A DNA stretch of 64,000 nucleotides from Ophelia neglecta (taxonomy: Eukaryota), in contig OZ260664.1 of NCBI GenBank assembly GCA_965285935.1, positions 52,762,001-52,826,000 of the forward strand, read 5' to 3'. Below the pieces are notes generated by a model. It did not search any database and had not been told where the DNA came from. It was given only the letters and a program-made list of their open reading frames with translations. Below are positions 1 to 64,000 of this stretch, in pieces (positions within the stretch are counted from its first letter, which is position 1; each line of letters begins with the position of its first letter). The position numbers were made by a program, and so were the translations under genes.

Positions 1-368
1 GCTTTTCTTCAGTTTGAAATTAGTCGTTCACACTTTAAGTACGATATTCTCTAATCAGCCAAATAGTTCACAAGTATTTGCAAGTAATATTTATCAGTAA
101 GCCCATTCAGATAGGGTAGCGCATACCAATTGTTAATAGCTTAAGCTTACATACATGTATCTTGATCACCGTTCTAGCTTGTGGTCATTGTAATTTTCTC
201 GTATATCGAGCATTTGACCAGCGCCATGCGTCATAGGTGTCACATTCCGTGGGATGTGATTATCGATCTGTCAATGGCTTTAAACAGTTGATCAATATGC
301 CGGATACATGAAAAGAATATTATATAAATTCCTTATGAAACATCATCTAGTGTGATGGAATTATTTGT

Positions 369-426
369 CAGATCTTATTAGCGTTTAGCTTACGACCCAG
401 ATCTTATTAGCGTTTAGCTTACGACC
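369..426. repeat. Perfect 29-bp tandem duplication (cagatcttattagcgtttagcttacgacc x2)
   Basis: Read directly: 369-397 is identical to 398-426. Confidence 0.95.
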
Positions 427-563
427 CTTTGTACAGTTGTATTGTACCGTGCGGTGGGAAGGGGTAGGCTTAACAGCTTAGGATAATTTAACTAGAACGG
501 CCTTGTCTGAGAAAACGCACCAGGGAATGGATTGCAGTATAATTAATCGGCGTTTTTTTCTAG

Positions 564-2570
564 ATGTCAAGATACGGACAGACTGAATATGAAATCGACA
601 CCTTGATCCACGGTAATATTGCCGGCAGTTTTGGTAGCCGTGCTCTGGACATTTTCCGGCGCTTTTTTGGCCCGGCGGCACTCCCCACCGAAGAGCTAAA
701 GAGCCAAGAAGAAGAGGGCTCCGTTTTCGAACATGGGCAGGTATGTGTGATTTACAACATTGCCCACAATAGACTAGCTAGTGCAGCCTAGCTGTGTGAC
801 CTCGTGTGGTATCAAGCGAGGCTATTTCTTAGAACTATGTTTGTATAGTGGCGGAGAGTGACGTGCCCGGGGGCTCGCGTAACGCCTGCTGTGCGGGGTT
901 GCTATATTCCTCAATCTCTCTCTGTATATATAAAGATATAGTTTGCAATTAAATGAGTTGAAATCAAATAATTATGTACTTGAGTAGCATTTAATGCAAT
1001 TTAACACATGCTTTAAGTCTAATTTCACATCAAAGTTAAGGATCAAAATGTAGGCTTATTTATTAAAATATATAATGACGACATGCATCATTTTTACTTC
1101 GTAATTGCATTTCAACCGTTCCGTTTTCATTCTAGCTTCCAAGCAAGTACAAGGTCCCAGTGTTGCCCATTCTTAGGGACATTGTAGTAACTGATGAAAA
1201 CCTCTCGGCTGAGTATGAGGTCCATGGGATCCGCCAAGACGAAATACCAGTCATCGGTATAGATTGATACATTTTATTTGTAATATTATTTATGAATAAG
1301 CTCTACTTGAAATGCCCTATGATCTAAGATATTCTTTTATTTGGTATACTTAATTTTAACAGATTTTATTTAAACTAATATATTAATAACTGCCATTTTT
1401 TTGCTTCTACTGGAGCTTCAGGCATATGACTTTTATATCAGTTATTTACTACTTACCTGTATTATCATACACAGTTGTTATATGCAACATGTAATTGAAA
1501 ATGGCGTGGCTTGGTGTTCTATTAATGAACTTTTTATAGGACACGATTGACAAGGATAGTCGCAGGTTCTAAGTCTTTGATATTGCCGAGCTCACTCGAC
1601 CTGTGTGCTGGGGTCCCTCGGAGAGAGGCTAGCAAATCTACCCAGTAGTAGTACAGTCCGTGTATAACATACTTCTTATATCTACATGTGTTCACAACCC
1701 TCACAAGAGAGCCTATATTTCCTTCCTGTATCTGTATTCATTGAAACTGGTATAATGACATATAAGACATAATTATAAATAATTATCTTAATATATGGAT
1801 ATCTGTGAATAAAATAAAGAGGTTAGAGCCTTCATAGAAATTGTTAATTATTAAGATAAACTAATTTACACCAATATTTCTTCCAGAAAATCACAGACAC
1901 TACTATCAGTCACTGATTTTATATCATTTTCATTTGATAAGTTTGACTATGTAGTTGTTCACCCTGAACCTCAATTAATAAATGCCCTTTTTTACTTTCA
2001 GGTACTTTTGTAGACAAGCGCATTCTCCCAGGATTCCGTTACCAAGTCAGAATTCTAGGGACAGACCAATACCTGTTTGAGGGAAAAGCCCTTCCTCTAC
2101 TGAGTGTCGGGATGGGTTACGGCAAGCGGATCACCTTTGAGGGCCACACTCATAACAGCAACACCAACTACTTCTACTCAGATACCCAACCCGCTGGGTT
2201 TGGCTTTAAACTAGTCACCATCTTACCTCAGGACAAATTCATGGTTGATAACTTTGATCTGCATACCATTGGCGAAGGCACCTTTGATGAAGTAACCGAC
2301 CAGAGGGAGCTTTCTACAGAGGTAGAAGCTGATGGGACAATCGTAAAACGAGTCCGAGTTGACTTCACTTGTGATATCAATTATTCAGCCGGACATGGCC
2401 TCCTTCCTCTACAATCCAATGACAGCTTTAAGTTTAATGCTGTAGCAGTTGTGGTCAAGCCACGCAGATCTCGGAAGGCACACACCAAGTGCATCGAACA
2501 GGTTGAGATTCCCTCTTGTGGACCTTGCACGTTTGAGATCATTAATCCAAAAGTTCAGATTACGCGCTAA
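564..2570 (+). CDS. Uncharacterised protein, about 288 aa, 3 coding exons (564-740, 1136-1256, 2002-2570); possibly 5'-incomplete
   Basis: GT-AG introns with matching phases: CAG|gtatgt...tctag|CTT (phase 0) and ATC G|gtatag...ttcag|GT ACT (phase 1). They join the two track ORFs into one open frame (MSRYGQ...HGQ-LPSKYKVPVLPILRD...EIPVI-GTFVDKRILPGFRYQVR...GMGYGKRITF...NYFYSDTQPAGFGF...QITR*). The ATG follows a ttttttctag acceptor, so an upstream exon probably exists. No family recognised. Confidence 0.8.
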
Positions 2571-4802
2571 ACTTTCCTGCAGTGGGCCCTAAACGCACAA
2601 ACTTGTCCTTGCATTCAATGTAAACAAAACTGTTTCCTGATACGTCACCAACTTGCAGGTGCAAATTAAATTTAAATCTGAAATTTCATACACTTTGAAA
2701 ACTTATCTTCTAGTTCTGAATACTTACACATGTGCCACAACTAATGTATATGGTTTCATATGTTTTCTTATCTTGATTGTTCAGATTGATAAGCCACCTG
2801 TTAACAGTTGATGTATGTCAAAAGCAAGCATCACACGTTCTTTTCAACTTGTTCCAAGCTTCCATTTTAACTTCTTTCATGCTTTAAAATTTTATTTTTT
2901 CCTTGTAACCAGTGTTTTCCTTGTTTAGTGTACATTGAAATCAGTGTAAGGAAAATTAATCCCAATGTTGCTAAATTAAAGCCATTTCAGTTGCAGATTT
3001 AATGGTGGAATCGTAATCTAAATGATATGTTTTTAAATTACCCCCATTGAAATGGTGCATTTAATTATAATTATAGAGCAATTTCTGTGGGGTTTTTAAG
3101 GAAGGTGCTTATGAACTTCCAGCTTAAAATGTTTTAGTAATGATACAATTTTACATGAAAGAACATTACTGCTAATGTCTATTTACAGATGTAACTCACC
3201 AGGCACATATAAGTATCGATGACTAAACTGTAAAATTTAATTGAGGTTAATTCATATCTTAAAGATGGACTATAGTATCGGATTAATTTCAGTTGAAGGT
3301 ACAAGTCTCATAGTCACGTACTGTACAGCTGATGTTATCAGGCAAACATTCATTTGTCAAGATGGTTGTTACTTAACTTTGTTTATATGCTTAAACGTAC
3401 ATTTTTACATGTATATTATGTTTATTTATTTTTGAAGTTTGAAATAAAACAGGAAACAATTTATATACTTGTTTTTCTTCTATACTTCAGCAATAATGAA
3501 AATATCTTAAGCAAGGGAGAATATTTCCCTGGTGAAATAACTTTTTAATAAAAACTGTTAGGAACATGCAGAATTTTTTTTAAAGAGTAATAGACATTGT
3601 GGCTGGAATTTATAACCATTACATGAAATTGTTGCAAAAAGAATCCTGATATTTTTCTTAAATTGTAAATACTGAAACCTGTAATTATTAAAATATCTGT
3701 TTTGGCCCATGACATAAGTTATAAGTACTGAACTCTTGACAAAATATTCCACAAAATGAAGCGGTTTAAATCAAGCAGTCGTAGACTCCGGTGTAAGCAC
3801 CTCTGTGATCGTGTGATGCTAGATTATAGACGAAAAAGATTGGAAATGTGGGATAAAGATTAGATGTGAGAATAAATCCTCCCATTTCACCACTACTAGT
3901 CACGTACTACATTCCGATGGACTCTGTGAGGGATGACAAAGTTTCAGTGGCGCCATCAAGCGAATCGGCTAGTTAGTAGAAAGCCTAGGCAATAATGATC
4001 AAAGATAGAGATGAGTTGGAAATTTTGTTAAGTTCTATAAAATTGGAACGTGGCTTCTTCATTCGTCCAGGATGTGCGCGGAGCAAAGATGGCCCAAGAT
4101 GAAAGGAAGCGTTTAAAACGAACCGCGACTCTCTATTTCCTTTGCTAACGGCTGGAGAAACGTTGAAACATTTGACGATTATCGAACGATTTTCGCGGTT
4201 TCTCGCCGACCAGTCGTGCAGCAGCGGGACAAAAGTGCATAGAATATGTGCATACGGGATGGCTATCGGATGCCAGGATTCATGATAGACAGGAAACAAA
4301 ATGACCCGGCCATTGTAGATGGGATTTCGCCGGTTAATACTGATCGTGAACTGAATAAGTATTGACAAGGAAAATGACTAACGATCGGCCCCTTAACAAA
4401 CTCCCACCATTTTACATTGTATATGAAAAATTTTCAAATAATATATCTAGAGAAGTTGCATACCAGGGGGAAGAGCAATCACTGGACTCCATTATGATTT
4501 AAATTCACATGTAGGCCTAGTCCATCATATGGCCTCCAGGCCCGTACGTGGGCTCGCCGAGTTGGACTGCGCACGAGTCTAAGGTATAAAATAGGTCACG
4601 TGATCGCCTGCGCTAGCGAGGTAGGGTATATCAGAACCGAGAAAAAAGTCTGAAGAAGAGGGCTTAAGTCATCTTGTTTGCAATAGTCCAACTCGAGGCT
4701 AGAGGCAAAATTCTGTGAACGATTTGTAAGAACTATAATAGATCCGCCACACATTATTGCATTAGTTTCACATTTTGGCCATAGGGGGCGCCATTAATAA
4801 AT

Positions 4803-4889
4803 TACCGTATTATCTCGCATATAGGCGCATGCGCTTATATCCGAGGGCGCGCTTATATTCGAATACAAGCGCATGCGCCTATAAGCGAG
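4803..4889. mobile_element. TcMar (Tc2/pogo-like) terminal remnant / palindromic MITE-like hairpin
   Basis: Starts TA-CCGTATT, which resembles Tc2/pogo-type termini. Arms 4814-4844 and 4859-4889 form a 31-bp inverted repeat with 3 mismatches and a 14-nt loop. Confidence 0.55.
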
Positions 4890-5127
4890 TCAGTTGTAAA
4901 AACCGGCCGGCGAAGGAGGTCGTTCAGAGAATTCGGCCCAGAAAAGTAAATACTTAAAAGTGGAAAAGAGATCCCTGGCTTTTACTTTCTTAAAGTCTTT
5001 CTCTCCAAATGTTTTATTTGCATAATAAATAAAAATTAAAGTACCTACACATAGGTATTCTTTATACTTTCAGAATAAATGCTTACCATAATGTTACCAA
5101 CAATTCAGTGACTTCTTAAGGTATTTC

Positions 5128-5365
5128 AGAGTGGTCCGGCCATCGGCCGGCGGCAAGCACGAAGGGTGACGCAATGCCAGGGGGGTCCAGGGCATGCCCC
5201 CCACCCCTAGTAGTCCCATTTAAAGCAATTAATACCGATAGATATGATGGGTGGCTGGCGCAGTTGCTACGTCCCTGTAATTCCGCTGTTACGCAGGTGT
5301 ACTATATACTGATAATCCCTGAGATCTGGGAGGACCCCCCCCCCCCCCCGGTGAAAAATGCATGA
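5128..5365. mobile_element. Probable non-autonomous DNA-transposon fragment with G/C-run subterminal motifs
   Basis: Contains ggggggtccagggcatgcccccc and a long C-run, similar to common invertebrate MITE internal motifs. Termini not resolved. Confidence 0.35.
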
Positions 5366-6703
5366 GGCTATTCTCCTTGTATTGGATTTCATAATCCCTT
5401 CCGTAGTCAGTGTCCAGCTGTGTATAGTGTATAGCTCATAACATTTAGTGCAAAGTGCACTAAAAAAGAAAAAATCCATTGGTCACTTCCTGTGAGATAG
5501 GATGGAGGGCTGTAAAATCCTGAAATGACTTTTATTTTATCTGACGAGACTTTAATCGAAAGATTTTCAATGTGGCTCGGAAAAAACCAAGAAATATCTG
5601 CGAAATGTTGTCGATTATGATAACGAATTGACGATAGGGGGCACCAAAATTCATTCATACACTTTGAAACTACCCACTGCAGAAACTTCTCTTTTAGCAG
5701 TGTTTAGGATGATCAATCGACGCATCATCGCGATTTGGTGCCTAGGGGAACTTTCACTATTGATTTTTTTGTTTTTTATTGGGCCGCTCTGTAGATGGCA
5801 CGTGTGAAAAGGACCTCTTGGGGTCAGGGCAACATGCCTGAAAATTCAGAATTCTGCTTCTGGTTTAAAAAAAAGGCCAAAAATACTTTATGACGTCATA
5901 GCGCAAAATCTTCAGTGGAGCAAGAGTGCTGCTCAGCGTCAATTAGCTGGGCAATGGCTAAGAGAACATTTTGACGGAAGTTAATAGCAATTCAATTCCG
6001 ATATGGCAGCTTTTTCTGAAGACGACATTTTTCGGCCATAAAATCCGACTTCCGGTAGCTGCACCCACCCAAAATTTACATCTCCAGAGTGCGGGGACAT
6101 TCACAGCTTGTAAAAGTTTGAGAGCGATCGATGCAAAATTGCAACCTATATCTATCATTCCACGCTTAAAACGGTGAAAAAAGCTATCAGTGCGAGAGAC
6201 GAGTGACTGCATAGTAAGCACCCGGTGTGGCGGAGTTTTACAATACCAATATAACTATACACGTGGAGTAGGTGACTTTTATTAGAAATATACATAAGTA
6301 TGTACAAGATATCACACTTTTAATACTTATCAGGTATCACAGTACATTGTATTTCTAAATGGCCCATTAACCTCAGCTCTCAGCCTATTATTTGAAGTAG
6401 GCATACTGTGCCCTATTTCCCATCATAAAATCAACTCACTTTTTTTTTAAATGATGCAATACACTGTATTCAAAACAACTGTACACAAAATGAATGTTTC
6501 AAATATAAATTTAATTTGATCATGCCAAATCAGTGGTATCAATGAGATTATATTTGGTATTTCAATTTTATATAAATTGTACATGCCAGCTATGGCCAAG
6601 TGCATTTTGTAAAACCTAACTTTTAAAGTGTACAAAAGCTATGTTAAAGCAAATAAGTTATGTTTAAGAAAGCCAGTCGGTACTCTACAATAAATTAGAG
6701 TCA

Positions 6704-28887
<22,184 letters not shown>

Positions 28888-29420
28888 CGTTGAGATAAGG
28901 CTGACTTTGTCGGTATAATTTCAACAATGTTAATTTAGTTCACTTAATCAATGGCACATTGTTATTATCAGTCAGTTCCATCCGCCATTTCTGTTTACAG
29001 CCGTTGCTACTAGATTCGCGCATGACAAAATTCATCTTCCGTAATAAGTCAGTAGTACGGGCGGGCAAAGTATTAACTACGAGTTTTTTACTTTGCTTTT
29101 CATCAAATATTCCCATTTTAACGATAAATCTATCAATATAAAAAAAATTAATGCTAGGGGAGTGTTCAAATCATAATTAAATAGTTTATTCCTGGTCAAA
29201 TGATGGCACATTAGACAAGAATACCTGAGACAAGGTTGCAAGAAACGTGTTTAGGGTGTTTCACCCTTTTCGTCACCGTGGCACTACCGGTTGTTTCTGT
29301 TCTGTCACCCTGTTTGACAGTTATTGACCGTCCGCTCTCTGAACTGCTAAATAAATACGTATTCTATTAGGCATTTCATGTTCGCTGCTTAAAGTTTCGT
29401 GGAGAAAACTAATATTCAGC
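28888..29420. promoter_or_regulatory. Probable bidirectional promoter region SPAG17/MECR
   Basis: Locally CpG-rich sequence between divergent ATGs about 1.5 kb apart. Contains a YY1-like ccgccattt (28982), an RFX half-site-like gttgctac (29003) and a GC box gggcggg (about 29059). Confidence 0.5.
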
Positions 29421-29554
29421 ATTTAGCCACCTACACTGAGCATAGAAGTCACAATTAAACCAATGACGTGTGTGTGACCTTGCTTTGCGTCAAGAAACTT
29501 TTTCACACCCTGTAATTACACTGACTATTACTACTTCTGAAACTGTAACTGTGA

Positions 29555-29740
29555 ATTCGACCCAGACGATCTCGGCCCACCAAGTAAGGGGGTGATTGAG
29601 GGGTAGGGTAAGGGTAAGAATAGGGGTTAATGGGGTAGTGTTAGGGTCTGTAAAGTTTGATTTAAGGTAAAAGGGGTTAGTAGAGTAATGTCTTCCATTT
29701 TTTACAGATTTTCTTTGGTCGAGATCATCATCGGTCCAGA
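29555..29740. mobile_element. Small MITE-like element with degenerate telomere-like G-rich interior
   Basis: Imperfect inverted ends (gacgatctcggccca vs tggtcgagatcatc) flank a G-rich tract: ggggtagggtaagggtaag...ggggttaatggggtagtgttaggg. Confidence 0.45.
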
Positions 29741-29753
29741 TCTTTTTGGATAA

Positions 29754-30163
29754 GGGACGGACCATTCAATATCTGGGGGGGGGGGGGGGGGGCGACAAAT
29801 TTAAAAAAAAAAATTGTTTGTTTCTGGCTATGCATAAAAAAATTGTTTGTTTCTGACTCTGGAAAAAATAAATTGTTTGATATTTTCTTTCAAAAATTTT
29901 TTTTGCATAAGCACTGATCCATTCTTCGATGGATTCTAAAAAAAGGTTGGCCTCACGGCCAAATAATGACTTAACACATAGGGTATACAAGTTTGATCAA
30001 GTCTAGGGAAAAAATATTTGACGGAGATTTGTTAGAAATAAAAATTGTTTGCTTCACAGATAGGAAAAAATAAATTGTTTGTTTGTCCAAAGCTAGAAAT
30101 TTTTTTGTTTCACTAGAAAATATTTTGTCGCCCCCCCCCCCCAAATATCTAATGGTGCGTCCC
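29754..30163. mobile_element. PIF/Harbinger-like MITE, about 410 bp, TAA target-site duplication
   Basis: TIRs gggacggaccattcaatatct(G)n-cgacaaa and tttgtcg(C)n-aaatatctaatggtgcgtccc. Flanked by taa at 29751-29753 and 30164-30166. Internal repeated aaaattgtttg motifs. Confidence 0.85.
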
Positions 30164-30393
30164 TAAGTCCATCTGCTTCTATTTCAGGGTGTGAAAAAAA
30201 AATCGAACTGAATACCAGAACGGTGGGAAGTGGCCGCCCTTGTGTTGGAACAGGGTTTTTTTGTTGTAGCTGTTTTGATCCAGACTCTGTTGATAGTAGT
30301 AGGCAGGTAGTTTAATGTACACAAAAAATAGTGTATGACAGAAATACCCTAAGGCTGATCTTGGTCTTAAAGTGCAAAGGATACAATAGCAAA

Positions 30394-31530
30394 ATGATAT
30401 TAGTGCATCGTCACTTGTTCAAGTATGTTTCTTCAAAGGGAAAATTTCTCTCCTCAAAACTATGGTCTTCCACCGGGTCAAGAAATTTTTCAGAAACTAT
30501 AGCCCTCATATACAGAGAACATGGAGATCCAGTCAAAATGCTACATGCCGAGAAATCACCTCTCCAAAATGTAACTGGTGACCATGTTTCCATCAGGATG
30601 CTAGCTGCTCCCATCAATCCATCAGATATCAATCAAATTCAGGGAGTTTATCCTGTTAAGCCATCCCTCCCAGCAATTGCAGGAAATGAGGGTGTTGGAG
30701 AAATAGAAGAAATTGGTCCTTTAGTCAAGAACCTGAAACCAGGAGACTGGGTTGTACCAGCAGATGCAAGCTGGGGTACATGGAGAACAAGGGCAGTGTG
30801 TCCAGAATCCGAGATCCTACAAATCCCTAATGACATCCCTGTTGAGGCTGCTGCAACCATGGCCGTCAACCCTTGCACTGCATATCGCTTGCTTTTAGAT
30901 TTTGAGAAATTGGAACCAGGAGATATTGTGATACAAAATGGGGCAAACAGTGGAGTTGGTCAATCAGTCATACAAATTGCAGCTGCCTTGGGCTTAATCA
31001 CAATCAACATTGTTCGTAATCGGGAAGAAATAGGAAGTCTTACCAACTACCTTGAAGGGCTTGGAGCGACTCATGTGATCACAGATGACTTCCTAAGGAC
31101 TCCAAATATGAAATCTATGATGAAATATCTTCCAAAGCCTAAACTGGCATTGAATTGTGTGGGCGGAAGAGCAACTGCTGATCTGCTGAAATACCTAGAA
31201 AAAGGCTGTACAATGGTAACTTATGGTGGTATGTCTAAGCAGCCAATCATGATTCCCGCAGGCCCTCTAATATTTAATGATGTCAAGCTGTGTGGGTACT
31301 GGAACACTAACTGGAACAAGGAAAATAAACATAATCCAGCAAGGGCAGAAATGTGGAAAAACTTGTCAGACATGATCCGTAATGGAGAATTAAAGGCACC
31401 AACATACGAATTTATACATATGAAGAAATATCATGAAGCTGTTGAGAATGCCATGAAGCCATATATGTCTGCCAAACAGATCCTGGCCATTTCTGATGAT
31501 CTAATTGAAAAAATACATTTACATCCATAG
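30394..31530 (+). CDS. MECR: Mitochondrial trans-2-enoyl-[ACP]/CoA reductase (MDR superfamily), 378 aa, single coding exon
   Basis: Motifs MLAAPINPSDINQIQGVY (catalytic Tyr), GNEGVG, GTWRT, AATMAVNPCTAY, QNGANSGVGQSVIQ, LALNCVGG, VTYGGMSKQP and GYW. The basic/Ser-rich N-terminus looks like a mitochondrial presequence. The first in-frame ATG is 30394; the track ORF starts at a GTG. AATAAA at about 31705. Confidence 0.95.
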   Translation: MILVHRHLFKYVSSKGKFLSSKLWSSTGSRNFSETIALIYREHGDPVKMLHAEKSPLQNVTGDHVSIRMLAAPINPSDINQIQGVYPVKPSLPAIAGNEGVGEIEEIGPLVKNLKPGDWVVPADASWGTWRTRAVCPESEILQIPNDIPVEAAATMAVNPCTAYRLLLDFEKLEPGDIVIQNGANSGVGQSVIQIAAALGLITINIVRNREEIGSLTNYLEGLGATHVITDDFLRTPNMKSMMKYLPKPKLALNCVGGRATADLLKYLEKGCTMVTYGGMSKQPIMIPAGPLIFNDVKLCGYWNTNWNKENKHNPARAEMWKNLSDMIRNGELKAPTYEFIHMKKYHEAVENAMKPYMSAKQILAISDDLIEKIHLHP

Positions 31531-34386
31531 CTCTGAATTAACTAAAATTTGAGAGACAATAATAATAGTAATGCAAATCTGACTCTTATATTTCGTAGTT
31601 AGGTTTATAGACTTGTGCCATTGGTTTATATAAATATATATTGCAATATTGCTTATAATGACAAATCTGTGAAGCTTTGAGCTCTGACTGCTTATTAGTT
31701 TTGAAATAAAGGGACAGTATACAATGTAAATGTTATGACTTCATTTTCATTGATGTTGTTTCAACTCTGATCAATGATAAATTATCATTCATCTTAAATG
31801 AATTATTCTAATTTACCTCTTTGATACTGCTCATGAATTAAAGGCTCATGAAAATTAAGGGTTTGACAATCCACTGTATATTAAATTCAAGTAATCAACT
31901 TGTAGGGACACTTGCACTCATTAGATTTTCAGTAAATCAAATTAAAGACTGGATAATTCAGTTCTATCAAGAAATCAACATTAAGTTTCAAAAAAATAAA
32001 TGGTCTTACAATACAGCTTACCAAGATAAGCAAAATTTTACCGTCCACACAGAATAGAAACGCAAACCACTTTTTTCTGAATTTGTTTGACAAAGAAGTT
32101 GAGGGACTTTTTGCCACAGGTCTTCTACAAAATAAAAATTCAATCTTTTCGATAAATATATTTTTCTTTGAACTGCCGGTATGGTTTATAGGCCTCCTAA
32201 ATTTGTTTGCAATAGGAGACGCCACCCTAGTGCTTATACTACTTCCTCTACAGCAGTATGGTGCCAAAGAGCATTATCAAGATAGTGCAAATAGTATTGG
32301 CTCTATGGGGCTGAAATTAACAGGATGGAAGCCATAGCAACGCAAAATAAAAATGTGATCAGCAAGTCTAATTTTCTTTTTTGATTCTCTTATCATTTCA
32401 GACAATATGGTTGCGTTTACATAAGGTAGTGCGGGAGTTCGGGAGCTTGCTAGCTGTAATTGGTCAACATATGGTGAATTTTAACCAGTAATTACACAGA
32501 CATTTGCCTTCAAAATGATATAGGACTTGATTCTGATGAATGTTTTGAATATGACTTATAAAAATATTACAATGGTGGCTTATGGAAATCCTAATGTGCC
32601 CTTCTTGCCTTTTCCCCTGCCACAGTACTAGATCTACTAGTATGTAAATTACTAAAATACAATATTTTATTCATTCCAAAATGGTTTTTTTTAGTCAAGG
32701 ACCAACTGTTCCCACCAAGTTTTCATCCAAAAGAGCAAATGATATATCAATTAAGAGAAAAATATATCTCAAGCTAATGAACTAAATCAAACATGTTAAA
32801 GCGAAATACAGTTGGTGTTATATATACTGTTGTCTATAATGGATATGAACAAAAAAAACTTTTATACATCCATGTTAAGTGCTCAACAGAACCATACCAT
32901 GGTATATTAAATATATGAAAGTACTAGATCAAGCCTACACTTGCTTAAACTGCTTATCCTAAAGATTAATATTCATAACTCAAATTAAACTAATAATTGT
33001 CATTTATAACTTGACTTAATATTTGGGAAAAAAAACAAAATCCGTTAAAAACAATTTTTATACTTACTTTGAAACTATATTCTTGGCAATGAATTCTTGG
33101 CTGAGATCTACTGTTAGTTTATTTAGCCTTGAGTAAGATTTAATATGATCCTAGGCTAAGTGAAATGGAAAATAATTTAACCTATTCTTGGTCATTGTTT
33201 TTCACAACATGCATTATTATTTGCAGCAGATCTAGATCTATTGTGGACACTACAAGTTTAACAGTATACATATACTAACACTTGTAGCTGGGCACTTGCT
33301 TTTTAACAAAAATCTTTTTTTCTAACTTTTGGACATTGTAGAAGGAATGTCAACAAATTTCTATTTTGTATCAAACAAAATAAACAACTACATTTTGTCC
33401 TATTTTTTTGTATTTCATATTGATAATTTTGGAATGTATATCATACAAATACAAGTGAAATTATTTTTAAAATACCCTTAAACACAATATCTAAGCTGAC
33501 ACATCATGTATATGGTACCTGAATCACATAGCCTAACATGCTAAATAAATATAGGAATTATAAATAGGTAACCCAGGTGACCACTCGGACAAGCATTAAA
33601 TCAGATATCATTTAACCTTGCTAGAATTAAAGCATTTAAGGTTTTATAGCATGACTGTATAATAATGGAGACTGGGTCACCTTTTTACAGACCATATGCT
33701 GAGTGCCTAGCTAAATACCTTACATATGAAAAACTGTCTCAGATGACATCAAATAGTTGGCTTAAACTACCAAGAATGTATATTCATGTCAATTTGAAGT
33801 TACAACAGGAAATTGTGTACTTACAAGAGATTGTTTCAAAATAAACAATAAAGAAACAAGCCAACTTAAAAACAAACAAACAAACACTAATATTTATGTA
33901 GTTTTCAATAACTGTCATAAAACTATCAAATCAAGGAACAAAATCATTCACAGAAAGATTTTAATCAAACTTAAAAAATAAAACGCCTTCTGTTATGATA
34001 AGTATAGTTTTTGGTATCAACTTTTTCTTAACAATACACAATAAACTATTCTGGGATTAAAAAACAAAATCCCCCTAATATGTGCTGCTAGGTATGATAA
34101 ATATAATATAAACACATTTGATTTGTTTAGCAGTGAGAATTTTCTCCATGAGCTAGGCTTAAAGTTTTAAGCTGTGTGGACTAGCACAGCCTAGGACGGA
34201 TATGGCATCACTCAAATTTAACAATCACAATATTTATTTCTGCTCAACCTAATTATCATTGATCAGAATGTTTTCAATGACGGCAAAAACTCTGAAACAC
34301 TGAAATACTCTGAAGCAGTTTTTTGTACTTGTCACCATTAACATAATTCCATCTTAAGGTTACCTTAATATAGATTATACGAAGAT

Positions 34387-37300
34387 TTAAGCTTTGTCCA
34401 TTAAATCAAGGAGATCATCGTCATCCTGGTTTGAATCGTCAACCCTCAACTCACCAACAATGCGACTCAGTTCAGCACTCTGCTTTTTCTGAAAAACAGA
34501 TTGAGGGTAATGAAACTTTGTTAAAACGATGCAAATGATCAGCGGTACACAGACGACTGACTGGTGGCCATTTTTCATAAAGGAATGATTGATTTGTTGT
34601 TGAAGACCTCAATATACTATAAAACCTGCCCAAAAGACCACCTCGATTTTTAGACCATCTGTCAATTCAGACTACTAATATAAAGACCATAATGTATACT
34701 TTCCATGAGAAATAACCTTTATATACAGACCACCTCCATAATCAGACAATAATTTTCAGTCTCTTGAGTGGTCTTAATTCCCAGGTGTCACTGATATGAA
34801 AAAAAAACCCACTTGGGCACTGCAGCATAGAGAGAGCAGACAGCCTTACTTACTTTAGATGCATCAATACTGATCACTTTAGAGCCAGGGTCGGCTACAG
34901 GTCTCATGGCCGCTGCCTCCCTGAATACCAAAGCATACATTTTCTTTTATGCATTCATTTAAATAAAATAAAAAGTCAAGGAAACATTGGGGCAACCATA
35001 GTCACCTTGTTTGTTTAAAGCATGTTAGTCATACTACTGACTTTTTGAATCAAAGAAGCACTGGGTAAACAAGACAGCCAATAATAAATGACAAAAAGAC
35101 ATTAAAATGCAGTAACAAAAAACAAGATGAAGTAGTAATGAAATGATGAACCACAAGGTGTTCATTTTATGATGACTGGAATTGAAATTTCATTACAAAA
35201 ATGTCCTTATAATGATTTTAACTGAATCAGTACAGATAAATTGGTACAAGCTTTTAGCTTCATTTCACATAGCCAAGTAGAAAAATCTTACTCTTCTTCT
35301 TCATCTGTATTAAAAAGGTTGAGACGGAAATCATTTTTGCCTTTTTTCTTTTCACCAGGTGTGCTGCCAATCAGTTTTGACAAGAGATCCAGCTGAGCCT
35401 TGGCCAGAGGGTTGGGGTTACTCATATCCTGAAGAAATAGTAGGCTCACTAATATAAAATATACAACACATGAATTTGATGAATGGTTATTTTGAGGATA
35501 CAGGTCACAAAACTTACCCCAGGATGTGGATACTTTGTTAAAAACCGATTTCACGCATAATCACTATTTCCATGATACTATACACTTTTATTGCTTCCCA
35601 AATTTAAAATACATGTACATTTAAACTGACTCATATATATAATGTGTTACTTAAGTATTCCATATTATCAAAAGTAATTAGCAATAGAAAACATGTTCAG
35701 GCATGGGGAAAATACAAGGCAATGAAATTGGTTTAATTTGTGATTCTATAGTTTAGATTCTAGTAAATCTTGTGGGAATAAATGATGACTAACCATATCA
35801 GAGGATGCCTGAACAGTTCGGGCAGGGGCGCTCACAGTTGTTTCCGATGGACGAGCAACATTGTACCTGAAGTTATTATTGAACATAGTTAAAATTTATT
35901 TTCCTGTAGTCTTATACATCAAAATAGTTTTTATTTGTGACTATTATTTAAATAAATGAGAGCCTTTACCAGCACTTGTTTGACACGGGAGTGACATTGA
36001 AAGATCACAAGTAGCAGAAGTAGTGCATTATTAGGACTCATTGCTAAAAATTAAAGGGTTTTTATCCATTGTGCAAATCTGCGAAAAAAACATGAATAAA
36101 AGGGGTCTTATTTTTCAAACAAACTTTTCGGATATTGAAAAAGAAGAGTATTTTTTCAGTTTGATTCCCACAGGCAATGGGTGGTGAGAAAGTGTCCATG
36201 ATTGTTTTCATAATGATCATGTTTTCCCTTGTTTAACCCCAGTCAAATCAATTGATTAAGCATTTCCTTTCTTTAGGGCTTACCCAGAATGAGTTACTTT
36301 TCAAAAAGTTAGTGTTTTTTTGGAAAAAGGGGTGGTTTTAAGACAAAAAACTTCCTTCTGTATTACAATTTGCCCAGTCCCTGCATATTTACGAACTACC
36401 AACAGGCCATTTTAAGTCCAAAATACAAGTGTGCAATGAATACCATTAACCACCATGAACGGAGCTTGTTGTCAAACTGAGACACTTACATATTAGTGCC
36501 TAATTTAGTGATTCTGTCTCCACGCATTTCAGATGACCCCTCTCTTGTTGACATGGTGTACTTTCCTCCTGGGTTAAATGTCGACTTTTTTACCTCCTTT
36601 CCTGCAGTGTTAAACAGACGGATGGTCCCAGGAAGTTCAGACCCACAAGGTATGGGCCCAGACAATGGTAAGACAAAGCGACCATTGGAATTTTGCACTT
36701 GGTCCTTGAGAAAAATTGACACCTGTGAAAAGTCAAATGTGCAGTTTACATGCTGGCGTTTTTAAATGGGGTAAATAAAGAGCATTTTGTTAAAATGTTG
36801 CATCCTAGTATAATTATAAAACAGTATATAATTTGAGTCACAATCAATTTTTAGGTGTAAAAAAGATACTGGGAAGGCGTAAATACAAACCATGTTGTGT
36901 GAAAATTAAGAGCTAATTTTCTTAGTTCTAATATATCAGATAACCTAACAAGGAAGAAGACATGGATTTTCTTTTCACTCACTCTAATGTGCATGTCCTG
37001 GAAAAAGTTGAGCAATGTTTGACGAATCAACATGTATTCCCCTGGGGTGAGAGATGCAAAATGCTGAAACAGAAGAAAAACAGATTGAGAAAGCTTCAAA
37101 TCTCAACAATTTATTAGAACTGCTTTTATAAGAAGATTTTGCAATATACACAAACAAATGTTTCTTATACAATTGTGATCAGGTTAAAGGCTTTAATAAC
37201 TCTAGAGCATTTTGAGTGAAAATCTAGTGTCATACTAGTGTGACTCTAGGGCACTTGCATGTTAATTGTATTACAGCACACTATTTTGCCCTAGTGCCAC

Positions 37301-40300
37301 ACTCTAGTGTCACACTGGTTTCACACTACATTAAACTAGTTTAATTGAGGTGTTTAACTAGATAACAAATGTATACTAAATCTAGGTATTTTTCTCACTA
37401 TTAAACAAGGCGCCCAATGGTTCTGTCAAAACCATCTTGTTCTGGTCAAAATCTGGGCATTTCTGTTTAAACTATCCAGGTGACATACGAATGGTTTCCG
37501 CATGGTCTTGAATCACTTTGATTGATTATTTGCTGTACCAACAGTGGAAACTAAGGATCCGTATATTGGACTGCAGTGTTTGACAGATCTGTTTCTAATA
37601 GATAAAGTCAAATAATTCTCTCAAAAATGAGTCTAACCTGGAGCAGAAGCCGATATACAAATTCCACTTGTTGGGAGATAGGCCCAGAGTCCTTGACAAA
37701 GTCCCTGATGGCGTCCATGTGGTTGAGGGTCACCAGCAGAACATCGTTTGGTCTCAGACATAGAGACACTTGGTACTTATACGCCATTGTCATCAAATCA
37801 TACAGCTGAATAAAATAATATGTTAAAGTGAATCGAGGAACAAATGCTTTTTTTTTTTTTTTATTAAAAATTGATTGATACTTGATATACTACATAAAAT
37901 AATTATCTTATATCTATTTTAGAAAGTAACTTCCCAAATAATCTGATAAGAACTAACCATTAACTTGAAAAATGTTGAACTAAAAAATGAATATCTAAAC
38001 AATTAGTGTTCCTGATCAATAGAGTAATGTTCAAACTATAAATATATACTCATTTCTGGTTTTGTTTGTATTTCTAGTTATAAAACACATTTTCTTCCAA
38101 TTAACATGTTAAATATTGGAGTGTATTGCAATGCATTAATATATCATGGCAAATGAGAGGCCTGATAGAAGTCCAGGTGTATAGCACAAACCTAGACTCT
38201 CTACCATCATGTTCAGATAAATTCACTTAAAACATGTATTTATAACTCAACCAGGTTAAGAGCATTAATGAGAAGCAACAGGAGTGATAAATGGTCTATG
38301 TAATATAATTATGCTATGTTAATTTATCCCATTGCATCCAACAGAAAGGTAAAATCCTGGCATTCTGCCAGCCTGGGTTTAAGTGCAGCCATTGTGAAGT
38401 TCCGGCAGCATTACAAGGCTGTTTATAAAACAAACAGGGAGTAGGCAGACGTCAATGCCACGTTCAATACCATAAGAACAATCATCAGCTTTTCCTTCAA
38501 TGTGCATTAGAGCAAAATTTGTCAATATATGAACACAAATGATACTCATGAGCATGAAACAAGGTGCATAAAGTGAGTAAAGATATTGAATGATACAGAT
38601 CAAAAAAACTTAATCACTAAAAAAAGGATGTTTTGTTTTGTTATTTCATCATTTAAGTAACAATAATATGAAATTCATTCTAAAGGCGATGATTGCTTGA
38701 AGCCTAAAGGTAGTCTACATAAAAGTTAAATGAGGCTTCAACAAAAAATCACCTGGTTGAATGGCACTTTTGTAATAAACCAAATTGAATCTAATGAGGG
38801 AATAATGGATGGCTAATTGACACAAAACTATTGATTTATCATGATGCATTGTTAACTGTTAATTTTTTTTCTAAGGCTGGTTTATATTGCAATGAAACAC
38901 AGATCATCTTAACATGACCATATATAATTGTAAATCCTGTGCAGAAAAAACATCCCTCCTGTCTGACTAATCCAATGAACAGGTACAATACAAGTACAGG
39001 ATGTTTGGTTGTGTCACCCTTCCAGGCTGCCTACCTTATCCATGCTGGCCGTGTTAAGCCTCATGATGGAAGCATGTGCGAGGCGGTCGAACACGGTTCT
39101 CATCGCTTTCTTTGAATACAACTCCTGAGGCTTGAACAATTCCTCCATGAATCGTTTATTGAACATAGTTGTAGTGATATCATGCATTACTGAAAATAGA
39201 AATATAACAATTATAATTATGAGTCTACTATAATTTGACTACATTGAGTATGCATTGTTTAAAGCTCATGTTTTTAAAGGCAATGTTGTGAACAGTTTGG
39301 CCAGAAATGTTACTTTTTCTCATACAGTGTCATGGATGAAATTGCAAATTGTAGCACATTTTTATCAGGATGCCTAGCTTTAACTGGAGGGACTGAAACA
39401 TTTAACCAACAAGTTTAATTTGCTTTCTTTACTCTTTCTTAACAGTGTTTCATGAAATCAAACGAGTTTTTAAAAATTCACAATAAGACATGATAACCTT
39501 GTGAAAATCACCCCGCTAAAAGCAATTTAGTTGTATGGGTCTGTGAGGTAGAGGTATACACAAAACTATAAGAGTATGTTTCCATGACGACTAAATATGT
39601 CCACTTAGTTTTGTGCTAATGGGCCACCAGTAAGTTTGACTTGTAGAGTATTCTCCTTCATCAAGATACCCAGCTCCCTCACCAAGATACCCAGAAAAAA
39701 AATGGTTTCACATCATCCTATTAAAAAAATTAGCATCAAAAACTGTACCAAGAAGCTCCAGCCAGCTGTGAAGGATATATCTAAAAAGAGGAGCTCCCTC
39801 CGGCACCAGTCTTCCATCATATTTACTAAATATCATCATGTCAGCTATCAGCTATCTATTACATCATTCAAGTATAACATCAAGGCTATGTTACTTGCAG
39901 AAGATGATTAATTATGTAATGTTTATTGTTGGTATGGTCACCTGTAGTGTGCTAATTATTGTTAGTGTTGTCACCTGTAGTGTGCTAAGTCAGTGACCGA
40001 ACTTGTTGTCTGCTGTCAGTCTTTAATTTAATTTTTCTCCATTGTTTTGTTAAATCTTTAATCTCATTATTGTTCTAATAATATGGGTAAATAAGCCTAT
40101 GGCTTCACCCAGTTGTCATCCTTAAAATGCTTATGTTGCCTGTTATAATCTGTTATATATATTATTCGATGACAATAAACTATTATTGAATTGAATTGAA
40201 AATATGCAAACCAGCCACTAGAATGACAAGGGCCGCTAAACAAGTATGAAAAATGGCCGTATTTTTTAACTTCTAACTAATTTTTCTCCCTTCTGCATGG

Positions 40301-42630
40301 TGTCAAAAATGGTTGGCAAAAATTTTGCCTTTCCTTTCTTTTTTAAAAATCTTTTGTAAAGCAACATGTTAAAAACTGATGGCCTAATTTAAGGCATGCA
40401 TTACAGGTAGAACCTCATGTGCCTGGAGACCTTAACATATCTGCAATATATTGATTTCCTCTCGGGCTCACAGTTCTGCGTTAGCAAAGCAGACAGGTAA
40501 ATGTAGCATCAATGTAGCCAGTATAGGAATTAGTGGCAAAAACAAATAACAGCATGCACAAGCATGATGTATGAAAAGAGGTTGGGAGCTTTTTTTTGTT
40601 ATCAATATTCATATATCTGCATACCGGGTACTTTTATTGATGGCGCTCAAACTATGTTTGCTGTTGATTGGCCAAAGCAAAGTGCCAACAATCATGGTCA
40701 AGAAGCAGCTAGACTTAAGTTTACTCATTGAAGGCCTATGCCAATATTTCCTTGAGGGCTGCCTCTTTATATTACATGTTTATTGACTTCATTAAGCCTC
40801 CAACAAAGGTTCATTGGAATGAATGCTGTACTCATTGAACACTTGATTCTGTTAGATAGAAAACAGTACAGTAACGATTTCTATTAAGCAGAATTGAGGT
40901 TACTTTTCAAGACACTAGCACTGGCATTTGATTGTATCTAAGAAATATCAGTTTTTCAGACAGAACAATTGCATTGCATTGTGTTTCTGTGGTTCTCCCC
41001 TTGTCTGGCTGATTTCAGGTTCCCTGCACAAATGAACGTAAACATAACAGACCAGGATTGATTACTTGGCCAGAGGACCAGTCCGATTTCGGGGGAGCCA
41101 ATTTATGGCCGTGGCTTGCTTGGAGATTTGCCATTGTTAGAGGTCCCAGATGCAATAAATGAAGGTTTGCTTAGGGAGAAAATGGACAAATTCCAGAGTC
41201 TCCCAGCCATTGTGGGAGAATTGGCATCCCTGCGATTGCATAGTGACATCATTATTTAAGAAAAAAGTGCGGCATTAATAATTGACATATATAATGTCAA
41301 TTATATCTGGCTATACACTGTAAGCTAGGAAATGTATGCAGGCAGGATATGGCTGAGAATTCCAAAATAGTGAACTTTTCCTGTTGGGAAAATATTCTGG
41401 TTTAAGTACACAAGGAGGTTGCTAGATAGAAGGCACTACACAATATACATGTATAACTCTTTTTGTCATAATCATAACATTATTTTTGAAATTTTGAAAA
41501 TGGCCACTTTTCAGGTTCCCAAGGAAGAGGATTACAAGAGTACCAATGCCAAGGACATATACATGTACATGTTCATTGTTTTCTGGGTCATACATGGTCA
41601 GGTCACGTAATTAAATGACTTCTCTCACATTATCATGCAGTATTGGTTTCTTATGTGACTGAATTTTGTAGAAAGGCAAGCCATTTCCCTAGGAACCCCA
41701 AAAGTCTGTTAATGGTTGACTCTATTTTCCATTAAGTCAAGCGCAGGCAAACCTTTAATTTGTCATATTACATGCACAAATTGTGTATTTGCCCAAAGAT
41801 GTCTCGCTGAATGTGTTTGCGAGCTACAAGAGAGGTGGCAGGTAATCTTAACTGACAGTATTACCGTAGCTACAAGAGAGGGAGATGATGATAACGAACG
41901 GTATTACGGTAGCTTCAAGACAGGCTGCAGGGGATTAAAATGGTACTAGGGTAGCTACAAGAGAGGTGGTAGGTGAAGATAACATACATTACAACAATAG
42001 CTTCAAGAGAGACTGTAGGTAATCATAACGGTTGGTATTAGAAGCTAAAAGAGAGGCTGCAGGTGATCATATTGGATGGTACTACGGCTGCTACAAGAGA
42101 GGTGGCCGGTGATCATTATAACAGACAGTACTACGTTAGCTACAAGAGAGGTGGCCGGTGATCATAATGACGGACGGTACTCTGTTAGCTGCAAGAGATG
42201 TGGCAGGGGATCAAAATGAACGATATTACGATAGCTACAAAAAAAGAGAGGACACAGGTGATCATAACGGAGAGTATTACGGTAGCTACAAGAGAGGCAG
42301 GTGATCATAACGGATGTTATACGGTTCGGTTGTTGGCAAAACCCTACCACTACAACCTTAACCCTGTCAGAAAACAACACAATAATTCTTTTCGTATCTG
42401 TGTTACACTATGACTCTCAGTTGCCTGCACCCAAAATGCTGGAACACGAATGGTCGGTTGCCGTGCAGGTGCGGTGTGTGACTGAACCATGTAATGATAA
42501 TGAATAATATTTGTTTACCTTTCTTAGCCTTTTCCTGTGGGATATTCTGTGCCCTCAGTCTTTGGTCTAAAATATACATCATTTCTCCACCGAGATTGAT
42601 GAAAAGGAGCGGCAACGTTTTCATCGACAT
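34387..42630 (-). CDS. OSCP1: Organic solute carrier partner 1 (cilia-associated), 375 aa, 9 exons
   Basis: MSMKTLPLLFINLGGEMMYILDQRLRAQNIP...MFNKRFMEELFKPQELYSKK...RLAHASIMRLNTASMDKLYDLMTMAYKYQV...IRQTLLNFFQD...GRFVLP...DDLLDLMD. Exons 42519-42630, 39035-39189, 37638-37805, 36983-37063, 36490-36722, 35794-35866, 35292-35428, 34854-34920, 34387-34488. All introns are GT-AG and phase-consistent. Confidence 0.95.
34617..34793. mobile_element. Degenerate TcMar/Tigger-like MITE in the last OSCP1 intron
   Basis: Imperfect TIRs (ctataaaacctgcccaaaagaccac vs gtggtcttaattcccaggtgtcactg) and repeated agacca motifs. Confidence 0.5.
37200..37345. repeat. Degenerate inverted/tandem ctagtgt repeats, MITE-like
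   Basis: tagtgtgactctagggca is an approximate inverted match to tgccctagtgccacactctagtgtcacact. Confidence 0.4.
39850..40200 (+). mobile_element. Probable 3' end of a 5'-truncated CR1/L2-type LINE
   Basis: The ORF end SITSFKYNIKAMLL..* resembles LINE ORF2 C-termini. It is followed by a 3'UTR-like stretch with a 19-bp direct repeat (gtcacctgtagtgtgctaa), then aataaa and an (attga)n tail at about 40185-40200. Confidence 0.5.
41822..42326. repeat. Minisatellite, about 11 degenerate copies of a roughly 41-51-bp unit
   Basis: Consensus approximately agctacaagagaggtggcaggtgatcataacggacggtattacggt. Lies in OSCP1 intron 1. Confidence 0.9.
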
Positions 42631-42674
42631 CTTCAAGGTCTACAATAAGGCTTTTTCTTCCTACTGCATACAAC

Positions 42675-42687
42675 GTTGACAGGCAAC
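42675..42687. promoter_or_regulatory. RFX X-box-like motif upstream of OSCP1
   Basis: GTTGACAGGCAAC lies 45 bp upstream of the ATG. It has a perfect GGCAAC half-site and one mismatch in the other half relative to GTNRCC(N0-3)RGYAAC. Nearby are an ETS-like cggaagt (42822) and a GC box (42851). Confidence 0.55.
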
Positions 42688-44216
42688 AAGGTGCTAGAGT
42701 GGATGACTGGTTCTCAAGCACGCTTAGCAGGTAGCCGAGGAGAGAAGACTAGGCGTTGCAACGACGGCCCAGTAGTGGGACGAAACACGGGATAGTAGGA
42801 TAAGCTGTTGCGGAGACATCACGGAAGTTGGCCAGACGGGAGCACTCTTTGGGGCGGGTTCCCAATTCGAATATAAAGTTTATATAGATCCACGTATATT
42901 TCTCGCCAAGCGCTTATATAGCAGATTTATTTTCATTTTATTGGGGATTTCAACAGTTTGAACAGTTTATATACATGTATATACTATATATATGACCTTT
43001 TATTCATTCTTATAAATATCTATATATAATCATGGTCTATAATTATAATATAGAGCTATATAGCCTAGGCGTATACATATTTATATATACCATGCCGGGC
43101 AATCACAAATCAAAAGTAGAAAAAAATCTGCTCTAAGTAGAAACCTCAATCTGACATCACAGTGTCCCACTAACTTTAAAAAATACATTGTTCACATAGT
43201 GTTGGTAGAATTGTTGGTTCCTTGTGCATGGTATTTCCCTTGTTGGTTTCACATGTTTTTCTTATTTCATCAGACAAATATAAATCTAGATGTGCATAGA
43301 GTCAATCAAATATTATAGGCCTGGCCTACGTACATAGACTAGTCCTAGTCAGATTAACGTTCAACAAAAACAACAAAAAATGTGGGAATATGTTTAGTTG
43401 AACGGGCATCGCCTCCGAAAGAAGCCTTTGATTGGAAGAAAATGTGGCCCACAATATAAATCAGGTCGCTATTGAAGAAAAATGGTTTAGGCCTAGACCT
43501 ATCTAAGATATCTATAGCTAAAATATTGTGGCCCATAAATGAGGTTCCATGGTGGCTTACATTTCCATCGCCTTTACTTTCGGAGAAGGATAAAAACTTT
43601 TGGACAATTGTCGGGTTAAGGCATCACGTTCTCCAGGAGTTTTTGCGCAAAATAGAACACGCCTCGGGGGAGAGGGTTCATAATACCAGACGGGATGCTC
43701 CAGGCAAATGGGGTACCTTTTAATTATTATTCTACGGCTAAGGAGTCGCCGAACACATTTCGTTACGGCTATGGGGTCGGCATTTTAAGCACTCTTTCAT
43801 ATGGGTATGGGTGTGTTTTTCTGCTAGTATCCCCCCCCCCCTCTATTCCCAATTTGAGTCGGAGACATAACCCTCTCATAACCCTTTAAGTAAAGGGGCT
43901 TCGGATCCATCTGAAAGGCTAAAATGTGAAAAACAAATTGGCACTTTACATAGTCTACCAGAGACCTTCTATATTAATCCCAGAGTCAACAATTAGCGTG
44001 AAGCAAATTATTTAATAAATGTGGTGCTGGACCTATAATACATTTCAAATTTTTGCCTGTGCGCTGATAAAATTATTCATGGCTTCTGAAGCCGGCATCA
44101 TATCCCGTTCTCCCTTGAACGATTTAGACCGATTTTATAGGGAGAAGATACTTTTACGATTTTTGTTGTTGTATACATGGTGAGGGTCAGAGGTCACTTC
44201 TGTGTTATGAGAGAAA

Positions 44217-47200
44217 ATGGGTGCTTCTGTGCTGATTGTATGGGGATATTATACCCTAACTCTAATTCCTGCTTTGATTCTGCCTATATTACTTATAGCC
44301 GTTTATCAGAGGAGATCGCACAAAAACTATCCGCCATGCGAAAGTGGTTTGTTACCATACGTGGGCTGTGCGATTAGGTTTGGAAAAGCCCCTCTGTACT
44401 TCATCAATGAAGCCTCAAAGAAGGTAATGCAGGTGCTGGCAAGCAGCTCGAGGTTGGGGGGGGGGGGGGTGCATATAAAGGGGCACACCCTAGGCCTACA
44501 TTGAGGCTCAAATTACAAATTAAAGGGGTCAAACTCTACATTATAAATAATGATAGGGTCTAACTCTACATTGAGACTAATTTTTCCTAAAAAAAAAAGG
44601 GGGGGGGCAAAACTCTACGTCATGTACTTTTCCCCGAAAAAGGGAAAAAGGGAGGGCAATACTGCGGCACCTATGCACTATTAAACCAAGGTAAAGTGTG
44701 TGCCCGCGTCCCCCCTCTCTAAAGGTATCCCCTTCATAACCATCCAACACACCCACGACTGAACAGGGCATATACCACTGGGTTAAAAAACATGAACAGT
44801 TAGGGTGGTGGGAAGGCCAATATTGATGTGCTAAGGGCTGAATTTGGGCTTTAAATAATGTTACAAAACTGATGTTAGCTTTGCATAACAACCGACGTTT
44901 GTGTGGTCAGAAAAGTTATATCCAGTGAAACAAGGAGGCTCTCCTATTTCAGTGGACTTACATGTATGTTCAGCCACAAAACAAACCCCCCATGCCCTCA
45001 CGCACTAGAGATCTCCATATTGAATTCAGAGCAGGGTGTACATAGTGAGATGGGTAGTGCAGAATGTGTAATTTTTATTTCCATGCAGAGAAGGCCTACA
45101 ATATCTTACTATAAATGGTACAGGTGCTTTTGCTGAAAAAAATAGATATTGTTTTGACAGTTTTCTTTTCTTATAAATCTTTAGACATCCATTAAACAAT
45201 TGACCCAGTTTATAACATGGGTTGAGATAAAATTGTGTCATAAGGTTAATTTCAAACAGAACCTACAATTTACATTTTTTCTTATTTTCAGTTGGGGCCT
45301 GTATTTACTTTGAAGGTGGCTGGCAAACGCTTGACTTTTGTCCCTCAGGTAGAAGACTTCAAACATTTTTTCAATTCAACCAATGTTGATTTTCAAAAAG
45401 CTGTGCAAAAACCAGTTAAATATGCAGGTATGTAGGGGTTTATACATTTATGTACCAGTACTATTTCCTTGTTTCTTTAATTTAAAATGGTTTGTTATCC
45501 AATCAAAATAGAACTAACTAGGTCCTAATTTCTACAAGTCAAATACAATGCCAGGTGAAAAATTATTGTAATATCAATTGTCTTATCCCTCCAATTTTTA
45601 GCATCTGTGTCTGCTGAATCCTTTTTCCAATATCATACCAAGATTCACGACACAGTAAAGGGCAGGCTGGCATCTACACAGTTGGAACCATTCTGTGTGA
45701 AATTGGGAAATAAATTTACCGAACAGTTGGATTTATGGGGCAAAGAAGGTAAAGTCATGACACATTATTGTGTGTCAACATACTAGCCTACATGATTAAT
45801 AAGATGTAGCCCTCCTTCTCTGTTGTTGTAAAAGATAAGTTATAAATGTTACATTCTCATTTTAATGTTCTTATTGTAAACATTCTAGGTGAAGGAGATT
45901 TAAATGAAATGGTCAGAAGTGCCATGTATATTGCTGTGCTTGATAACCTTTTTGGAGAAAATGTTCTTCCAACAACACAAAAGGTCAGACATTCATACCA
46001 TAGGAAGACTCATTTGAAACAAAAGATAAAATGGTTTTATTTCAGACTGTGTAAAGAACCATAATTTGTGGTAAATTACTTCATGTTTTGTGCTGCAAAT
46101 GTATAACTCCTCCATTTTCCAAATTATGTATTGTTGTGGTTTTGCCACAGGTTTCGGCTGTTTATAACAGCTGTTATTTTTTGCCTTCTTTTCCTTAGAT
46201 ATGTTCTGCTGTCAATGCATTTTATTATTAAAACAAACAAAAATGTATTTTCTTTTCCCATTTTCATCTCCATCTGATTTTTTTTTCTGAAAAATTCTGT
46301 TAATTAATTTATTAATTTAAATTTATGTCATATTATAAGTTGCATTTTGTATATAAATGGGTGGTCACCTTATAACTTTTACCTCTGTACAATCATGCAA
46401 TATTTGATATTTGATATTCTTTCACCCTAATTAACTTAGATAATCATATGTTCCTAAATTCAAATTACCAGGATGCATATTCAGTGTTAGAAGAGCATTT
46501 TGTGAAATATGATGATCAGTTCGAATATGGATCTCAGCTGCCTGAATTCTTTGTGAGGTAAAAGTATTTAGTAAAACTAGATAGTTTTAAGAGTATTATC
46601 GAAGATGATGAAATGGAAATCTAAGTAAATTTCCTCCACTTTTGAATCAGTTTGAAAAAAAAACCATTATTGAGAAGGTAATGCAAAATCTCCAAAAGCA
46701 CAAATTTAAGAACTAAAGCATTCTTTTTTGCCAGAGATTGGGGCAAGTCTAAACACTGGCTCTTGGAGAGGTTTGGTGAGATTGTAAAGAAACTAGAACA
46801 ACAGAAGAAAAAAGTGTCTAATTCAGAGGAGGTCATACACTTCATTATGCCTACAATATTATATGCAGCATTTAATGTCTATGATAATAATAACAATCAG
46901 TACAATTATTCCCTTTGAGGGAATTTCCTATGTTCAGAACACAGCTTTGATTTATGAGTCAAAGTAGTAACTTACTGTTTGAGTAACAGATAATTGCTTT
47001 TAATTATCAAAGTCTTTCCAAATTAATGTAGAACCCTACAAAATTGTTTCTTAACTATTCATTCACATAAATTTCATGTTGATGCCATTTCAGACAGTTT
47101 TTGAGACTTTAGTCGGTATGGTTGACCGGCCTCATGCTCCTAACTACGGCCTGCTGATGATGTGGGCTTCACTTGCCAATGCAATTCCTGTGTGTATTTT

Positions 47201-49271
47201 ACACAAAGTTATACCTCTAACTATGTGTGTAATGAGCTAACTATCATTAATAAGTACAAATAGTTTGATTTATTTGATTACATCAGAAGCAGTTTTGTTG
47301 CATATAGGTAGTCATTTTTGTAGATTATTGATTCAATTTTTAAGTTTTCTTTATATTCTGAAGTTCATAAATGAATGTATTAAGTTCACAGTATATAACT
47401 TAATACTGATGGCTCCTTCATTTTTAAAATCACATACACACATTAGATATTTTTATTGAGAATCAATAAGTTTTATATATTAAATCCAGATGAGCATAAA
47501 ATAATAGTGCATTTGGTGGATGATTGTGTTTTTTGTGGTATTCTTTTAGATAACTTTTTGGACCTTAGCATTCATACTTTCCCACCCGGAGGTGGCAAGG
47601 GAAGTAAAAGCCGAAGTGAAGAAAGTCCTCGGGTCAAATAGTAAAGGTTATCTGTGATTGGCAGCAAATAACACATTATTTATTATTCAACATGAAATGT
47701 TTGTGGGCATTTTCTTCACAATTACGCCATCCTCGTTCTGATTTTTCAATAAGATACCTGTTTTACACATTTTTTCAGACCTGAAAGATCTCAATGTAAG
47801 CCAAGGTGACCTTCAGCTCATGACCTCTGTTAAGAGATGTATCCTTGAGAGCATACGTTTACGTTCTCCTGGAGTTATTACCAGAGGAGTTAGTAAAGCC
47901 TTTACACTCAAGGTACATATTTGTAGGACTTACTTTGGGACTTAACAAATATTGTCAAACCTTTAACCTAGCTACCCTTAATGGTATCAGATTTGGAGTT
48001 CACATTATTTGCTTCCTTATAATTTTGAGTTTTAGGATATCTGGTTGATATTTATAAGTTGAAAATTACACTATTAATGAATGCATATATTTTGCTGAAT
48101 TCTGGTCCAATCAATCAGTAGGATGTAAATATAGAGTCACAGTATGGTGTCTGGTTAATGTAGACCCAGTAATCAGATTGTGATATTATAACAGGGCTAT
48201 ACAATACCAGCAGGAGACCTGTTGATGTTGTCACCGTACTGGGCACACCGGAATCCAGTACTTTTTCCAGATCCAGAGGCTTTTAAACCAGTAAGCAATG
48301 TCTTTCAATCATTTTTTTTTTTCTCAGAGACTTAGAGGTATTTTTATAAGGGAAATTTTTGGTTTAATGATTACAAAGTTGGAACAGTCTTATAGATTTG
48401 TATGAGTGACAGGTTATTATGACTTGTTCTTTATAGACCAGGTTCCCTACCAACTTTTTTCACTTTGAGTGTTGGCCATGTCAAAGAGCTCCCATAATGT
48501 TGTTATGAACATGACATTGACTTTTCCTAGAAATTGGATGAAAAATGTCGCTTGAAGACCGTTTTCTTTTAGTTACATTTTATTCACCTAACAGTAAAGC
48601 TCTCATGCCGACCAGATTTGCCATTTTTTGATAGTGCAGCCTTTAAGATATCAGACCACCAAATAGAAAAATTCACAAACAAAGTGAATTTGTTTAAAAG
48701 GCCCATTTGTAATAAGAAACATCCTATACTTCAGCCCCTATCTTTTCAGGATCGTTGGAATGCTGCAGACCTTGAGAAAAATATCTTCTTGGATGGCTTT
48801 GTAGCATTTGGAGGAGGAAGATACCAGTGTCCTGGGAGGTATGAGAGTTAATATATTGAAATAGGGTTTGATGGGGTATTAATCTTATTAAATTTAGATA
48901 TCAGATAAAATCTAACTTTTAATCGTTAATGGCATATACTAAGGAGAGAGGATTGACTTAACAAAATGGTGGAATAATGCATGTTTTTCATTAATAGGTG
49001 GTTTGCCTTACTAGAAATTCAAATCATCATAGCCATGATCATGTACAGATTTGATATTGAACTTCTGGATCCTGTGCCAAAACTTGTAAGTATTTTTAGA
49101 ATACGTGTATATATATATTGTACAAATTGTTCTATATATACAAGGATTGCTTGTGCCTACATTTAAATGGTTCTGTATGGTGGCCATTTTGTATTTCAGA
49201 GCCCTCTGCATTTGGTAGGAACTCAGCAGCCGGAGGGTGGCCTCAAGGTTCACTATAAGGTGACCAAGTGA
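44217..49271 (+). CDS. CYP39A1: Cytochrome P450 CYP39A1-like (oxysterol 7-alpha-hydroxylase family, clan 7), 479 aa, 13 exons
   Basis: N-terminal TM anchor, then PPCESGLLPYVGCAIRFGKAPL, YDDQFEYGSQLPE, the clan-7 I-helix NYGLLMMWASLANAIP, ESIR (ExxR), PEAFKPDRW and the heme motif FGGGRYQCPGR. Exons 44217-44423, 45292-45427, 45602-45748, 45889-45983, 46472-46557, 46735-46831, 47094-47189, 47550-47646, 47779-47912, 48195-48290, 48750-48838, 48998-49085, 49200-49271. Confidence 0.9.
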
Positions 49272-52200
49272 AGCCCAGGCTCCTTTCTCAACATGTCCGT
49301 CCCGGTGTTAAGGCATATATTCATCATTAAGGCTTCAATCAATAGATAGTGAGCTCACAGGGCCCTGTTCCCAGGGTGCACTCAAGATAAAAAAGGAGGC
49401 TGTAAGAGAGTTACCATCTTTGAATAATACCCCCTTTCCACTGATTTCTGGTACCAAATTCACCTCTTTTTACGGAAAAGGCTGATTTTTCATCTTAAAA
49501 ACATCCCTTTAAAACATTGAATTTCAAGTGACTTGTTAGGTAAGGGAACAAAATGCTTAATAATTTGATTAGACCAGGCTATTTAGCAAAGAAAAATTAT
49601 AATATGTTATGAAAACAACCATGGACACCTTCTGGCCTCCAACTTGAGTAAATAGTCAAGGTCTTTCCTTTTTATTTCTTAATTATGTGCAAAGCCATAT
49701 TTCATGGACATAATAAAAGTTAACTGTGATAAATTATTTAATATCAGCTACAGCTTTTGTATTTATCCATATAATGAGAAATAAATGAATAAATAATTAT
49801 ATTTACCATTCAAATTAGTATGAATTATATTTTCACAATCTTTGAGAGATTTAAAATAGTACTGTCTTGAGCAACCATTTTTTTCTCAGGTAGAAAGAGT
49901 AAATAGATCTATATGTACTTACAAAGGTGCAAAACCTTAAACATTAGGGGCAGCAAATTAAGATTTTACAGTAGTATGGTTATTAGTATTGGTAAGAACG
50001 GGTATCATGAGGGCACAGACACTGATATAGTTTAATTTATTTAGTATTAAAAAAAGACACAAACTAATAAATTTGGGTACATCATAAATTGTTTAATGAC
50101 ATAGATCAAATTACAAAATGTCATTGAATGTACATTTTACATGGAGTTGAAGCGTGTGACATAGCTTGCTTTCTATACATTAATTTTCCTTGCCTTCTTT
50201 GAATTTTATTACACATACATATTGGGCCTGTCTACTAAGGAATGTGGGTAGAAAATTTGAAATACACAACATGAACTATTTAAGATATTCATAAGAAATG
50301 TGAATTACACAATTAATTGTGAAAATGTAACTGCTATATCTGCATTTAAATCTTGCCTCATAAACCAAGATGATGGACATGGCAAGGGAGGGGTCCAACA
50401 CGCTAATTTATGCGAGAAGCTATAGCATCTAGAACTACTTACCTTCACATATTCTGTATCTGCTTTGCAGATAACCCAATAATAATAATATTTGCACCAA
50501 TCATACTGGCTTTTTTAACCTGAACACCAGCAAGTTCTCTTACAAAATAAATGAAATTGGAAGGGACCACAGGAGCAGGAATTAAAAAATTGTACATTTT
50601 GTCTTTAAGCTTATCAAGCAACATCTGGAAACTGGTTTTAAGTTACAATACCTATAATAAAATGCTACGTTTGGAGACTATCTCTCACAAGATTGGCTTA
50701 ATTTAGACTATTAACATAGTAAGCACATACTATCTGGCACCGGTCAGGATTGAGACAAAACCTCCACTATACACAACGCATGTTCAATGAGAAAGGGCCC
50801 AAGCTAGCTCAACTGAGCCATTCAGAATATACAATACTGTACAGGGAAGATGTAATTAGATTTCAAGGTCTACCTCTCACATTTACCAACATGAGCAGAG
50901 ATTTTTAAAAATAAAAACCAAAGCTGTACCATCTGATATATCAATTAAGATATTTGGGATGGCATAGATTGTTGCCTTTTTTCAGGTATTGACTATGATA
51001 GCTAGGTAGATGAATGAATAGGAAACATGACTTTTACCATAAATCATATCACTCCTTTCCAAAGTGTTTTTTGCAGGAGGTAGAAAACCAAGGTAATACA
51101 CATGAAAATGGGAAAATACACAATTTTAAGACCACCCCTACTGGTTATACAGTTAAAAATCATACTTAGATGTTGACACCTAATGTTTTCAGCTCGCATG
51201 ACACACTTATATTTTAAGTTTAAAAAAAGCAAGAAGATTCCCTTAAATGTAAAGTTTTTCCCTTTTATGCAGCAAGATCTATATCATTGTACATCCACCA
51301 AAAGAAAGTACTCGAAAAACCCTAAACAAATAAACAAAAATTCATTTCAAATAACACACACGGTGGTGTAAGTAAATGTATGTTGGAAAGGGTGTGTGAT
51401 GTGGACTCCAATGGATTATGGGAAAATAAAGCTAATTTCAAAGGAATCTTCTGCCCGGAAGGAAAGGAATAGTCATAAAATGTTGCAAAGTTTGTACAGC
51501 AGGAAACACAGAATACATACTGGTCCTATGGACATCTTAGCATGAAACATACTTAAGCTATATTTGCTATATACGTTTGGCAATTCATCAACTGAGACAT
51601 GTACACCCATCAAAATGATAAAAAAAAACATCAATTCTACATACCAAAGCAAGAAGAGGTTATCACAAGATTGCACCTCAGTAGTAAACCTTTTTTTTAT
51701 AGAAAGTTGGGTGATGTGCTATGACAAGCTTGAATCTTGCGCTTCAGTGCCAAACAGAGCACCAACATTAATGGAAACCTATAAAAGATGTTCTATTTAC
51801 ATGTACAAACACTGACGGCTGTAAAAACAACTTACCTAATAGTAAAAGAAATATGTGATAACATTTCAGATGCCAAAAACAAAATTGGCAAGCAAGCAAG
51901 GACTAGATTTCACATCTGATAGACAAAAGTATAGGCATTAAGATATGCACAGCCTGTTTAAATCATAATGATACATTCTACCATTGCCTGAATAAAATAT
52001 GAAAGCAACCAGAGAAATGAATTACTCTTTCTAAAATAAGTAATTGTTTTCTTTAAAATTTGCCCAGGATAAAACTTCTCCGGGAGCTTCAAGGAAACAC
52101 AAGCTTTAAGGGTCACAATAATCCACTCCTGCCTTCCCTGTTAAGAGACACAGGACATGTTTCTAGGTAACATTATTAAGATGTCTGTGCATATCTTAAC

Positions 52201-54389
52201 CCCTTACCCCACTGCTCTTCACAGTTCTTCATATATACCATGTGATGCACAACATCCAGATCTAGGAAATATGCCATAAAACAGAGTTTTTGTATGAAAT
52301 TCATGCATATTCTTAGAAATAAGTCCTGTATGTTGGCTTATGCGTAGAACTGGAAAGTGGTATTTGGTATATTTTCAGCAATTATAAACAGATAAACTAA
52401 ATCAAGGATTAATAACAAGACCCTTATATACAAAATATATTTGGAAACTGACCGTGGGGTACATCAACAGTATAACATTCACTTGTATATCACGGTGCCT
52501 TCAATAATGGAATATTCATTGTCTGGTATATATTTTTGGTCATTAAATATGAGCTTGACTTTGGAGTGAAGGTACAATTTTAAACTAATTAACAGTACAG
52601 ATTCTGCAGGCAGCTGCCATTAATTTGCATACTCATTTTAATTCAATATAGCTTTTTTTACTCTGGTGGGTTCCACCAACTTCTAGCTGACCATCGACCA
52701 CTACCACAGATGTAAAAAGTTTTCTAAATATTTGTGGCTGCCACTTAGTGTGCTTATAATTTTTCTTAAAATAAACCAATTTAAAATCACATTTTGTAAT
52801 GAACTGCAATATATACAAATATCCATGGCAACAATGGGAAATATCAGCAAACTCAATGAAACTTTTGAATTATAAAAAATTGAAATAATCAATTATATGA
52901 CACTAACAATGTACATTAAGATTTTGCAAAATTCATCCACACCCAATTTAGACAGGTTTCTTAGGATTTCTAACAACTGCTAAACCACATTATGTATTGA
53001 GCTGACCAGTAAGGATAGACATACACATAGCGGTTAGGTGTGTGCTTGCCTTCCCTAGCACTGACTAACATGTTACAGTTACAGGTATGTACGGCAATAA
53101 TAATTTACTAGTCGACATTCAGTACAGTTGCTATGTACTACAGGGCTTCACAGGCCAGCTCAGAAGAACACTATCCAAGTCTCACAAACACATAATAGGA
53201 CACAACTACCAGAGAGCAAGAGAGCTACATACTAGGATACACCAACCGATGTACATACTAACAGCCTGTTGCAAACTGGATCCAAGAGAGTCACATAACT
53301 GGCTATTTACATTATGTACAATCTGTGATCATTGGGAAATGAGCATACGTCAAGAAGTGAGATTATTACATGTTGAATAGCAGATATACAGAAAACGAAG
53401 CACTGAGATCAAGAGGGTTTATGTGGATCATCCCTTTCTCTGAATGGAGACCAGAACAATAGATTCCTCCACCTGGTATTGTCGGCAGGATGAACAGAGA
53501 ACCGAAATGATATATCTGACAATACATGGGTTTGTGATGTGTCAAACAAGCCTTTAAGCATGCCCAAGCATAGGAACAGTCAATGTATTTGATACATGTC
53601 ATTCCCCCATACTCCAGGCTCCCTGCTTTACCCTTCAGTTCACATCATAAGTTACCTTACTATATAATGCCCTTGTAATGATGACACTTTCAGCTCTACC
53701 ATGCTTAGGTTAATACTACAATTTTTACATCAGCTATTGTTACAATGTATTTTTTGATATCCATGCTATTATAAAAGCTGATATCAAAATCTAAACATTC
53801 ACCTTGAGTTCAGTGGTTTTGTCGTTAAGTCCATTTCAAACCTGTGGGTTTCTATATTGCAAGGTATCAGCACACTTTTTTTTAATTAAGTCTAGCAGTA
53901 CAGAATTAAAATGTAAAAAGCAGAAAGGCCAGTGGTTTTTCTCTGTTGATAAAAACCAAGAGGAAGACAAAACTCAATAGAAAGAGAGAAAGAGAATAAT
54001 CCTCTGATTCATACTAAAAATAAAATAAATTCAAACTAGCATTTCCCCCTTCCCTCCCCACCCAATCCATAAATAATTCTAAGATTAGTAGCCTGCCTGC
54101 CTGAGCTTGTTTCTTATTGGTTACAGTTTGTTATCGTTACTAGCCTGTATCCCATGAACAGAGCAGTGAGCAGAATTCTGCCATACCCTCAACCCAGCAT
54201 TACAAACTGCTCATGGGAAGCAGCATCTGGAATCATATAAGCACAATTTTCCATGGTAAAAAAATATTGACAACAGCATAAAATAACAAGTCTGTATCCA
54301 ATACAGCAATGCGAAGTGTACCTTAGAATATACAAGTGCACAAGCAGCTTATATAAGCCTCTATATAGTCTATGTATTGTATCCCGAGC

Positions 54390-57300
54390 TCAGCTGTCTC
54401 CATTTTGCGGATTGCCGTAGAAATTTTCCACCATGAAGTATCGCACATCCTTCTCAGTGACGCTTACCTGAGGAGAGGGTGAGGAAGTGCTGGAAGGCGT
54501 CTGCTCTGCTCGTGACTGCTCGCTGCTCGACTTCTCCGATGATTGTTTGATTGGGGTGGATGTGGTGATGCCATGGTTTGCGTTTAGCACGTCCTGTCTC
54601 ATGTGAGAGAGTCGCTGCAGGGGGGTGTGCCCCGAGGTCATGGTCTGACTGCCTCGCACCGGTGTAAGTCCAGCACTCTCATCAAATGTACTATTCATAT
54701 CAGAGGAAAGACGGAATGCTTCCGAGCCAGGTGTATCTGACAGCCCGCCGTCCGAGGCAGTCACATCCGAGGCCAGAGCATCAGAGGAGGTGGCATCAAT
54801 CGATGATTTACCAATAGAGGCCTCCCGACTGCCAATCAAACTCTCAGAATCACCCATGCTGACTGACGTGTTTGGGCATAGGAACCAATTTGAACGTTTT
54901 TTCATTCGCAGGATTTGACGTCGGCGAACGTTGTCAAACCGGCTTAGGCTTGTGGAAAGATACATACGCTTGGTGCTGGACAGGTTTTCCTGTGTTGGGC
55001 TGCTGCACCCCTGTGGAAACAAAAAAGAAACTTAGAAGAAACATATTAATATCAATATTACTACCAAAATTTAGTCAAGTGATATTCATCATTAAGTTAC
55101 AATGAATATTTGTCCTACTTGCAACTTTTTCTTATGCCTATTGATGTTGGTTAATTATGCTAGATATATCATACACCATGCTTTGGAATTCTTTAATTCC
55201 AGGAGCATCACTTGCCCCCATGTTTGCTTAGCACATTTACATTATTAGTATAATAATCATTTATATTTTGTTTATGTTTGGAGAGGGTAGCCTCACATAC
55301 CGGGACGCCGACCTGATTGACCTCTGGAGCGGAGAGGGAGGAGACGTGAGTCAGTTTTTTGTGGGGGTTGTAGTCCTCGTCATGTGAGTGGGGCTGCAGC
55401 GACTGGGGCGAGGGCGGGGAGGAGGGTGGCAGGCGGATCTCAATGTTAGAGCTCTCCTGAGATGCTCTGGTGTCTGTGCGGGGCCGCCCTGAGCCATAAA
55501 ACTCTTCCTCTGTGATGGCTGTAAACAAGGGGACAGTTAAATGGGAAAAGACTATTAACAAGTAATAATCGAGCTAATACTTGTAGGGTTGTAACACATT
55601 TAATATGATTTTAACATTTACACTCGAAGGGCAAAGATGTTTTGTGGCATATGGTTACCTTCTTGCGAAATTAGGAAAAAAATCTACCTAAATAACTTTA
55701 TCAATGCTTTATTTACAACAGAATGTTGAAATAGATTCATAAAGGTGATAATATTCAGGTTTATATACAGTACCGTATATTCTTTACTATTTCCATAATC
55801 AGTTTTTATTTCATAAAGTACAACTAATATTCAGTGTTGCCCTTTGTTCAAACTTCTCATTAAAAAGAATTGATAGCAAACAAAAAAGTTATCAATGAGA
55901 TAAACCTGTTTCCATCTTTTTGCAATAGATTTGGAAATATAACGCAGGTTTATGGACAATCAAGTTTGCTAATTAAGTTGGCTAATATGGCTTTTCACAT
56001 AATGACATACAATTGTGGTGATCTACAGTGTCATACTTGACACATTCAAATAAACACTAGTCCAAAGTAATTGCGATAATTGAGACAACATAAAATGTAT
56101 AGGGTGTGTCCCTGAATGTTATGGCTGAACATTTATTGATATATCAGTAATCTGATCTAATAGAAGTATACATTAATATTGGTGATTAAAAATAAAAAGA
56201 TACTAGTTTAATCAGACGTAGTAGATAGCTCACCATTCATACGTGTATGAAAACCACGTTTCTTGGCTTCACGTTCCAAATAACATTGATATAACGGGAA
56301 ATACTTCTCCACTACAAGCCATGCAAAAACAAGTAAGTAATCAAACATGCTACATACAAATAAAGGGATAATTCTGTTAGTTCTGACAAACAATATAAAA
56401 TTTACATTTTGGAATAAGACTTCATGTAACATGGGAATGAAAGCAATTTTCAGTCACCTTACACAAGCTTTTGAACTTATTTGTTACCTCTGTATATTCT
56501 GGTACATTCATTGGCCATTGTTTGGAATTAGCTAAATGCAACTGGGTATACTGAAGGAAAACCCAATCTTTACTCTCAAGGTACCAAAGGTGTGTTCAAT
56601 ATGTGTTCTAAGTGCCTAAGATTATGCATAAAAAGTGTCGGGGACCCAATGTAATGGGTTAAAGAACACATTCTAAATGTGTTACTTTTAATAAAAAGCA
56701 TTTTTGTCCTAATGGAGCATGTGAAATGCTAATTACAGATACCAAATATCAATTTATTTGTTTAAGTAATTTGATTAAGGGAGGATTTATATGGCAGACA
56801 TTTTGTCTGTGAGACACTTGCAAGGGCTTAAATAAAAGTTGTGCACAAAATCAGCCATGGTCAAACTTTGTTTAGGGTACATGACAAGTCTATAACTCTG
56901 CAGATTTGTCAATCCGGTCAAGAGCAATCAGCATGGAATGGCAAACAAGGTGGAAAAGACACATCGAGGTCTACATTAATATATCATTGAGCACACAAAT
57001 GAACCTCAAATACCAATAAAACATTACTGAACGATAAAACATATGAGGGATGAAACTGTTATTCTCTTAATGTGTCCAACAGCATACACAAAATACTATA
57101 TAAACTTAAATGAAAAGCATAAAACTGGTGCAAGAACAGTAATGCAAGCTATTAGTATGTTCATTTTACTGTGTATATAAAGTTGCTGGTGATTACATTT
57201 AGGCAAAGCCAATTACAGTGATCTCTGCTATGCAGGGTCAAGCCTAAATCCAAGGAAAAGTGGCCCTGCATTGCAGGTGTCCCTTCATCAGAGGTACTTA

Positions 57301-60300
57301 AACATGTTAAAAATTGGACATGGAATTCAAAAATTGTCCTGCCATTGCAGGTGGCCCTTCATTGGAGGGGCCCTACATTGCAGGGTCCACTGTATCAATA
57401 TATTCACAGACTACATAGACACTGTGGAAAAACTGTTACATGATATTTATATGCTTACGGATGACTTACAAATAGTCTAGCCTAAGTCATAAGAAACAAG
57501 AGCACAAATTTTATTTATTTTTGTTATTTTGCGCTTGATACTTACACGACACTGGGTCAGCATCATCCGGGTACTGGAATTCATAGCGATATTTTTCCTT
57601 CACATTGATCCCTGTCCTCGTCACTTCAGCAAAGTACTTCAGATTTTTCCTCCCAAACATATTAGCTGTGCCATAGTCATCAATTAAAATCTGAAGCACT
57701 CTGACGGCTTTTTCCACCATCTTAGGATCATCAGCACAGGTATGAAAGAGGCTGCCAGCGACACTCTTAGCAACTGCCTCAGACGACATTGTGTTGTATT
57801 CACTGTGGTTGACTATCCTAAACCATGTACCAAACAACAATGCCAGTAACTGTTGAGTCCCATTAGGAAGAGCTGATAAAATGCTGCAAATACATCAAGC
57901 CAACATTACATAAATACAGTAAAAACTGTCATTACAAATTTGTATTGTACATCAGTCAGTGCCTCTTTTCTCATCGGACACATGTTCAGTATATTTTGTT
58001 ATTTATCTGTTGTTAAAAGGGCTAATACAGGTTTTAAGTATTTACCTATGGATTTTGTCATACTGCTGCATTCTGTTATCCAGATGTAGAACCTCCAGTA
58101 ACTGGCATTCTGTGTCTACACCAAACACACCACCCGGAATCTTGAGCAAAAATTTCTGTAAAAATCCCATATGTCAATTTGAATGAAAAATTCATGAAAG
58201 TAAAAAAAATATTTCACCTGACAATACATTCCTATTATATCTTGATATTGTATAAGAGTGCTTCTTTGTCAGTGGTTTCTGGTATGTTGCCTCCAAAGGT
58301 GCAACCAGACCTTTGAATTGATAGCATGTTGAATGTGTAATGTTTCACTTAAAGTACAGTTTTATAACATGGGGTTCTTTACAATAACTACATGAACTAC
58401 TGGCAGGTTTTTTTTTATATAAATCTTTAAATTAAGGCTGGGAACAGTGTGATTGTAGTCTAATGGTCAATGAACCTACCTTTACAACTGAAGCTAGTGT
58501 GTAGAAATTGTAATTGGTGAATAAAACTTCTTTCCCCTCTGTCAACTTCTTCATAATAACCTTCAAGTCAGTTGGGTTCCCAGGCCTTCGAAATAAGTCT
58601 GTTGTGGTAACCCCTTCCTGTGCTATGTACACTATCAAATCCTAGGAAAAGAAAAATAAACAGATCTGACTTTCTGGTGTACCTTTGCAACAGGCATAAG
58701 ACTTGATATATTAAGTAAACTGCATTAACAAAGTTTGTAATAAGATTAAGAATGTAACACAAAATATTTGTGAGTTCTCGACCTGCCACTTTGAATTTAA
58801 AGATGCACCCCATAAATACAAAAGGTACTATAAACCTGCTCTCTGAAATATTTACGCCTGGAGGATGAACAAAACTAAAAATGTTGTCAAGGACCAATGC
58901 CTTCCCCAGCCGACCCCCCAATGTCCCTTACCCCCCCACCCATACACCAACACCACCCTGCATAATTTTAAGGCAGGGGTACCCCCCCCCCCCCCCCTGT
59001 GTAGTGTTGATTGATAATGTCACATACATGTTCTTGTACAGCAAGAACCTTAAACAAACTTACAACTAGGGAAGTGGGAAGAATATCGTCTTTTAAAGCT
59101 TCTGATAGAGGCACTCCAAATTTAACTCTGGAATAAGAGCAAAAAAGGAAATTAATGTAAAATTCTTGCATACAAAACGGGCAATAATCTGCTTCTACCT
59201 GTGTAACAATCCAATAATCTATTGAAAAATTTAATAAAAATAAAATAAACCTATACCAAAAGAACTATGGGAACATTAAATTACTGTTTATACTCCCTAA
59301 CATATATACATGTACTTCAATATAAGGGCCTACACATGTACTTCAATAAAAAGAATCCGGACATATTGTCGGCAATAATTTAGAAACTTTTGAATGAATA
59401 TTTGAGAACCCCTATATTCCAGTTTACACTGGATGCTGTGTTAGTGGTTTAAAAAAAGGAACTGCCATAATTGACACAGAATTGAGGTTACATTATTCAG
59501 GATGTAGTATAAAGTGATGGTATAATTGAAGTGTGTGAGAGCAATGGTTAGGTAAACACTGCATAGTCATTATTTGTATTTATATAAAAGGCAAAGCTCA
59601 ATCTCAACAAATATAGCTTTTATAATAGCATTAAGCTTCTTTTTTATTCACTATCTAAGTGACCTGTTTACAAACAGTAAACTTCTTAGTTCACTTTTAA
59701 TAATATGAATGTCAATGTCATTATAATTTCTAAACCATGGGCTGGTAATTCCAAATAAACACAACACATGTATATTAAAATTTAAAGAATGTAGGATATA
59801 TTTGTTGGTACACAGGTTGATGCATGGTGGTTCATAAATTTATCCAGTCGGATTTTCAGCAAATGTTAGCAAAAAACACTGGAAAAAAAACAGAAGTCTG
59901 TATAGAAATAGCCAAGATTGCACTTTTAACTCTAGGCATTTTTAGGTAAGCAACAACTAATAGCAAAGGCAGAGTAGGAAATTTCATGCACATATTGCAT
60001 AGAGATAACTCTACCGCCGTCGTTTATCCCATTGTTGAGTTCGTTCTGCTGCTATAGAATGACAGACTGGCTGGACAGAACCATCTGACTGAGTAACCAG
60101 TGATGCCTTTTCATCCTCGTAGAGTTCGGTTGAGAGACTTGGCCACTTCCATGTACTCTGATCAGACAGAATGCTGTGGTCAGAAGCAGTGGAGTCTAAG
60201 CACTGAGCAGCAGGGGAGACGACAATCTTAGGTATCGTGAACGGCAATGGCTCAGTTTGATCCATCAGCTCCTGATAAGTGGCAGGCAGAGTATAAAACG

Positions 60301-63109
60301 TTTCCTGAGCAGAACCCCTTTGAGATGAACGTGAAGAGAACCCAGTACAAAGACTAATATCATCAGCACTAGATATTGTATGCCTCTTAGTGCTGCAATA
60401 TTCATCTCCCAGGGAACAGTCTGTTTTTGGTCTGTGCCTTAGATATGGTGAATTCATCAAGTTTACTGAAGGTAGTTTGGAGGCTTTTCGCTTGACTCTT
60501 GGCAATGTAGCATAAGGCTGTTGCTCTATCAAATGAGAAGTAGCAGCACTATCACTGTAGGACCTACGGACATGACTTGGATGAGAAGGTGGGTCAGGGG
60601 TCGGCAGGCCTGGAGGGGATTCTATCAGGCCAGGAGGTGTCGGTGGCTGATGTGCCATATAGTAAGCCTGCCAGACGTCATGAGATGGGTAATCACTCAG
60701 TGTGATAGAGGTGTTTATGGTAGGTGTATCAGAAGAGCCAGTCTGGTGTGACCAGTATCTAGTGTCCACTACAGTACTAAACGTATTACAGCCAGAGGGT
60801 ACACTAAGCTGTCTGTTATAAGAATGTGGGAAGCTGTAAATCTGAGAAGGAGATTTGCCATAATGGGAGGCTCTGTGTTTGAGCTTTCCTTCCTCTGTGA
60901 CTGGTGCCAACAGACATATCTCCCGAGTTGGGTGAACCATAAATTGGTGTCGAACAACATCCAAGGGCATTGCAAACTTTGCATGACAGTGGTAACATCT
61001 GACTGAACTGCATACATCGGCTAGACTCAGTAGCTCTCTGTGAATACAAAAGAATATATCTGTATCTAGGTTATGGTATCATCAAATATACAAACGACAT
61101 AAATCAATAGAATTAAATACCTTTACCGTAATACCTCTAATAATTTGTGCACCTAACATGAATTAATTTTATGGCTATGTGAAAACAATACATGTATATA
61201 AATCATCATTATTTGGGTAACTTCACTATAGCCTAACATTAATAATGTTGCATGTAAAAAAAAAATTAAAATCATATGAAACTATAAAGTGTAATACACT
61301 TTATAGTTTCATGATTTTAATTTTGAAATTTTTATTTTGAATACTCTAAACTTAGTATATTGATGAAATAACACAGGGTTCTAATTAATAGAGGCATTAC
61401 AGAACTTTCTATTTATTTTTCTTTAGAATATGCATATATGTGAATGATATTCAAATCCAATCGAGAATTAGTTTCAATTTTAAGAGAACCTTAAAAAGAG
61501 CCAGTCAAAATGTTAACTTACCACTTCATGTTCAGCTGTGAGTACAAAATATTGCAAATTGCAGGCAAACTGCATCATAAACACACCACAGTCAGCACTG
61601 TGCAAGTGGTATAGAACACTGTTTTCAAACATGTAATGTATGTAGGGAGCATAAACCATACAAAAAGAGAGGGAGGGTTCAAAATCAGGACATATTAAAT
61701 GCAATTGGGGAATATATTAGTAATGCTATAAGTCTTAAGTGAAAAAGATTTCTCTCAATACAAATGATGGATTATACATTATACAATCTTAACTGACAGT
61801 GGCTCTCATCAAATCACATAATAAGTACATCACTGCATTTGCAGTTGAATGGAAACATATTATTAAATTTGTACCAAGTTTGCAAAGGATGACAAAATTA
61901 TATATACAATCAATACTCATAAAGTCATCATATATAAAGGAACAGGAGACAACCGAATTGTACAAGTATACATATACAAAACTATTACAATGTTCACCCA
62001 AAAAAAAACAACGGGCTAAGGAAGTTACAGAAATATTCTCAGATCAAACGGAAGTAGTTTCTGTTGTCAAGCAGGAAACTGGGAGCAAATGCCTGAAACA
62101 TGCAGTTACCATGTTAGGAAATAGTAACATTGTACACATGACACATGCTTGTCCCCAAACACTGGAACATAAGGCTGGCACTTCAAGTATATAATGAACT
62201 CAAATTATACAAAATGTATGTACACACCCATCATGGTATTATAATAAAAAAAACTACATGCGATGTTGCTTGATCTACAGAACACACTGGGCACTTTTTC
62301 ACATTGAACATGCTCTGACACCGGAGCTATGGGGAAAATTTGATAACCATCCTGTCCTAACATGCTCAGATCTTACCACACAATTTTCATTCTTGTGTAT
62401 CAATTTCAAAAATTACACGGCAGTAATAATGTTTTATATGAATCTGTTATTTCTGATGAGATGCTCCCAAAATTCATCTCAAATAATCATCAAGCAGATC
62501 TCCATTGTGTGGCAATGACCTGTGGACACCAAACACACAGCAGTAGGTTGGTACTGGAGGGTTGGATACTCACTCAAGTAGCTGCCTGTCCCTATGTCCA
62601 CTTTGCCCCTGGCTACCGTCCCCATCGTTGTCATGCCGCGACACCATGATGCGAGGCCTTTGGCTTGCCCCTTTTCCTGACATTTTTGCCTGATGCTGGC
62701 TGACAACTCAGCTGCACAAACAGTCAGGGACAGGCACTACTGACCTCCACTAGCTACAACTGTGCTCACGACCACCAACCAACTACCGCTACAACAGCCT
62801 AATATGCTGCGGCAAAGTGCGAATGCTCAGCCAGCAAAATTGGGGCTGCCACTAGGGCGATGGAGCTGCATTCGGGACAGTGGCATGGAAACGGGTGGAA
62901 TAGCACTTCTTGCCTACAAAAGATAGAAAGGAGACAACCAGAGACCAGAGGCAACCACAACAGGCAGTGGAGGGATAGTACAGGGGTGTAGGTGGCTGTC
63001 TACCAGGGCTAGATACTCACTTCACAGGGCGCTTTGGAGTGCGGGCCTGTGCCTGTTCCAGACTGCGATCAGAGACACAGCCTAGCACCAGGCCTCGCAG
63101 CGAAGACAT
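54390..63109 (-). CDS. Rho GTPase-activating protein (RhoGAP domain, ARHGAP20/TAGAP-like) with alternative N-termini
   Basis: RhoGAP motifs VKFGVPL, EGVTTTDLFRRPG (arginine finger), TLASVVKKFLLKIP and NHSEYNTMSSEAVAKSVAGSLF. Core exons 59064-59127, 58480-58641, 58046-58155, 57546-57883, 56234-56311, 55301-55518, 54390-55010. Upstream phase-2 exons 60015-61037, 62574-62683 and 63021-63109. Orthology not certain. Confidence 0.85.
57216..57392. mobile_element. TcMar/Tigger-like MITE, TA target-site duplication
   Basis: TA-cagtgatctctgctatgcagggtc ... ggccctacattgcagggtccactg-TA. The ends are inverted repeats, and cattgcagg(t) motifs repeat internally. Confidence 0.8.
60015..61037 (-). CDS. 1023-nt symmetric (phase 2-2) exon of the RhoGAP gene: C2H2 zinc finger plus Ser/Pro-rich region
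   Basis: Acceptor ttcttttgtattcacag|A GAG CTA... is open and in frame with the track ORF 60011-60970. Donor CG|gtagag. Encodes CYHCHAKFAMPLDVVRHQFMVH. Confidence 0.8.
61126..61402. mobile_element. Tc2/pogo-like MITE with internal AT-rich hairpin
   Basis: TIRs ccgtaatacctctaataatt and aattaatagaggcattacag, with TA on the left. Internal near-perfect palindrome at 61262-61324. Confidence 0.65.
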
Positions 63110-64000
63110 GGACAACTCGCTGCTGAAGCAGACTCAGCAGTATTCTTACAATGGTGCAGTTCACATTGCGGTCCACTCTGCTGCCCTCTGGTGGTGCTCA
63201 TGCACAATGATTATGCACTGCCCAAACTTGGCAGGCCACACTAAACACAATGCACCAAACACAGCAATCTACAGGACAATGCTCCACAGCAGTTCCTTGT
63301 ATTATTTATCATCAGTAGTTTCTGAAAGAAAAAGACAAATTCCTTTTAAGAATGGTTATTACACAAATGGTGAAATTAATAGAAAGCAACATGCTCACTA
63401 CATTCTATAACTTTTGTACAATTGACTATTGTCAATTGGCTCAATTCAATAAGTTAAATATATATATATACCCAGTGTATACACATAGTATATGTGAAAT
63501 GTTCATCAATCACTAAAATCAACTGCAAAGTCCTTATATCAATAAATTTTCAAGGGTATAATCCATTACACTCTTGTACATTTAGCCCATTTGAAGCCTT
63601 GTGGTCTAAATGCACACATCATTAAGTCAATACAACATACATGATTGTGTACTGTAAGAACATAAATGTTAACTTAAAAATAAAATTCTCATTGCACAAT
63701 TAGTCATAAAATATTGTATTTTCCTTAAAAACATTTTTTCTTATATGTGACAGTAAAAAAGAGCTATAGAGATATTGAGTCTATAATGCCCCCTGCCTCT
63801 ATATTTCAGCCTCATAGCTCAAATATGTTTTCTGCCATCTAGTTAAGGAGTTTTTGTCACCATATTGCTGCAGAGGAAGTGGTATAGGCACTAGGGATGT
63901 GCCACCTACCTCAAACAATTTTCCCAGGTCTATGTACCACACCTGTACAAGATAGTTACTACGGCCCTAATGGTTGCCGAGCATTTCCCAAAACAAATGG

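Follow-up and report, generated by a model that had tools for sequence, protein, structure and literature searches.

A zinc-finger module encoded within a RhoGAP intron of Ophelia neglecta and its possible joining to the GAP exons

Results

The window, that is, the whole 64,000-nucleotide stretch of Ophelia neglecta DNA analysed here (contig OZ260664.1, positions 52,762,001 to 52,826,000), carries on its reverse strand a RhoGAP gene whose exons we designate A to J. Exon A (63021..63109) is the conserved first exon; its coding part specifies 30 aa and ends at a phase-2 donor, GTGAGT. The encoded N-terminal peptide aligned with 11 orthologue N-termini, and C11 and V12 were invariant in all 12 rows. 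A candidate alternative first coding exon, exon B (62574..62683; 37 aa), likewise ends at a phase-2 GTGAGT donor; its use is presumed, and it had no similarity to any of the four orthologue N-termini tested (shuffle p 0.62-0.99). The RhoGAP domain starts in exon D (59064..59127), which has a phase-2 acceptor, continues through exons E (58480..58641) and F (58046..58155), and ends in exon G (57546..57883; Pfam RhoGAP E 1.9e-5). Exon E carries the arginine-finger motif, F-R-R, aligned with the relatives and with F-R of ARHGAP20. Exon G shares 52-79% identity with 17 relatives, and the RhoGAP model (PF00620) scored 25 bits in this region against a cut-off of 24.5, compared with 62-85 bits for full relatives. 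Exon H (56234..56311; 78 nt, phase 1/1) corresponds to a 26-aa segment alternatively present in mollusc orthologue isoforms; it is followed by exon I (55301..55518) and the last coding exon J (54390..55010), which encodes conserved C-terminal motifs.

Judged by sequence comparison, the host gene is a lophotrochozoan ARHGAP20-like GAP. The conserved N-terminal peptide leads straight into the GAP domain in 13 of the 17 direct matches, and none of the relatives examined has a long insert between the two. By the same comparison, the short form, which lacks exon C, is the conserved form. The isoform sizes proposed in the initial annotation, about 560 and 900 aa, were reproduced by our models, in which exon A yields 559 aa when joined to the GAP exons directly and 900 aa with exon C; the models starting from exon B reach 566 and 907 aa, respectively.

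Exon C (60015..61037, reverse strand) is a GC-rich open block in intron 1 of this gene. In agreement with the earlier description, it is 1023 nt long, has phase 2 at each end and contains 341 codons free of stops, an open frame longer than the maximum of 246 codons in 20,000 base shuffles. Its GC content is 0.47, compared with 0.31-0.32 for the introns on either side. Just before 61037 there is a pyrimidine tract with an AG acceptor, and a GT directly follows 60015; if this donor is unused, the frame meets a stop at 60013-60011. A two-change-point fit based on GC only, with the frame unused, placed the edges of the block at 60014 and 61042, with intervals of 59909-60017 and 61021-61054. The second interval excludes Met 60970, the first in-frame Met of exon C, which sits within the finger, and supports the earlier choice of the acceptor at 61037 as the 5' edge of the coding block.

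Depth of DNA contigs over exon C equals that of its flanks, as expected of single-copy sequence and in contrast to a true repeat at 57.0-57.7 kb, and no gap falls inside the block. These contigs came from three DNA runs of one sample, possibly the source individual; they cover the introns evenly, and none of the 15 joints listed, of 38, is a splice joint. In 59128-62573, no noteworthy repeats were found, whether terminal or flanking. Among the variants listed, five fall in exon C, three of them silent (p 0.087), including both of those in the module; none of the 12 listed indels lies inside the exon (p 0.22), the closest being at 61048, 11 nt beyond the acceptor. Neither signal is significant, and the counts are those listed, with a further 64 variants and two indels beyond them. 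Taken together, exon C looks like a coding exon with an intact, single-copy frame.

The N-terminal part of the exon C peptide contains a C2H2-type zinc finger core (60932..60997, reverse strand) formed by Cys14, Cys17, His30 and His35. The C-x2-C-x12-H-x4-H arrangement was found at 60997-60932 as first claimed, and the stricter pattern given earlier also fits. When the residues of the exon C protein were shuffled 200,000 times, this strict pattern arose at a frequency of 5.5e-5; it recurs once in the six frames of the window (about 45925-45996, forward strand), so the pattern alone proves little and the homologues carry the proof. The zinc ligands are invariant in all six aligned module sequences, and the core is predicted to fold as E12-14, a short bridge near residues 20-21 and H24-34 (pLDDT 92-96). 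The best Pfam match, zf-C2H2_11, stayed below its cut-off on exon C (20.2 bits versus 27), and the C2H2 scores of the module relatives were likewise under the cut-off. With invariant ligands in the alignment and a confidently predicted fold, we conclude that the exon C finger is real.

The core is part of an extended module (residues 13-63; 60848..61000, reverse strand) of about 51 residues, in which the finger is followed by a predicted beta-hairpin (residues 41-48 and 51-58) bearing an invariant third His. Eleven columns of the module alignment are invariant, and the residues concerned include Pro36, Leu43, Pro45 and His58. The structure model reached pLDDT 92-96 across residues 11-60. Comparison of the whole module with solved chains gave a best Z of 3.9, with fingers at Z 2.4-3.2 over 32-53 residues. 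Foldseek-type searches of the PDB and of viral models returned nothing at E 0.001, which is no proof of a new fold. Together, finger and hairpin define a small domain family for which Pfam has no model.

The remainder of exon C encodes a Ser/Pro/Thr-rich tail (60015..60847, reverse strand) in which 101 of 295 residues are Ser, Pro or Thr; no homologue of the tail was detected. The initial annotation had placed about 300 such residues after the finger. All the motifs it named in the tail are present, but the first ~30 of these residues belong to the conserved predicted hairpin. There are two basic clusters in exon C, one of them at the end of the tail. Likeness between the tail and the downstream parts of three module relatives was not significant (p 0.07-0.6). 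Among those downstream parts themselves, two of the three pairs resemble each other (p 0.001 or less).

Of six matches among 1.84 billion representatives, five were confined to residues 5-78 of exon C. The module is common to these five: an Owenia fusiformis protein, CAH1784289.1 (P0006), and four metagenomic ORFs, which all carry it near the N-terminus and have no GAP. CAH1784289.1 is a gene model of 699 aa, otherwise unrelated, with a putative fusion of its own; 27 of 55 residues are identical to the exon C module, so that identity is at most 49% over 55 aa for the one relative compared pairwise. A profile built without this protein recovered it at 69.5 bits, and its gene and the Owenia RhoGAP lie on separate contigs. 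The four ORFs are short, on contigs of 0.5-2.4 kb, and some look truncated. The sixth and top-scoring match, P0001 from Salvia, was discarded as a repeat artefact, being repetitive and aligning in eight stretches to the tail only, with no finger pattern. The loci from pattern scans, three viral and 12 metagenomic, were all attributed to chance, with stops or no hairpin motif.

Module and GAP did not occur together on one protein among the representatives searched. A word-index search of exon C against longer proteins retained none of 2324 candidates; an alignment search restricted to proteins of 1225-3495 aa gave 0 of 2186, which says little. No locus was found for P0005 in viral contigs, and PHROGs returned nothing below E 0.06. 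Atlas neighbours of the module were mostly C2H2 or unnamed clusters, with recognition below the atlas threshold. No relative of the module was seen in genomic context, and no element carrying it was found; passages on the transposons Kolobok (PMC9587614) and PHIS (PMC4482050), and on SYDE (PMC8918327), did not identify the module. Conservation of the ligands, on which the earlier proposal depended, has two sides: they are invariant in all six copies of the module, which sits on unrelated proteins, but none of the 36 RhoGAP relative proteins bears the finger.

At the 3' end of exon C, the GT lies within the final codon, in the phase required by exon D. The codon split between exons C and D would encode Arg, compared with Lys from exon A and Glu from exon B; orthologues have Lys or Arg in 11 of 12 cases, although phase-2 junctions often give Arg in any case. 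Of the 337 five-residue windows of exon C, just two hold four basic residues, and one of these forms the end of the exon. G+5, present in seven of the eight other donors of the gene, is missing from the donor at 60015; by score this donor does not exceed the best among 12 GTs of the same phase within exon C, and it contains the in-frame stop. Splicing of exon C onto the RhoGAP is a model drawn from the genomic sequence, not an observation.

Discussion

We consider it an even chance that exon C is a lineage-specific captured exon included in a minor long RhoGAP isoform, in which the finger is an interaction module rather than a DNA reader. We infer use of the acceptor at 61037, since the finger is intact and no Met precedes it. 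The upstream partner would more likely be exon B than exon A, and the label "cassette" may therefore be wrong. With exon B, the conserved Cys-bearing N-terminal peptide of exon A, which by analogy we take to be a likely membrane anchor, would be replaced by the finger plus a low-complexity linker of 280 residues. The donor at 60015 would be used in some transcripts. Zinc binding is predicted for the module, which may serve as a protein-interaction or dimerisation unit. Because it occurs on unrelated proteins and is absent from the counterparts examined in other animals, exon C was likely borrowed recently; it may have come as a mobile exon, possibly derived from a transposon. A broader proposal can be offered only tentatively: that a mobile, as yet unnamed zinc domain of finger and hairpin with a third conserved His was captured independently by unrelated lophotrochozoan genes, that the RhoGAP isoform swaps its membrane-anchoring N-terminus for an interaction module, and that a signalling enzyme, not a transcription factor, captured the transposon exon.

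The weak 3' donor with its in-frame stop makes a serious rival of another reading, in which exon C codes for protein as a terminal exon. Splicing would then join exon B (or A) to 61037 and translation would end at 60013-60011, giving a finger protein of ~370-378 aa without a GAP; exon C would be either a last exon used alternatively or part of a nested gene on the same strand. By our estimate, a GT preceding the stop is expected by chance in about one case in 4 or 5. This arrangement would resemble the module's N-terminal-side position without a GAP in the Owenia carrier and the metagenomic ORFs, and would suit the lack of any long segment between N-terminal peptide and GAP in the relatives. 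An AATAAA at 59648, 363 nt downstream, is uninformative, since four other intronic stretches contain 0-3 copies of this hexamer apiece; the matching phase of exon C and its basic end, on the other hand, suit a join to exon D. We regard a terminal exon C as possible but not probable. A further reading, that exon C is left over from a mobile element or a duplicated gene piece, is not expressed and has its splice-site letters by coincidence, appears unlikely. The missing finger in the RhoGAP relatives and the short, in part truncated-looking ORFs among the module relatives would fit such an origin, but the depth is single-copy, unlike that of the repeat at 57.0-57.7 kb, the edges fall on splice sites, and 341 codons are free of stops and frameshifts despite the low identity to the Owenia module.

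Taken in full, the reading of the initial annotation is a special case of the captured-exon reading: a cassette between exons A and D would equip the GAP with a classical, DNA-binding C2H2 finger and direct it to the nucleus. Its frame-neutral length and phases, the two basic clusters and weak matches to DNA-binding C2H2 fingers in the PDB (E 0.14-0.63; Foldseek E 0.8 and above) speak for it. However, exon C has a single finger in 341 residues, with no tandem array and no linker; helix positions -1, 2 and 3, which make base contacts, differ across the six module sequences; the conserved hydrophobic residue at 28 is one place past the classical position; a conserved hairpin follows the finger; and exon B is another possible upstream partner. 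We accordingly abandon the description of a classical, DNA-reading finger and find the cassette-switch and nuclear readings unsupported; there is little likelihood that this special case holds. Least plausible of all is translation from Met 60970, so that the finger would never be made. Although this is the first in-frame Met, all four ligands match the family, as does the R-C-Y-H-C start ahead of this Met, and the edge placed by GC content falls in 61021-61054.

Should the join prove real, the locus would represent a RhoGAP architecture for which we found no report in a literature search that was far from exhaustive, and a domain capture that could be dated by comparing close genomes. Apart from the join, the extended finger family merits a profile of its own. 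The reach of these results is limited: they concern a single lineage, no phenotype is attached to them, and the capture of exons is already known as a mechanism.

Among characterised proteins, ARHGAP20 (RA-RhoGAP; human, 3msx) is the closest to the host gene: the GAP domain of the relative P0011 matches it at E 1.8e-20, with the next entry at 3.5e-7. ARHGAP20 has PH and RA domains. These were not seen in the host gene's relatives, six of which were scanned and gave no Pfam family besides RhoGAP at E 0.01 or better. The Owenia protein CAH1784289.1 shares the near-N-terminal module, and the rest of it is unrelated. The exon C finger resembles classical C2H2 fingers (PF00096 clan; zf-C2H2_11) in ligand spacing, the aromatic residue after the second Cys and the predicted two-strand-plus-helix core; it differs in being single, scoring below the Pfam cut-off and preceding a hairpin with a third invariant His.

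Single C2H2 fingers of the IMZF, CGx-Phi type have an adjacent beta-strand and dimerise; according to PMC12774644, added beta structure is found more often on single fingers and is associated with protein interaction. Exon C likewise has a lone finger with extra beta structure. In the fingers treated there, the strand lies ahead of the finger and the motif is Diptera-specific; in exon C a two-strand hairpin follows the finger, the added strands are C-terminal, and the CGx-Phi motif is absent before it. Host-transposase fusions arising by alternative splicing, such as KRABINER, SETMAR and CSB-PGBD3 (bioRxiv 10.1101/2020.05.07.082677), offer a further parallel. Unlike these, exon C has no demonstrated catalytic domain of a transposase, no terminal repeats and no multi-copy family shown, and its capture would be N-terminal of the enzyme domain. 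As in those fusions, a foreign domain lies in an intron behind an acceptor, is restricted to a lineage and would exist alongside the parental short form.

Exon C as a probable coding block

The initial annotation described a cassette exon that adds a classical C2H2 finger to a RhoGAP, and the sequence features it listed for the region of exon C (60015-61037, minus strand; 1023 nt within intron 1) were all found in place. None of 20,000 shuffles gave an open frame as long as its 341 codons (maximum 246), and GC content was 0.47 in exon C versus 0.31-0.32 in its flanks. A change-point fit restricted to GC put the edges at 60014 and 61042, a few bases from the proposed splice sites, and the interval of the upper edge (61021-61054) excludes the Met at 60970. 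Three DNA runs of a single sample provided contigs in which exon C had the same depth as its flanks, in contrast to a true repeat at 57.0-57.7 kb with depths of tens of thousands; none of the gaps listed in these contigs fell within exon C, and one lay 11 nt outside the acceptor. Five of the 40 variants listed (of 104) lie in exon C, three silent and two missense; among those 40, both variants in the module (residues 13-63) are silent and both missense ones fall in the Ser/Pro/Thr-rich tail. With 40 of 104 variants listed, the polymorphism signals in exon C were non-significant (p 0.22 and 0.087). Overall, exon C is a real, lineage-specific exon carrying an extended zinc finger that has no name, and it is probably functional.

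A finger-plus-hairpin module

With exon C as the query, a search of 1.84 billion representatives returned six matches, one of which, a repetitive plant model, was dropped. The remaining five cover residues 5-78 only. Four of the carriers are short ORFs on metagenome contigs; the fifth is a 699-aa Owenia gene model that lacks a GAP, does not share a contig with the Owenia RhoGAP and scores 69.5 bits against a profile built without it. Eleven columns are invariant (R13, C14, Y15, H16, C17, H30, H35, P36, L43, P45 and H58). AlphaFold models of five sequences, with pLDDT of 92-96 across residues 11-60, predict a finger core followed by strands at 41-48 and 51-58. Pfam gave only a sub-threshold C2H2 match, and fold searches returned weak matches only, zinc fingers among them. 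The module is thus distinct from a plain C2H2 finger: it is a finger plus a hairpin without a Pfam model. The C2H2 assignment thus held for the pattern and for its ligands (C14, C17, H30 and H35, all invariant), but not for the classical type, a hairpin being added. Another strict C2H2 pattern match in the six-frame translation, at about 45925-45996 (plus strand), is probably due to chance.

We used the numbering of the base-reading positions of classical fingers for comparison. These positions vary across the module family, with the exception of Arg29 (4 of 6), and a nuclear, DNA-binding role finds no support. According to PMC12774644, lone fingers bearing added strands are more often interaction modules, although their added strand lies on the opposite side of the finger from that seen here. 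From this tendency and the variable base-reading positions, we infer that the module may serve in interaction or dimerisation.

The RhoGAP gene and its relatives

The RhoGAP gene spans 54.4-63.1 kb on the minus strand, its exons being set from splice-site letters and frame. The candidate first coding exons A (63109-63021, minus) and B (62683-62574, minus; strong donor, GC 0.57) each have a phase-2 donor, GTGAGT, and exon B showed no likeness to the orthologue N-termini with which it was compared. Exons D-G encode the GAP domain, for which the closest solved structure is human ARHGAP20 (E 1.8e-20; second-ranked entry 3.5e-7). Of 261 candidates compared with exon G, 17 proved to be relatives, with identities of 52-79% (top three 73-79%; Owenia, the best of those with a named source, 67%); those of named origin come from annelids, molluscs, one nemertean and tapeworms. 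By this ranking the gene probably belongs to a lophotrochozoan, perhaps to an annelid. Thirteen of the 17 begin with an exon A-like peptide, the GAP starting no more than a few dozen residues further on, indicating that the conserved form is without exon C; three others are single-exon fragments and one has a different start. Several relatives are probably transcripts, because they join many exons in one ORF on contigs of 1-3.5 kb. The finger pattern and module profile matched none of 36 RhoGAP-family proteins (best E 1.2); this comparison was made at protein level, and unannotated exons may lie in their introns.

Exon H (56311-56234, minus; 78 nt, phase 1/1) is likely the conserved cassette of this gene. 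It resembles a 26-aa segment of Gigantopelta X1 and Littorina X1 that is missing in their shorter isoforms (shuffle p 0.003-0.004), as well as segments in two further proteins, P0009 and P0022. In the orthologue P0031 (Sparganum proliferum model, 930 aa), about 300 unrelated residues replace the conserved N-terminus; the finger is absent from them, a Pfam scan found no family, and they may be a repeat that gene prediction has fused to the model.

Is exon C joined to the GAP?

Predicted use of the exon C acceptor is well supported, since the acceptor is good, no Met precedes the finger and the ligands are intact. Fusion to the GAP is plausible, and from sequence we give it an even chance. Three features favour the join: the donor GT falls within the final codon and in a phase compatible with exon D; the codon divided by the junction would encode Arg, at a position that is Lys or Arg in 11 of 12 orthologues; and a basic cluster closes exon C. 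Judged by the quality of its donor, however, exon C could equally be a last exon with a GAP-less product, because this donor lacks the G+5 present in 7 of the 8 other donors of the gene, does not surpass the best GTs inside exon C and includes the stop codon. Overall, we regard a terminal exon C as rather unlikely, and a mere remnant as distinctly improbable.

If exon C is indeed joined to the GAP, a separate promoter driving B-C-D would be no less plausible than a cassette flanked by A and D, because exon B is not conserved, splicing it directly to D would put Glu where a basic residue is conserved, and the exon C acceptor is the closest strong frame-compatible acceptor downstream of it. A candidate 14-nt micro-exon (61535-61522, minus) has AG in front and GTAAGT as a strong donor; splicing it to exon C or D would disrupt the frame or introduce a stop.

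Neighbouring features

High-copy repeats lie in the G-H intron (57243-57395; summed contig depth 22,000-102,000, with a short internal 16-nt repeat) and at the window end (about 63679-64000; depth 685-1948), and a 42-nt deletion allele is present at 57491-57532. A 404-codon frame without introns (30316-31530, plus) carries ADH_N and ADH_zinc_N domains and seems to resemble mitochondrial enoyl-ACP reductase; it lies head to head with a minus-strand gene of many exons and is possibly a retrocopy. Two further genes presumably resemble SPAG17/PF6 (long, multi-exon, about 6700-28900, minus) and a cytochrome P450 of CYP39/CYP7 type (44200-50000, plus); individual exons taken from them gave no Pfam match.

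Origin of exon C

Among the papers listed by full-text literature searches (20 of 10,327 in the largest set), none reported a RhoGAP fused to a C2H2 or other zinc finger, which is not proof of absence, and a search on invertebrate ARHGAP20 likewise gave none. Exon C may be a captured mobile exon, which would fit a module that occurs close to the beginning of divergent, unrelated ORFs, is absent from the orthologues and sits behind an intronic acceptor. The region after the module in its relative P0005 may resemble repeat-encoded proteins common in bivalve proteomes. A transposon source is offered as a hypothesis only, since repeat, depth, pattern and contig scans revealed neither an element nor terminal repeats for exon C or its module, and no sign of a multi-copy family. 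Host-transposase fusions, as described in bioRxiv 10.1101/2020.05.07.082677, are a precedent for mobile-exon capture, and the putative capture of exon C would resemble them.
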